Shown: positions 1 through 64,000, counted from the stretch's first letter. The stretch is 64,000 nucleotides of DNA from an uncultured delta proteobacterium (GCA_963727625.1 CAVSHR010000008.1:192001-256000); one strand, 5' to 3'. The notes: generated by a model not told the origin, from the sequence alone. A program made the numbers and translations.

Positions 1-120
1 ACCCAGTCAGCCGCCAGCTCGGTTGGAGAATCGACTACCAGCGCTGTCGTCAGCGGCATCATTCTGATCGCGATCACCGACGGGATTTTCTCGGTGGTCT
101 ATTACTACTTGGGGGTGTAG
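1..120 (+). CDS. mlaE: MlaE/Ttg2B-family ABC permease, C-terminal end (partial at window edge)
   Basis: Frame 1 reads ...SVGESTTSAVVSGIILIAITDGIFSVVYYYLGV*, the typical MlaE C-terminus. It abuts the ABC ATPase. Confidence 0.8.
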   Translation, partial: TQSAASSVGESTTSAVVSGIILIAITDGIFSVVYYYLGV

Positions 121-894
121 GTGGCGAACGAAGCGGAGCGCGAAGCGATCATCCGAGTGGAGAACTTCAGGGCCGCTTATAACGGCCTGGTTGTTCTCGA
201 TCGCATCAATTTCGACGTTTATGCCGGCGAGGTGTTTGCGATACTCGGCGGCTCGGGCTGCGGCAAGAGCACGCTGCTCAAGCACATGATCGGTCTCTAC
301 AAGCCGGCGGCGGGACGGATTCTCATTGACGGCGACGATATCTCGGCCGCCCACGGCGAGGAGCGCCTGAAGATCCTGAGAAAGTTCGGCGTGATGTATC
401 AAAGCGGCGCGCTGTTCGGTTCCATGACGCTGATCAAAAACGTCGCGCTGCCGCTGGAAGAATTCACCGACCTGCCGCCGGAAGCGATTCGCTTGATCGC
501 GCTGATGAAGCTCGAGCGCGTCGGCTTGGGCGGCGCGGCGGACCTTATGCCGGCGGAGCTCAGCGGCGGAATGCAAAAACGAGGTGCCATCGCGCGCGCC
601 ATGGCCCTCGACCCGCAAATCCTGTTTCTCGACGAATTGTCGGCCGGTCTCGATCCGGTCACCTCCGTCGAGCTGGATCAACTGGTCTTGAGCTTGGCGC
701 GCAGCCTGAAGATCACCTTCGTCGTGGTGACCCACGAGCTGCCGAGCATCTTCACGATTGCGGATCGGGTTGTTATGCTGGATAAGCAAGTGAAGGGAAT
801 CATCGCCATCGGCAGTCCACAGGAGCTGCGCGAGGGCAGCGCGGATCGGAGAGTCCGGCAGTTTTTCTCGCGGCAAGCTTTCAATGATGATTGA
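121..894 (+). CDS. mlaF: MlaF/Mkl-family ABC transporter ATP-binding protein
   Basis: Walker A GGSGCGKS, signature LSGGMQKR, Walker B ILFLDE, AGLDPVTS; lies between MlaE and an MCE gene. Confidence 0.85.
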   Translation: MANEAEREAIIRVENFRAAYNGLVVLDRINFDVYAGEVFAILGGSGCGKSTLLKHMIGLYKPAAGRILIDGDDISAAHGEERLKILRKFGVMYQSGALFGSMTLIKNVALPLEEFTDLPPEAIRLIALMKLERVGLGGAADLMPAELSGGMQKRGAIARAMALDPQILFLDELSAGLDPVTSVELDQLVLSLARSLKITFVVVTHELPSIFTIADRVVMLDKQVKGIIAIGSPQELREGSADRRVRQFFSRQAFNDD

Positions 895-925
895 ACGCTT
901 GGCGGTCTGCGTGGTTCATTGAGCC

Positions 926-1978
926 ATGGAAAAATTCAGCTACTTCAAGATCGGCGTATTCGTCATCAGTGCGGTGGTCATTGGCGTCATCGGCATCATC
1001 GTGCTCGGCGTGGGCACGATCTTTCAGAAGAAAACCATCGTCGAGACCTATATCGACGAGTCCGTCCAGGGCCTGGATGTCGGCTCTGCGATAAAGTTCC
1101 GCGGCGTACCCATCGGCACTGTGGAGCAGATTAGCCTCACCAGCGTCGAGTACCCAACCAAGCGCCGCTATGTGCTGGTGCGTGCCGCTTTGACTTCGAA
1201 AATTTTTCACTTGCCGACCGACGCAACGCCCGGCTTTCAAGCGGAAATCAACAAAGGATTGCGCGTGCGCCTTGCGGCGCAAGGCTTGACCGGGGTCGCA
1301 TATATAGAGGCGGACTACGTGGACCCGGCCCGTAATCCGCCGCTGGAAATCGATTGGCAGCCGGTTTATCCCTATGTGCCTTCGGCGCAAAGCCGGATCA
1401 CTCAGCTGAGCGAGTCGGTTGATCGGATTCTGCAAAAGATCGAGAAGGTCGATGTCGAGCGGTTGATGGATAGCCTCGACAACTCGCTTGGAACGCTCAC
1501 CAAGATGGCCGAAGGTGCGAATCTCGACAAGGTCGGCGCCCAGGTGACCGCCTTTCTCACCGAGGTGCGCGAGACCAACCGGCAGGTCAATGCCCTGGTC
1601 AGCAGCCCCGAGCTCAAGTTGGCGATTGCCGATGTCTCAGCGACGTCGCAGCGCGCGCGACAAATTGTCGAGCGCGCGGAAAAACCAATCAATCAGATGC
1701 TAGCCGATCTGCCGCGAGCGACAGAAGGCTTGAGCCGGCTGGTTAAACAAATGGATGCGGTAGCCAAAGATTTGCCTGAAACGAGCACGCAATTGCGCCA
1801 GACCATCCAGCGCATGAATCGTCTGATCTCAAGCCAGCAGCGCGACATCGAAAAAACCGTGGATAACCTGCGCGCGGTATCTGAGAATATGAAAGAGATC
1901 ACCGAGAGTTCGAAAAAATATCCCTCGCAGGTTTTGTTCGGCGCGCCGCCGCCGCCGTCGAAGGTCATGCAACGATGA
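926..1978 (+). CDS. MCE/MlaD-family protein with helical C-terminus
   Basis: N-terminal TM, ESVQGLDVGSAIKFRGVPIGTV MCE motif, QGLTG motif, long coiled-coil tail. Confidence 0.85.
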   Translation: MEKFSYFKIGVFVISAVVIGVIGIIVLGVGTIFQKKTIVETYIDESVQGLDVGSAIKFRGVPIGTVEQISLTSVEYPTKRRYVLVRAALTSKIFHLPTDATPGFQAEINKGLRVRLAAQGLTGVAYIEADYVDPARNPPLEIDWQPVYPYVPSAQSRITQLSESVDRILQKIEKVDVERLMDSLDNSLGTLTKMAEGANLDKVGAQVTAFLTEVRETNRQVNALVSSPELKLAIADVSATSQRARQIVERAEKPINQMLADLPRATEGLSRLVKQMDAVAKDLPETSTQLRQTIQRMNRLISSQQRDIEKTVDNLRAVSENMKEITESSKKYPSQVLFGAPPPPSKVMQR

Positions 1979-2595
1979 TGCGATTCACTCAAATGCTCCG
2001 GCACACCGTTTTGTTGTTCGCGATACTTGTCTCCGGCTGCGTGACTTTGGAGCGGAGCTATCCGGACAAGCGTTACTTCGTGATCGAGATCCGCGAGGCC
2101 GCCAAAACGCCGGCCGCGCAAAGCGATCGAGTGTTGTTGGTTTCCAACCTGCATATTTCGCCGCGCTACGCCGGCACGGCGTTTGTTTATCGGACCTCGG
2201 ATACGGCGTACGAATCGGATTTCTACAACCAGTTTCTCTCCGCGCCAGGAACGATGATCAGCGAGGAACTGCGCAAAGGTCTGGCGGCCCAGTCGGCCTT
2301 CAAATACATTATAGGCCCGTCCAGCGAGCTCACGGCGAACTATGTGTTGGAAGGCTCCGCCAACGCGCTCTATGGCGACTTTCGCGATCTCAACAAGCCG
2401 GCGGCGGTCTTGGAGATCGAATTTTTCCTGCGCAATCAAGATCCTGAAAAGTCCGGTATCGTCCTGCATCGACGCTACACGAAATCAGTCGCCATCGGCC
2501 GGCGCTCTCCCGACGCGCTCGCCACCGGATGGAACCAGGCGCTGGAAGCCATCGTCAGCATGTTGGTCGCCGATCTGGGCAAAACCAAGCTGTAA
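1975..2595 (+). CDS. ABC-type transport auxiliary lipoprotein (PqiC-like)
   Basis: Lipobox LVSGC; last gene of the MCE operon; ATGA overlap with the MCE gene. Confidence 0.75.
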   Translation: MMRFTQMLRHTVLLFAILVSGCVTLERSYPDKRYFVIEIREAAKTPAAQSDRVLLVSNLHISPRYAGTAFVYRTSDTAYESDFYNQFLSAPGTMISEELRKGLAAQSAFKYIIGPSSELTANYVLEGSANALYGDFRDLNKPAAVLEIEFFLRNQDPEKSGIVLHRRYTKSVAIGRRSPDALATGWNQALEAIVSMLVADLGKTKL

Positions 2596-2647
2596 TCTAA
2601 TAAAGCTTTGCGCGGGTCGCAGGAAACCTCCTCGCGGTCAACAATAG

Positions 2648-2670
2648 GGGTCGGTAGCGTGGGCCGACCC
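2648..2670. terminator. GC-rich hairpin downstream of the MCE operon
   Basis: GGGTCGG...CCGACCC inverted repeat without a poly-T tail; function uncertain. Confidence 0.3.
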
Positions 2671-2720
2671 TGATGTGCTTCCCGTTCACGCTCATTCCCC
2701 GTGCAACCAAATGATTGGGC

Positions 2721-2753
2721 TAAGACTGAATTTAGACTATATTTAGACTAACT
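2721..2753 (+). promoter_or_regulatory. Putative TA operator: three 11-bp direct repeats
   Basis: TAAGACTGAAT / TTAGACTATAT / TTAGACTAACT immediately upstream of the antitoxin RBS (AGGAGG). Confidence 0.5.
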
Positions 2754-2770
2754 GTCAGGAGGTGCCTTCG

Positions 2771-3046
2771 ATGAAATTATCGGACCAAATCAAGCCCATC
2801 AGTTATTTGAAAGCCAATACCGCGGAGTTATTGCGCCGAATGGCCGAGCGGCGCGAACCGCTCGTGATTACTCAGAACGGCGTCGCCACGGCGGTCATCC
2901 AAGACGTCGCATCCTATGAACAAAACCAAGAAACCATGGCGCTACTGAAAATTCTCGCCTTGGGAAACCGCCAGATAGACGAGAGTAAAGTTGCGCCGGC
3001 GCACGCAGTCATCAAACGGCTGCGAGCGGCGAAGGCACGTGACTGA
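2771..3046 (+). CDS. Type II antitoxin, Phd/YefM family
   Basis: IKPISYLKANTAE...PLVITQNG signature; RBS AGGAGG; TGATG overlap with the toxin. Confidence 0.85.
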   Translation: MKLSDQIKPISYLKANTAELLRRMAERREPLVITQNGVATAVIQDVASYEQNQETMALLKILALGNRQIDESKVAPAHAVIKRLRAAKARD

Positions 3047-3372
3047 TGCGCGTCGAGGTGCTGCTAACCGAGAACGCGAACCACGATCTCGAAGAGATCT
3101 ACAACTACATTGCTGAACATGACTCTTTAGGCAGCGCCGAGAACCTGCCTAACCGCATTGCCGATGTGTTCGGGAGCCTCGGCAACCATCCGGACCGCGG
3201 CTCTTACCCCAAAGAGCTTTCCGCGTTGGGCATCCGCGAATATCGGCAGGTATTCTTCAAGCCCTATCGAATCATCTACCGCGTCGTCGCGAAACGAGTG
3301 TACGTCTATCTGATCGCGGATGGCGGACGAGATTTTCAGTCACTTCTAGCTCGACGCCTGTTGAGATCTTGA
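3046..3372 (+). CDS. Type II toxin, RelE/ParE family
   Basis: ANHDLEEIYNYIA...YRIIYRV...VYLIADG pattern; translationally coupled to the Phd antitoxin. Confidence 0.85.
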   Translation: MRVEVLLTENANHDLEEIYNYIAEHDSLGSAENLPNRIADVFGSLGNHPDRGSYPKELSALGIREYRQVFFKPYRIIYRVVAKRVYVYLIADGGRDFQSLLARRLLRS

Positions 3373-3638
3373 CCGTCTGGCGCTGGGCGACGTTGCGCAG
3401 CGGATCACTATGTTAGGTACGTTTCGCGCACCGTGCGATATCTACTCGGCGAAAAACGGGGCCCAGAATAACGACCCATAGCATGCCGTTAACTCCCAAC
3501 TTAACCGGCGACTTTGATTACTGGGTATCCACGCCCTCTCCGCCGCGCAAACACCAGCTTGTATGTGGCGAATCGTAGCAGCGGATTTCGCCCGCAGTGA
3601 GACGGAAGCCGGGGCATCTTCACCGTGCTGCAAAACCC

Positions 3639-6044
3639 TCATTCAGCTGGCCGCACGCGGCAGAGATAAGATCGGTGCGGCAGCGAGCCGCTCACCGGGT
3701 CGGTGAGGTCGGTGCCGATCAAGGTCGCGGGATTGGCGCCGCTTGAATTGTAGGGATCGTATCCAGGCAGTTCCATTTCCTTGCACTCCTGCCACCAGCC
3801 ATGTTGGCAGCAGACCACTCCGGGAATGATATTGGTCGTCACGTGCGCTTTGACGCGGATCGCGCCGCGCGGGCTTTCGACGATCATCCATTCTTTATTT
3901 TTTATACCGTAACGCAGCGCGGTTTCCGGATGAATATCGGCGCCGGGTTCGGGGGCGGTTTTGCGCAGACTCGGCAGTGCGCGCTGCTGGCTATGCACGA
4001 AGTTGGTGATCTTCGCATTGGTCAAAACCAGCGGAAAATCGGCTGCGAGATCGGGACGGCTGATTGGACTAATAGCGGGCTCGATATATTCCGGCATGGC
4101 GGGAACGCCATTGGCGGCGAAAGTGTGTGAGTAAAGCTCGACTCGCTTGGACGGCGTGGCGAAGCCGCGGTGAATTTTACCCGTATTCGCTCTTGTATGT
4201 TTTTCGTATGTGGGCTCCGCTGGCACGGATAGGCCGCCGGGAGAATTTTTCAGCTGTTCGAGCGTGATGCCGCTCGGCTTGAGCTCGTAATCATACGCCG
4301 CTTCAATGTCGCCCTGCCAAAATTTATCGCCGAAACCAAGACGCTTGGCCAGTTCGAAAATAATCCAGGTATCGGAGCGGCGCTCGGCCAGCGGCTCGAC
4401 CGCGGCGGCGCGATATTGCAGATGAGTCTTGCCTTGGCGGCGGTGCTCAAAGGCGGGAGTGACATTCGCCATCTCAAGAAAGCTGGTCGCTGGCAGGACA
4501 TAGTCGCAAAGCTCGGCAGTGGGTGTCATGAAGAGATCGGCGGCGACGGCGAATTCCAATTTTTTCATCGCTTCGCGGCCCATGCGTGGATCGGCATTGG
4601 ACATGATCGTGTTCGAACCGAAGTTCAACAGCGCCTTGACCGGATACGGGCTCTCTTCAAGGACCGCGGTAAAAACATCGTAGGCGGCGCAGTTGCCGGG
4701 CTTGGCCGGCGGGCCGAGTGGCTTGCGCTCGCGGCCGATGCGCAGGGCGGCCATTTCTTTCGGCAGGAATCCTTTGCCGTCGACTTCGTTTACCGATGCC
4801 TTGGGAAAAATCACGTTGCCGCCGGGGCGGTCGAAGTCGCCGAGCAGGGCGTAAAGTGACGCGACCGCGCGGCTGGTCTGCGTCGCGTTGGTATGTTGTC
4901 CGAGACCGTTCCACATGTACATGCTGACCGGCCGGTTGTGCGCCAAAAGCAGCGCGGTCTGCCAGATCTTATCGGCCGCCACCCAGTGAATTTTTTCCGA
5001 ACGCTCCGGCGCGAAGGGTGCGGCGATCTCGCCGAGGCGCTCGAACACCGGCTTGCAGAAAATGTCTCTGCCGTTTTTTCCCTTGAGTGTGCGCACGCCG
5101 AACAACGCCGGCATCACGCCGTCGCGGTCGTAGGCGAGCGTGGCCGGATCGTAAATCGCCGGGCGCTGGCTAGTTTCATCCCAGACGACGTAACGATTTG
5201 CCGCGCCATCGGATGAAAGATCAGCTTCGCTGACGACGCGATCCGATTCACTGTCGAACAGAAAAACTCCGTTGGTCCAGCGGCGCGCGAAACCGGCGTC
5301 GTACCATCCTTCGTCCATGAAACAGTGAATCAATGCCAGCGCCAGAGCGCCGTCGGTTCCGGGACGCGGCTGCAAGAGCAGATCCGCCTGGGCGCCGATG
5401 CCGACGCGGCGCGGATCGATGACGACGGTCTTCATGCCGCGAGTGCGCGCCTGGACGATGTCGTGGGCGAGAATGAGCGAAGTCGAGCTCGGATTGTGGC
5501 CCCAGAGGAGAAAAGCTTTGCTGTTTGCCAGATCGGGCGTAGGCAAGTTCGCGCCGAAGGTGTAGCTGAAGCCGGTGTCCTTGTGCCAATTGCACACATG
5601 GGTCGTTGAGACCCAGTTCGGGCTGCCGATGAGGTAGAGTAAGCGGCCGAGCCAGCGCTCGGCATCGTCCACCGAGGTGCCGCTTCTCGTGCCCTTGGCA
5701 AGGGCGATGGCTTTGGCGCCGTGCTGATTACGTATTTCTAAAATTCGCCGGGCGATGTCGTCGAGCGCTTCCTCCCAACTGACCCGCTGCCAGCCGGGAT
5801 CGGCGTCGCCCTTGGGACGCGTGCGCTTGAGCGGATGGTTAAGCCGGTCGGGATTGTAGACCAACTCCGGTGCGGCTTTGCCCTTGAGGCAAATGACGCC
5901 GCCGTTGGGATGATCGTGATCGGGATCGAGCCGGGTGACACGGTTGTTCTCAACCGTCGCGATTGTCGCGCAGTGGGCGGTGCAGAGGGCGCAGTAGCCG
6001 CGCATTTCTTTAACTTCGCTCGTGCTTTCTGCTGGCTGCGACAT
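3639..6044 (-). CDS. Molybdopterin-dependent oxidoreductase (DMSO reductase superfamily)
   Basis: N-terminal CxxCxxxC...C-x-K 4Fe-4S motif, RVSWEEALD, PRPGTDGALAL, C-terminal molybdopterin-binding domain (IHPETA); no Tat signal. Confidence 0.9.
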   Translation of the reverse strand: MSQPAESTSEVKEMRGYCALCTAHCATIATVENNRVTRLDPDHDHPNGGVICLKGKAAPELVYNPDRLNHPLKRTRPKGDADPGWQRVSWEEALDDIARRILEIRNQHGAKAIALAKGTRSGTSVDDAERWLGRLLYLIGSPNWVSTTHVCNWHKDTGFSYTFGANLPTPDLANSKAFLLWGHNPSSTSLILAHDIVQARTRGMKTVVIDPRRVGIGAQADLLLQPRPGTDGALALALIHCFMDEGWYDAGFARRWTNGVFLFDSESDRVVSEADLSSDGAANRYVVWDETSQRPAIYDPATLAYDRDGVMPALFGVRTLKGKNGRDIFCKPVFERLGEIAAPFAPERSEKIHWVAADKIWQTALLLAHNRPVSMYMWNGLGQHTNATQTSRAVASLYALLGDFDRPGGNVIFPKASVNEVDGKGFLPKEMAALRIGRERKPLGPPAKPGNCAAYDVFTAVLEESPYPVKALLNFGSNTIMSNADPRMGREAMKKLEFAVAADLFMTPTAELCDYVLPATSFLEMANVTPAFEHRRQGKTHLQYRAAAVEPLAERRSDTWIIFELAKRLGFGDKFWQGDIEAAYDYELKPSGITLEQLKNSPGGLSVPAEPTYEKHTRANTGKIHRGFATPSKRVELYSHTFAANGVPAMPEYIEPAISPISRPDLAADFPLVLTNAKITNFVHSQQRALPSLRKTAPEPGADIHPETALRYGIKNKEWMIVESPRGAIRVKAHVTTNIIPGVVCCQHGWWQECKEMELPGYDPYNSSGANPATLIGTDLTDPVSGSLPHRSYLCRVRPAE

Positions 6045-6076
6045 CAGAGATTTCTCTCCATCGCGTGATCGATGCG

Positions 6077-6158
6077 CCGTTCAAATGTTTAAGAGTTCAA
6101 GGGTTCAACGACGGACTCCAGACCCTTTGAGCTTTTTTAACGGTTGAACCTTGAACGG
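6077..6158. repeat. Intergenic imperfect palindrome built from GTTCAA/TTGAAC units (REP-like)
   Basis: CCGTTCAA...GTTCAAGGGTTCAAC on the left arm mirrored by GTTGAACCTTGAACGG on the right arm. Confidence 0.6.
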
Positions 6159-6168
6159 TAGTTAAATC

Positions 6169-7650
6169 TCAATCCAACTCCGGACGATTCGGTTTGCCGA
6201 TAAAGCCCGGACCGAAGCCGGCTTCGTTGGCGGCCCAGGCGCCGGCGACGCGGCCGCTGAAGACCGACGGGCCGAGCATGGTTCCTTCCAATCCGGCTTT
6301 GCCGTTGATATGGCCGCCGGCCATGCCGGAAACTTCGCCGGCGGCGTACAAACCGGGGATGGGCTCGAAGTATTTATTGAGCACGCGGCAGCGCAAGTCG
6401 GTCTTCACACCGCCGAAATTTTTCCGCGCCAGCGGAAAAATCTGGATCGCATAATAGGGCGGCGTGTCGAATTTCTTTGAAACTTTCAGCGATTTGCCGA
6501 ACTTCGGTTCTTTCTCCAGGCCGGCGTCGAAGCATTCGTTGTAGGCGGCGATTTCAGCAAGAAAGTTGTTCTGATCCTCGACGCCGGTTTTTTGCGCCAG
6601 TTCTACAAGCGAGTCGGCCTTTTTTATGTAAGGCGAATTATCCAAAAGTTCTTCAACCTTGGCGCGGTCGATAACCTCGCCACGGCGATAGTAGGGATCG
6701 GCGACGTCGATCTTGGCCAGCATCGGCGTGTCGGCGATCGCCCAGGCATGCGGCGGGTTCTGCGCCAAAAGCGCGGGCGAGGCGGAGGCGCCGCCGGTGA
6801 GTGATTCATTGTGAAAGCGCCGGCCCTGCTGGTTGAACCAGAGGTAACCGGGCACCATGCGAAACACCAAGCCGCGCCGCTTTTGCGGATCGCGGTAGTC
6901 CGGGGTGGCGTAGACGTAAAACCAGATATGATCCATGTGGGTGAAATAGCCGCCGATCGCTTTGATCAGCTTGTGGCCTTCACCCTTGGCGCCGAAACCG
7001 GAACCCTCCATCACTTTGAATTGTTTAAACTCCGGCCGATGCTCCAAAATCATATCCAAATTGGAGTTAAAACCGCCGGTGGCGACGACGACGGTTTTGC
7101 TACGGATTGCCAAATCTTCGCCGTTCCGCGTTGCGGTCATGCCGCAGACTCGGCCGGTTTGCGTCAGCAGCTTGCCCGCTTTGGTAGAGGTCATGATTGT
7201 GACGTTGGGAAGCAATTGCGCGGTTTTGATCAACGCGGTCATCAAGCCCAGGCCGTTATTGTTTGGCCGATGCCAACGCAGGACTCGGTTGCCCTCCTGA
7301 AACTTCATGTCGACCCACTTGGCGCCGCAGCTCTCGGCCCAATGATAGAGATCGTGCAAGGAATGCTCGAGATAATAGCGCGCCCACACTTCGTCGGCCG
7401 CGCCGCCGCCCCATTTGACCCAATCTTCGAAAGCCTGGTCCGGGGTATCCTCGATGCCTTGGGCTTTTTGCAACGGTGTGCCGACGATGCAACAGCCGCC
7501 GCCGGAGATCGCCGCCGTTCCGCCGCAATCGGCCGCGCCTTCCAAGACGACAGCCTTGCCGCCGGCGCGCGCCACTTCGATCGCCGCGGGGATGCCCGCG
7601 CCGCCGCCGCCAATGATCGCCACATCGGTTTCAATCTTCGCATTCGCCAT
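6169..7650 (-). CDS. FAD-dependent oxidoreductase (FAD_binding_2; fumarate reductase / 3-ketosteroid dehydrogenase-like)
   Basis: IIGGGGAG Rossmann motif, GGTAAISGG, VVVATGGF, PIPGLYAAGE, SGRVAG. Confidence 0.85.
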   Translation of the reverse strand: MANAKIETDVAIIGGGGAGIPAAIEVARAGGKAVVLEGAADCGGTAAISGGGCCIVGTPLQKAQGIEDTPDQAFEDWVKWGGGAADEVWARYYLEHSLHDLYHWAESCGAKWVDMKFQEGNRVLRWHRPNNNGLGLMTALIKTAQLLPNVTIMTSTKAGKLLTQTGRVCGMTATRNGEDLAIRSKTVVVATGGFNSNLDMILEHRPEFKQFKVMEGSGFGAKGEGHKLIKAIGGYFTHMDHIWFYVYATPDYRDPQKRRGLVFRMVPGYLWFNQQGRRFHNESLTGGASASPALLAQNPPHAWAIADTPMLAKIDVADPYYRRGEVIDRAKVEELLDNSPYIKKADSLVELAQKTGVEDQNNFLAEIAAYNECFDAGLEKEPKFGKSLKVSKKFDTPPYYAIQIFPLARKNFGGVKTDLRCRVLNKYFEPIPGLYAAGEVSGMAGGHINGKAGLEGTMLGPSVFSGRVAGAWAANEAGFGPGFIGKPNRPELD

Positions 7651-8030
7651 GAGCCGCTCCTTCAATTCATGCCGGTTTATGCTCGACGATTTATCACCCT
7701 TGTCAATGCACGGTCAAATCAACGCGGATCGCGCGGCGACGACAGTCCTTTCGCGTGGCTCGCGACCTTCCGCTTAGAATAAATCAATAAACTGCGCTAA
7801 CCGTAATCTTAGATAGTCCATCGATTGACGGCGAAAGGTCAAGATTGCAGCCGATGAACAGTATCTCACGGGTGTGGTCTTGACCCGGCGCGGTCGGATT
7901 TTTACAATACAAAGCGCGGCGCATTTCTTACAATGGCGACATGCAAATTCATTATTTGTTTTTCATCCCGAATTGATTTGCCCACAGCCGAGCTGGACCT
8001 CGTCGGGAGCAGCCGTGGGTCAAAAAGCAA

Positions 8031-9467
8031 ATGACGGACATCTTTTTAAGCTACGCTAACGAAGATCGCGATACTGCAGCGCGATTGGCGGCCCATCTCG
8101 AGTCGATCGGCTGGCGCGTCTGGTGGGATCGGCGTATTCCGGCGGGGCGGACCTGGCGCGTGATTTTGGAGAATGCGCTCACCGAGATGCGCTGCATGAT
8201 CGTGCTCTGGTCGAAACATTCGGTCGAGAGCCCTTGGGTTGCGGAAGAGGCCGAAGAAGCGCGGCGGCTCGGCAAGACGCTGGTGCCTGTGCTGATCGAG
8301 CGAGTCGAGCCGCCGATAGGATTTCGCGCCATACAGGCAGCCGATCTTTCCCATTGGGACGGTTCAGCCGACGATCCGACCGTTCAGATGCTCGTTACCG
8401 ACTTGAAGTCTTTGCTTGGCGCGCCGCGCGAACAGCCTCACGACCGGCGCGAATTTGTCGCGCCGCACTCCAAAGATTCGTGGCGCACAGAATGGTTGAC
8501 ACGCCATTGGTCGAAGCTTTCAGTGGGGGGAGCGGCGCTGCTAGTTATCTTTGCGCTCTGGCAGTATGGAGCGCTACTCAAACCCGACTCCGGTCCAGCG
8601 GTGACGGCAGTGAACGAGGAGCGCGCGGAAGCTACTCTGGCGCCGCAGTTAACCGGTGTGTCGTTGCACGGCTCGCGACAAATTCTCAAACCCGCGGAGA
8701 CTCTTAAACTCACCGTTACGGGAAAATATTCCGATGGCTCCGAGAGTGAAGTCAAGGACGGTATTGAGTGGTCGAGCAGCGACACTCGCGTCGCTGCTGT
8801 CGACGAAGACGGCGAGGTGCGAGCCCTGCAAAGCGGCACGACCCATATCGTGGCAAAAATCGGTGCGGTGGCGAGCTCCACATGGACGCTCGACGTCGAA
8901 GCGGTGAAACCGACCGTCAAAGCGGCGGCGCCGCAGCTGGTTGGCCTCAAAATCATCTCGAACAAAAATGAGCTCAGCGAAAATGAAAAAATCCGGTTGC
9001 GGGCAACCGGGCGATATTCGGACGACAGCGAGAAGGATGTCTCCAGCGAAATCACTTGGAAGAGTAGCAATCGCGCGGTCGCGTCGGTCAATGGCAGCGG
9101 AGAGCTGCAGGGCTTAAAGCCGGGAAATGTTGAAGTGGTGGCGCGAATGCAAAAACTGGCGAGCGCGCCGCGGACTTTCATGGTCAAGGAGCCGCCGGGT
9201 GGAGTAGCCCCACAAACGAAATCGCTGAAGGCCATACCGCTACCGGTTCAGCCAGCGGTGCTCACGGAACAAGCGAAAACCAAGATCGCGGACCGATTGA
9301 ATCGCGCTCAAAATTACCGCGAACAGGGAAATTACGCGGCCGCATTGGCTGAGCTGGAGCAGGCGAAAATCATCGACGGCACGAACGCGGAAATCCGTGA
9401 GGCCATCGAGCAAACCAAACGGGCGTGCAATGCGGAAAGGGCGCTCGGCAATAAAGTGACTTGTTAG
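8031..9467 (+). CDS. TIR-domain membrane protein with two Ig-like (Big_2) domains and a C-terminal TPR-like helix pair
   Basis: DIFLSYA...VWWDRRI...SPWVAEEA (TIR_2); TM segment GGAALLVIFALWQYG; two repeats of G.YSD.S...I.W.SS...VA.V...G (Big_2). Confidence 0.8.
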   Translation: MTDIFLSYANEDRDTAARLAAHLESIGWRVWWDRRIPAGRTWRVILENALTEMRCMIVLWSKHSVESPWVAEEAEEARRLGKTLVPVLIERVEPPIGFRAIQAADLSHWDGSADDPTVQMLVTDLKSLLGAPREQPHDRREFVAPHSKDSWRTEWLTRHWSKLSVGGAALLVIFALWQYGALLKPDSGPAVTAVNEERAEATLAPQLTGVSLHGSRQILKPAETLKLTVTGKYSDGSESEVKDGIEWSSSDTRVAAVDEDGEVRALQSGTTHIVAKIGAVASSTWTLDVEAVKPTVKAAAPQLVGLKIISNKNELSENEKIRLRATGRYSDDSEKDVSSEITWKSSNRAVASVNGSGELQGLKPGNVEVVARMQKLASAPRTFMVKEPPGGVAPQTKSLKAIPLPVQPAVLTEQAKTKIADRLNRAQNYREQGNYAAALAELEQAKIIDGTNAEIREAIEQTKRACNAERALGNKVTC

Positions 9468-9509
9468 GGTTATGCAGAACTATCGCTGGGAGGATGAGGC
9501 CTGTCGATT

Positions 9510-10358
9510 CTAACGCCGCAGTTGACGGTCTCGCTCCGCGCGCTCGTCGCGGCGCGCGCGGTCATTTTCTTCTTCGAGTTTGTATCCGACTTCTTCCGCG
9601 TTTAAAATAATTTCGCCCCAATTCTTCGGCTGCGCCGCGAGCTGCTGCAGGGTCAGTTGAATCTGACTGCGGATATCTTGCCCCGGGTCCCAAAATTTTC
9701 CTTGCGGCGCATTTCTAGTAAAATCATCGAGCCAATCGCGCAATCCCGCTAAAGCCGTCGTGAGTTCCTTCCGACCTCGTGCTCGGCGCGCTTCGTTGGG
9801 TTGGTTGGACTTGCCGCCGTCAGCGCGCAGATGTTTGAGCTCGTTGATCAAAACGGCATCGGCGCCAGCGTTGCGCAGCTGATTTTCGGTTTCCTTAGTG
9901 AGATCAAAAGCGACGCCGCGCTGGCGCGCCAGGGTCGCGACGCGTTTGGGTTCGACGCCTTCTCGAAGCGCAAAAGTGACCTCCTGCAACTTGAAGGCGG
10001 CGGGCGCAGCCACCAACGGCATAGGACGCACCAGAGTCAGGCCCAGATACAATCGGGCAATGTAGTCGTCACTCAGATAGGAAAGAGCCTTTTCAAATGC
10101 TTGGCTGGCTTCGGCGAACCTGCCCGAATTATAGTGAGCGCGGCCGATGTAGGTCCAAATGTTTCGTTGTGGCAAGACGGAATCGGAAACGAAAGCGGGA
10201 TTGCTGCTGGCGACGCGCTGGAAGTAACCAAGTGCGTTGTCGGGCTCGCCTCGCAACAAAGCTTGCCGCCCGGTCGAGAATTCACTCTGCTGTCCGAATC
10301 CAGCGCAGGCGCATAGCAAAAGCAGAGCGACCCAGCATCGCATACGAGAAAATTTCAT
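9510..10358 (-). CDS. Exported TPR-containing protein, probable lipoprotein
   Basis: Signal peptide with LCAC; TPR motifs (YIGRAHYNSGRFAEASQAFEKAL); start uncertain. Confidence 0.65.
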   Translation of the reverse strand: MKFSRMRCWVALLLLCACAGFGQQSEFSTGRQALLRGEPDNALGYFQRVASSNPAFVSDSVLPQRNIWTYIGRAHYNSGRFAEASQAFEKALSYLSDDYIARLYLGLTLVRPMPLVAAPAAFKLQEVTFALREGVEPKRVATLARQRGVAFDLTKETENQLRNAGADAVLINELKHLRADGGKSNQPNEARRARGRKELTTALAGLRDWLDDFTRNAPQGKFWDPGQDIRSQIQLTLQQLAAQPKNWGEIILNAEEVGYKLEEENDRARRDERAERDRQLRR

Positions 10359-10567
10359 AGACAACCAAATTAGGATAGGTGTTGGCCGGTTAAAACTCAA
10401 GTGACAAGTCTTTGTATGCTCGACACAAGCGCATCTTGCTCGGGCAAAATGAACTGTCGGGGCGCTTATGTTTCCGCGCGCATGCGACTGCGGACGGGCT
10501 CCAATTTTTTTTGCGTTTGGTTGTGGGCTTCCCGGCTCTCTGTTAATGAAAGTGGAGCTTTTTCACA

Positions 10568-11809
10568 ATGCGTTTTTCACCCACACCTTGGTTTGTCGCC
10601 GGCATTGCGTTTGTCGTGCTCGGTTTTTCCCGCGGCATTCATTCTTCCTTCGGCGTATTCAACGTCGCCTTGCTCGACACCTTCGGCTGGAGCCGGGGCG
10701 CCACAGCCGGGATTTTTTCCATTGTGCTCAGCGTCGACGCGCTGCTCTCGCCGCTGGTCGGCCATCTCCTGGATCGCTACGGTACCAAAAAAATTTGCAT
10801 CGCAGGCTGCTTTGCGCTGGTGGCTGGACTGCTGCTGAGCAGCCAGGTGTCGGCGCTTTGGCAGTTGTACATTTCCTTCGGAATCATTCTCGCCATCGGC
10901 TTTACCTTTACCGGCATGGTGCCGCATGTATTTCTGGTTTCCGAATGGTTTTCCGCCAATCGCGCATCGGCCATCGGGTTTGTCTACGCGGGCACGGGGC
11001 TGGGGATTTTGCTGCTCGCGCCGCTGAGCGAGTGGTTGATTTCGAGCTACGGCTGGGCGCGCGCCCTGAACATTTACGCCGCTGTGGTTCTTGTCGGGTT
11101 GTTGCCGCTCGTGTGGTTATTTTACCAGCATGGGCCGCACGGGCAGCATCGGCGTCATCGCGCTGAGAAGGGCAACGAGCAGAACCAGTGGACCGCCAAA
11201 CTGGCGTTGCAAAGCTTGCAGTTCTGGCTGCTTTTCGTCGCGCGGATCGCGGCGGCGTCGGGCACTACCGTGATCGTAACGCACCAGGTCGCCCATGTGG
11301 TTGACGTCGGCTTTAGCAAATTTTTGGCCGCATCGATATTCGGACTGGCTGGTATTACCAGCAGTTTCGGTCGTGTGATTTTCGGCTTCATCGCCGACCG
11401 TCTCTCCAAGCAGGCCGCCTACACGCTCAATATCGCCATGACCGTCGTCGGCGTCGGCGCATTGATGTTGCTGCATGATCCCAGCCAGCTCTATCTGCTT
11501 TACATCTTCGTGATTTTTTTCGGCATCGGTTTCGGTTCTCGCGCGGTGATTTTCTCGGCGCTCACTGCCGATATTTTTTCCGGCAGGGGCTTCGGTTCGA
11601 TCCTCGGGTACTCAACCGTGGCCGTCGGGGTGGGCGGCGCGCTCGGTTCTTATCTTGGCGGCGTCTTTCATGACTGGACCGGCAGTTATTTGGTCTCGTT
11701 CGCGCTCTCGACGCTGGTCTTAGCGATATCCGACGTTTGCATCTGGGTCGCTTCGATCCCGGCGGTGGCTGACTATGACCAGCGGCTCTGGGCGCGGCAG
11801 GGGCTCTAG
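10568..11809 (+). CDS. MFS transporter (OFA/MCT-like)
   Basis: About 12 TM segments; GHLLDRYGTK and GFIADRLSK loop motifs. Confidence 0.9.
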   Translation: MRFSPTPWFVAGIAFVVLGFSRGIHSSFGVFNVALLDTFGWSRGATAGIFSIVLSVDALLSPLVGHLLDRYGTKKICIAGCFALVAGLLLSSQVSALWQLYISFGIILAIGFTFTGMVPHVFLVSEWFSANRASAIGFVYAGTGLGILLLAPLSEWLISSYGWARALNIYAAVVLVGLLPLVWLFYQHGPHGQHRRHRAEKGNEQNQWTAKLALQSLQFWLLFVARIAAASGTTVIVTHQVAHVVDVGFSKFLAASIFGLAGITSSFGRVIFGFIADRLSKQAAYTLNIAMTVVGVGALMLLHDPSQLYLLYIFVIFFGIGFGSRAVIFSALTADIFSGRGFGSILGYSTVAVGVGGALGSYLGGVFHDWTGSYLVSFALSTLVLAISDVCIWVASIPAVADYDQRLWARQGL

Positions 11810-12007
11810 GCGTTGCTTCGGGCGCCGCCCAACAGGGCTCGGTAGTCCCGTTTTTCAACATTTAAACTCGTCCATCGATCAAGCCCGCCGCCTGCGCTCG
11901 TCTAATCAATTAGCCGCTGGTGAGTGACGCTAAAGCGCCGCGGCGGATTGCCTCGTGTCTTGAGGGCATCTGGCATAGTTGCTACTTTGAATTGTTGCGG
12001 CAAACCT

Positions 12008-12376
12008 ATGGACGCTCGGTTACGAGAAGGCATACGTCTGTTTAACGACAGGAAATTCTTCGAATGCCACGAGGCATTGGAAGGTTTTTACCAGGAAACC
12101 GACGTCGCCCATAAACCGTTTCTCGAAGGCTTGATCGAGCTGGCCGCCGCGTTCCGCTTGTTTTGCGACTTCGGCGAGATCAAAGGGCCGGTGCGCATGA
12201 TCAACCAGGCGCTGATTCGGTTTGAAAATTACCAACCATCGTTTCTGCAAATTCACGTTGCAGATCTCTGCCAAGCGCTGGAGGCCTGGGCAAAGGCGGC
12301 GGAAGCGGCTGACGCTATGCCAAGTGCATCCAGTATTCCCAAAATCCAGTTCCAGCGATTCAGTTTATTCTCATGA
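12008..12376 (+). CDS. DUF309 family protein
   Basis: GIRLFN...FFECHEALE...GLI signature; overlaps the mfd start. Confidence 0.75.
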   Translation: MDARLREGIRLFNDRKFFECHEALEGFYQETDVAHKPFLEGLIELAAAFRLFCDFGEIKGPVRMINQALIRFENYQPSFLQIHVADLCQALEAWAKAAEAADAMPSASSIPKIQFQRFSLFS

Positions 12377-15300
12377 CCGGCAGCGCTCTCGCGGATCGAC
12401 TCGAGCGGTTTCTTCAGGGAACCTGGACCGGCGCCAAACGGATCCAGGGCCTGCAGGGCGGGGCGCGTGCTTATTTGCTTTCTTTGGCTGCGGCGCGGGA
12501 GCGCCGGCCGATTCTTGTCATCGCCGCCGGGGCACGCGAGGCGGAAAATCTTGCCGATGATCTAAATTTTTTTCTCGGTGGGGAAGATTTTCCGGCGGCG
12601 TTGCGCCGCAGCGTGCAGCTGTTTCCCTCCTGGGAAGTGCTGCCGTTTGAGAAACTCTCTCCTCATCCGGAGAATATCGCCGGCCGTCTCGAAGGGCTCT
12701 ATCGGCTGGTTGAAGAACCGGCGCCGATTTTGATCGCCACGCCCGCGGCGTTGATGCAGCGGGTCATCCCCAAAGAATCGCTCAAGCGATCTTATCTTTA
12801 CCTGGTCGCGGGCCAGGATTTGCAGCGCGACTCCCTGCTCGAACATTTGGCCGAGTGGGGTTTTCAAAACGTACCGCTGGTGGAGGAGCGCGGCGATTTC
12901 AGTCTGCGCGGCGGCATCGTCGATATTTTTTCACCGGGCTACGGTCGGCCGCTTCGGCTCGAATTCGACGGCGATCGCTTGGAGTCGATCCGCGAGTTCA
13001 ATCCGTCGAACCAGCGCAGCGAGCGGATTCAAGAGGAAATGCTCCTGCTGCCGATGAAGGAATTCTCGCTCAAGTGTGCCGGCCTGGACGAAGCGCTGCG
13101 CCGGTTGGAGCAACGCGCTGCCGAGCTGGAGGTTGACCGGCGCGAAAGAATTAGCCTCATCGAGTCCCTGCGCGCCGGCATCGCGGTGCCGGGGATGGAG
13201 TTTTTATTACCTTATTTTTCTTCCTCCTTGGTGCCGGTGTTCGCTTACTTGCCGGCGCAGACCTTGATCTGGCTCGACAGCGCCGACCGGGTCGAAGCAG
13301 AAGCCGAACGTTTCGCTCAGCTCACCTGGGAGCGCAGCCAAAACGCCAGAGAAGAACATCGGTTGGCTGCCTCGGCGGAGGGGCTCTACCTCAACGAGCA
13401 TGAATGGCGCGACGCGCTGGCGCCTTTTTCTTTGGTTCACGGTGAGTCTTTGACGATTATGGCAGCCTCGGAGCGGGCGCAAGAAACCACCCTTACCGTG
13501 GAATCTTATTTGACCTCGGATATCCGTCAGGAAACCGCGTTGCATGGCAAAGACGCGTCGCTCGCGCCGTTGATCGAACGGTTGAAAACCTGGCAGTCGG
13601 AGAAGGTCATATTCGTCGCACCGACCAAGGGTGACGCCGCCCGGCTGGTTGAATTGCTCGGTCACTACGATTTGCACGTGCCGATGATCGAAGAGCCTAT
13701 ACCGGTCTTGTTGCAGCGCGACGATCTGGCACGGGCGATCGTCTGCGGCCATCTCAATCAGAGTTTCCGCCTGCCGGAAGCGCAGCTGGTGGTAGTTACA
13801 TTCGATGAAATTTTCGGCACCCGCAAGCGCCAGCCCACGGCCGCGACGAAGAACTACCCGAGCCATTTTTTAACCAGCTTAAGCGAACTCAAGCAGGATG
13901 ACTTCGTGGTTCACCTCGATCATGGCATCGGGATCTACCGTGGGCTCAAATTTTTAAAGGTCGCCGGCATCGAAGGCGAGTTCCTCCATTTAGAGTACTC
14001 CGGCGGCGATCGGCTGTATCTGCCTGTGGACCGCATCAACATGGTGCAGAAATATATCGGCGGCGACGGCGCGGCGCCGGCGCTTGACCGCTTAGGCGGC
14101 ACGTCGTGGGAAAAGGTCAAAGCCAAAGCGCGTAAAGCGATTCTCGCCATGGCCGAAGAATTGGTCCAGCTCTACGCCCTGCGCGAGGCGCGCGCCGGCA
14201 CGGCCTTCGCGCCGCCGGATAACATGTACAAGGAGTTCGAAGCCGCCTTCGAATACGAAGAGACGCCCGACCAGCAGCGCGCCATCGACGATACCCTGGC
14301 CGGCATGCAAGGGAAAAAACCGATGGACCGGCTGGTCTGCGGCGACGTCGGTTACGGCAAAACCGAAGTGGCTATGCGCGCGGCGTTTCTGGCGGTTGAG
14401 GGAGGCAAGCAGGTCGCGGTGTTGGCGCCGACGACGATTCTCGCGCAGCAACACTTGCAGACCTTCCGCCATCGCTTTCGCAATCATCCGGTGTGCGTCG
14501 AGATGGTGAGCCGTTTTCTCACCGGCAAAGAAATTGCTCAGGTCTTGGAAGAAACCGCCAGGGGCAGAGTCGACGTCGTCATCGGCACTCACCGGCTGTT
14601 GCAAAAGGACGTGGAGTTCAAAGATTTGGGCCTGGTGATCATCGACGAAGAGCACCGCTTCGGCGTGGTGCATAAGGAACGGTTGAAAAAAATGCGCCAG
14701 CTGGTCGACGTGCTGAGCCTCACGGCAACCCCGATTCCGCGCACGCTGCATATGTCGCTGGTGGGCATACGCGACTTGAGCATCATCGAGACGCCGCCGG
14801 TGGACCGCCTGGCGATTCAAACCTACGTGACTCGCTACGACGAAAGCTTGATTCGCGACGCGATCCTGCGCGAGCTTGAACGCGGCGGCCAGGTATTTTT
14901 TCTGCATAATCGCGTCGAGACCATCGACCGGCTGGCGCTGAAGCTCGCCGACCTGGTTCCCGAGGCGAAGATGGGCGTGGCCCATGGGCAGATGCGCCCC
15001 AAAGAGCTGGAAAAGGTCATGCTCGAATTTTTCGAGAACAAAACCCATGTGCTGGTTTGCTCGGCGATTATCGAGTCCGGCCTCGATTTTCCCAACGCCA
15101 ACACGATTATCATCAATCGCGCCGATCAGTTTGGCTTGGCGCAGCTCTATCAGTTGCGCGGCCGGGTCGGCCGCTCCCATCGTCACGCTTTCGCCTATTT
15201 GCTCATTCCCGGGGAAAAAGCGATCACGCCGGACGCCGAAAAGCGCTTGCGCGCGCTGCAAGAGATAGACGGCTTGGGCGGCGGGTTCAAGCTTGCGCTG

Positions 15301-15927
15301 CATGATTTGGAAATCCGCGGCGCGGGCAATTTACTGGGCGAGCAACAATCGGGGCAGATCACCGCGGTGGGCTTCGAGCTTTACACCGAGATGATGGAAA
15401 ACGCCATTAAAGAACTTAAAGGCGAAGAACTGCTGCCGGAGGTGGAGCCGGAGATCCGCCTGGGCATTTCGGCCTATTTTCCCGATCACTATATTCCCGA
15501 CGCCAACCAGCGGCTTTATTTCTACAAGCGCTTGGCAAGCCTCAAAGATGAGCCAGAGCTTGACGAGCTGAAAGAAGAAATCAGAGATCGTTTTGGGCCC
15601 TGCGGCGCCGTCGTCGAGAATTTATTCTTGGTGATGAGCCTGCGCCGGGTATTGAAACAGTTCGTGGTCCAACAGATCAGCGTGTCGGACGGCAAAGTGT
15701 TCATGTTGTTTCATTCCGAGTCGCCGGTAAAGGTCGAAAAACTTTTGGAGCTGATTCGCAAGCAAAAAAACCGCTTCCGACTTTCGCCCGACGGACGGCT
15801 GTCGTTTACGCCGGTAAATCTGGATTGGCCGCCGTTGATCGAGGAGATCATCGAGCTGTTACACTCAATTCACGAAACACCAGCGGCGGAACCAATCGCG
15901 GCGGCGACGGTGCACGCGCAAACCTGA
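12373..15927 (+). CDS. mfd: Transcription-repair coupling factor Mfd
   Basis: UvrB-like N-terminus, [12 protein letters not shown] domain, [30 protein letters not shown]-terminus. Confidence 0.97.
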
Positions 15928-16019
15928 GGCCGCCAAAGGTTCAAAGCGTTGAAACCAGGAATGGATACGAAATTGCAATCCGGTCACCGATCGTAGGGCG
16001 AAGCGCGCGGTGGCCTTAG

Positions 16020-16420
16020 CTGAATTTGACACGGCGCCGCGCCACGCGCTCCAACTGTAATACCCGAGGGTGGTGATCGGCACTGCTTTTCTCACCGTCG
16101 CCGTGGCTTTCGGCTTGCGCAACGCCTTTGCGGTGTTCCTGATCGCGGTCAGTGAAGACTTTCATTGGAGCCGCGGTTTGGCTTCCGGCGCGCTGATGGT
16201 CGGCTCCATTGTCTGGACGGCGGAGGCGCAGGTGATTGGCAGGCTGCTGGATCGCACCGGCGCGCCGGGGGCCAACCCCCGCGCCGGCGGTGCGATCTAC
16301 GACTGGACGGGCGGTTATCGCGCCGCGTTCTAGATCGCCCAGGGCCCGGCCTCTGTGTCGGTTTATTTTATTTGGCTGGTCGGAGCGCGGCGCCACCGGC
16401 ACAGATTGTCCTAAGATAGC
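16020..16420 (+). pseudogene. Internally deleted MFS transporter remnant
   Basis: The MFS N-terminus (FHWSRGLASGA...GRLLDRTG) is fused directly to the C-terminal GGAIYDWTGGYRAAF and followed by a stop; same family as 10568-11809. Confidence 0.65.
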
Positions 16421-16533
16421 CTAGAGTCTGCCGGCTCCCTGCCAGAGTAATTTTTTGACCGGCGCTGGTTTGGTTTTTAAAGGGGAGTGTGGTAACTGTT
16501 TTGATGAGCTTGCGTAATAGTTTACTGGCCGAG

Positions 16534-17838
16534 ATGCTTATGCAGAGACGGGCAATTCAAGCAATTTTTCTTTGGTCTTACCTGTTAGTTATCCCGTCCC
16601 TGGTCGGTGCTGCGGTCGTCGAGCAGCTAATCGCCGTCATCGACGGCGAGCCCTACACGCTCTCGAATATCGATAAGTTCTCAAAAGCTAAAATTGGGCG
16701 AAGCTTTCCGGCTGGCGACCTCAAGTCGATCAATCAGGCCGATCGCGATGTGCTGGTACAATTCCTCACCGAAAAACTACTGGAGGCCGAGGTGCGCGAG
16801 GCGGGAATCACGGTTAGCGATAACGCCGTCAACCACTACATCGAGCAGGTCAAAAAAAATAACCGGTTATCCGACGAGGACTTGAAAACCGCGCTGAAGC
16901 GCGAGAATCAAACCCTGGAAAGCTATAAAACCTCGGTCAAAGCCGAGATTGAAAAGAGCGAGTTGATCGACCGTCAGGTTAGAAGGAAAGTCACTATCAG
17001 CGACGAAGACGTCGAACGATATTACAAGCTCAACGCGAAAAAATATCGCACCAATGATCGTGCGCGCATTCGCCATATCCTGCTTCCGCTCAGTGAAAAC
17101 GCGCCGCCGGATCAGGTCCAGAGCGCGATGGCGAAGGCGCAGGATCTGCGCCAGCGAATCGCTGGCGGAGCGGATTTCGCGGCAATCGCACGCGAGAATT
17201 CCCAGGGCGCCGGCCGCGACGAAGGCGGCGATATCGGCTGGGTAAAGCGCGGAACTTTGATCTCGGGCATTGAAGAAGTGGCGTTTGAGAAACTCTCGGT
17301 GGGCCAGGTGAGCGAACCGTTCCGCACCAGCATGGGGGTTCATATCGTCAAGCTCGAGGAGCGCGACGCCGGCACGGCGCTGTCGCTCAGCACCGTGGCG
17401 CCGCGCATCAAACAAGAGCTGACGACCAAGGCATTGGAAGAGCGCTTTGCCAAGTGGGTCAAATCCGATTTGCGGCGCAAGCATCGGGTCGATATCAAGG
17501 TCGCTGGCGTGGTTTTCAAGCCGGAAGATTCCAAAGAGGGAACGGTCGACAACTTGATGGCGCGATCCAACCGGTCGACGCGGCGCGAAGAACGCACGTT
17601 CTTAAGTTATCTCAACCCGTTGTCCTATATCGTTAAAGATACTCCATTCGAGGAAGAAGATCCCAAGAGTCCGCTGAACGGCAAAAGCATCGTGAGCGTT
17701 TTCGGTGTGCCGCTGTTTACAACTGATTCCGCAGAGGATGCGCCGGATGTTTTGGCGCCGCAACCTAAAGAGTCGGAAAAGTCGAGCGGCTCCAGTATTC
17801 TCGACTCGTTGAATCCCTTCTCTTCGAATAAGCCCTAG
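16534..17838 (+). CDS. surA: SurA-like periplasmic chaperone / parvulin PPIase
   Basis: Signal peptide, IAVIDGEP N-domain, RIRHILL...FAAIARENS...GGDIGW parvulin domain; synteny with pdxA; start uncertain. Confidence 0.8.
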   Translation: MLMQRRAIQAIFLWSYLLVIPSLVGAAVVEQLIAVIDGEPYTLSNIDKFSKAKIGRSFPAGDLKSINQADRDVLVQFLTEKLLEAEVREAGITVSDNAVNHYIEQVKKNNRLSDEDLKTALKRENQTLESYKTSVKAEIEKSELIDRQVRRKVTISDEDVERYYKLNAKKYRTNDRARIRHILLPLSENAPPDQVQSAMAKAQDLRQRIAGGADFAAIARENSQGAGRDEGGDIGWVKRGTLISGIEEVAFEKLSVGQVSEPFRTSMGVHIVKLEERDAGTALSLSTVAPRIKQELTTKALEERFAKWVKSDLRRKHRVDIKVAGVVFKPEDSKEGTVDNLMARSNRSTRREERTFLSYLNPLSYIVKDTPFEEEDPKSPLNGKSIVSVFGVPLFTTDSAEDAPDVLAPQPKESEKSSGSSILDSLNPFSSNKP

Positions 17839-17906
17839 TCTCTTGTCTCCAACGCCGCAGGCGCGGATAATGAGCCCCATTATCCAGGTGCAAATGTTTC
17901 ACATCC

Positions 17907-18932
17907 ATGGCGAGTAAACCGATCATCGCCGTCACCATGGGCGATCCAGCGGGGATCGGTCCGGAGGTTGTGCTCAAGGCACTGGCGGATCCTGCGATCA
18001 AAAAAAACTGCCGGCCACTGGTTTTGGGCGACTGGGGTGTGCTTCAACGAGCTCGGCGCCGTCGGTTTAAATCAGCTAAATTGATTTGCTGGCAGCCCGG
18101 GCAACAGCTCTTGCCCATGCTCGATCATCCGAGCGCTCATGTAGTTTGTTCTTTGTCCAGGTTAACGATCAAAGAATCCCGACCGGGCATGGCTTCCAAG
18201 GCAGGCGGCCATGGCGCGTTCAGTTATATTCGGGTTGCCGCCACATTGACGCTTTCGAACGTCGCCGACGCCATGGCTACCGCACCGATCAGCAAGAGCA
18301 GTTTGATCGACGCCGGGTATCATTATCCAGGCCATACCGAGCTTCTTGCCGAACTCAGTGGCACTCCGGAGTGTCGCATGATGCTGATGGGCGCGAAGTT
18401 ACGGGTCGTTCCGGTGACGGGTCATATCCCGTTCACCAAAGTGGCGCGCAGTGTGACCCAGAAAAATATTCAAACGACCGTGGAGCTCACTCAACGGGGT
18501 CTAAAACTTTTTTTCGGGATTGCTCGGCCGCGGATCGCCGTGGCGGCGTTAAATCCGCATGGCGGCGAAGAGGGTATTTTCGGCGACGAGGAGATCGAGG
18601 TGATCGCTCCGGCCGTGCGGCAAGCGCGGCGCAGGGGGATCGCTGTAACCGGACCGTTTCCGGCCGACAGCCTGTTTTATCGCGCGGCGCGCGGCGACTA
18701 TGACGCGGTGGTTTGCATGTATCACGACCAGGGACTGATTCCGCTCAAGCTGCACCATTTTTTCGGCGGCGTAGCGTTGACTCTGGGACCGCCTTTTATC
18801 AGGACCTCCGTGGACCACGGCACGGCCTACGATATCGCCGGCCGCGGCAAGGCCGACGAGACCAGTATGAAGGAAGCGATTCTCCTGGCGGCGCATCTGG
18901 CGCGGCAGAATGCAAGACTGAAGCGAAAATGA
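17907..18932 (+). CDS. pdxA: 4-hydroxythreonine-4-phosphate dehydrogenase
   Basis: TMGDPAGIGPE, GHTELL, LNPH, MYHDQG, RTSVDHGTAYDIAG. Confidence 0.95.
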   Translation: MASKPIIAVTMGDPAGIGPEVVLKALADPAIKKNCRPLVLGDWGVLQRARRRRFKSAKLICWQPGQQLLPMLDHPSAHVVCSLSRLTIKESRPGMASKAGGHGAFSYIRVAATLTLSNVADAMATAPISKSSLIDAGYHYPGHTELLAELSGTPECRMMLMGAKLRVVPVTGHIPFTKVARSVTQKNIQTTVELTQRGLKLFFGIARPRIAVAALNPHGGEEGIFGDEEIEVIAPAVRQARRRGIAVTGPFPADSLFYRAARGDYDAVVCMYHDQGLIPLKLHHFFGGVALTLGPPFIRTSVDHGTAYDIAGRGKADETSMKEAILLAAHLARQNARLKRK

Positions 18933-20284
18933 ACCCGGCGATATTTCGTGAATACGACATCCGCGGTTTGGCGGAAAACGATTTCGACAAGGACTTCGCG
19001 CTCATGCTCGGAAAGGTGCACGGCAGCGCGGTTGCAACTGGGGGCGGCACACGAGTTACGGTGGGACGCGACTGCCGGTCGACCTCCGACGCATATGCGG
19101 AGGCAGTGATCGCCGGCATGGCGTCGGCGGGTCTGCATGTCTACGACATAGGCATCTGTCCCACGCCATTGCTCTATTTCTCATTGTTTCATCTCGGCGT
19201 CGACGGCGGCATCCAAATTACCGCGAGCCACAACCCGGCGGAGTACAACGGTTTCAAAATCTGCTTTGGCACGGACACGCTTTACGGTGAGCAGATCCAG
19301 GACATCCGGGTTAAGATGGAGCGCGAGGAATTTCATGAAAAGCCCGGCGGCAAGGTGGAACGCTACGAAATCATCCCGCCGTATCAAAAGTATTTGTTGG
19401 CCGACGTTGCGCGGCTGGCGCGGCCGCTCAAGGTGGTCGTCGATGCAGGCAGCGGCGTCGGCGGGCCGGTGGCGCCGCCGGTTTTCCGGGCGCTCGGTTG
19501 CACCGTGTGGGAAATTGCCTGTCAGCCCGACGCGAATTTCCCGTTTCACCATCCCGATCCGACGGTGCCAGAAAATTTGGCCATGCTCATGGACAAAGTC
19601 AGGCAGGAAAGCGCCGATCTTGGCATCGCCTACGACGGCGATGCCGATCGGCTTGGTGTGGTGGATGAGAAGGGCGACATCCTTTGGGGCGACGAGCTGT
19701 TAGTGTTGTTCTCCCGCGACCTGCTCAAGCGCAACCCGAGGGCGACGGTGATCTCCGAAGTGAAATGCTCGCAGCGGCTTTATGATGATATCGCCAAGAA
19801 CGGCGGCAACGCGATCATGTGGAAAGCCGGCCATTCGTTGCTCAAGGCCAAAATGAAAGAGACCCAGGCGTTGCTCGCCGGCGAGATGAGCGGCCATATG
19901 TTTTTCAAAGAGCGCTACTTCGGATTCGACGACGCGATTTACGCTTCGCTCCGCTTGCTCGAAATCCTCGCCGACTCCCCAAAACCGCTGTCGAGCTTGC
20001 TCGCCGACTTGCCGCCGAGTGTGTCTACGCCGGAAATTCGCGTCGATTGTCCGGACGACAAAAAGTTTATCATCGCGGCGAGGGCCACCGAATTTTTTCG
20101 CCAACGCTACGACGTTGTCGTCGTCGACGGCGTGCGCGTGAAGTTCCCCGAGGGCTGGGGGTTGATCCGTGCGTCCAACACGCAGCCCGCTTTGGTGCTG
20201 CGCTTCGAAGCCCAGTCCGCGGCCAAGCTCGCAGAGTACCGCGCGCTGATCGAGAACAAACTCGCAGACTTCGCGAGATCATAG
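18929..20284 (+). CDS. Phosphomannomutase/phosphoglucomutase (AlgC-type)
   Basis: [34 protein letters not shown]; ATGA overlap with pdxA. Confidence 0.95.
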
Positions 20285-20292
20285 ACCGCGAA

Positions 20293-22815
20293 ATGGCGGG
20301 CGCGATCGTCATCAAGGGTGCGCGGGTCCACAATTTAAAAAATCTCGATCTGGAAATTCCGCGCGACCGGATGGTGGTCGTCACCGGCGTGTCCGGTTCG
20401 GGAAAATCTTCACTCGCTTTCGATACCCTTTACGCCGAAGGCCAGCGGCGCTATCTAGAGTCGCTGGGCGCCGATGCGCGGCAGCTTTTGCAGCGCATGG
20501 AGAAACCCGACGTGGATAGCATCGAGGGCCTCTCTCCAACCATCGCCATCCAACAGCGTCCAGGGCTGGCCAATCCGCGCTCTACCGTTGGTACGATGAC
20601 CGACGTGTACGATTTTCTGAGGCTGCTGTTTGCGCGTGTCGGCCAGCCCCACTGTCCCCAATGCGACCGCGAGATTAAAACGTTTACCATCGAACAAATG
20701 GTCGACCAGTTGCTGGCGCTGCCGCCGCAAACGCGCGTTATTGTGCTTGCGCCGGTCTCCGGGTCGGCTGCGGGTGCCTCCACCGAGCGGTTGCGTGAAT
20801 TGCTTCGCCTGGGGTTTACCCGGGTGATGATCGACGGCGAGATGCATGAGCTTGGCGGCAAAATTGATCTTGCTGCGGCAAGCCTTGTCAATCTCGTGAT
20901 CGATCGGCTGGTAATTCGCGAAGGCATCGAGCGACGGCTGGCGGATTCCCTGGAGGTTGCGTCGCGCCACGGCGATCAGGTGATAAAGATCCAAATCCTC
21001 GACCGCAACGAAGGCGGTCCGGGCCGGGAAATCTTATTCAGTCAAAAGTTTGCTTGTGTTTTTTGCGGTGCCGCGCTTCCGGAGATAACGCCGAGCTTGT
21101 TTTCTTTCAACAGCCCGCAGGGCGCGTGCCCGGCGTGCAACGGCTTGGGAGTGCTTCCCAAGCCGGGACGGCAGTGCGAAAAAGTACGCGACGGTGAACA
21201 GGTGCCTTGCGGCGGATGCGGCGGCACTCGGCTCACTAAGGCGAGTCGGTCGGTGCGCATCGCCGGCTGCAATATTGCGGAGATCGCCGGATGGACGATA
21301 ACCGATGCGCTCCAATTTTTTGACAGTGTAAAATTCAGCGCGGCACAGCGGACCGTCGGGCATAAGATCGTCGTCGAGATCGTTCGCCGATTAAGCGTCG
21401 TGGCGCATCTGGGCCTGGACTATTTAAGCTTGGATCGTTCGTCGTTGACTCTCTCGGGCGGAGAATCCCAACGTTTGCGTCTAGCCACCCAGATCGGCGC
21501 GGCGATGGCGGGAGTTCTCTACATTCTCGACGAGCCCAGCATCGGCTTGCATCAGCGAGACAACGCAAGATTGATAGAGCTGCTTAAACAGCTGCGCGAT
21601 GGCGGCAACTCGGTGCTGGTGGTCGAGCACGACCGCGAGACTATGCTTGCAGCGGACTATCTGATCGACATGGGACCGGCTGCTGGGGCCCTCGGTGGCG
21701 AAGTGGTCGCATGCGGGACGGTTGTGGAGATTCTCGGCGATGAAAAGTCGCTCACCGGACGCTATTTGTCCGGCGCGTTGAAGATTCCGCGGCCGCGCCG
21801 GCGCGGCGAGGGTAGCAAATTTCTCACGATTAAAAACGCGAGCGCGCGCAATCTCAAAAATGTTACGGTGAAAATTCCCATCGGCGCCATGACCTGCGTC
21901 ACCGGCGTTTCGGGGGCCGGAAAAAGTACTCTCGTGATGGACTTGCTGCTTCCGGCCCTAGTGAGATTGCTGCAACGCCGCGAGACAATCGATCGCATTC
22001 CCGCCGAAATTATCGGCTGGGACAATGTCGATCGCGTCGTGGCGGTTGACCAAGGACCGATCGGCCGCACGCCACGCTCGAATCCGGCGACCTACACGGG
22101 GCTTTATGATCACCTGCGCGCGCTCTTTGCGCAGTTGCCCGAAGCGCGGGTGCGCGGCTACGGCGCCGAGCGTTTTTCGTTCAATAAGAAAGGCGGGCGT
22201 TGTGAGGCTTGCGGCGGTGATGGAGTGACCCGCGTGGAAATGTATTTTCTTCCCGAAGTTTTCGTGACCTGCGCGGTATGCAACGGCCGGCGGTTCAATC
22301 GCGAAACCTTGGAGATCAAGTACAAAGGCTTGAGCATTGCCGATGCTTTAGAGTTAACCGTCGATCAAGCGCTGGAGCTGCTCAATGCCATCCCGCCGAT
22401 TCACGATCGCCTGCGCGTGTTGCGCGACGTTGGCTTGGGTTATTTGCAACTGGGACAATCCGCTACGACCCTGGCCGGCGGCGAGGCCCAGCGCGTCAAG
22501 CTGGCGCGCGAACTGGCGCGACGATCGACCGGCCGCTCGCTTTACGTTCTTGACGAGCCAACCGCTGGGCTGCATTTCGACGATGTCAAGAAACTTTTAG
22601 AGCTACTTAACCGTCTAAGCGATTTGGGCAACACCGTGGTCGTAATCGAACATAATCTGGACGTGATTAAGTGCGCCGACCATATTATTGACCTGGGGCC
22701 AGAAAGCGGTCCCGGTGGCGGCGAAATCATCGCCCAGGGAAAACCAGAGGAAGTCGCCGCGGTTACGGCGTCATATACGGGCCGATACCTGCGACCGATG
22801 CTAGAGTTGGTTTAG
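20293..22815 (+). CDS. uvrA: Excinuclease ABC subunit UvrA (short form)
   Basis: [40 protein letters not shown], second ABC module, zinc fingers. Confidence 0.92.
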
Positions 22816-22897
22816 CGACGTTTTAGGGTTGCCTAATTGCTAGGCAGCGACCGAACCTAATGATGTGCTTCTTAGGTTTAATGCCGACTTATCGGGG

Positions 22898-22926
22898 TTG
22901 ACTCAGGATCACCTTTTAGGTAGCTT
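22898..22926 (+). promoter_or_regulatory. Sigma70-type promoter of the Fe-S cluster operon
   Basis: TTGACT-17 bp-TAGCTT upstream of iscS. Confidence 0.6.
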
Positions 22927-22927
22927 A

Positions 22928-22952
22928 ATATCAGACCAAATTAGTCGGGAAT
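22928..22952. promoter_or_regulatory. IscR type-1-like binding site
   Basis: ATATCAGACCAAATTAGTCGGGAAT matches 21/25 positions of ATASYYGACTRWWWYAGTCRRSTAT by manual comparison; an Rrf2 regulator is encoded in the operon. Confidence 0.65.
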
Positions 22953-22985
22953 GGACAAATTAGTGGTTCAAGCAGGCGCGATAAA

Positions 22986-24224
22986 ATGAACGTTAAGACT
23001 CCGATTTACCTTGATAATCACGCGACTACGCAGGTCGACCCGAGGGTTTTGGAAGCCATGCTGCCCTACTTCACGGAAAAATTCGGTAACGCGGCGAGCA
23101 AAAGCCATGCGTTTGGTTGGGAGGCGGAAGCTTCCGTCGACAGGGCGCGGGAGCAGGTAGCGAAGCTTATTGGCGCCTCGTCGCCGCGGGAGATTGTTTT
23201 TACCAGTGGCGCGACCGAATCGGATAATCTCGCGATCAAGGGGGTCGCCGAAGCTTACCGTGACAAGGGCGATCACATCGTCACCTGCGTGACCGAGCAC
23301 AAAGCGGTTCTCGATAGTTGTAAGGTTCTGGAGAAGCATGGATTCCAAGTTACCTATTTGCCGGTTAGCGCTGATGGGGTCGTCGATATCGAGCGCTTAA
23401 AGACTGCGCTCACGGAGCAAACGATATTGATCTCGATTATGGCCGCCAATAACGAGATCGGTACGATTCAACCGGTGCAAGAAATCGGTCGCGTGGCCAA
23501 AGAGAGAGGGATTCTGTTTCACAGCGATGCGACGCAAGCGGTGGGCAAGGTTCCGATCAACGTCGAAGCAATCGGTATCGATCTGCTGTCGTTGACGGCG
23601 CACAAGATGTACGGCCCCAAAGGTGTCGGCGCACTTTACGTTCGTGCGACCAAGCCCCGGGTAAAAATTACTCCGCTCATCGACGGCGGCGGGCACGAGC
23701 GCGGTATGCGGTCTGGCACTCTCAACGTCGCCGGGGTCGTGGCGCTCGGCAAGGCTTGCGAGCTTTCGCAAAATGAAATGGGCGCCGAAGCTGAGCGTTT
23801 GACAGCTCTGCGCGAGCGGTTGAAACACGCGGTTCTCGATCAGCTCGAAGACGTCCGCGTCAATGGCGATGCGCTGCAGCGGTTGCCGGGCAACATGAAC
23901 TTGAGCTTTGCTTACGTGGAGGGCGAGTCGCTGATGATGGGGCTCAAAGAAATCGCCGTATCCAGCGGTTCGGCATGCACTTCGGCAAGCCTCGAGCCGT
24001 CCTATGTGCTCAAGGCGATCGGCTTGGAGGATGCCATGGCCCATGCCTCTATTCGTTTCGGCATCGGCCGCTTCAATACTGTGGATGAAATCGATTACAC
24101 GGTGCAACGGGTCGTCGAAGAAGTACAGCGTCTGAGAGAGATTTCTCAAGTTTATCGGGCGAAGAAGACCAAGCTACAGAAACGTCAGCAAGGCGAGGTG
24201 ACCAGTCAGGAAAAAGTTTCCTGA
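22986..24224 (+). CDS. iscS: Cysteine desulfurase IscS
   Basis: [19 protein letters not shown] (PLP lysine), [17 protein letters not shown]. Confidence 0.95.
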
Positions 24225-24253
24225 CTGTTTCACACAAGGGGAGGAACAAAGTT

Positions 24254-24583
24254 ATGGCCATGGGAATCAGTCTCACCGATCGTGCCGCGGCGCGGATCAA
24301 GGAGCTGATTGTCGCCGATAGCCGGCAAGGTCAGGGATTGCGGGTTAAAGTGGTCGGCGGCGGTTGTTCGGGCCTTCAGTATAAGGTGGATTTCGACGCG
24401 CCCAAAGGGACCGATAAGGTGTTCGAGAAGGACGGCGCCAAAGTTTTGGTGGACATGAAGAGCCTGCTTTACCTGACGGGCACGGAGCTCGACTACAAAG
24501 ACGAGTTGATGCAGTCCGGCTTCGTCTTCCAGAATCCGAACGTGAAGAAAGCCTGCGGTTGCGGCGCTTCGTTCACGGTTTAA
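24254..24583 (+). CDS. iscA: A-type Fe-S carrier (IscA/SufA/HesB family)
   Basis: GGGCSGLQY and CGCGASF motifs. Confidence 0.9.
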   Translation: MAMGISLTDRAAARIKELIVADSRQGQGLRVKVVGGGCSGLQYKVDFDAPKGTDKVFEKDGAKVLVDMKSLLYLTGTELDYKDELMQSGFVFQNPNVKKACGCGASFTV

Positions 24584-24604
24584 AAATAGTGGGGAAGTAG
24601 AATC

Positions 24605-26065
24605 ATGAAAACAGCGACAAACACAGTGGAAGATCTTGCTCGTCGCGAGTACAAGTACGGTTTCGTCACCGACATTGATGCGGACACCGTTCCGCCAGGG
24701 TTGGACGAAGACGTCATTCGCCTGATCTCCGCAAAAAAAAATGAGCCGCAGTTCATGCTCGATTGGCGGCTGAAGGCTTATCGTCACTGGGCCAAGCTGG
24801 AAAAGACTCAAGCCGAGCCTAAGTGGGCGAAGGTGCATTATCCGCCTATCGATTATCAGGCAATTCGTTATTTTTCCGCGCCGAAATCGAAGACGGATGG
24901 TCCCAAAAGCCTAGACGAGGTCGATCCGGAGTTGCTCCAAATGTACGAGAAGCTGGGAATTCCTCTCAAAGAGCAGGAATCTCTGGCTGGCGTGGCCGTC
25001 GACGCGGTTTTCGACAGCGTCTCGGTGGCGACGACATTTAAGGGGAAGCTCGCCAAGCTCGGCATTATCTTTGGCTCGTTTTCCGAGGCGGTGCAAAATC
25101 ATCCCGACCTGGTGCAAAAGTACCTGGGCTCAGTGGTGCCTTACACCGACAATTTTTTCGCGTCGCTCAATTCCGCGGTGTTCAGCGACGGCTCGTTTTG
25201 TTTCATTCCGAAGGGAGTGCGCTGCCCGATGGAGCTGTCGACCTATTTCCGCATCAACGCCGCGGAAACCGGCCAATTCGAGCGCACGCTGATCGTCGCC
25301 GAAGAAGGCGCCACGGTAAGTTACCTTGAAGGCTGCACCGCACCCATGCGCGATAAAAACCAGTTGCACGCCGCGGTGGTGGAGCTGGTGGCCCACAGGG
25401 ACGCCCAGATCAAGTACTCCACGGTGCAAAATTGGTACCCCGGCGATGCCGAAGGCAAGGGCGGTATTTACAATTTCGTGACCAAGCGCGGCAAATGTCT
25501 GGGCGAGAGCTCGAAGATCTCCTGGACTCAGGTGGAAACCGGTTCGGCGATTACCTGGAAGTATCCGAGCTGTATCTTGCAGGGCGACGATTCGGTGGGC
25601 GAGTTTTATTCCGTGGCACTGACCAACAATTACCAGCAGGCCGATACCGGCACCAAGATGATCCATATCGGCAAGAACACCAAGAGTACGATCATCTCGA
25701 AGGGTATCTCGGCGGGCCACGGTCAGAACACCTACCGCGGCCTCGTTAAGATCATGAAGGGCGCCAGCGGCGCGCGGAACTATTCGCAGTGCGATTCGTT
25801 GTTATTGGGAGACAAGTGCGGCGCGCATACCTTTCCTTATTTGGAAGTTTTAAATAACGCGTCGCAGGTCGAGCACGAGGCCTCGACCTCCAAAATCGGC
25901 GAGGATCAGCTGTTTTATTGCAAGCAGCGCGGGCTCTCGACAGAGGACGCGGTCAATCTGATCGTCAACGGTTTCTGCAAGCAGGTATTTAAAGAGCTGC
26001 CGATGGAGTTTGCCGTGGAAGCACAGAAACTTCTCGGCGTAAGCCTGGAGGGCAGCGTCGGATAG
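24605..26065 (+). CDS. sufB: Fe-S cluster assembly protein SufB
   Basis: [40 protein letters not shown]...EGSVG. Confidence 0.97.
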
Positions 26066-26108
26066 GAATGGTTTCCATCCGCGACCGCGGACGAACAAGC
26101 AGGCAATT

Positions 26109-27335
26109 ATGTCGGACGAAATTTACTTCGATAACAACGCGACCACACGGGTGCTGCCCGAGGTCGCCGAAGCGATGATACCGTTCTACACGGAGCAGTA
26201 CGGCAATCCGTCGAGCATTCATCGTTTCGGCAGCCAGGTGGGCGAGAAAATCGCGCAGGCGAGGGCGCAGGTTGCCGCGCTGATCGGCGCCGCCGATCCG
26301 ATCGAAGTCATTTTCACGAGCAGCGGCACCGAAGGCGATAACGCCGCGATCCGCGGCATGCTCGAAGCGCGGCCGGACAAACGCCATATCGTCACCACTC
26401 AAGTCGAGCATCCAGCGGTGTTAGGTCTATGCCAGCATTTGGAGAAGAAAGGTTATCGTGTGAGCCGGTTGGGCGTCGACGCCGACGGCGCGTTGGATCT
26501 CGATGAACTGCGCGCTGCATTGACCGACGATACCGCGGTGGTGTCGATCATGTGGGCCAATAACGAAACCGGAGTAATTTTCCCGATCGAACAGATCGGC
26601 GCGATCGTTCGCTCCAAAGATATTCTATTTCATGTGGACGCCGTGCAAGCCGCTGGCAGGTTGCCGCTCGCCGTTAAAGACTTGCCGGTGGACCTGATGA
26701 CGATCTCGGGCCATAAATTTTACGCGCCCAAAGGGATCGGCGCGCTCTACGTGGGACGCGGCATTACTTTTCCACCTTTCATGATCGGCGGCCACCAGGA
26801 ACGCAACCGGCGCGCCGGAACGGAAAATGTCGCGGGCATCATAGGCATGGGTAAAGCGGCGGAGATCGCAGCTGGCCGGATAGCCGAAGATTCGGCGCGA
26901 GTCGGCCGGTTGCGCGATCTGCTCGAAACTTTGTTGCTGGAATCCTGTCCGGGCAGCCGGGTAAACGGCCGCGGGCAGCCGCGCTTGCCGAACACGTCGA
27001 ACATCAGTTTTCGCTATTTGGAAGGCGATTCGATTCTCGTGCTGCTGGACCAGCAGGACATCTGTGCTTCCACGGGTTCCGCCTGTACGGCGGGCTCTTC
27101 GGATCCCTCCCATGTGCTGCGGGCAATGAAGGTTCCGGCAGATTGGCTGCAGGGCGCGGTCCGTTTTAGCCTCGGCCATTTCAATACAGAAAAAGAAGTC
27201 CATTACGTGAACCAAAAGGTGCCGGCGATCGTCCAAAGGCTGCAAAAGCTTTCCGTCTTGGGCAAACTCGGCGATCGACAGGAGCTGCAATCCGAGCGTC
27301 ACACGGCGACCGGCGGCAGCGGGGCAAGGAGGTAG
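26109..27335 (+). CDS. nifS: Second cysteine desulfurase (NifS-like)
   Basis: YFDNNATT, SGHKFYAPKG, STGSACTAGS. Confidence 0.85.
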   Translation: MSDEIYFDNNATTRVLPEVAEAMIPFYTEQYGNPSSIHRFGSQVGEKIAQARAQVAALIGAADPIEVIFTSSGTEGDNAAIRGMLEARPDKRHIVTTQVEHPAVLGLCQHLEKKGYRVSRLGVDADGALDLDELRAALTDDTAVVSIMWANNETGVIFPIEQIGAIVRSKDILFHVDAVQAAGRLPLAVKDLPVDLMTISGHKFYAPKGIGALYVGRGITFPPFMIGGHQERNRRAGTENVAGIIGMGKAAEIAAGRIAEDSARVGRLRDLLETLLLESCPGSRVNGRGQPRLPNTSNISFRYLEGDSILVLLDQQDICASTGSACTAGSSDPSHVLRAMKVPADWLQGAVRFSLGHFNTEKEVHYVNQKVPAIVQRLQKLSVLGKLGDRQELQSERHTATGGSGARR

Positions 27336-27341
27336 AAACAA

Positions 27342-27797
27342 ATGGGGCTCATGCAGATACCACGGCGCGTCGACTATGGCTTACGTGCGGTGATTTATCT
27401 CTCGGACCAGCTGCCGGGAAAATGTTGCTCCATCGGTGAGATCGCCAAGCATCAGGGGATGCCGAAAAAGTTCTTGGAAAAAATTATTCAAAATCTGGTT
27501 CAGCGCGGCTTGATCAAGTCCAAGCGTGGCGCTTCGGGAGGTTACATGTTGGCGCGCCCGGCCGACGCCATCTCGTTTTGCGACGTGATCGAGGCGATCG
27601 AAGGGCCGATCTCGGTCAATGCGTGTTTGGACCATGCCTTGGGCTGTGATCAGATTCCGCGCTGTACGATGATAGGCGTCTGGAACGAGGTGCAGCGTGG
27701 CGTCACCGAGGTGCTCAGCCGCACGACCATTGCGGCCCTGCGCCAGCCGGCCTGCAAGGAATTCATTGGTGTTTCTTCTCTTTCGAGTGCGGCTTAA
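27342..27797 (+). CDS. Rrf2-family transcriptional regulator (IscR-like, 3 Cys)
   Basis: DYGLRA, SKRGASGGYMLAR, C-x6-C-x5-C cluster ligands. Confidence 0.88.
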   Translation: MGLMQIPRRVDYGLRAVIYLSDQLPGKCCSIGEIAKHQGMPKKFLEKIIQNLVQRGLIKSKRGASGGYMLARPADAISFCDVIEAIEGPISVNACLDHALGCDQIPRCTMIGVWNEVQRGVTEVLSRTTIAALRQPACKEFIGVSSLSSAA

Positions 27798-27861
27798 ACG
27801 GAATGAATGGCTTAACCGATCGAATTGCAGTCAAGCCGTACCTTAATCGGAGGTAGGTTTT

Positions 27862-28320
27862 ATGAGTTATGACACTGGGCTCAGCATGGAAGAACGAGTG
27901 ACTTCGTTGTTCCAGCCGGACACACTTTTGCCGGATCAGTATCTCGATACCTTCCGGCGCAAGTTGCATCTCGAGCCGGAAAAGAAGCTCTTGCTGGCGA
28001 TTCTCGAAGATGCCGTGGCTTGTTATCAGAAATATCTATTCGCCCGCGATAGCAAGGGGACGGCGCTTTTTAGCGAGGCCGAAGGGTGGCTGGAACAAGC
28101 CAACGGCGAGGGCGTATTCGCGTTCGACAGTGTGTGTGAATCTCTGGGTTTGAACCCCGACTATCTCAGACGCGGCATGACCGAATGGAAAAGGGCTGCG
28201 CTCGCGCAGCACACCCAAGCAAAGGTTTATCAGCTCACAACCGGAGCGCGAAAACACAAAAGAAGCGTGCCGAGCCCGCGTAGAGCGGGACAGCGCGTGC
28301 GGCGGGCGGCCGGCCGGTAA
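27862..28320 (+). CDS. Hypothetical protein
   Basis: RBS GGAGG, host-like codon usage, 152 aa with basic tail; no function recognised. Confidence 0.65.
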   Translation: MSYDTGLSMEERVTSLFQPDTLLPDQYLDTFRRKLHLEPEKKLLLAILEDAVACYQKYLFARDSKGTALFSEAEGWLEQANGEGVFAFDSVCESLGLNPDYLRRGMTEWKRAALAQHTQAKVYQLTTGARKHKRSVPSPRRAGQRVRRAAGR

Positions 28321-28441
28321 CGCGACTCAGGGCGGTGACGACGGTCCACGGCGACGACGGCAATTGACCGTCGTCGCCGTTTTATTTCCAGGCGGTGCCC
28401 CCTCCCTTGAAAAGCTCGATAAACAAATTCATAGATTAGTA

Positions 28442-29476
28442 ATGGTTAAAAAAAAACGCGGCTCGGCGATCGGACGGTTCTTCTACAGTTTGAGATACCG
28501 GACCGGCGAGTACGCGCTGCGCGGCTTCGTCGGGGCATTGCCTTACGTACCGTACCGCTGGGTGATGCTGTTGGCGCGCTCTACGGCGCGCATTACCTTC
28601 TGGTTGCTGTGGAGCTATCGTAAACGGATGGAAGAAAACGTCGCAAACGTTTTCGCCGACGAAATACCCGAGGTAAAAGACCGGCAAGCCTTGGTCGGGC
28701 GAGCCTGGCTGAATTTTGCTCGCGGCGTGGTCGATACGACCGCAGTGATGCATTTTTCCAAGGAACGAATTCGCTCCACCGTGGCATTGGAGGGCGAGGA
28801 GCATATAAAGCGGGCACTCGAGAACGGCAAAGGAGTCCTAGCATTGAGCGCTCACTTGGGCAGTTTCACGATGATCGGCGCACGCCTGGCGGCATCGGGT
28901 TACCCGTTTAGCGTGGTGGTGAAGCAGCCAGCCGACCAGCGCTTCACAAAACTGGTCGATGATTACCGTGCGCAAATCGGCATCCACACGATTTCCGCTA
29001 AACCGCGCCGGGAAGCCGTTCGCGGCATCCTCAGGGCCTTGCGCGATAATCGCATCGTTTTGGTCATTGCCGACGAGTTCAAGTCCGGCGACGTGATGGT
29101 CGATTTCTTGGGCATGAAGGCGCCAGCGCCACGCGGACCGGCAACTCTGGCGCTGCGCACGGGGGCGGTGACCCTGCCGATGTTCGCCACCCGAAGCGCT
29201 GGCGACGCGTTGACTCTCACCGTGGGAGCGCCGATTGCGCCGATTCTGCGCGAAGACCTTGAAGCCAGTGTCGCGGCGACTACGGAGCTCTATTCGCGCC
29301 ATATCGAGGCGGCGATTCGAAGGTTTCCCGATCAATGGAATTGGCTCGGATTGCCGCGCCGCGATGGCAAGTTGTCGCGCGCGGAGATAGCGCGCAGACG
29401 CAGGGAAGCGCACCCCAAGGCGATTTCCCGCCGGCCCCGTTCAGACCAAATCGGTACCGGCACTTCTTCGCCGTAG
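28442..29476 (+). CDS. Lipid A biosynthesis lauroyl/palmitoleoyl acyltransferase family (LpxL-like)
   Basis: KGVLALSAHLGSF, P.QWNW C-terminal motif. Confidence 0.8.
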   Translation: MVKKKRGSAIGRFFYSLRYRTGEYALRGFVGALPYVPYRWVMLLARSTARITFWLLWSYRKRMEENVANVFADEIPEVKDRQALVGRAWLNFARGVVDTTAVMHFSKERIRSTVALEGEEHIKRALENGKGVLALSAHLGSFTMIGARLAASGYPFSVVVKQPADQRFTKLVDDYRAQIGIHTISAKPRREAVRGILRALRDNRIVLVIADEFKSGDVMVDFLGMKAPAPRGPATLALRTGAVTLPMFATRSAGDALTLTVGAPIAPILREDLEASVAATTELYSRHIEAAIRRFPDQWNWLGLPRRDGKLSRAEIARRRREAHPKAISRRPRSDQIGTGTSSP

Positions 29477-29561
29477 CGACGCTAGTGGGTAGGAAAACAG
29501 GTTGTGTAAACGTCGACAAGCTCGACGTGAGAGGACTCGAAGAAAGCTCCTCAGCAACCTG

Positions 29562-30164
29562 CTAAAGTTTTGAATCGAAGCCCGGATTTAGAATCGTCTT
29601 TTGCTCGGTGGATTCCAAGTAGCGCATGAAGCGGTACTTATTTTCGATTTCGTCGAGCTTGAGCGCCGGCAGATTCGCCGGCTGACCCGGCTGGACTTTC
29701 ACGGCGATCAAGGTCAAGTCATTGCGCTTCCAGGCGCACGTGAACTCGGCGCGAAATTCTTCCGGCGATTGCACCCAGAGGGCGTGCTTGTAGCCGGCGC
29801 CCTTGGCGATGGCCACGGCGTCGCACTCACGCGACGCGGTGGCAGTGCCGCCCGAAGCTTCGTAGACTTCGTTGTCAAAGAGCAGGTGAATCAAGTTACC
29901 GGGACGCTGCAAGGCGATCGTCGGCAGACCGCAAAGATTCATCAGAAAGGCGCCGTCGCCGTCGATGGCGATGACTTTGCGATACGGTAAAGCGATGGCC
30001 AGACCGGCGGCAATTGACGAAACCAAGCCGAGGGTCCGGGTTTTCAAGTTGCCGTCGCTCGGGCGCACGGCCCACCACTCCCGCGCGCCCCAGCCCGTGC
30101 AAACCGCCAGCGCGTGACCGGCGTCGCCGGCGATCGCTTTCAAATAATTATAACGTTGCATCAT
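29562..30164 (-). CDS. ThDP-dependent decarboxylase beta subunit (sulfopyruvate decarboxylase ComE-like)
   Basis: IDGDGAFLMNL...DN ThDP-binding motif; paired with an alpha subunit. Confidence 0.75.
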   Translation of the reverse strand: MMQRYNYLKAIAGDAGHALAVCTGWGAREWWAVRPSDGNLKTRTLGLVSSIAAGLAIALPYRKVIAIDGDGAFLMNLCGLPTIALQRPGNLIHLLFDNEVYEASGGTATASRECDAVAIAKGAGYKHALWVQSPEEFRAEFTCAWKRNDLTLIAVKVQPGQPANLPALKLDEIENKYRFMRYLESTEQKTILNPGFDSKL

Positions 30165-30673
30165 TTGACGCCCAAGACACTTTTAGTCAGCAGCACCGCC
30201 ACCGGTTTCTTCGAATCATCGGCCAAAATCTGCGCGCCGTGCAAGATTTCGTCGATTTCTTCTCGTTTGCGCAATACGTAGCTACGAAAGCCCATTGCCT
30301 GGATGACCGGTTCGGTGACCGAACCCAGCGTCGTAAAGCCGCGGTCGCCGATGTCGCCGGCGTAGTAGATCAGCATGAGAATCGGGATTTGGAACTGCAG
30401 CGAGGTCGTTGTCAGTGCGTTGCAACTGTTCAAGAAGCCGGCGTTCTGCATGATGATCGCGGTTTTTTTACCGGCCAGATATGCGCCGGCGCAGATGCCG
30501 ATGCCTTCTTCCTCTCGGCAGAGCGGTACATGTTTGAGCTCGGTGTCGCGTTCAGCCGCGCGAATCAGTTCGAGCATTTTTTCATCCGGTAAGGTTGCGA
30601 CAAAATTTATCCCGGCTTTTTTAAGTCCGGCGAGGATCGCAGCCGCCGACGTTTTCGCGGTTTGGTCTTCCAT
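30161..30673 (-). CDS. ThDP-dependent decarboxylase alpha subunit (ComD-like)
   Basis: REEEGIGICAGAYLAG, MQNAG. Confidence 0.8.
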   Translation of the reverse strand: MEDQTAKTSAAAILAGLKKAGINFVATLPDEKMLELIRAAERDTELKHVPLCREEEGIGICAGAYLAGKKTAIIMQNAGFLNSCNALTTTSLQFQIPILMLIYYAGDIGDRGFTTLGSVTEPVIQAMGFRSYVLRKREEIDEILHGAQILADDSKKPVAVLLTKSVLGVK

Positions 30674-30848
30674 CAGACACCTAAATGATTCGTGTCACAC
30701 TCGGGTTTGATTGCACTTTGCCGGGGCGATCACAAGCATCATGGCTACTGCGAATGAATCCAGCTTGTCAAGTCGCGCGCTGCCGACGCGGCCCGAATAC
30801 TCTCTTGACACTCGGAGAGCAAGCCCTATAGTGAACCGAAAAAGCGTT

Positions 30849-31235
30849 ATGACGGAAACAGACGTAAAGGTCAGCGCCCAACATGTCTGGGTCGGCGGCG
30901 AGGACCGTTGTGTTCATTTGGGTCTCACCAATTACGTGCAAGCGGCCCTCGGCACGGTAATATCCATGGAGCTCCCCGATGTGGGGGATCAAGTCGAAGA
31001 GGGCGAGATCTTCGCCGAAATCGAATCGGTGTCCACGGTTCATGAGTTCGTTTCGCCCGTATCGGGCAAAGTACTCGCCGTCAACCCGCAGTTGGAGAGC
31101 AATCCCTCGATCATCAATGAGGATCCTTACAGTGAAGGTTGGCTGGTCGAAGTGCGCTTGAAAAATGAGTCTGAACTCGACGCGCTCATGGGCATGGACG
31201 AGTACTACCATTTTGTTTTTAAAGATAAAGCTTAA
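30849..31235 (+). CDS. Glycine cleavage H-like protein lacking the lipoyl lysine
   Basis: H.WV, GLTNYVQAALG, SPVSGKV..VN, INEDPYSEGWL; ESVK is replaced by ESVS. Confidence 0.8.
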   Translation: MTETDVKVSAQHVWVGGEDRCVHLGLTNYVQAALGTVISMELPDVGDQVEEGEIFAEIESVSTVHEFVSPVSGKVLAVNPQLESNPSIINEDPYSEGWLVEVRLKNESELDALMGMDEYYHFVFKDKA

Positions 31236-31356
31236 ATCGTCAGCAATTGCCCGGGCTTTTTTCCTTTCACTGCAAATTGCCGCGCTCGTGCATGGCGCGC
31301 AAGACGATCCGCGCCGGGGAGAAGGGGCCGACAAATTCCTTGCAGCGCGCCGGGTT

Positions 31357-31968
31357 ATGGTCGAGCGCCAAATGCGCTGGCGCGGCATCAAGGACGAAAA
31401 AGTCTTGGCGGCGATGCAAGCGCTGCCACGCCACTTGTTCGTGCCCGAGCCCATGCGCGCATTCGCTTATGATGACCGGCCGCTGCCAATTGGCTCGAGC
31501 CAGACGATCTCGCAACCTTACCTTGTGGCTTTTATGACCGAGCTGCTGGAATTGCAACCGACGGATAACGTTCTCGAAATCGGCACCGGCTCGGGCTATC
31601 AAACGGCGGTTTTGGCGCAACTAGTCGCGGTGGTATACTCGATCGAAATCTTGCCGGCGCTCGGCGCTGGCGCCAAAAAAATCCTCGCTTCCCTTGGCTA
31701 CCAAAACGTCGAGTTCAAGATCGGCGACGGATTTTACGGATGGCCGAAACGCGCCCCGTTCGATGCCATCCTGCTGACGGCCGCCGCCCCGAAAATACCC
31801 GAGCCACTCTGGCGCCAGTTGCGCGAAGGCGGGCGCCTGGTAATGCCCCTCGGCGAAGAACGGCAGACGCAGACATTGATCCGTGCCAGAAAGGTGGCGG
31901 GTGAGCCTGTCATCGAGGATTTCAGCGAGGTTCTTTTCGTGCCGTTGCGGGGCGCGATGCAGAAGTAG
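31357..31968 (+). CDS. pcm: Protein-L-isoaspartate O-methyltransferase
   Basis: PRHLFV, QTISQPY, VLEIGTGSGYQ, PFDAI; the start may lie upstream, with a possible signal-like extension from about 31240. Confidence 0.92.
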   Translation: MVERQMRWRGIKDEKVLAAMQALPRHLFVPEPMRAFAYDDRPLPIGSSQTISQPYLVAFMTELLELQPTDNVLEIGTGSGYQTAVLAQLVAVVYSIEILPALGAGAKKILASLGYQNVEFKIGDGFYGWPKRAPFDAILLTAAAPKIPEPLWRQLREGGRLVMPLGEERQTQTLIRARKVAGEPVIEDFSEVLFVPLRGAMQK

Positions 31969-32299
31969 ATTGGTTTAAATCTTGGCGCGCCGCACCGCGC
32001 GAGGTCGGGCTCTGAAAACGATAGACCACTTCGCCGGGCCGGACCATGTTGAGCTCTTCGCGGGCGAGTTTTTCCAGATAATCGTCGTCGTTGCGGATGC
32101 GAAATATGCGCTGGCGCAGGTTTTCGTTTTCCCGCTGGAGAAGGAAATTCTGCTCGTCGAGCCGGCTTTTTTCGCCGTGCAAGCGCCATAGATACAAGGC
32201 GCCGCGCTCGCCGACGATGGTGACCAAAGACAGCGATATAATCAGCATGCCGAGTAAATAGATCGGCCAGCGTTGGGGTAGGCTTACGCGTAGAGGCAT
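31922..32299 (-). CDS. ftsB: Septum formation initiator FtsB/DivIC
   Basis: TM plus coiled coil plus LEKLAREELNMVRPGEVVY. Confidence 0.85.
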   Translation of the reverse strand: MPLRVSLPQRWPIYLLGMLIISLSLVTIVGERGALYLWRLHGEKSRLDEQNFLLQRENENLRQRIFRIRNDDDYLEKLAREELNMVRPGEVVYRFQSPTSRGAARQDLNQSTSASRPATARKEPR

Positions 32300-32352
32300 G
32301 GTTTGGACACTTGGCAATATAGCATATTTTATGGTTTTGTCTTGGTGAATAA

Positions 32353-34357
<2,005 letters not shown>

Positions 34358-34957
34358 GGCCATGCGCGTCGACGAGCAATCGGTTCAGTTCTGATGACCG
34401 GAGACGATGCAATTGCCGATAATTTCTTATGTTTGCGCGTTTGTGGTTCTGGGAAGGTCAGGGGATCTCGGCATAGAACACAGCTCGCAGCTCATCTCTG
34501 TACGGCGAGCATTAGCCGGATGAAGTTTAGGCGCTGTATGGGTCTTGTTTGCCGCGCTTGACAGTTCTAGGTCTAAATTGTTCAATTATTGCCAGAATAG
34601 TGTGCTTGATTTCCGCCAAGCGGCGGTTTGCACGACGTATTTATTAAGTTTTTAGCAGTGCTGTCTAGTGGCACATAATTGGCTAGTAACAGCAGCGGAC
34701 TGATACAAATGAGGTGCAGGCAGACAAAAGTTTGCGGCGAAGAGCTGGAGAACCCGTCGGAGCAGAAGTTAGACGGCGCCCTTCATATGGAAAAACAGCC
34801 TCTAGGTTCGCCGGCTTGTCTCCGCCTGTTCGCCGCCGATAGCTCTCCGACCCGTGCGTCTTGTTCCGAAATTGGCTGTTGATCAAGAATTGACGGCTCA
34901 TCGGATAGGGTGCGGGGGGTCTCGTTATTTTCTAGTTTGTTTGTAAGCTCGTAGTCC

Positions 34958-35677
34958 ATGAAGACAGATCGGATATCGACCGGAATTACCGGGCTCGACG
35001 GATTGATCGAAGGGGGGTTGATCGAAGGAAAAACCTACTTGGTGGTCGGTGCACCGGGCACGGGCAAGACCATTTTGGGATTGCAGTTTCTGATGGGCGG
35101 CCTTCTGCAGAAGGAAAAGGGGCTGTATGTTACCATCGACGAAAAACCCGCCGAAGTCATCGAACAGGCGGCTTCGTTGGGCTGGGACCTCGGTCCCTAT
35201 GTCGAAGCCAAGGAATTTCTCATTCTTGATGCCTCCGCCTATTTTAACACAAGGATGACGGATAACCCGGGAAGGCATGTTGATGTTCAACGGGTGCTCA
35301 CCGACCTCAACACCTACATCACGAGGCTCGGTGCGTCCCGATTGGTGATCGATCCGATCGGTCCGCTGATCTTTAGCGGCGACGCGACCTCGCGCATGAT
35401 CGATCAAGCGCGCATGTTATTTTACGGCCTTCAAGCCAACGGTAAGACGACCAATCTGCTGACCACCTACGCGGTCGAGAGACAGGTGAGAGGAATCGAG
35501 GAATATTTCGTATCGGGGACCCTGGTTCTGGAAATGGAGCGGGTAAATAGCCGCTTTATGCGGACTCTGACAATCGAGAAAATGCGCAGCACGGCGCTCG
35601 AACCGGCCCAGTACAACTTCAACATTCAACCTGATTGTGGCATCGTACTGCAGGGGCTGGCCGATATTGCCGGTTGA
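34958..35677 (+). CDS. Single-domain KaiC/RecA-superfamily ATPase
   Basis: ISTGITGLDGLIEGG, GAPGTGKT, RLVID, IEKMRS. Confidence 0.85.
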   Translation: MKTDRISTGITGLDGLIEGGLIEGKTYLVVGAPGTGKTILGLQFLMGGLLQKEKGLYVTIDEKPAEVIEQAASLGWDLGPYVEAKEFLILDASAYFNTRMTDNPGRHVDVQRVLTDLNTYITRLGASRLVIDPIGPLIFSGDATSRMIDQARMLFYGLQANGKTTNLLTTYAVERQVRGIEEYFVSGTLVLEMERVNSRFMRTLTIEKMRSTALEPAQYNFNIQPDCGIVLQGLADIAG

Positions 35678-35765
35678 CATGAATCCACGCTGAACTTTAG
35701 CGGTACGATCCGCTGGGTCGCTTTTATTTCGCCGGACAAATTGCCTATAAAAGATTGCCGCTGCT

Positions 35766-36101
35766 TTAACTGCGCTGCATCCCAGCGTACGCGGCGATGC
35801 CGTGCGCCAAAACTTCAGCGACACCGGCGGTAATCTCGGTGGCGTCGTAGCGCACACCGATGACCGCGTTGGCGCCGAGTTGAGCGGCATGCTCGACCAT
35901 CAAGCGATGCGCGTCTTCGCGCGCCATCTCGCAGCGCTCGCTGTAATGTGTGATGTTGCCGCCGAACAGTGTCTGCACGCATGCACCGATGCTGCCAACG
36001 ATGCTGCGCGAATGCCCTACGATACCGCGTACTACCCCAAGACTTTGCCTCACTCGGTAGCCGGGAAGCTCTATCGCGGTGGTGATAAGATTAGCGTCGA
36101 T
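35766..36101 (-). pseudogene. YbjQ (UPF0145) family gene, apparently lacking a start codon
   Basis: In-frame IDANLITTAIELPGYRVRQSLGVVRGI...GANAVIGVRYD; no ATG at the expected start and an aberrant C-terminus. Confidence 0.6.
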
Positions 36102-36238
36102 CCAAACAAACCGACTAAAATCATTAAGACAGTGAACAAGAATGTCCCCGTCATTTGTCTACCTCGTGAATTTGTTGTGCTAGTTCCCTATCATTACGAT
36201 TATGTAAAGCAAAGTGGGATAGACGATTTCTCGGCGTT

Positions 36239-36631
36239 TTAACGGCCTCGTTTGGTGAAGCGGGCGATCGCTCTGCGGTTCTTTTTCGTTGGGCGGGCGG
36301 GCGAGCCGAATTCCGGCGGGCGTTCGAGTTTGATCAGCGCGATGGCGGCTTCGCGTTGGCGCAGACTTTCCTCGGTTTCCTCGTAGAGTCGTTCTGCCTG
36401 CGCCGCCGGGCCGCGCAAACGTGTCACGGCTTTGATAATGACCGTCCATTGGTACGGGCCGCGCCGGACGGTCAAGCGCTCGCCGCCGCGAACGACGCGG
36501 CTGGGCTTGGGGCGTTCGCCATCGATCTCGATTTTGCCGCCGCTTACCGCGTCGGCGGCCAGAGACCGGGTCTTAAAAAAGCGCGCGGCCCAGAGCCATT
36601 TATCGAGCCTGATTTCTTTACAATCCTCCAT
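36239..36631 (-). CDS. hslR: Heat shock protein 15 (S4 RNA-binding)
   Basis: RLDKWLWAARFFKTRSLA, RPTKKNRR. Confidence 0.92.
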   Translation of the reverse strand: MEDCKEIRLDKWLWAARFFKTRSLAADAVSGGKIEIDGERPKPSRVVRGGERLTVRRGPYQWTVIIKAVTRLRGPAAQAERLYEETEESLRQREAAIALIKLERPPEFGSPARPTKKNRRAIARFTKRGR

Positions 36632-36643
36632 CGTCGCGCGCCG

Positions 36644-37405
36644 CTAACCCTTGCTTTGCGGCCAAGGAAATTCGGGTAGCGTGCTGTTCTGTAAAATTTT
36701 GTAGTCCGTCAAGTCTACCTGCAAGGGTGTTACCGAAACGTAGCCTTCGGCGACGGTTTTGCAGTCGGTTCCTTCTTCATCGGCAAAGCCGAGATCGTCG
36801 CCGCCGATCCAGTAGTACTTGCCGCCCCGCGGATCGACGCGCTCGACGATGTTTTCGCTGTAATGCCGCTTGCCCATACGCGTCACCCGCCAGCCTTTGA
36901 TCTCGTTTTTGGGGCAGGGTGGAATATTCACGTTGAGGAGCGTCTTCGGGGGAATGCCGCGCGCAGCGATGTGCTCGACCAAGGTAGCCGTGAATTCGGC
37001 GGCGGCGCGGAAATCGAAATCTTTGAAAGCCACCAGCGATACGGCGATTGCCGGTATGCCGAGCAGCGCCCCTTCGATGGCGGCGGAAACCGTGCCGGAA
37101 TAAATGATGTCATCGCCCAGGTTGGGTCCCTTGTTGATTCCGGAGACGACGAGATCGGGCTTCATCGGCAACAGGCCGGTCAGCGAAAGTTTCACGCAAT
37201 CCACAGGAGTTCCGTCGACGGCCAAACGGCGCGGCGCCAGTTCATGAACGCGCAACGGTCGGTGCAGCGTCAGCGCATGGCTCATGGAACTCTGCGCCCG
37301 GTCCGGAGCGACGGTAAAAATCTCGCCGACTTTACCGAGAATCGTTTCCAGCGCCGTGAGCCCTTCGGACTGGATGCCGTCATCGTTGGAAAGCAAAATA
37401 TTCAT
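36644..37405 (-). CDS. surE: 5'/3'-nucleotidase SurE
   Basis: ILLSNDDG, GTPVDCV, VSGIN.GPN, YSGTV. Confidence 0.95.
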   Translation of the reverse strand: MNILLSNDDGIQSEGLTALETILGKVGEIFTVAPDRAQSSMSHALTLHRPLRVHELAPRRLAVDGTPVDCVKLSLTGLLPMKPDLVVSGINKGPNLGDDIIYSGTVSAAIEGALLGIPAIAVSLVAFKDFDFRAAAEFTATLVEHIAARGIPPKTLLNVNIPPCPKNEIKGWRVTRMGKRHYSENIVERVDPRGGKYYWIGGDDLGFADEEGTDCKTVAEGYVSVTPLQVDLTDYKILQNSTLPEFPWPQSKG

Positions 37406-37512
37406 GAAACCATTCTCGCAAAGTAGCCGCGAACGGACAAGCTCCCGGTGACTTGTATCGCGCGCCGCCGCTAAGCTATAAATTTGAGGCAAGTCTTAAG
37501 GAGAGATGTTCT

Positions 37513-38764
37513 ATGGCGACCGCGGAAATCGTGGCGATCGGTTCGGAATTGCTGCTCGGACAAATCGTCGACACCAATTCAGCGTGGATGGCGCAGCGGC
37601 TGACCGCGTTGGGCGTGAATTTATATTTTAAATCCGTGGTCGGCGACAATCCTGGGCGGATGAAAGAGGTGTTGTCCCGGGCGTTAGAGCGCGCCGACAT
37701 CGTCATCACCAGCGGCGGACTGGGACCAACGCAGGATGATTTGACTCGGGAAATCGTTGCCGAGGTGACCGGTCGCAAGCTGATTCAAAATGCCGCGATG
37801 CTGGAGCAGGTCGAAGAGCATTTTCGCCGGCGCGGCCGGACCATGACACCGAACAACATTCGGCAATCGTATATGCCGGAAGGAGCGATCCCGGTCAAAA
37901 ATCCCAACGGCACGGCGCCCTGTTTTATCGTCGAGGACCCGCGCGGGGTGATTTACTCTCTGCCAGGGGTCCCCGTTGAGCTCAAATGGTTGTTCGAAAA
38001 CGAGGTCGAACCTTACCTCCGACAAAAATTCAACCTGGCGGAAGTCATTCACTACCGTGTGCTCAAGATCGTCGGCATCGGCGAGAGCGCGGTGGACGAC
38101 AAGGTCGGCCACTTGATTGCTAACTCCAGCAATCCAACCGTCGGCGTATTGGCCTTGCCGGGTCAGGTCGATGTCCGGATTGCTGCCAAGGCGGCGAACA
38201 AAGACGAGGCGAAGCAAATGATCGCGCCGGTGGAGGCCGAAGTGCGCGAGCTGTTGGGCAGCGCCATTTTTGCCGCCGACGATGAAACCATGGAGCACGT
38301 CGTCGGCAAGCTCTTGCGCGGACAGAAAAAAACCGTGGCGGCGTGCGAGGATTTGACCTGTGGCCAATTGGCCGAACGTCTGCAAACGGCAAGCCTGGAG
38401 AGCTTCGGCGCGGGTTTTATCTGCAACAGCGAGAGTTCGCTGCGCACCCTGCTCAAAAATTCACAGGAGCGACAAAAGATCGACGCCCTGCTCAAAGACC
38501 CGGTAGCGCTGACGGACCAGCTCGCACGGGCGGCACGCGAGTTATCGGGCTGCGACTTTGGCCTGGCCTTGCACGCGATCGCGGACCCCGATAAGCAAAA
38601 TTCAAAATCTCGCCCGCGGTCAAACCTACGTCTCGCTTACCGACGGCCGCCATTTTCTGCGGCGCGAAAACACCAGTGCCGGGCGGGGCGCCTACGATCG
38701 CTCGCGTATGACGCTCAACGCCATCGATCTATTGCGCACGGCGCTGATCCAGGGAATGGAATAA
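37513..38764 (+). CDS. cinA: CinA-family protein (MoCF-biosynthesis domain plus degenerate PncC domain); frameshift near 38600
   Basis: GSELLLGQIVDTN, GGLGPTQDDLT, LPGVP. The C-terminus continues in the 38558-38764 frame, whereas the annotated ORF runs into pepF. Confidence 0.8.
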
Positions 38765-38793
38765 CAATACTTCGGGTCTTCGGAGATGGGTTT

Positions 38794-40597
38794 CTAATGG
38801 GCGGGGAGCACTCTCGGGGCGAGTGTCTGCAATTGACTCAAAGGCTCTTCCAGGCTCTTGATTGCGGCAACCCAGAAATCCGGTTTCTCAAGATCTTCAC
38901 CGATCGTGCGTTTGACCACATTCTCGGCCGTGTCGCTCGCTGCGAGACGGAGAAACTCCTCATATTTGGGCAAAAAGCTCGAACCTTCTTTCTTTAGCCT
39001 GCCGTAAAGACCGCGGCTAAGCAGGTAGCCGAACATGTACGGGAAGTTATAAAAGGTCAGGCCGGTGATATAAAAGTGCAGTTTCGAAGCCCAGAAATAA
39101 GGGTCTTCGCCACCTGCCTCCAAGACTTCGCCGAGAATTTGTCGCTGAGTTTCGACCATCAATTCTTTCAACCGTGAGACGCTCAGCGGACCCGTGCTCC
39201 GTTCTTCATAAAGACGCTTCTCGAATTCATAGCGCACGGGAATATCCAAGAGATAAATCGCGCCGTGGCCGAGCTCGACATCGAGGATCAAAGCCTTTTG
39301 TTGGGCGCTGATATTGGGATCGTCGAGCAAGCCGTTCATCAAAACCTGCTCGCCGAAGGTCGAGGCGGTTTCCGCCAGGGTCATCGGGTATCCGCGCGCG
39401 TAAGGTCGCATATTCCTCATGATGAAACCGTGGAAAGCGTGGCCCGATTCGTGGGCCAGCGTCAGCACGTCGCCGAGGGATTCATTGTAGGTCATGAAAA
39501 TCCGCGATTCCTTGGTCAGCATCGAGCTGGTGCAAAAACCGCCGGGTCGTTTACTCGTGCGCGGTTCCCAGTCAATCCAGTTTTTAGCGACGATTTGCTC
39601 GCGGAAAAATGTTCCCAGTCTTTCATAGGCGCGAGCGAACGACCGGCCGACCAGCGATTGGGCAGACTCCCAGGTAAGTTTGTCTTGATCGGGGAAATCG
39701 ATCGGCGCGCCGAGATCGAACCAGGCGATCCCCTGACGGCCCATAATCTTTGCTTTCGATTGCAAAATCCGCCTCGGCACGTCCAGGTTGGCGAACAGCG
39801 CCTCGAACATGGCATCGAGAGTTTTGCGCTTAATCGCCGCTTGGAACAAGGCGATGTCGAGAAAGTGATTGACGCCGCGGTGGCGATTGAGGGTGAGCCG
39901 GGTGCCTGCGATGGCATTGAGCGCGCCGGCAGCCACGTCTTCGATCGATTGCCAGGCCAGATTGCCGCCGGTAAAAGCCGCTTGGCGAATGCGCCGGTCG
40001 GGATGCTCCAGCAACGAACGGCGCTGCGACATCGGTACGCGCTTGCGTGAGCCATCCGGGAAATCCATTTCGAATTCGAGCTTGGATGAAACCGTATCGT
40101 AGAGCCGGCCCCACGCTTGAATTCCGTCCACTCCGAGGTCGGTGGCCAACATTTCTTCATTGACAGACATGGCACGGTGAGCTTCCTCGCGCAGCCGGTT
40201 CAAGTAGTTTTGCGCGCCATCGAGAGCGGCTCTGCCGGCGAATCGACAAAACGAATCCTCCGGGCTGTCTTTGAAGGCGCGCAAGAGCTCGATGCGCACC
40301 TTGGCAAGCTCGGCGCGCGTGCGGATAAGCTCGGCTTCTTCCTTGAGGTAAGCTTCGTTATGCGCGTCGGCGGAGGTGAGGCAGGTGATGTACGAGCTTA
40401 GATGGGACATGCGCTGGGATAACTCCTCGTTGCGCAGCAGCAAGCTTTCCCAAGCTTGGGCGGATGCATCAGCTGAGGCTGGGAAGCGCCGCAGCGCTTT
40501 CACGTAACGCGGCGATGTCTTTTCGCAGCGATGCTTTGAAGCGCTGCATCTCCGCGCCGTTGAATTCTGCGAAATAACTCGTGAGATCCCAGGTCAT
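38794..40597 (-). CDS. pepF: M3 oligoendopeptidase F; frameshift near 40472
   Basis: TLAHESGHAFH zinc motif, AETASTF, FYNFPY; N-terminus MTWDLTSYF (ATG 40597) is in another frame. Confidence 0.85.
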
Positions 40598-40639
40598 TTT
40601 ACGGATCAGCGCAGGGTAGGTTAGAAACCCGCCCTGTGG

Positions 40640-41617
40640 CTAAATTTCCACATTCGTGCCGATTCCTTTCTCCAAGGCTTTGCGATAGACGAGATTTGCC
40701 GCAGCGACATCTTGAATCGCGATACCGACCGACTTGTAGAGCGTCAGCTCATCGCGCCGGGTCCGCCCCGGCTTGATCTTGGCGAGCACTTCGCCGATCT
40801 CGCCATGAATGTGATTTTCGCGGATCGACTTTTCTTTCAGGGCAAGCAGGATATCGCCGCACTCGGCCATGATCGCGGCACGGGAGTCGACGACGATTGT
40901 CGCGCGCGCCAACGTTTGCCCGTCGATCTCGCGCAGATCCGGGCGATGGGAACCCACCGCGTTGATATGGGCGCCGGCTTTGAGCCATTCGACTTTTAAT
41001 ATCGGTTCTTTGGCGGTGGTCGCGGTCACCACGATGTCTGCATCGCGAACCACTGCTTCCGCGCTCTGGGCGACTTCTATGGCGGCGTCTACCAGAGGGG
41101 TCAGCTCTTTCTGAACGGCGACGGCGCTGGTTCCCGACGGGCTGTAGAGCTTGATTTTCTCGATCTTGCGCACCCGGGTGAGCGCCTGGATATGCGCGCG
41201 CGCTTGCACCCCTGCGCCGAGAATTCCCAGCACCGGCGTCTCCGCATTGGCCAATATTTTTGTCGACAGGGCCGACGCACAGGCGGTGCGGATCGCGGTG
41301 ATGTAGCTGCCATCCATGGTCGCAATCATTCGGCCGGTCTCGGCGCTAAAAAGCATGATGGTGGCGAGAATCGCAGGCAGCCCTCGTTTGGAATTTTCTT
41401 GAAAGTAGGTGACGACCTTCATGCCGAGGGCTTGATCCTCAGACAAAAATCCCGGCATGCTGGTGATGCGTCCTTGAATCTGCGGCAGCGGCACGACTAA
41501 GCGCACCGGCATGACCGCCTTGCCGGTGGAATATTGGACATGGGCCTGCGCCAGAGCTGCGATCAAGTCGTCGATATTGATCAGACTCCGAACTTGTTTT
41601 TCTGAGAGCACCAGCAC
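40640..41617 (-). CDS. Ornithine cyclodeaminase / mu-crystallin family protein
   Basis: ITAIRTA, ILGAGVQA, HINAVGS, YKSVGIAIQD. Confidence 0.9.
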   Translation of the reverse strand: MLVLSEKQVRSLINIDDLIAALAQAHVQYSTGKAVMPVRLVVPLPQIQGRITSMPGFLSEDQALGMKVVTYFQENSKRGLPAILATIMLFSAETGRMIATMDGSYITAIRTACASALSTKILANAETPVLGILGAGVQARAHIQALTRVRKIEKIKLYSPSGTSAVAVQKELTPLVDAAIEVAQSAEAVVRDADIVVTATTAKEPILKVEWLKAGAHINAVGSHRPDLREIDGQTLARATIVVDSRAAIMAECGDILLALKEKSIRENHIHGEIGEVLAKIKPGRTRRDELTLYKSVGIAIQDVAAANLVYRKALEKGIGTNVEI

Positions 41618-41679
41618 GATTATTTTGATAGCATAAAGAGCGCGGCGATGGGTAGTGGAATTAGCAGGGAGACGCCAGG

Positions 41680-42219
41680 ATGAAGCACAAACATCTTATT
41701 CAGTTGGACGAAGTCCAGGTGGACAAGATCAAGGCGCCGGAAAATTCCCGCTTCGGCGGCGAACGCCGGCGTGTCGGGGCGCATATCGGCGCAGAGAAAT
41801 TGGGCTACAGCTTTTGTGCCGTGCCGCCGGGGAAGGCGGCGTTTCCTTTTCACTCTCACAGCGGCAACGAGGAAATGATCTACATCATCGAAGGCGAGGG
41901 GACCCTGCGCTTCGGCGCGGAGGAACTGCCGATCGAGTCGCAAACGATCATCGCCTGTCCGCCGGGCAGCCACTGTCCGCATCAACTGATCAACACAGGG
42001 ACGGGCGAGCTGCGCTATCTGGTCGTCAGCACGATGGCTTATCCCGACCTGACCGAGTATCCAGATTCGAATAAAGTCGGTGCTCTAGGCGCAGCCGCCG
42101 TCGGTTCGCAGGCCGGCTTCCGGGCGTTTTTCGTTAAGGACAACAATGCCGATTACTACGCCGGCGAGGATGGCCAAGCCATCGAGCGCATCATCAAAGC
42201 GCCGCGCCGCGACGCATAG
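41680..42219 (+). CDS. Cupin domain protein
   Basis: PFHSHSGNEEMIYIIEG...HQLINTG, EYPDSNK. Confidence 0.85.
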   Translation: MKHKHLIQLDEVQVDKIKAPENSRFGGERRRVGAHIGAEKLGYSFCAVPPGKAAFPFHSHSGNEEMIYIIEGEGTLRFGAEELPIESQTIIACPPGSHCPHQLINTGTGELRYLVVSTMAYPDLTEYPDSNKVGALGAAAVGSQAGFRAFFVKDNNADYYAGEDGQAIERIIKAPRRDA

Positions 42220-42226
42220 AACTTCG

Positions 42227-42448
42227 TTACTGCTTGGGTTCTTTGTCGGCTTCTTCCAGGGCGGCCTTGTTCTTGTCTTCGCTCTCCTTGAGCGAATCCT
42301 TGGCGCTATCCAGTGCGTTGAAGGGCTGGGTTACGACTTCCTTGACGGCTTCGCGGCCCTTGGACACGGTTTCCTTTTTCGCGTCGCAGCCGTAGAAAAT
42401 CAACGATCCGGCACTCACCAAAAGCATAACGAAGAACCATCTTTTCAT
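42227..42448 (-). CDS. Small lipoprotein
   Basis: Signal peptide ending FYGC; charged helical tail. Confidence 0.65.
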   Translation of the reverse strand: MKRWFFVMLLVSAGSLIFYGCDAKKETVSKGREAVKEVVTQPFNALDSAKDSLKESEDKNKAALEEADKEPKQ

Positions 42449-42543
42449 AGCGCGGCCTGATCCTTACCGGCGACCTCTTGCAGAGCCTTCGGCTGTTGTC
42501 AGGTCCATTGAGCAAATAATCAAAGCCCGACACTGAGCTTTCT

Positions 42544-42700
42544 CTCGGATGATGCAGGTGACGAGGGCGGCATTTCAAGCCGTGGCGAACCTGAATGAAC
42601 AGGCCACTGACTCTAAGAGCCACACCCGCGTCTAAATTTCTTTGCAGAATTCTTTCTAAATCCCGCTACCTGCTAAATTCCTATGGTAGACCCTATTCCC
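42544..42700. repeat. About 155-bp non-coding element, copy 1
   Basis: Closely similar to 44771-44926; ends ...AAATTCCTATGGTAGACCCTATTCCC. Confidence 0.9.
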
Positions 42701-42734
42701 TCTCGATCAGATGGTAGAAGGCACCGTCAAACTC
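42701..42734 (-). pseudogene. Micro-remnant of the Y1 transposase gene
   Basis: ATGGTAGAAGGCACCGTCAAACTC (42711-42734) is identical to 50252-50275; TCTCGATCAG also occurs in the transposase. Confidence 0.75.
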
Positions 42735-43045
42735 CGAACTGCTTCTATGTTATTTTTCATTAAAAACTTTACCAATTTGGTTCAAATTGATTTTTCGAAT
42801 GATCGCATGCTTGCGAATCTTCGATAACCACTCCTTGTAAGCTGGGTCGATCCGTCGTTCAACAATACAGGTAAGGACCACTTGGGTATTCTTTACTTTC
42901 CCAATCGTTTGGATCGTGAAGATATAACATATATGAGATTACGCGACTTTTGTCCTTCAATCAATACGTAAGTTCCTGGATAATCCAGATTGAAATCTGC
43001 GACGACAATATCAACCATGTCCGTATAAGATGGACTCCCTGAAGC

Positions 43046-43563
43046 TTAACGCTGTCTTTCAATAACCATTAAACTGTTTTGAAAACCGTCTCAATTATTT
43101 TTTCCTTCGTCGGAAGTCGAGCGGTGCTAGAAGTGACGATCCGGGCAGGTCGAAGTGCAATGTCAAAACGTTCGGCCATGACTTACGGTGTTTGGTGGAA
43201 ATTTACCCAAAAATCTGGCGGTTGTATGTTCAAGCGGTCGTTAGGCGCTGTTACGAATTGTGACAAAAGCCGTCAGAATTCTCAAGTAAGCCTTTATAGT
43301 AATATGAAAGCGGTTCTCCTTGAAAGTTTCGGAGGTGTTTACGAAGCGCAACAAAGTCCGGCCATTATAGAACTTAACATGGATAGGCAATGACTTTCCC
43401 AACTGATATTAGGACGTTTATGCCAGAAAACATCGCGGCAAATATCACGCACAATAGCATTTTTCACGGAGCCCAAGAGGACATTGATAGGTTCAGCCGC
43501 GAGAACAGAGCGAAGTAAACAAAATGCAGCAAAAAGCAGAACCATGTAAAATTGCCGATTCAC
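43046..43563 (-). pseudogene. Degraded exported (immunity-like) gene with signal peptide
   Basis: Starts MNRQFYMVLLFAAFCLLRSVLAAE just after the SleB-like tip; multiple frameshifts downstream; 3' end approximate. Confidence 0.5.
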
Positions 43564-43576
43564 GTTTCCCTCGCGT

Positions 43577-43718
43577 TAACGTAATTGCCGATAAAAATAA
43601 GCGTTGCCAATCCGCTCCGTAAACTCAAGTTTCCCTTGATTAATAAGAGGTCTAAAACTTTCCGGTATTCTCTTTCCATGATGGTACATTATCGCTCCTC
43701 CGGTCGGATCAGGTGACT
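43577..43718 (-). pseudogene. Orphan toxin tip, SleB/Hydrolase_2 cell-wall hydrolase-like C-terminus
   Basis: Manual translation QSPDPTGGAIMYHHG...TERIGNAYFYRQLR* matches the DPTxGAxxY...IGxHxFY pattern of SleB-family enzymes. Confidence 0.6.
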
Positions 43719-43728
43719 GGAATCTGGT

Positions 43729-43746
43729 GTCAGGCCTGAGTATTGA
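43729..43746. repeat. Element inverted repeat, 3' end of transposase copy 1
   Basis: GTCAGGCCTGAGTATTGA within ATCTGGTGTCAGGCCTGAGTATTGACTATTT. Confidence 0.9.
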
Positions 43747-44679
43747 CTATTTAGCCAACATTCGTGCGAGTTTCTTCTCGGTCGGCTCGTCCCGATGCGT
43801 CTCGTACCAAGCATAGAGACGGCTGATCATGGACGGATCGCGATTAAGCCGCCGCCCTAGTTCCTTCGTCGTCAGTCCACACTGTTGCCGTGCCAGGTAC
43901 ACCAGCTGCGCTCTCATGGCCACCCATCGACGCTGCCGCCCGACGTGCAGCAATACCTCGCTTTTCACATCATGGGCTTGTGCAATCGTTTCGAGCAGCC
44001 GGGCAAAGCTCACTTTATTTCCCCTTATCTCAACTTCTCGGGCTTCGCTACGCTCGGCCACCTTGCTTAAAAATCGCTCTTCACCCAAAAAGCGCTGGTC
44101 GATGGTTTCATAGTACTTCTCGTCGTGCCCCTGTTTGAACCCGTCTTCGATAAACCCCTGGTATCCCCGCCGGGCGGCTCCCAGGGTCGAGCCAAACTGG
44201 CCAAGCGTTGCTTCGGTGTCGACTTTGACGGCAGCCGGTTTGCCCAGATACGCCCCGTGGCTGCTCCAGCGATAGCGCCACGGATTCTCGGGGACTTTCA
44301 ATCGAGCCGGATTGAGATGGATATAGCGCACCAGTTCAAGCAGGTAGGCGTCGCGGTCGCAGAGGATCGCCTTGTAGCGGCCTTGAAACAGGTGGCCGAC
44401 CTTGCCGTGGCGGCGGTTGAATATCTGGGTATAGCTTCCTTGAATCCCTTGCATGATCTTGGATAGTCCAACGCGCTTGGTCTCGATCAGGATGTGGACG
44501 TGGTTGGCCATCAAGACATAAGCATGGAGCCGAAAGCCGTAGCGCTGGCGATAGTGCTCGATGCGTTGGAGGTAGCTCTGGCGGTCGTGCTCGTCGTGGA
44601 AGGTCTTCTGGCGCTGGTTGCCGCGCACGATGACATGGTACAAGGCACCGTCAAACTCGACTCGGGGCTTTCGTGCCAT
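43747..44679 (-). CDS. RAYT/IS200-like Y1 HUH transposase with C-terminal HTH, copy 1
   Basis: YHVIVRGN, MANHVHIL (HUH), GHLFQGRY, RYIHLNP catalytic Tyr, YRWSS, C-terminal TTKELGRRLNRD HTH. Confidence 0.92.
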   Translation of the reverse strand: MARKPRVEFDGALYHVIVRGNQRQKTFHDEHDRQSYLQRIEHYRQRYGFRLHAYVLMANHVHILIETKRVGLSKIMQGIQGSYTQIFNRRHGKVGHLFQGRYKAILCDRDAYLLELVRYIHLNPARLKVPENPWRYRWSSHGAYLGKPAAVKVDTEATLGQFGSTLGAARRGYQGFIEDGFKQGHDEKYYETIDQRFLGEERFLSKVAERSEAREVEIRGNKVSFARLLETIAQAHDVKSEVLLHVGRQRRWVAMRAQLVYLARQQCGLTTKELGRRLNRDPSMISRLYAWYETHRDEPTEKKLARMLAK

Positions 44680-44687
44680 GCCGGCAC

Positions 44688-44715
44688 AGTATCAGTGGAG
44701 AAGACTGAATGTCAA
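44688..44715 (-). promoter_or_regulatory. Transposase promoter (also present in the other copies with a 5' end)
   Basis: Minus strand TTGACA-16 bp-GATACT ending 8 nt before the ATG; no SD sequence. Confidence 0.6.
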
Positions 44716-44720
44716 ATAAA

Positions 44721-44738
44721 TCAATACTCAGGCCTGAC
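44721..44738. repeat. Element inverted repeat, 5' end of transposase copy 1
   Basis: TCAATACTCAGGCCTGAC is the exact reverse complement of 43729-43746. Confidence 0.9.
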
Positions 44739-44770
44739 CCTATTTCCTATTTCTCTGCTGCGGTCGACCC

Positions 44771-44926
44771 CTCAGATGATGCAGGTGACGAGGGCGGCAT
44801 TTCAAGCCGTTGCGAACCTGAATGAACAGGCCACTGACCCCAAGAGCCACACCCTCGTCAAAATCTCTTTACAGGATTCTTTTAAATCCTGCTACCTGCT
44901 AAATTCCTATGGTAGACCCCAATTCC
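44771..44926. repeat. About 155-bp non-coding element, copy 2
   Basis: Similar to 42544-42700; contains a CAGGATT/AATCCTG hairpin; ends GGTAGACCCCAATTCC. Confidence 0.9.
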
Positions 44927-44943
44927 TGACGCGTATTTGCTGG

Positions 44944-45363
44944 TTACGCCTGTCTGTCACGATCAACCCTCGCGCACATACCGTAGGCGATCATTGCGAC
45001 TATGGTGGAAAACAAATATATCCATAGAAACAAGGCAGCTCCTTGAGCAAACAGCAGAAGACTGGCCGGAATTACTGGCGTGACGGCCAGAGCAGCAAGA
45101 CGTGGATACCTTTCAACAAAACCGTAAGGCAAGAGGAGCGAGGCAAGACTATAAACAAGCGAGGCCAACACCATTGCGACCACTAGTAAAAGGTACGTGT
45201 ACGCCGCGCTATCCAAGAAATCTATAAGATTAGTGCTTCCGGGCTCACCTCGGAGCCTGAGTTCAAACTCCAGCGCAACCAAAAACACTGGCAAAAACAT
45301 CGCCGCCGCTATGAAGGCGTTCCAAAGAAACATCGATATGAGTTTCCGCCAATTCATCATCAC
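44944..45363 (-). CDS. Putative immunity protein (about 4 TM helices)
   Basis: Hydrophobic 139-aa ORF with a GTGA overlap on the stop of the upstream toxin tip. Confidence 0.65.
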   Translation of the reverse strand: MMMNWRKLISMFLWNAFIAAAMFLPVFLVALEFELRLRGEPGSTNLIDFLDSAAYTYLLLVVAMVLASLVYSLASLLLPYGFVERYPRLAALAVTPVIPASLLLFAQGAALFLWIYLFSTIVAMIAYGMCARVDRDRQA

Positions 45364-45830
45364 GGCGATCCAACCGTTACACTACCGCAAATTCCTGTTA
45401 GGCATATGGCACGCGATTCCCGGCTCCGAAACAAGAACTGAGTTGATCCGCCTACGGTCCGCGTAAGCTCAAACGAAGGGAACGGGTCTATGACGCCTCG
45501 GGCGAGAATGCCCCCCGAATTTGCCGTAATAGAGAGATTAAAGTCTATTGCCGGTCCAATGCCGAACAGATCAAAAGAGTTTCGAACCGCACCGCTCAAA
45601 CCCACCGTGTTTCCCCTTACCCCAACGTTTACTATATTACCTTGGCCAATTGTCAAAGCAGACCTGCAGACTTGAACTGCTGCGGCACATGTAGGGTTGA
45701 CCTGAAAACTACCGGTTCCCGTCTCAAAATCGAGGTTGAAAAACGCGCGGGACCGAGTGGGATTTGGAGCAGGATCAAAATCGCGTGCATCTCCCCGAAG
45801 ACCAAGGGCGGCTCGGGATCCAATGGTGGG
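45360..45830 (-). pseudogene. Orphan toxin tip (DUF3238-like), 5'-truncated at the element end
   Basis: Open frame from the element junction: LRGDARDF...SRAF...PAIDF...DPFPSFE; no native start. Confidence 0.5.
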
Positions 45831-45838
45831 GATCTGGT

Positions 45839-45856
45839 GTCAGGCCTGAGTATTGA
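45839..45856. repeat. Element inverted repeat, 3' end of copy 2
   Basis: Identical GTCAGGCCTGAGTATTGA. Confidence 0.9.
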
Positions 45857-46789
45857 CTATTTGGCCAACATTCGTGCGAGTTTCTTCTCGGTCGGCTCGT
45901 CCCGATGCGTCTCGTACCAAGCATAGAGACGGCTGATCATGGACGCATCGCGATTAAGCCGCCGCCCTAGTTCCTTCGTCGTCAGTCCACACTGTTGCCG
46001 TGCCAGGTACACCAGCTGCGCTCTCATGGCCACCCATCGACGCTGCCGCCCGACGTGCAGCAATACCTCGCTTTTCACATCATGGGCTTGTGCAATCGTT
46101 TCGAGCAGCCGGGCAAAGCTCACTTTATTTCCCCTTATCTCAACTTCTCGGGCTTCGCTACGCTCGGCCACCTTGCTTAAAAATCGCTCTTCACCCAAAA
46201 AGCGCTGGTCGATGGTTTCATAGTACTTCTCGTCGTGCCCCTGTTTGAAACCGTCTTCGATAAACCCCTGGTATCTCCGCCGGGCGGCTCCCAGGGTCGA
46301 GCCAAACTGGCCAAGCGTTGCTTCGGTGTCGACTTTGACGGCAGCCGGTTTGCCCAGATACGCCCCGTGGCTGCTCCAGCGATAGCGCCACGGATTCTCG
46401 GGGACTTTCAATCGAGCCGGATTGAGATGGATATAGCGCACCAGTTCAAGCAGGTAGGCGTCGCGGTCGCAGAGGATCGCCTTGTAGCGGCCTTGAAACA
46501 GGTGGCCGACCTTGCCGTGGCGGCGGTTGAATATCTGGGTATAGCTTCCTTGGATGCCCTGCATGATCTTGGACAGTCCAACACGCTTGGTCTCGATCAG
46601 GATGTGGACGTGGTTGGCCATCAAGACATAAGCATGGAGCCGAAAGCCGTAGCGCTGGCGATAGTGCTCGATGCGTTGGAGGTAGCTCTGGCGGTCGTGA
46701 TCGTCGTGGAAGGTCTTCTGGCGCTGGTTGCCGCGCACGATGACGTGGTACAAGGCACCGTCAAACTCGACTCGGGGCTTTCGCGCCAT
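45857..46789 (-). CDS. RAYT/IS200-like Y1 HUH transposase, copy 2
   Basis: Near-identical to copy 1, with a few substitutions. Confidence 0.92.
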   Translation of the reverse strand: MARKPRVEFDGALYHVIVRGNQRQKTFHDDHDRQSYLQRIEHYRQRYGFRLHAYVLMANHVHILIETKRVGLSKIMQGIQGSYTQIFNRRHGKVGHLFQGRYKAILCDRDAYLLELVRYIHLNPARLKVPENPWRYRWSSHGAYLGKPAAVKVDTEATLGQFGSTLGAARRRYQGFIEDGFKQGHDEKYYETIDQRFLGEERFLSKVAERSEAREVEIRGNKVSFARLLETIAQAHDVKSEVLLHVGRQRRWVAMRAQLVYLARQQCGLTTKELGRRLNRDASMISRLYAWYETHRDEPTEKKLARMLAK

Positions 46790-46831
46790 GCCGGGCACAG
46801 TATCAGTGGAGAAGACTGAATGTCAAATAAA

Positions 46832-46845
46832 TCAATACTCAGGCC
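46832..46845. repeat. Element inverted repeat, 5' end of copy 2 (truncated after AGGCC)
   Basis: TCAATACTCAGGCC. Confidence 0.85.
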
Positions 46846-46865
46846 CTAACGCATGACCGAAAAGC

Positions 46866-47283
46866 TTAGCTGTCGATCCTTAGATACACTAACTTATTAT
46901 CTACGAAAACTATTTTATCCTGGCGATTTTTAACCTCTTTTGTCAAAATGCACGCCCGGGATTGTCCATCAACGTCAACATCTTGAGGTGGAATACCGGA
47001 TTGTTCAAAAGTGCCAGGTTCAAAGCCAGGAGGACATGTAGTCGTGAAATTATTTCTGATATTTGTCGGCAACGAAAAAATGGTCAAGGTGGCTCCCTGG
47101 CCAAAAAAAGCATCGTGCTGGTCTCGCTGCCATGTCACACGCAGGCCGTCGGGCAGAGGAAACCCTATAATCCCTTCAACAATACGAACTGGCGACAAAA
47201 GCCATGAATAGACCTCGCGCCATGAACCCACGCACGGAACAATTACCGAGAAAGGAAATTGTGATCAACCAAGACTTGCGCAT
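46866..47283 (-). CDS. Putative immunity protein with N-terminal anchor (frameshift near 47250)
   Basis: ATG at 47283 (MRKSWLITISF) lies 6 nt after the toxin stop; the body continues in the 46866-47231 frame. Confidence 0.5.
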
Positions 47284-47289
47284 GTTTTT

Positions 47290-48865
47290 TCACCTCGGTT
47301 TCACATACTGCCCATAGGTTATGTCGAATGGGGCACAATTGCCTCCAATCGCACATGTTGCTTGGATAATTAAACTAATACCGTTACGGTGAGTAAGCAA
47401 CTTGCTCTGTTGTATGTTAAAGTTGTAATTATCGTAAAATCCAATTGCTTGACCGTTTGTATTGTAAAAAACACTTGCGGTACCGAAAAGCAAAGTCGAA
47501 ATTTGAATTCGGACCAAAATCGAACTGCTTTCGTATAAGAATCTGACCGCTCAACTTAATTACGTAATACTAAGTGGACTTCGATTCGACACCCAGTCCG
47601 TTACTTCGTTGAACTGAGATGGGGACAATCGTACGCCGTTGTTCTGTCCTAACCAGTATTTTTCAAAAAGCGATTTTTCGAATTCTGTGTTTAATCTAGA
47701 ATGATTTCGTATTACATTCCCTATGAGCCCCAAGTCCGGATGTGAAGATCGTCCTCCGCGTCCGCCAGGATAGTCGTTTCCTGCTGAAGCCAGAAGGACG
47801 GGACTAAAGAACCCTCCTCCGCCTGCATTGCTAACCCAGGAATCTGCGGATCGCCGGTATCAGGAACAAATCCTCCCTGATTTGTTCAACCCAACTGAAA
47901 ACTGGTTGCGATATCCCGAATCAATCCCGCTGTCCCCAAGACGTGCTGAACCCCACACCGGCCTCCGCTAAAGTCGAAAATCCTCCTGGCGGCAAACCAG
48001 TCGCGATCGAGACAAAATCAAGTATGACGCTAAAGATCTTTCCGAAGATACTATTAAAAAACCCGCCCTTTTTCTTATGCCTGTGGAAATACCCGCTGGG
48101 ATCGGTGTAATTTTGCGGGCTGTTTAAGACGTAGCTGTAGCGGTTGAGGTTCTGGGGATCGAAGGGCGTTTGGACAAATGGATCGGCGGAGATGAATCTC
48201 CCAATCTCGGCGTCGTAATACCGGCCACCGTAATAGTAGAGTCCGGTCTCCGGATCCAGCTCTTTGCCCGTGAACCGATGGGTTGGATCGATGGTGCCTT
48301 CTGAACGCGAAATCGTTCCCCAAGGATCGTATTCGACGAGCTGGACTCTCGTCCCGTTGATGTCGGTGACGACATTGACGCTGCCCAGATGATCGTTGTG
48401 GTAGAAGTATTTGTTGGCCCCCCGCTTTGAGGCAACGTTTTCATCGCCGATGCGGATGTATTTGATCACCACTCCGTTCGGATCGATCTCGTAGCCCGAA
48501 AAGGGGTAAATCGTAATACCGGTCGGAGCGTTCTTCTTCACCCGCACACCGCCATAGTCGTACTCCATCGAAGTGCTGCCGCCGCCGGAGATGGCAATAC
48601 TGCTGACCCGGTTGTCGATGTCCCAGGTGAGGGTCTGGTTGCCCCTCGTCAGCATGTTGCCGTTGGCGTCGTAGGTGTAGCTCTTGCTCGAGACCCGCGT
48701 GATTGGTGACCGCCGAGGGGTGCATCGAATCGCCGTAGCTTAAGGTCGATCCGCACTTGTCGGTGAGATTGCCGATGGAGTTGTAGGTATAGGAACAGTT
48801 CTGCTGGGACTGACCGGCGCCGAAGGTCCCTGCGCCGGTGATCATGCGGTTCAGATCGTCGTAGG
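47290..48865 (-). pseudogene. Orphan Rhs core fragment plus C-terminal toxin tip (frameshifted)
   Basis: YDDLNRM, HNDHLGS, FTGKELDPETGLYYYGGRYYD, SPQNYTDPSG; tip ends ...FYDNYNFN...HR...PFDITYGQYVKPR*. Confidence 0.85.
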
Positions 48866-48876
48866 CAGAATCTGGT

Positions 48877-48894
48877 GTCAGGCCTGAGTATTGA
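48877..48894. repeat. Element inverted repeat, 3' end of copy 3
   Basis: Identical GTCAGGCCTGAGTATTGA. Confidence 0.9.
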
Positions 48895-49827
48895 CTATTT
48901 AGCCAACAATCGTGCGAGTCTCTTTTCGGTCGGCTCGTCCCGATGCGTCTCGTACCAAGCATAGAGACGGCTGATCATGGACGCATCGCGATGAAGCCGC
49001 CGCCCTAGTTCCTTCGTCGTCAGTCCACACTGTTGCCGTGCCAGGTACACCAGCTGCGCTCTCATGGCCACCCATCGACGCTGCCGCCCGACGCGCAGCA
49101 ATACCTCGCTTTTCATATCATGGGCTTGTGAAATCGTTTCGAGCAGCCGGGCAAAGCTCACTTTATTTCCCCTTATCTCAACTTCTCGGGCTTCGCTACG
49201 CTCGGCCACCTTGCTTAAAAATCGTTCTTCACCCAAAAAGCGCTGGTCGATGGTTTCATAGTACTTCTCGTCGTGCCCCTGTTTGAACCCGTCTTCGATA
49301 AACCTCTGGTATCCCCGCCGGGCGGCTCCCAGGGTCGAGCCAAACTGGCCAAGCATTGCTTCGGTGTCGACTTTGACGGCACTCGGTTTGCCCAGATACG
49401 CCCCGTGGCTGCTCCAGCGATAGCGCCACGGATTCTCGGGGACTTTCAATCGAGCCGGATTGAGATGGATATAGCGCACCAGTTCAAGCAGGTAGGCGTC
49501 GCGGTCACAGAGGATCGCCCGGTAGCGGCCTTGAAACAGGTGGCCGACCTTGCCGTGGCGGCGGTTGAATATCTGGGTGTAGCTTCCTTGGATGCCCTGC
49601 ATGATCTTGGACAGTCCAACACGCTTGGTCTCGATCAGGATGTGGACGTGGTTGGCCATCAAGACATAAGCATGGAGCCGAAAGCCGTGGCGCTGGCGAT
49701 AGTATTCGATCCGTTGGAGGTAGCTCTGGCGGTCGTGATCGTCGTGGAAGGTCTTCTGGCGCTGGTTGCCGCGCACGATAACGTGGTAGAAGGCGCCGTC
49801 AAACTCGACTCGGGGCTTTCGCGCCAT
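48895..49827 (-). CDS. RAYT/IS200-like Y1 HUH transposase, copy 3
   Basis: Same motifs; more substitutions relative to copies 1 and 2. Confidence 0.92.
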   Translation of the reverse strand: MARKPRVEFDGAFYHVIVRGNQRQKTFHDDHDRQSYLQRIEYYRQRHGFRLHAYVLMANHVHILIETKRVGLSKIMQGIQGSYTQIFNRRHGKVGHLFQGRYRAILCDRDAYLLELVRYIHLNPARLKVPENPWRYRWSSHGAYLGKPSAVKVDTEAMLGQFGSTLGAARRGYQRFIEDGFKQGHDEKYYETIDQRFLGEERFLSKVAERSEAREVEIRGNKVSFARLLETISQAHDMKSEVLLRVGRQRRWVAMRAQLVYLARQQCGLTTKELGRRLHRDASMISRLYAWYETHRDEPTEKRLARLLAK

Positions 49828-49869
49828 GCAGCCACAGTATCAGTGGGGAAGACTGCAACGTCAAATAAA

Positions 49870-49887
49870 TCAATACTCAGGCCTGAC
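49870..49887. repeat. Element inverted repeat, 5' end of copy 3
   Basis: TCAATACTCAGGCCTGAC followed by tandem CCCTATTCCCTCT x2. Confidence 0.9.
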
Positions 49888-49915
49888 CCTATTCCCTCTC
49901 CCTATTCCCTCTCCC

Positions 49916-50295
49916 CAATCGAGCCGGATTGAGATGGATGTAGCGCACCAGTTCGAGCAGGTAGGCGTCGCGGTCGCAGAGGATCGCCTTGTAGCGTCCT
50001 TGAAATAGGTGGCCGACCTTGCGGTGGCGGCGGTTGAATATCTGGGTGTAGCTTCCTTGGATCCCCTGCATGATCTTGGATAGCCCAACGCTCTTGGTCT
50101 CGATCAGGATGTGGACGTGGTTGGCCATCAAGACGTAAGCGTAGAGCCGAAAGCCGTAGCGCTGGCGATAGTGCTCGATGCGTTGGAAATAGCTCTGGCG
50201 GTCGTGATCGTCGTGAAAGGTCTTCTGGCGCTGGTTACCGCGCACTATGACATGGTAGAAGGCACCGTCAAACTCGACTCGGGCTTTCGTGCCAT
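49916..50295 (-). pseudogene. Transposase copy 4, 5' fragment (frameshifted, truncated after RYIHLNPARL)
   Basis: Homologous to the first approximately 380 bp of the other copies; one G is missing near 50281. Confidence 0.9.
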
Positions 50296-50336
50296 GCCGC
50301 CACCGTATCAGTGGAGAAGACTCAATGTCAAATAAA

Positions 50337-50350
50337 TCAATACTCAGGCC
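50337..50350. repeat. Element inverted repeat, 5' end of copy 4 (truncated after AGGCC)
   Basis: TCAATACTCAGGCC followed by CCAATTCCTGACGC. Confidence 0.85.
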
Positions 50351-50371
50351 CCAATTCCTGACGCTTGGACC

Positions 50372-50878
50372 CTATTCTTCTCTACTCTGGATTTCCTCCT
50401 CGTAAAATGCCACCTCAAATCCACATTCAAGATTTAGTTCGGCGAGAAGACTCATTTGCTCGGGCCAAAGGGTTGGCCCACCATCCCCCGCAGCGGACCA
50501 CCACACACAAGTAACTGCCATGACTACATCTTCGGCTTCCTGAATCGCGCGTAGCTTATCTTTCACAGGAAAAAGCCGCGCGAGCAACCAATCGAGATGC
50601 CTTCTAACATCTTTCGATTGAACGTGACCTTCTGAGGAAAGAAACCATCCTCCGATTTTGGCCTCTCTCCCGACACCACGAGAGTTTTTTTTGATTTCGC
50701 CTTTCGACTGGCTATTGGTTGCTTCGATCCCGAGGAGGGTTGTAATTGAGCCCGGATCGAGCCTATGTCCGTAGATTCGTAGTTTAGCCAACGTTCTTTC
50801 GCATGTTTCATAGGCATCATTGATCGGGGTTAGCCGTGAAGCTTCTATTCGCATAAAATCCTCATCGAACGAATTCAC
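50372..50878 (-). CDS. Putative immunity protein, DUF4279-like
   Basis: LDPGSITTLLGIEAT..KG...W.LSS...HL.WLL..L pattern; overlaps the toxin stop. Confidence 0.7.
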   Translation of the reverse strand: MNSFDEDFMRIEASRLTPINDAYETCERTLAKLRIYGHRLDPGSITTLLGIEATNSQSKGEIKKNSRGVGREAKIGGWFLSSEGHVQSKDVRRHLDWLLARLFPVKDKLRAIQEAEDVVMAVTCVWWSAAGDGGPTLWPEQMSLLAELNLECGFEVAFYEEEIQSREE

Positions 50879-53028
50879 TAATATTCCCTATAATATTTCC
50901 AGCCTTGTCGAGGTAATTACCAATAGCATCTATTTTGCCATGAAAATCTGAGCCTTTTCCATAGAAATCCTTTAGCTCCTCAACGGCACGCCCCCATTCT
51001 CGCGGAGTGCGGTCAATGTCAAAAAACTTGTTAAGAGCTTTCGCGGTACTCGACCGAATTGTGTTGCCTCCGCTTTGCAGGATACGTACACGAGCGGCAC
51101 CCACGGTACCTTCTGCAAAGCTACCGCTAAGCCGGGGAAGTATGACCTTCGGAGCCTGCTGTAGTGCTTTTAAAATTCCGACGCGCGCAATGCCCACCAG
51201 ACCTGTGAGGATATCGATTGGGTCGATGAGCGGCTGATCCAATCCCGGTTCATCCATCCACGGTGGGCGCGAACGGATTCCGAAATCTGATCTAGCGTCA
51301 CTCACTACGGTTCCCCCTGTGACGTCGGCTTGCGCTACCTGTATCCCCGGCGCGAATCCGCTTGCGAAGACCCCTGCGTGACTCGCCGCCACTGCGGAAG
51401 CCAGAAGAGCTGGAGATTCAAGCCCTGGCGGAGCCAACCCTCCCAACAGGCCCGCAGTAAATCCCCCAGATGAGCCCGCCGAGAAACGGATTCCCGCCAT
51501 TCAGCGCGGCATTGACCGCACCACCAACTGCGCCGCCTACCGCTCCTGCAACCAGCGCCGGATAACCAGCGCCGTAGGTTACCACTGTGATGATGGCACC
51601 GATGAAAAACCCAAAGAAACTCCTGAAAAACCCGCCCTTCTTTTTCTTATGCCTGATGAAAATACCCACTCGGGTCGGTGTAGTTCTGCGGGCTGTTGAG
51701 GACGTAGCTGTAGCGGTTGAGATTCTGGGGATCGAAGAGCGTTCATGAACAAACGGATCGGCGGAGATGAATCTCCCGACCTCGGCGTCGTAATACCGGC
51801 CACCGTAATAGTAGAGGCCGGTCTCCGGATCTAGCTCTTTGCCGGTAAACCGATGGGTGGGATCGACGGTGCCTTCCGAGCGCGAGATGGTGCCCCACGG
51901 GTCGTATTCGACGAGCTGGACCCTCGTCCCGTTGATGTCGGTGACGACATTGACACTGCCCAGATGATCGTTGTGATAGAAGTATTTGTTGGTCCCCCGT
52001 TTTGCGGCAACGTTTTCATCGCCGATGCGGATGTATTTGATCACCACTCCGTTGGGATCGATCTCGTAGCCCGAAAAGGGATAGATGAAGGTACCGGCCG
52101 GAGCGTTCTTCTTCACCCGCACACCGCCATAGTCGTACTCCATCGAAGTGCTGCCGCCGCCGGAGATGGCAATACTGCTGACCCGGTTGTCGATGTCCCA
52201 GGTGAGGGTCTGGTTGCCCCTCGTCAGCATGTTGCCGTTGGCGTCGTACGTGTAGTTCTTGCTCAGGCCCGCATGATTGGTGACCGCGGAGGGGTGCATC
52301 GAATCGCCGTAGCTTAAGGTCGATCCGCACTTGTCGGTGAGATTGCCGATGGCGTTGTAGGTATAGGAACAGTTCTGCTGGGACTGACCGGCGCCGAAGG
52401 TCCCTGCGCCGGTGATCATGCGGTTCAGATCGTCGTAGGTAAACGTCCGGCTCGCGGTAAAGAGACTGTCGGTGATGGACGTGACGTTGCCGTTGTTGTC
52501 GTAGCCGTAGGATAAATTCTGCTGGTTGCCTGAGGTGGCCTTGTTGGTCACCCGGAAGTTGTTAACGTTATACGTCCAGGTGGTGGTGAGATTATTGGCG
52601 TAGGTAAGCTGGGTTTTCTGGCCGCGGGCATTGTAGGTGATGCCGTTGATGTAGCCGGGCGCGGTGTTTAACCAGCCGGCTTCGTTGTACGTATACGTGA
52701 CCGTTTCACTGTCGGGGAATGTCTCGCTGGTGATGCGGTTGAGGGCGTCGTAGCTTTGCGCCATGGTTTGCCACACGCCCAAGAGCAGGCGCTGGGTCTG
52801 GGTCGTCCTGCCCAACTGATCGTAGGCAAATTTGGTCGTGGTCGCCTGATCGACGATTTGTGTCACCCGGCCCTTCGAATAGGGCACCGCGGCATCGTCA
52901 TAGGTCCAGGTAATGAGCGTCGTCGCGCAGGTCGATCCCTGCTTTTTGGTAGTGGGGCGGCCTAAGGAATCGTAATCGAAACAGAGCGTCTGGCCATTGG
53001 CGTCTTTCTGGGTGACGAGATCGCCGGC
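50862..53028 (-). pseudogene. Rhs/YD-repeat protein, N-terminally truncated, with C-terminal toxin tip (frameshifts near 51742, 51657, 51480)
   Basis: YD repeats from AGDLVTQKDANG..., Rhs core FTGKELDPETGLYYYGGRYYD, Gly-rich hydrophobic linker, variable tip. Confidence 0.88.
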
Positions 53029-53036
53029 AATCTGGT

Positions 53037-53054
53037 GTCAGGCCTGAGTATTGA
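53037..53054. repeat. Element inverted repeat, 3' end of copy 5
   Basis: Identical GTCAGGCCTGAGTATTGA. Confidence 0.9.
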
Positions 53055-53245
53055 CTATTTGGCTAACAATCGTACGAGTCTCTTCTCGGTCGGCTCGTCC
53101 TGATGCGTGTCGTTCCATGCCTAGAGACGGCTGATCATGGATGCATCGCGATGCATCCGCCGCCCTAGTTCCTTCGTCGTTAGTCGATACCGTTGCCGTG
53201 CCAGGTGCACCAGCTGCGCTCTCACGGCCACCCAACGACGCTGTC
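53055..53245 (-). pseudogene. Transposase copy 5, diverged 3' fragment with internal stop
   Basis: QRRWVAVRAQLVHLARQ...MISRL*AW...RLLAK*. Confidence 0.88.
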
Positions 53246-53339
53246 CGATTAGTGGTTGAAGAGAGCGTGGCACAATTTCGCCATGATGGTACATAACTGC
53301 TCCCTCCGTTGGGTCCGGAATGGCTCCGAAGTCATTTAT
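53246..53339 (-). pseudogene. Second SleB-like toxin-tip fragment
   Basis: INDFGAIPDPTEGAVMYHHGEIVPRSLQPLI, homologous to 43577-43718; shares CCATGATGGTACAT. Confidence 0.6.
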
Positions 53340-53966
53340 TCATCGTGTGACTTTGTTTTTTCCAACAATCCGTTGCAATTCTTCCCGCCTGACATCGCCT
53401 TCACGAATGATCCGAACCCGATCTCCGCAGATTTCCGCGACGGTGGAACCGGTCCGCGAAGTCAATTCACCGCCGGCAACGAAAATTTCGATCTTTCCTG
53501 AAAAATAATTTCTTGCTTGTTCCACGGTCCGCGCGGCGGGTTGTCCGGAGGGATTGGCACTGGTCGCGGTTATTGGCCGGCCGAGTGTTTTGACCAACTC
53601 GGCCGCGATCGGTTGGCTGGAAATGCGCACGCCGATGTTACCGGCGGAATTGAGCAACGGCTTCGGCAAATCGTCGCGCGCGGGTAAAACCAATGTCAGG
53701 GGACCGGGCCAGAACTCGGCGATCAATCGTTCGGCAAGCGGAGAAACTTCTGTCACCAAAGTGTCGAGCATGGCGCGGTCGGCGACAAGCACGGGAATCG
53801 GATTGGCGATATCGCGGCCTTTGAGTTGAAAAACTTTTTCCACCGCCGTGTTGTCGAGCGCATCCGCGCCCAAGCCGTAGAGCGTTTCGGTTGGAAACGC
53901 GATGACCTCGCCGCTTTTGAGCGCGGCTAGAGCGGCGGCAAAAACCTCAGCTTTTGTTTCGCTCAC
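53340..53966 (-). CDS. tsaC: L-threonylcarbamoyladenylate synthase (TsaC/Sua5)
   Basis: AFPTETLYGLG, KGR, FWPGPLTLV, TSANPSG. Confidence 0.93.
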   Translation of the reverse strand: MSETKAEVFAAALAALKSGEVIAFPTETLYGLGADALDNTAVEKVFQLKGRDIANPIPVLVADRAMLDTLVTEVSPLAERLIAEFWPGPLTLVLPARDDLPKPLLNSAGNIGVRISSQPIAAELVKTLGRPITATSANPSGQPAARTVEQARNYFSGKIEIFVAGGELTSRTGSTVAEICGDRVRIIREGDVRREELQRIVGKNKVTR

Positions 53967-54462
53967 TTTGAAGCTTGCGGTCCCGCTCTTCGACACCCGC
54001 CGCCATCTCCTTCTTGGACTGGATCAATTTGGCTGCGACCGCTTTGTCGGTGCGCGCGACGATCTGCGCAGCGAAGATGCCGGCATTGGCGGCGCCGGCC
54101 TTGCCGATCGCCATGGTCGCCACCGGGATGCCCGCGGGCATCTGCACGGTGGCCAGCAGAGCATCCAAGCCTTTGAGACTCGATGAATCGATCGGAATGC
54201 CGATCACGGGCAGGGTGGTGTTGGCGGCGATGGCGCCGGCCAAGTGAGCTGCCGCGCCGGCGCCGCAGATGATCGCGTGCAAACCTCGTTGCTCGGCGCT
54301 AGCGGCATATTGCGCCGCCCGCTCCGGAGTGCGGTGCGCCGACATAATGTGGGTTTCGTAAGCGATACCGAATGATTCGAGGCGTTTTTCCGCCTCACGC
54401 ATGACTTCGAGATCCGAGTCGCTGCCCATGAGAATGCCGACCTTCGGATGTGTGTTTGCCAC
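53947..54462 (-). CDS. purE: N5-CAIR mutase
   Basis: MGSDSD, SAHRTP, GAAAHLAG, VQMPAGIPVAT. Confidence 0.97.
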   Translation of the reverse strand: MANTHPKVGILMGSDSDLEVMREAEKRLESFGIAYETHIMSAHRTPERAAQYAASAEQRGLHAIICGAGAAAHLAGAIAANTTLPVIGIPIDSSSLKGLDALLATVQMPAGIPVATMAIGKAGAANAGIFAAQIVARTDKAVAAKLIQSKKEMAAGVEERDRKLQSERNKS

Positions 54463-54517
54463 AATGAATTCCTCCTGGGCGATCAGTCTAGAGTTTTGCG
54501 TCTCAAAACACGAGACT

Positions 54518-55804
54518 CTAGACTTTAGACTCTAAACTTTTTAACGCCCTTTGGGCGATGTCTTTACGGTAGTGCATGCCGTCCCAGGAAATTTTATCAA
54601 CCGCGCGATACGCTTCATTCATCGCAGCGGCGATCGTGTCCCCACGCGCGGTCACGCCGAGAACGCGCCCTCCCGAGGTCAGCCAACGGCTGTCCTGCTT
54701 CGTCGTGCCGGCGTGGAAGACAGAACCGTTTTGCCAATTAGTAAGTTTATCCAGGCCGTGTATCTCTTTGCCCTTGTCGTACGCGTTGGGATAACCCGCA
54801 GCGCTCAAGACCACGCAAACGGCCGGTTGTTCGAACCATTCGGCTTCTATCCGATCCAGTTTTCCGTCAATGGTCGCTTCCAATAACGGAATCAGATCGC
54901 TCTTGAGCCGCATCATGATCGGCTGGCATTCGGGATCGCCGAAGCGAGCATTGAACTCCAAAACTTTGGGCCCCTCGCCGGTGATCATGAGTCCGACATA
55001 GATCACGCCGCGATAACGAATGCCGGCTTTCTTTAATCCCGCAAGCAGCGGCTCAAGGATATCCCGCTGAATTCGGTCGTGAATCTCGGCGGTGACCACC
55101 GGAGCGGGAGAGTATGCGCCCATGCCGCCGGTATTGGGTCCTTGATCGTCGTCGAACACGCGCTTGTGATCCTGGGTCGATGCCAGCGGCAAAACATGCT
55201 CGCCGTCCGTCAAGGCCATGAACGAGGCTTCTTCACCGTCCAAGAACTCTTCGATGACGAGCTTGTCGCCGGCTGCTCCGAACGCTTTGCGCACGAGAAT
55301 CTCTTCGATGGCGACTTCCGCCTCCTGGCGGTTCGGGCAGATCAACACCCCTTTGCCGGCGGCCAGCCCATCGGCTTTGATTACGTAGGGTGGCTTTTGT
55401 TGGGCAAGGTACGCCCGGGCCGAGACGGCATCCGTAAAAGTTCCAAAAGATGCAGTCGGAATTCTGTTTGCGTGGAGGATCTCTTTGGCAAAGGCTTTAC
55501 TGCCTTCCAACTGCGCTGCCGCTTTATTGGGCGCGAATATGCGCAAGCCCCGCGCTTCGAAGAGGTCGGCAATGCCAAGCGTGAGCGGCAGCTCCGGGCC
55601 GACGACGGTGATATCGATATTTTGCTTAGCCGCAAAGTCGGCCAGCTGTTCGATTTGCTCGACGCCGATGGCGACCAGCTCGGCGAGCTCGCCGATGCCG
55701 GCGCTGCCCGGCGCGCAGTAGATTTTCGCGACGCGCGGGCTTTGGCTGATTTTCCAAACCAGAGCGTGCTCGCGGCCGCCGCTGCCGATGACCAGGACTT
55801 TCAT
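54518..55804 (-). CDS. purD: Phosphoribosylamine-glycine ligase
   Basis: GSGGREHAL, KADGLAAGKGV, GPNTGGMGAY, EFNARFGDPE. Confidence 0.97.
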   Translation of the reverse strand: MKVLVIGSGGREHALVWKISQSPRVAKIYCAPGSAGIGELAELVAIGVEQIEQLADFAAKQNIDITVVGPELPLTLGIADLFEARGLRIFAPNKAAAQLEGSKAFAKEILHANRIPTASFGTFTDAVSARAYLAQQKPPYVIKADGLAAGKGVLICPNRQEAEVAIEEILVRKAFGAAGDKLVIEEFLDGEEASFMALTDGEHVLPLASTQDHKRVFDDDQGPNTGGMGAYSPAPVVTAEIHDRIQRDILEPLLAGLKKAGIRYRGVIYVGLMITGEGPKVLEFNARFGDPECQPIMMRLKSDLIPLLEATIDGKLDRIEAEWFEQPAVCVVLSAAGYPNAYDKGKEIHGLDKLTNWQNGSVFHAGTTKQDSRWLTSGGRVLGVTARGDTIAAAMNEAYRAVDKISWDGMHYRKDIAQRALKSLESKV

Positions 55805-55891
55805 AAAATGGGTTAGAGCAGTCAGTTTTCGGCGGATAGCTGCCGGCAAAAGATTACGCGCCGCGTTTAGGCCTGATCCCGGGCAACGGCT

Positions 55892-57466
55892 CTAATGCCG
55901 AAAGTGTCTCATGCCGGTGAAGATCATGGCGATGCCATGTTCGTTCGCCGCCGCGATAACTTCTTCGTCTTTGATCGAGCCACCAGGTTGAATCACCGAC
56001 TTGGCGCCGGCGTTGGCCGCTTCGTCCAGGCCGTCGCGGAAGGGATAGAAAGCGTCCGATGCCACAGCCGAGCCTTTCAAGTCCAAGCCGTGGGTGGCGG
56101 CGCGCATCACCGCGATCTTGGTCGAATCGATGCGGCTCATCTGGCCGGCGCCGACGCCGAGAACTTGGTCCGGTGAGGCGAAAACGATGGTGTTCGATTT
56201 CACATGGCGGCAGACGCGCCAGGCGAAATCGAGGGCCTGATATTCTGCGTCCGTCGGCTTCCTTTCGGTCACCACCTTGCACGCGCGCACATCGACCTTG
56301 CCCATGTCCCAGTCTTGGATCAGCATGCCGCCGCGCACCCGGCGCAGGTCATAGCCGCCGCCCTGGGGCTCGCCCATGTCGAGTTCGAGCAAGCGGATGT
56401 TCAATAACCGCTTGGCTGACGACAGCACCGCCTTGGCTTCCGGCGTGAAGTTTGGCGCGATGACGATTTCTAAAAAGATGTCTTTGAGCTCTTTGGCGGT
56501 TTCTTCGTCCACCGGGCGGTTCAACGCAATCACGCCGCCGAAAATCGATACCGGGTCGCCGGCTTTGGCTTTGCGAAACGAGTCTGCCAAAGATGTTTTT
56601 GACAGCGCGACGCCGCAAGGATTGCTGTGCTTGATCGCGACGGTGGCGATGTCAGAAAATTCCAACACCGTGCTGAGTGCCGCGTCGGCGTCGAGAATAT
56701 TGTTGAAGGAAAGCTCCTTGCCCTGAAACTGCCGCGCGTGCGCGATGGACGGCCCGGTGTCACCGCTGGTGCCGTAAAAAGCTGCGCTCTGGTGCGGATT
56801 CTCGCCGTAGCGCATATCTTGAATCTTCGCCACTTGAATATTGACCGTCTGCCCCCAGCGCTGCGGTTTTTTATTCTCGTCGAGGGAGGAAAAATAATTG
56901 GAAATTGCGCCGTCGTAGCGCGCGGTGTGCTGAAAAGCTTTGCAGAAGAGACGGAAGTGGGTGGCCGGCGACAGCGAGCGGCCGTCTCCGCGCAATTCAG
57001 TCAAGATCGGCTCATAGTCTTCGGGATCGACCACCACGCCGACCTCTTGATGATTCTTCGCCGCGGCGCGCACCATGCTCGGCCCGCCGATGTCGATGTT
57101 CTCGACGATCTCCTCAAAGGCGGCGCCACGCGCCACCGTTGCCTCAAACGGATAAAGATTTACAACCACGAGATCTATAGGTACGATCCCATGCTCTTTC
57201 ATCTTGGCGACATGTTCCGGATTGTTTCGGAGAGCGAGAATGCCGCCGTGAATTTTCGGATGGAGAGTCTTGACCCTGCCATCCATCATTTCCGGAAAGC
57301 CGGTAAGCTCGGCTACGTCCTTGACGGGTATTTTGTTTTCGCGCAGCAAAGCCGCGGTACCGCCGGTGGAGATGAGCTCGATGCCCAGTTGCGCCAAGGC
57401 ACGAGAAAACTCAACGACGCCTTGCTTGTCGGAAACGCTGATGAGGGCCCTTTCGATCCTGGCCAC
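55892..57466 (-). CDS. purH: Bifunctional AICAR transformylase / IMP cyclohydrolase
   Basis: [33 protein letters not shown]. Confidence 0.98.
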
Positions 57467-57480
57467 TTTTGGTAATCCTC

Positions 57481-58614
57481 CTAAAGATTGATGTGAATTC
57501 GGGGAACGCGCGCGCTGACGGAGGTGAGCATCTCGTACGAGATTGTGTCGGCCCAGGCGGCCATCTCATCGGCGGAAATTTCCCCGGCGCCTTGCCGTCC
57601 GAGGAGAACAACCTCATCTCCCTGCCTGACATTTTTAATATCGGTAACATCGATCAGAGTCAAATCCATGCACACTCTGCCAACCACCGGCGCGCGGCAC
57701 GTGCGAACCAGCACCTCGCCGCGGTTCGATAACAGTCGTTGATAACCGTCTGCGTAACCGACAGGCAGCGTGGCGATGAGACTCTGACGCTGGGTGACGA
57801 AGGTTTGCCCATAGCTGATGCTGGTTCCCGCGGGCACTTTTTTGAGCTGTAGGATCTTAGTTTTCCAGGAGAGGGCCGGTTTCAGCGTGATTTGGTCCGC
57901 CATGGAGGGCGAAGGGTAGACACCATAAAGCATGATGCCCGGCCTGACCATGTCGAAGTACGCCGCCGGCAAGGTGATCGTCGCCGCGCTATTGGCGAAA
58001 TGAACCAACGGCGGTGCCACGCCCGCCGAACGCAGCCGCGCAATCACGCGATTAAATATTTCCAGTTGTTTCCTCGTGTATTCGCCCTCGACGTTTTCCG
58101 CGTGGGAAAAGTGCGAAAACACGCCGGCGATTCTGAGCGCCGTAAGCTTTTTGATTTCCGGAAGCCAATCCTCCGTTTCGGCGGCAACCAGTCCTAACCG
58201 GCCCATGCCGGTGTCGACCTTAAGGTGTACGTCAAGCGTCGCCCCGCGGCGCAGGACCACCGCTTCGAGCTGCTTCAATTGGCGGAGCTCATGGGCGACC
58301 GGGATCAATGCGTAGGCGAAAAACTGTTCGAGTTGATCTTCATAGGCGCCGGCGAGAACGAGAATCGGCTCGCGGATTTCCGCTTGGCGCAGCTCAATGC
58401 CTTCTTCAAGCGTCGCTACGCCGAAGGCGTCACCGCCCGTGGCGGAGAGAGTCTGCGCGATCGCCGCAGCGCCATGGCCGTAGGCGTTTGCCTTCACCAT
58501 GGAAAGAATTTTGACGTTGGCGCCGACCTTGGCCCGGATCTGACGCAGATTCCAACGCAGCGCGTCGTGATCGATGAAGCAAACCGTCGGGCGTCCTGGA
58601 GGGAAATCCGCCAT
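57481..58614 (-). CDS. alr: Alanine racemase
   Basis: VKANAYGHG, KVDTGMGRLG, GYADG, GRVCMD. Confidence 0.96.
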   Translation of the reverse strand: MADFPPGRPTVCFIDHDALRWNLRQIRAKVGANVKILSMVKANAYGHGAAAIAQTLSATGGDAFGVATLEEGIELRQAEIREPILVLAGAYEDQLEQFFAYALIPVAHELRQLKQLEAVVLRRGATLDVHLKVDTGMGRLGLVAAETEDWLPEIKKLTALRIAGVFSHFSHAENVEGEYTRKQLEIFNRVIARLRSAGVAPPLVHFANSAATITLPAAYFDMVRPGIMLYGVYPSPSMADQITLKPALSWKTKILQLKKVPAGTSISYGQTFVTQRQSLIATLPVGYADGYQRLLSNRGEVLVRTCRAPVVGRVCMDLTLIDVTDIKNVRQGDEVVLLGRQGAGEISADEMAAWADTISYEMLTSVSARVPRIHINL

Positions 58615-58643
58615 GTAAATTTAACGTTTGCTAGCCGTAACGC

Positions 58644-58964
58644 TCATGAGACTTTTGAGCCCGGCGTTACGGATGTCGCCGGCGTTAGAACGATCACTCG
58701 CCCCTCGTCGGAGGCGGCCAATAGCATCCCTTGACTCTCCAAGCCGCGGAGCTTGGCGGTTTCCAAGTTTGCTACCACGACAACTTGTTTGCCTACCAAA
58801 TCTTCCGGCGCGTATTGATTTCTGATGCCGGCGCAGATCTGGCGCTGTTCGGAACCGAGGTCGACTTGCAGAACCATCAGGCGGTCGGCGTTGGGGTGAG
58901 GCTCGGCGGCTTTCACCGTGGCGATCTTGAGTTCGACTTTACGGAAATCTTCGATGGAGATCAT
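58644..58964 (-). CDS. Stand-alone tRNA-binding protein (MetG C-terminal / Trbp111 / CsaA-like)
   Basis: ISIEDFRKVELK, HPNADRL, GLESQGMLLAA. Confidence 0.88.
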   Translation of the reverse strand: MISIEDFRKVELKIATVKAAEPHPNADRLMVLQVDLGSEQRQICAGIRNQYAPEDLVGKQVVVVANLETAKLRGLESQGMLLAASDEGRVIVLTPATSVTPGSKVS

Positions 58965-59071
58965 AAATTTCCTTGTCTTAGCAGGAGCTTTAGCTAGAAA
59001 CGAAAATAACAGAAGCCTCGGAGCAAAAAAAGCTAGCGGCCCGGCTTGACTCGGCTGGGGCTTTTAATTAG

Positions 59072-59086
59072 TAGTAATTATTACTA
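59072..59086. promoter_or_regulatory. PerR/Fur-type 7-1-7 operator overlapping the rubrerythrin promoter
   Basis: Perfect palindrome TAGTAAT-T-ATTACTA downstream of TTGACT (59046-59051); a Fur/PerR gene lies in the same cluster. Confidence 0.75.
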
Positions 59087-59102
59087 ATAAGAAGGAGGTT
59101 TT

Positions 59103-59528
59103 ATGGCGAAAAGTATTGCTAACACGAAGAGTCACGAGAACCTGAAAAACGCCTTCGCGGGCGAGTCTCAGGCCAACCGGCGTTACCTTTATTTTGCACG
59201 GGTTGCGGACATCGAAGGTTATCCGGATGTCGGCGGTTTATTCCGCGACACCTCGGAAGCTGAAACCGGACATGCCTTTGGTCACTTGGATTTTCTCAAG
59301 GAAGTCGGTGATCCCTGCACCGGCGTGCCGATCGGCACGACCTCGAAAAATCTCAAGTCGGCGGTCGAAGGCGAAACCTACGAATACACCGAAATGTATC
59401 CCGGATTTGCTAAGACCGCGCGCGACGAGGGTCTTTCGGAATTGGCTGAATGGTTTGAGACCTTGGCCAAGGCGGAGAAATCGCACGCCGGCAGATTTAC
59501 CAAAGGGCTCGATACTCTCGGCAGCTGA
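59103..59528 (+). CDS. rbr: Rubrerythrin (short form without rubredoxin domain)
   Basis: [33 protein letters not shown]. Confidence 0.93.
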
Positions 59529-59550
59529 TTGTCGGTTGAAACAAACTCAA

Positions 59551-59590
59551 GTCGGCGGATAGGGGGATTCGCTTCGTTCTATCCGCCGGC
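59551..59590. terminator. Intergenic stem-loop after rbr
   Basis: GTCGGCGGATAG...CTATCCGCCGGC (11/12 paired). Confidence 0.5.
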
Positions 59591-59697
59591 CTTGAGGATT
59601 TAACATCGTACGGCGACCTCGGGTCTGGTTCTCCGCCTGGATCTGCAAAACGCGCGACGTTCTCGATGTGAGGGGACTCCGGCGATTAAAGGTAAGA

Positions 59698-60273
59698 ATG
59701 AAAAAAGTTATTCTCGACGATATCCTCGGCTTTACGGCTTACGAAAAAATTCGCCAGCAGTTTCGCGACGAGATTATCGAAAAAAAGAAGATGCGGCGGG
59801 TTTCGGTAGGAGACAATGTCTCAATCGTTTTCGAGAACCGCGATACCGTGATCTTCCAGATTCAAGAAATGCTTCGGGCCGAGCGGATCGCTGATCTTGA
59901 CAAGATCCGCGAGGAGATTGCGGTTTACAATGAGCTCATTCCTAGTCCTGGTGAGCTCAGCGCCACGTTGTTTTTGGAGATCGAAGACCAGTCTCATCTG
60001 CGCGAGGATCTGTTAAAATTTCTCGGCATTGATGAAGCTGTTTCCCTCAAAGTCGGCAACCATGTTGTTCCCGGACGTTTCGAGGAAGGGCGCAGCAAAG
60101 ATGACAAGATCAGCGCGGTGCAATATGTGAAGTTTCCGTTTGACGCCGCGGCCCGGCAGGCGTTCCTGGGTGGAGCAAAGGTCGAGTTGGTGATCAACCA
60201 TCTCAACTACCAGGCCACGACGGTGCTGCGCCCCGAAGCGCAGAAATCACTGGCACAAGATTTGGTGGATTGA
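59698..60273 (+). CDS. DUF3501 family protein
   Basis: FENRDTVIFQIQEMLRAE, YNELIP..GELSATL, SAVQY; known rubrerythrin neighbour. Confidence 0.85.
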   Translation: MKKVILDDILGFTAYEKIRQQFRDEIIEKKKMRRVSVGDNVSIVFENRDTVIFQIQEMLRAERIADLDKIREEIAVYNELIPSPGELSATLFLEIEDQSHLREDLLKFLGIDEAVSLKVGNHVVPGRFEEGRSKDDKISAVQYVKFPFDAAARQAFLGGAKVELVINHLNYQATTVLRPEAQKSLAQDLVD

Positions 60274-60275
60274 GT

Positions 60276-60668
60276 ATGGCAAAGGCCCGAAAACAGCCCC
60301 GCAGTACCAAGCAACTGCAAATAATTTGGGATGTGATTAAAGACGACAAGTCGCATCCAACGGCTGATCAAATTTACGATCGGGTGCGCAAGAAATTGCC
60401 TAATATCAGTCTCGGAACGGTTTACCGTAACCTGCAGAAACTGGTTTCCAATCAGCAACTCCAGGTGCTGATGCGCGGGCGATCGCAACATTTCGACCCG
60501 CTGGTGGAACGGCATCAGCATTTTATTTGTGAGCTTTGCGATCGGGTTTACGACGTCCTGCTCGACAATCACCGGGAGATCGAGCCGGTAAAGCTTCCCC
60601 ACGAGGGATTTAAAGTGACCTCCCATCAACTCGCCTTTTACGGCACCTGTAAACACTGCTTGTCGTAG
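60276..60668 (+). CDS. Fur-family regulator (PerR-like)
   Basis: HPTADQIY, SLGTVYRNL, HQHFICELC, C-terminal CxxC. Confidence 0.9.
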   Translation: MAKARKQPRSTKQLQIIWDVIKDDKSHPTADQIYDRVRKKLPNISLGTVYRNLQKLVSNQQLQVLMRGRSQHFDPLVERHQHFICELCDRVYDVLLDNHREIEPVKLPHEGFKVTSHQLAFYGTCKHCLS

Positions 60669-60739
60669 CTGCTGCGCTTCAAGTGTTCTTGTAATCCACC
60701 CGGCCGAGCGCTAGACTTTCGCCTGTTTCGGTGGTGGTC

Positions 60740-61300
60740 ATGGCCGAAGTAAAGCTTCCAGTCGATTCGCAGAGACGGTTGATCGAAATCGCCCGGCAAA
60801 CTCTCGAACATGTCGTGGGCCGCCGCCCTCTCGACTACACTCGTCCCGCCGATCCCTTCCTCGACCGCGCCAGTTACGGCGCTTTCGTGACTCTCTTTAA
60901 TCAAGACAAGCTGCGCGGCTGTATTGGCACCTGTACGCCATCCGAGCCGTTGGGCGAGATGGTGGCGCATATGACTGAAGCTGCTGCGACACGCGACCGT
61001 CGCATGAAACCCGTATGCGGCGCCGAGCTCGAACAGATTTGCATCGACATCTCCGTACTGTCGCCTTTGGAACGAAGCGAAAATCCGCTTTCCCTGGAAG
61101 TCGGTAAACACGGACTCCACATCGCGCGAGATCGCAAACGCGGTGTGTTGCTGCCCCAGGTGGCAACCGAATACGGCTGGGACATGGTGACCTTTTTAGA
61201 GCAGACTTGTCTGAAGGCGAATCTTCCCAAGGACGCGTGGCGGCGCCGGAAAACATCGGTGTCCAGCTTTACGGCGTTGGTCATCGAGGAGGAAAAATGA
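60740..61300 (+). CDS. AmmeMemoRadiSam system protein A (AMMECR1 domain)
   Basis: GAFVTL, LRGCIG, ISVLSP, GVLLPQVA, CLKA. Confidence 0.9.
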   Translation: MAEVKLPVDSQRRLIEIARQTLEHVVGRRPLDYTRPADPFLDRASYGAFVTLFNQDKLRGCIGTCTPSEPLGEMVAHMTEAAATRDRRMKPVCGAELEQICIDISVLSPLERSENPLSLEVGKHGLHIARDRKRGVLLPQVATEYGWDMVTFLEQTCLKANLPKDAWRRRKTSVSSFTALVIEEEK

Positions 61301-62118
61301 ACCGGCGTGGCTTTCTCGGCTTGGTCGGCGCAGCGCTATTCTTGCCGCTCCGAGGCATCGCCGACGCCATCTGTAATCCTTCCTTGGTGCATTTGTTTCA
61401 TCACGGGCGCCAGCTCGTCCAAGCGCGCGGCAAAGGAATCATGTCGCCGTCTCTGGGCTCCTACTTTCTGCAATGGTACGGCCATTCGAGTTTTTTAATC
61501 CAGTCCGGCAGTCGGACCAAGGTGGTCGCCGATCCGAATTTCAACGTGACGCCGGGTATTCAAGCGGATGCCGTGACGGTCAGCAACGACCACTTTACGC
61601 ATAACAACACGGGGGCGGTGACCGGCAATCCGGTAATACTCCGCGGCATCACGTTTAAACAGACTTGGAACCCGATCCGCACCGCCATCAAAGACATCAC
61701 GATCGTCAATATCCCGAGCCAACGCAGCCAGAGCTGGGGTGCCATTGCCAATTCCATTTTCGTGTATGAGATGGGCAGTTTATGCCTGGCGCATCTGGGG
61801 AATATCGGCCATCTGTTAACACCGAAGCAGGTCAAAGTGCTGCAGCATGTCGACGTGATGATGATTCCCATCGATGCCAGGACCAACCTCGGTTTCGATG
61901 ACATTATGAAGGTGATCGACCAGGTCAAGCCGCCGATCGTGATCCCGATGCATTACGACGTCACCCGTCAAGCCGAGCTCTTTGCGGCGTTTGCCAAAGA
62001 GCATTTTCCGGTCAAGCGCATCGCGCAGTCACAATTACTCTTAAACCGCACGATGTTGCCGAAATCCACCGAAGTCTTGGTCCTTGCCCATCCGCATCCG
62101 GTATCCTTCGGCGACTGA
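61297..62118 (+). CDS. Tat-exported metallo-beta-lactamase-fold protein (Lactamase_B_3-like)
   Basis: MNRRGFL twin-arginine signal; WYGHSSFLI, ADP, HLGNIGH, IPMHY. Confidence 0.8.
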   Translation: MNRRGFLGLVGAALFLPLRGIADAICNPSLVHLFHHGRQLVQARGKGIMSPSLGSYFLQWYGHSSFLIQSGSRTKVVADPNFNVTPGIQADAVTVSNDHFTHNNTGAVTGNPVILRGITFKQTWNPIRTAIKDITIVNIPSQRSQSWGAIANSIFVYEMGSLCLAHLGNIGHLLTPKQVKVLQHVDVMMIPIDARTNLGFDDIMKVIDQVKPPIVIPMHYDVTRQAELFAAFAKEHFPVKRIAQSQLLLNRTMLPKSTEVLVLAHPHPVSFGD

Positions 62119-62209
62119 AGGTGCAATTCAGCTTGATAGGCTTCGGTTGATGTTTGTTCGCATTCCCATATAATGACACGGATAAAGCCGTGGCGACCGA
62201 AGGTGTACC

Positions 62210-62575
62210 GTGAATCCAAAAGATGTCGATTATTTTCGTAACCTACTAAACCAGCGCATCGCCGAGTTGCGCTTAGAGGCCGGTAAGACCGTTGAGACCA
62301 TGGATGAAGATGGGAACTTTCCCGATCCGACAGACCGTGCTTCGATGGAGTCAAACCGAAATTCGATGCTGCGCATGCGCGACCGCGAACGCAAGCTGAT
62401 ATTCAAGATTCAAGAAGCCTTGCAGCGTCTCGAAGACGGTGAATACGGCAATTGCGAGGAATGCGGTGAGGATATAGCCATCGATCGGTTAAAAGCGCGC
62501 CCGGTTACGACGCTGTGCATCGACTGCAAATCTAGCCAGGAAATCGCTGAACGAAAGGCGAAGAAGGTCGTTTAG
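62210..62575 (+). CDS. dksA: RNA polymerase-binding protein DksA
   Basis: DPTDRA..E, RDRERKLI.KI, CEECG...RLKARP..LCIDCK. Confidence 0.93.
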   Translation: MNPKDVDYFRNLLNQRIAELRLEAGKTVETMDEDGNFPDPTDRASMESNRNSMLRMRDRERKLIFKIQEALQRLEDGEYGNCEECGEDIAIDRLKARPVTTLCIDCKSSQEIAERKAKKVV

Positions 62576-62590
62576 ATTGTCAAATACGCC

Positions 62591-63454
62591 ATGAAGTTAA
62601 AAAAAGCAGTCATTCCCGTGGCGGGTCTGGGGACGCGTTTTTTGCCGGCTACCAAGACCGTGCCTAAGGAGCTTTTGCCGATCGTCGATATCCCATCGAT
62701 CCAATATGTCGTGCAGGAAGCGATGGATGCCGGCATCGAAGAAATCATTTTTGTCACCGGGCGCGGCAAAGATGGCATCGAAGATCACTTTGACGATGCG
62801 CCGGAATTGGAGCAAGTGCTGGCCGACCGCGGTCAGACGGAAATGGTCCAGATGCTTCGGCGCATCGCCGAAATGACGGAAGTAGTGTCGGTGCGACAGA
62901 AAAAGCCGCTCGGGCTCGGCCACGCGGTGCTCTGCGCACGCGATCTTGTCGGCGACGAGCCCTTCGCCGTCATGTTGGCCGATGATTTGATCGACAGCGA
63001 AACCCCTTGTATTCGCCAGCTGTTGGAAATTTTCCAAGAAACCAAAGAGTCGGTGGTTGCGCTGATGAAGGTGCCACTCTCGGAGGTGCACCAATACGGC
63101 GTCATCAAGGGTACGCTTCTCAAGCCGCGGCTCTACCAAGTCGATGCGACCGTGGAAAAACCGCCGGCGAAAGAGGCGCCGTCGAGAATGGCTATTATCG
63201 GGCGCTATATCCTGCGGCCGGAAATTTTTACGATTCTGCAAAAGCTCCCGACCGGCAAGGGTGGCGAGATTCAGCTGACCGACGGTTTGGCGCAACTGGT
63301 GCGCGAACGCAAAGTGTTCGGCTGTGAGTTTCTCGGCGATCGTTACGATATTGGCGACAAGTTCGGCTTTGTCCGGGCCACGGTTGCGTACGCGTTGAAA
63401 AGACCCGACTTAAAAGATAAAGTTCTTCAATATTTGAAAACGACTTTTAGCTAA
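62591..63454 (+). CDS. galU: UTP-glucose-1-phosphate uridylyltransferase
   Basis: KAVIPVAGLGTRFLPATK..PKE, GLGHAVL, VEKP, GEIQLTD. Confidence 0.96.
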   Translation: MKLKKAVIPVAGLGTRFLPATKTVPKELLPIVDIPSIQYVVQEAMDAGIEEIIFVTGRGKDGIEDHFDDAPELEQVLADRGQTEMVQMLRRIAEMTEVVSVRQKKPLGLGHAVLCARDLVGDEPFAVMLADDLIDSETPCIRQLLEIFQETKESVVALMKVPLSEVHQYGVIKGTLLKPRLYQVDATVEKPPAKEAPSRMAIIGRYILRPEIFTILQKLPTGKGGEIQLTDGLAQLVRERKVFGCEFLGDRYDIGDKFGFVRATVAYALKRPDLKDKVLQYLKTTFS

Positions 63455-63456
63455 AC

Positions 63457-63532
<76 letters not shown>

Positions 63533-63536
63533 ATTT

Positions 63537-63567
63537 AAAAAAGGCGGGTGAATCACCCGCCTTTTTT
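63537..63567 (+). terminator. Bidirectional intrinsic terminator
   Basis: AAAAAAGGCGGGTG-AAT-CACCCGCCTTTTTT. Confidence 0.9.
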
Positions 63568-63654
63568 ATTATTCGTCATTGACATCGATAGTCCGCTATG
63601 GAAATAGGGACGAAATGAGCACCTTCAAGTTTGAGGCCGTCGGGAGGAGATCGG

Positions 63655-64000
63655 ATGGCAAGTTGGCTCTGGATCAGCTCATCAATCCTGCTTTGTCTTC
63701 AGTGGATAGTGATCCATTTTGCCGGGGTTCCTCTCGCGCCGGAACTCCAGGCCCTTAGCTCGGGTGTTGCGATCTTCGGCGCCGCGTTCGCCTTATCTTG
63801 GGCAGCGGAACTGGCGCAGAAAGATATCCCCCAGGCCCTAGCCATCGCGCTTCTCGCCCTCATTGCAGTGCTGCCGGAATATGCCGTCGATATGTATTTC
63901 GCATGGACTGCCGGCAAAGATCCCCAATACACTGCGTTTGCGACGGCCAATATGACCGGCGCAAATCGGCTTTTGATCGGGGTCGGCTGGGCCGCCGTTG
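63655..64000 (+). CDS. Ca2+/cation antiporter (CaCA family), partial at window edge
   Basis: Manual translation includes ALIAVLPEYAVD...ANMTGANRLLIG (alpha-1 repeat); RBS GGAGGAG. Confidence 0.8.
   Translation, partial: MASWLWISSSILLCLQWIVIHFAGVPLAPELQALSSGVAIFGAAFALSWAAELAQKDIPQALAIALLALIAVLPEYAVDMYFAWTAGKDPQYTAFATANMTGANRLLIGVGWAAV

Follow-up and report, generated by a model that had tools for sequence, protein, structure and literature searches.

The region between positions 42544 and 53339 of the window (the whole 64,000-nt stretch analysed, from the genome of an uncultured delta proteobacterium, hereafter G000) raises the question of whether a transposase can act as the recombinase of a toxin/immunity cassette system. 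The first-pass annotation had read it as an integron-like array in which a Y1 transposase captures and stacks adjacent toxin tips and immunity genes.

The locus is an island of ~10.9 kb (42.46–53.34 kb) between tsaC and the adjoining left-flank genes, and it is confined to G000 among the genomes searched. Each flank is matched in 27 of 30 genomes of the genus, and wherever both matches share a contig, tsaC and the left-flank genes lie 0–100 nt apart: the stretch is therefore an island, and comparison of relatives at the tsaC locus yields the empty site. At the upstream edge stands the native tsaC gene (53340..53996, minus strand, as are all features below unless stated; Sua5/YciO/YrdC, Pfam PF01300, E 4e-55), which in relatives adjoins the left-flank genes. 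Next to it, at 53244..53339, sequence reading finds a ribosome-binding site (RBS) and the start of an ORF (MYHHGEIV..., with its ATG at 53294) that runs on in frame into an internal piece of the transposase; this edge is 76% identical to 43676-43713 (repeat family D12). The downstream edge (42450..42537), aligned with the empty site of genome G006, consists of a diverged copy of the last ~19 tsaC codons (42450-42505) and a variant sequence (42500-42537) resembling the terminal inverted repeats (TIRs) described below. Between 42735 and 43576 there are only short or degenerate ORFs of low GC (0.43–0.44; no strand assigned).

A 31-mer occurs exactly four times without mismatch, at 43722, 45832, 48870 and 53030, with none expected (100 shuffles), so that the four identical 3′ ends seen at first reading are real. 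They are the transposase-3′ ends (RE) of one element family, all in the same orientation. The element, of ~1.02 kb and here called TIRtron for reasons given below, is present in the island as three full copies, one half copy and two remnants; the unit said to be repeated four times in one orientation does keep its orientation, but is complete three times. The full-length copies are TIRtron A (43722..44740; transposase 43747-44679), B (45832..46845; transposase 45857-46798; 98.6% identical to A) and C (48870..49889; transposase 48895-49827; 96%). TIRtron C′ (49916..50364) is a 5′ half comprising the opposite end (LE), with a variant tip, and the 5′ 435 nt, coding for transposase residues 1 to ~127. 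Remnant D (53030..53243) retains the 3′ 214 nt including RE, 90–92% identical to the other copies, and repeat comparison revealed, at 42544..42734, a 31-nt scrap of the transposase N-terminus (42704-42734) beside a left-end fragment of another insertion sequence (42544-42701; see below). The ends carry 27-nt TIRs, with inverted arms of 25–38 nt at both ends of A, B, C and a further copy on contig C4 of G000. The LE tip reads GGGGTCAG, the outer TIR motif, in the C4 copy and in those of genomes G014 and G011, and (A/T)GGGTCAG in TIRtrons A and C; the RE tip, GGTGTCAG, is one base off GGGGWSAS.

The transposase (310 aa) matches Pfam Y1_Tnp (PF01797, E 9e-18) and scores 74.2 bits with the NCBIfam model REP_Tyr_transpos (NF047646), just under the equivalog threshold (curated cut-off 80), versus 26 bits with the IS200 model (NF033573), which upholds its description as a RAYT-like HUH transposase. 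The HUH motif (NHVH) and the Tyr motif RYIHLNP are kept in nine of ten aligned paralogues, the tenth being N-terminally aberrant. Its C-terminal region is matched weakly by Bac_DnaA_C (E 1e-5; 25.8 bits, cut-off 31.5) and HTH_23 (20 bits), while paralogue L062 reaches 50 bits with the DnaA C-terminus; from these matches, we predict a RAYT-like Y1 HUH transposase with a DnaA-C-like HTH. As judged by sequence, the element fits the described, uncharacterised TIRYT or “TIRtron” family (PMC3733652, PMC6006769), TIR-associated tyrosine transposases (Di Nocera et al. 2013, PMC3733652) that correspond to TnpA_REP subclass 2.1 of Quentin et al. 2018 (PMC6006769). Shared traits are a Y1 HUH core nearer to RAYT than to IS200, TIRs rather than REP hairpins flanking the gene, solo and paired TIR copies elsewhere in the genome, a putative C-terminal Bac_DnaA_C/HTH-like region (weak matches here) and GGGGWSAS at the TIR tip, the motif of most described members (PMC3733652, PMC6006769). 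Our element differs in its deviating RE tip, in being multi-copy and nested, with copies 96–99% identical, and in a specific link with Rhs toxin/immunity modules, of which the portions of these two papers drawn on here make no mention; nor was a TIRYT–Rhs link found in the published literature searched. The opinion that no system of this kind had been described must thus be amended for the element, whose family already has a name.

Other mobile systems were compared and set aside. IS200/IS605 elements have a small TnpA (~130–150 aa) and subterminal hairpins and lack TIRs; the protein here is 310 aa long, TIRs are present, and the score with the IS200 model stays at 26 bits against a cut-off of 55. 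In RAYT/REPIN systems, a single-copy gene has REPs at its flanks, and these recur through the genome in many copies as REPINs; G000 contains four full copies of the element and ~30 Y1 loci, with solo TIRs elsewhere in the genome amounting to only ~25 TIR-like sites and one TIR doublet. Co-oriented, stacked cassettes, silent ones included, recall an integron, but the island has no IntI, attI or attC (Pfam scan of nine ORFs in 43.7–54.0 kb) and no common promoter: the cassettes share only the element ends as candidate sites, there being no repeat families in the region besides the element, the Rhs core and IS110 pieces. The island is not an integron. ISCR/IS91 elements likewise use an HUH enzyme, and the idea that one exact and one missed end mobilises neighbouring DNA comes from them, but theirs is a Y2 rolling-circle Rep-like transposase acting on oriIS and terIS ends. 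The enzyme here, a 310-aa Y1 protein with TIRs, matches only Y1_Tnp and RAYT models and is not ISCR-like; an ISCR-like action might be entertained, by analogy, only as a hypothesis. H-rpt (ISAs1 family) is, like the TIRtron, an insertion sequence that forms a regular part of Rhs loci, in E. coli; its transposase is a DDE enzyme of another family rather than Y1 HUH, and we know of no claim of exact H-rpt junctions with beheaded cores.

The Rhs content of the island consists of 5′-truncated modules and immunity genes only, without any full-length Rhs gene. In module D, the 5′-truncated core fragment (51418..53028; RHS_repeat, E 5e-25), 78–81% identical to full-length Rhs genes on contigs C2 and C5 of G000, has a disturbed frame where the core-end motif lies, as seen on comparing it by eye with fragment C; it is followed by a toxin-tip ORF of 212 aa (50862..51500; no Pfam or NCBIfam match, with a weak MafB-like lead at 0.84 from Atlas) and a DUF4279 immunity-type gene (50372..50878; PF14106, E 4e-20). 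Core fragment C (47921..48865; TIGR03696, E 3.5e-24; 93% identical to fragment D) starts at ...YDDLNRM and includes the core end and a short tip, pieces of which run on to ~47290; the intact 121-aa ORF behind it (46866..47231; no Pfam or NCBIfam match) is a putative immunity gene by its position. Toxin tip B (45360..45830), an open frame, lacks a Rhs core, as had been noticed, but is not of a separate kind: its paralogue on C5 (1074208-1075101; 89%) is joined to a Rhs core, which makes tip B a Rhs module truncated more deeply. A putative immunity gene of 139 aa (44944..45363; no Pfam or NCBIfam match) has a paralogue behind the same tip on C5. Beyond it, joined after the GGGGTC of a TIR-like sequence, lies the 170-nt non-coding left end (44761..44930) of an element which we take to be of the IS110 family; the stretch is 98% identical to C5:957775-957944, directly upstream of a 437-aa transposase ORF, and the family name is our reading of that ORF rather than the result of a family search. 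The fragment at 42544-42701 is a second left end of this type.

These modules have the core-end domain, variable tip and small downstream gene (of putative immunity function) of Rhs orphan modules, and their tips and immunity genes are of lower GC. In the island, beheaded C-terminal toxin/immunity modules of Rhs are stored between TIRtron copies. C-terminal displacement is the described origin of Rhs orphan arrays (Jackson et al. 2009, PMC2935791; cited for Rhs in PMC5361080), which are strings of 5′-truncated cores, each with core-end motif, variable tip and immunity gene. In contrast to these, the array here is headed by no full-length rhs, and its beheading points coincide with an exact transposable-element terminus instead of a homology breakpoint.

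RE abuts a 5′-truncated Rhs core at C (48865) and D (53028) and the core-less tip at B (45830), in line with the proposal that each such end adjoins a decapitated toxin ORF. TIRtron A departs from it: the interval 43577-43718, taken for a toxin tip, is no beheaded toxin and contains a 37-aa ORF (43577..43689; MYHHGKRIPESF...) with its own RBS and ATG (MYHHG...). Junctions on the other side do lie 14–21 nt from immunity stop codons, but the one at 44944 is with the IS110-family left end and not with a Y1 element. All five RE junctions fall precisely on the element terminus, whereas the Rhs breakpoints next to them vary (reference positions ~1056 and ~1252, and one within a tip); the placement of the element at module boundaries stands. 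None of the five copies has LE and RE flanks that rejoin, which is the outcome expected of exchange between copies, and since no copy proved to be a simple insertion whose flanks rejoin, even ordinary transposition of the TIRtron is no more than putative. On the LE side, a flank of 12–13 nt (GAGAGGGAATAG) is repeated at three junctions, two of them inside the transposase genes of other copies. The C4 copy, outside any Rhs locus, has ~180 nt of a Rhs core end 15 nt from its LE; copy and fragment sit between duplicated segments, 79% identical. A 5′ partial copy stands directly upstream of a full one both in C′–C and in G014 (contig C29), and a TIRtron on contig C14 of G104 has Rhs core on both sides. 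Orphan Rhs start points (reference 1205–1370) are the same with or without an adjoining TIRtron.

Both in G000 and across its order, Rhs/immunity modules occur with this Y1+HTH family far more often than chance would allow, and the association is specific. All five Rhs loci of G000 have a TIRYT, and the module arrangement is repeated on C5 and C2 with a 35%-identical TIRYT. In relatives, 20 of 54 informative Rhs loci (11 more were uninformative), which are not independent where genomes are related, have a Y1+HTH gene within 5 kb, and 34 do not; fewer than one such locus is expected by chance (104 Y1 matches in ~165 Mb), so that the enrichment anticipated at first reading is borne out. The gene is oriented as rhs at 17 of the 20, opposite at two and mixed at one, and its position is steady, 0.9–1.9 kb past the core end. 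Y1_Tnp is the commonest Pfam family beside the 65 Rhs loci of relatives (15 of 206 ORFs), while other transposase families have at most one member each among the top 25 listed of either batch (one IS21-type pair). Within this order, Rhs loci specifically harbour TIRtrons of several subfamilies, placed just after the immunity gene and co-oriented with rhs. In the family tree, for which the Rhs-adjacent proteins had been gathered from Rhs loci (an ascertainment bias), Rhs-adjacency needs at least 12 label changes, and some TIRYT clades hold only Rhs-adjacent members, from different genera.

That there is no specific relation, orphan arrays being dispensable DNA that gathers any insertion sequence and boundaries reflecting selection against hits in immunity genes, would agree with the IS110-type fragments in or beside the loci, a 475-aa transposase-like ORF on C5, the dead state of every island module and the 32 Y1 matches of G000 versus 0–15 in relatives; the excess over chance, the prevailing co-orientation, the steady position and the near lack of other transposases among the families listed render it improbable. 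A domesticated TIRYT that serves the Rhs locus, e.g., in expression control or site-specific tip rearrangement, instead of being selfish, might explain why position and orientation are kept in several genera and why some clades are wholly Rhs-adjacent, and RAYT relatives are viewed as domesticated (PMC6006769). We hold this to be quite improbable, given multiple copies 96–99% alike, part of them truncated and nested, as would suit an insertion sequence that is, or was until recently, active, the 34 of 54 loci that lack the gene, and the solo TIRs and doublet elsewhere in the genome. An array with three repeats of 1 kb and two of Rhs core could invite a mis-join or repeat collapse, but the copies differ by 1–4% and have distinct flanks, two further contigs of G000 and independently assembled genomes of other genera show the same arrangement, and unique cassette stretches are matched at 99–100% by short contigs from metagenomes: an assembly artefact is most improbable.

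The cassette recombinase of the first-pass annotation deserves closer weighing. The enzyme would mobilise DNA beside one end (one-ended, by read-through, or as a composite of two co-oriented copies), with the captured DNA on the LE side and units of Rhs fragment, tip, immunity gene and TIRtron stacked beside a resident RE. The Rhs core end by the LE of the C4 copy, the identical flank before LE at three junctions, the five exact RE joints without rejoining flanks, the recurrent partial-then-full arrangement and the family-specific enrichment all speak for such capture. We know of no IS200/IS605-type Y1 enzyme that transduces flanks, however, and neither circular junctions nor cassette-plus-element units common to different genomes were found. 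In G014 and G011, the most closely related copies are found in housekeeping DNA and bring no toxin DNA with them; across phyla, Rhs lies within 10 kb of only four out of 80 members of the family; and arrays of orphan modules occur without a TIRtron (L162, L163, L167), so the element is not needed for stacking; the unchanged orphan start points likewise argue against capture. The portions of PMC3733652 and PMC6006769 drawn on here report no TIRYT biochemistry. Thus, the Rhs link and the boundary position hold, but capture by the transposase, while possible, appears rather unlikely.

The reading we prefer, and to which we would give an even chance, makes TIRtrons the boundaries of Rhs cassettes: during C-terminal displacement they would contribute the junction on the downstream side and a homology arm. 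A module of the form Rhs core–tip–immunity–TIRtron would have its TIRtron end joined, exactly at the RE terminus, to a site inside a resident Rhs core, by ordinary insertion or one-ended joining. Recombination in the Rhs core (left) and the TIRtron (right) would then install a new tip and immunity gene upstream and leave the old module downstream, beheaded; this would amount to C-terminal displacement of Rhs in which the TIRtron provides both the joint on the downstream side and a portable arm of homology. We infer the sequence of these steps, as well as any catalysis by the transposase other than the making of its own ends. Several observations weigh against this reading. As the island has no full-length Rhs gene, displacement cannot have taken place on the spot in its present state; orphan arrays that lack a TIRtron show that stacking can do without the element; and the C4 copy and the repeated GAGAGGGAATAG flank fit one-ended mobilisation at least as well as they fit displacement.

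A further-reaching and more doubtful proposal is that TIRYT elements are, in this lineage, dedicated vehicles of Rhs polymorphic-toxin cassettes, the Y1 HUH enzyme making an exact RE joint with a resident Rhs core and the Rhs core acting as the homologous arm, by which units of tip, immunity gene and TIRtron are moved between loci or genomes and stacked. If true, this would be an HUH-driven, homology-assisted cassette system and the first biological role for the TIRYT family.

The 31-mer singled out by the first-pass annotation occurs exactly four times in the window (G000:C8:192001-256000), where no occurrence is expected. By repeat finding, whole-genome BLAST and alignment of the ends, we delimited an element of ~1.02 kb, termed TIRtron, which comprises, on its gene strand, a left end, LE ((G)GGGTCAGGCCTGAGTATTGATTTATTTGACA...), a 310-aa transposase ORF, and a right end, RE (...AAATAGTCAATACTCAGGCCTGACACCAGAT), the two ends being imperfect inverted repeats of 25–38 nt. 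On the minus strand of the window lie TIRtron A (43722-44740), TIRtron B (45832-46845; 98.6% identical to A), TIRtron C (48870-49889; 96%), the 5′ half C′ (49916-50364) and the 3′ remnant D (53030-53243; ~90%); there is also a scrap of 31 nt at 42704-42734. A further full copy (96%) occurs on contig C4 of the source genome (G000:C4:223279-224300); no other copy of this TIRtron lies outside an Rhs array. The tandem of C and C′ (48870-50364), in which a full copy is immediately preceded by a co-oriented copy reduced to its 5′ part, has a counterpart in another genome (locus L150, G014:C29:1300-2491), and in both cases the interrupted copy is devoid of its 3′ part. The Y1_Tnp family is expanded in the source genome, with 32 matches versus 0–15 across 30 congeneric genomes.

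The transposase matches Pfam Y1_Tnp (E 9e-18) and, weakly, Bac_DnaA_C and HTH_23; against NCBIfam, it scores 74 bits with the REP-associated tyrosine transposase (cut-off 80) and only 26 bits with IS200. The HUH and Tyr motifs are kept in nine of 10 aligned paralogues, the tenth being N-terminally aberrant. In the literature, TIRYT, the transposase of the TIRtron, is described as a RAYT-like Y1 protein with a DnaA-C/HTH extension, encoded between terminal inverted repeats (TIRs) with GGGGWSAS (Quentin et al. 2018, PMC6006769; Di Nocera et al. 2013, PMC3733652). The window element corresponds to that description in its Y1 protein type and its TIRs, and the LE tip is GGGGTCAG in the C4 copy and in those of genomes G014 and G011. 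It is therefore, judged by sequence, a new member of the TIRYT/TIRtron family, for which no activity has been demonstrated. Membership tests for integrons, for ISCR/IS91 and for classical IS200/IS605 elements came out negative. The transposase has its best outside match, at 57%, in a Nitrospira MAG.

The toxin modules lie on the minus strand too. Module D consists of an Rhs core fragment (51418-53028), a tip ORF (50862-51500) and a DUF4279 gene (50372-50878), and module C of a core fragment (47921-48865), the tip pieces after it and a 121-aa gene (46866-47231), while tip B (45360-45830) stands beside a 139-aa gene (44944-45363). Tips and small genes have a GC content of 0.44–0.50 versus 0.56–0.60 around them; their toxin and immunity roles are putative and taken from their position. 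No toxin tip matched a Pfam or NCBIfam family, and a search of the Atlas drew a blank for tip B and, for tip D, yielded no more than a MafB-like lead below threshold. Tip B is core-less in the window, as previously noted, but its 89% identical paralogue on contig C5 runs upstream into an Rhs core. The other supposed core-less tip, at 43577-43718, turned out to be no toxin tip at all but an ORF of 37 codons that has a ribosome-binding site (RBS) and a start of its own. This RBS and ORF start (MYHHG...) occur twice, 76% identical (43676-43713 and 53281-53318), one opening the 37-codon ORF behind TIRtron A, the other, at 53294, fused to the transposase remnant D just below tsaC; BLAST against the source genome found no third copy. 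In fragment D, the stretch with the core-end motif (...DPxG...) at 51600-51700 is read in a different frame from that of fragment C and the processing motif is lost, a candidate frameshift or assembly error. In the tip of module C, metagenome contigs differ from the window by 1-nt indels at three positions (47485, 47565 and 47832), which are either real frameshifts or assembly errors; in the four public read runs only ~7% of the sampled words were present, and the resulting contigs, from soil and wetland, were short, of low depth and devoid of informative joints. Rfam gave no match in 42–54 kb at E up to 0.1.

The region of ~42.46-53.34 kb is an island. Each of its flanks is matched in 27 of 30 other genomes of the genus, and wherever both matches share one contig, tsaC is separated from the genes left of 42460 by 0–100 nt; the empty site that comparison of related strains at tsaC was to reveal is seen by alignment in the closest genome, G006. 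All modules in the island are beheaded (5′-truncated), and it contains no full-length rhs. The last ~19 codons of tsaC occur twice, as the working gene end (53340-53396) and as a diverged remnant at the far island edge (42450-42505), an arrangement that would follow either from a tsaC end carried in by the island itself or from the decay of a long duplication of the target.

Within the source genome, which has ~30 Y1 loci, RHS_repeat and tblastn searches located five Rhs loci (on C2, on C4 as a fragment, two on C5, and the window), and a Y1+HTH gene lies within ~3 kb of all five. On C5, an rhs gene (1772 aa) is followed by a small gene, a TIRYT gene, 28 nt, a beheaded Rhs (538 aa, with a tip like tip B), a small gene and again a TIRYT gene, the TIRYT being only 35% identical to the window transposase; C2 has the same gene order. 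In relatives, we mapped 65 Rhs loci by tblastn from TIGR03696 core ends (123 genomes of the order) and RHS_repeat matches (genus). Left out beforehand were core-end matches in the unpublished genomes G005, G082 and G093, matches at or near contig ends or with too little flank (G100:C199, G100:C193, G110:C71, G110:C200, G098:C760, G076:C179, G089:C219, G111:C173 and G097:C100), and L150, which is not an Rhs locus. The enrichment beside Rhs that the first-pass annotation had proposed to look for was borne out in this order: a Y1+HTH gene occurs within 5 kb of Rhs sequence in 20 of the 65 loci, 34 have none (scored as such only where 3 kb or more was available downstream) and 11 are uninformative. 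With 104 Y1 matches in ~165 Mb of the genus, less than one Rhs-adjacent locus would be expected. The gene has the orientation of the Rhs in 17 of the 20 loci (two opposite, one mixed) and is situated 0.9–1.9 kb past the core end, that is, just behind tip and small gene; at L166, L174 and L182, a beheaded Rhs follows 36–90 nt after it. A FastTree phylogeny with 122 members of the family requires no fewer than 12 changes of Rhs adjacency, and some clades that span different genera are wholly Rhs-adjacent; the Rhs-adjacent sequences were gathered from Rhs loci, and related members are not independent.

At the joints, the RE terminus (...CCAGAT) is followed by 1–6 nt and then by a different Rhs point each time, as compared with uninterrupted paralogues. 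Such exactness implies that the RE joints are the work of the transposase or, at the least, of the element terminus. A single preferred site in the core was rejected: breakpoints fall at reference positions ~1056, 1205, 1245-1252, 1277 and 1305, and the starts of TIRtron-free orphans are spread over this range too. LE and RE flanks that simply rejoin, which would have spoken against a role in the array, were seen in none of five copies; in G104:C14, Rhs core lies on both sides of a TIRtron with ~570 codons missing. The LE sides are less independent than the RE sides: GAGAGGGAATAG or a close variant precedes the LE at A, C and the scrap, two of these following truncated transposase genes, and the conserved neighbourhood of immunity gene and LE looks inherited. 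Comparing the flanks of the copies in G011 and G014 with the source genome, and the paralogue on its contig C7 with the genus, yielded no contiguous empty site from which a target or a duplication could have been read.

The simplest reading, to which we give about an even chance, is a two-step path. A TIRtron end would be joined into a resident Rhs core; crossovers in Rhs core and TIRtron would then import another set of tip, immunity gene and TIRtron, by which the old module would be beheaded and left behind the RE. Active one-ended capture of neighbouring DNA by TIRYT is a weaker, though serious, contender, favoured by the travelling LE flank and by the C4 copy, whose LE adjoins ~180 nt from the end of an Rhs core. 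On either side of this copy stands a 674-nt host segment (G000:C4:222417-223090 and 224305-224974; 79% identical to each other), of which relatives carry one or the other of two allele types, a hint that one segment copy may be of foreign origin.

Passive accumulation, in which any insertion sequence would do, is improbable and is contradicted by a Pfam survey, in two batches, of 206 ORFs no shorter than 140 aa within or up to 5 kb downstream of Rhs loci: Y1_Tnp was the commonest family in both (eight and seven members; Bac_DnaA_C, five and four), and no other transposase family with at least two members was among the top 25 families listed per batch. We consider it slightly less probable still that TIRYT has taken on a domesticated role, and very improbable that the array is a mis-assembly. 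Several observations speak against a dedicated cassette system of the kind envisaged by the first-pass annotation. Across phyla, an Rhs ORF is within 10 kb of only four of 80 family loci; three Rhs arrays (L162, L163 and L167) are TIRtron-free, and orphan Rhs start points are alike with or without an adjacent element. The closest copies elsewhere (71–74% identity) sit among housekeeping genes (flanks in G014:C29 and G011:C513). The window cassettes were not found in 122 other genomes, where, with two candidates scored per genome, only the element part of 44932-48100 was matched.

The downstream joining of new Rhs or polymorphic toxin tips is, to our knowledge, ascribed to illegitimate recombination, and we know of no agent for it; nor do we know of any activity or role for TIRYTs, a widespread HUH family. 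The link between them is specific, repeated and oriented, with element termini at the beheading points, and offers a testable handle on both problems, suggesting a transposable element as the source of what toxin diversification has lacked, a downstream junction or a homology arm. It also points to genomes in which TIRtrons may have been active recently enough to be studied, and even if TIRtrons should prove only to co-travel passively, it would still mark Rhs loci as entry gates for foreign DNA. No link of RAYT, TIRYT or IS200 to Rhs arrays was found in the literature searched (including PMC6329079, 10.1101/2024.07.17.603846, PMC5361080, PMC3482391, PMC2935791, PMC6006769 and PMC3733652).

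The junction near 44944, formerly ascribed to a Y1 element, has another partner, a 170-nt fragment (44761-44930) sharing 98% identity with the left, non-coding end of an IS110-type element, named from our reading of its 437-aa transposase ORF and present in full at G000:C5:956368-957944; the window keeps only this left end, with a second left-end fragment at 42544-42701. At three of three sites, the sequence directly before the IS110-type element is ...GGGGTC or ...AGGGTC, the motif at the tips of TIRtron-type TIRs, and the joints at C5 and 44930 fall within TIR-like sequence; hence, the element appears to target TIRtron-type inverted repeats. A gene-less doublet of both TIRtron ends lies at G000:C5:844823-844917, and such MITE- or REPIN-like doublets of ~95 nt occur in two genomes of the genus (the second at G004:C4:13111-13201). 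Tandem duplications of 10–20 nt in two to five copies (e.g., GGAGAGGGAATAG twice, GGCAATTGGGG four times) overlap or lie just outside the TIR tips of several TIRtron subfamilies (window 49884-49915; G000:C5:1077284-1077345; G000:C7:164840-164870 and 165872-165900; L022:1480-1500 and 2510-2560), and may be a footprint of end processing.
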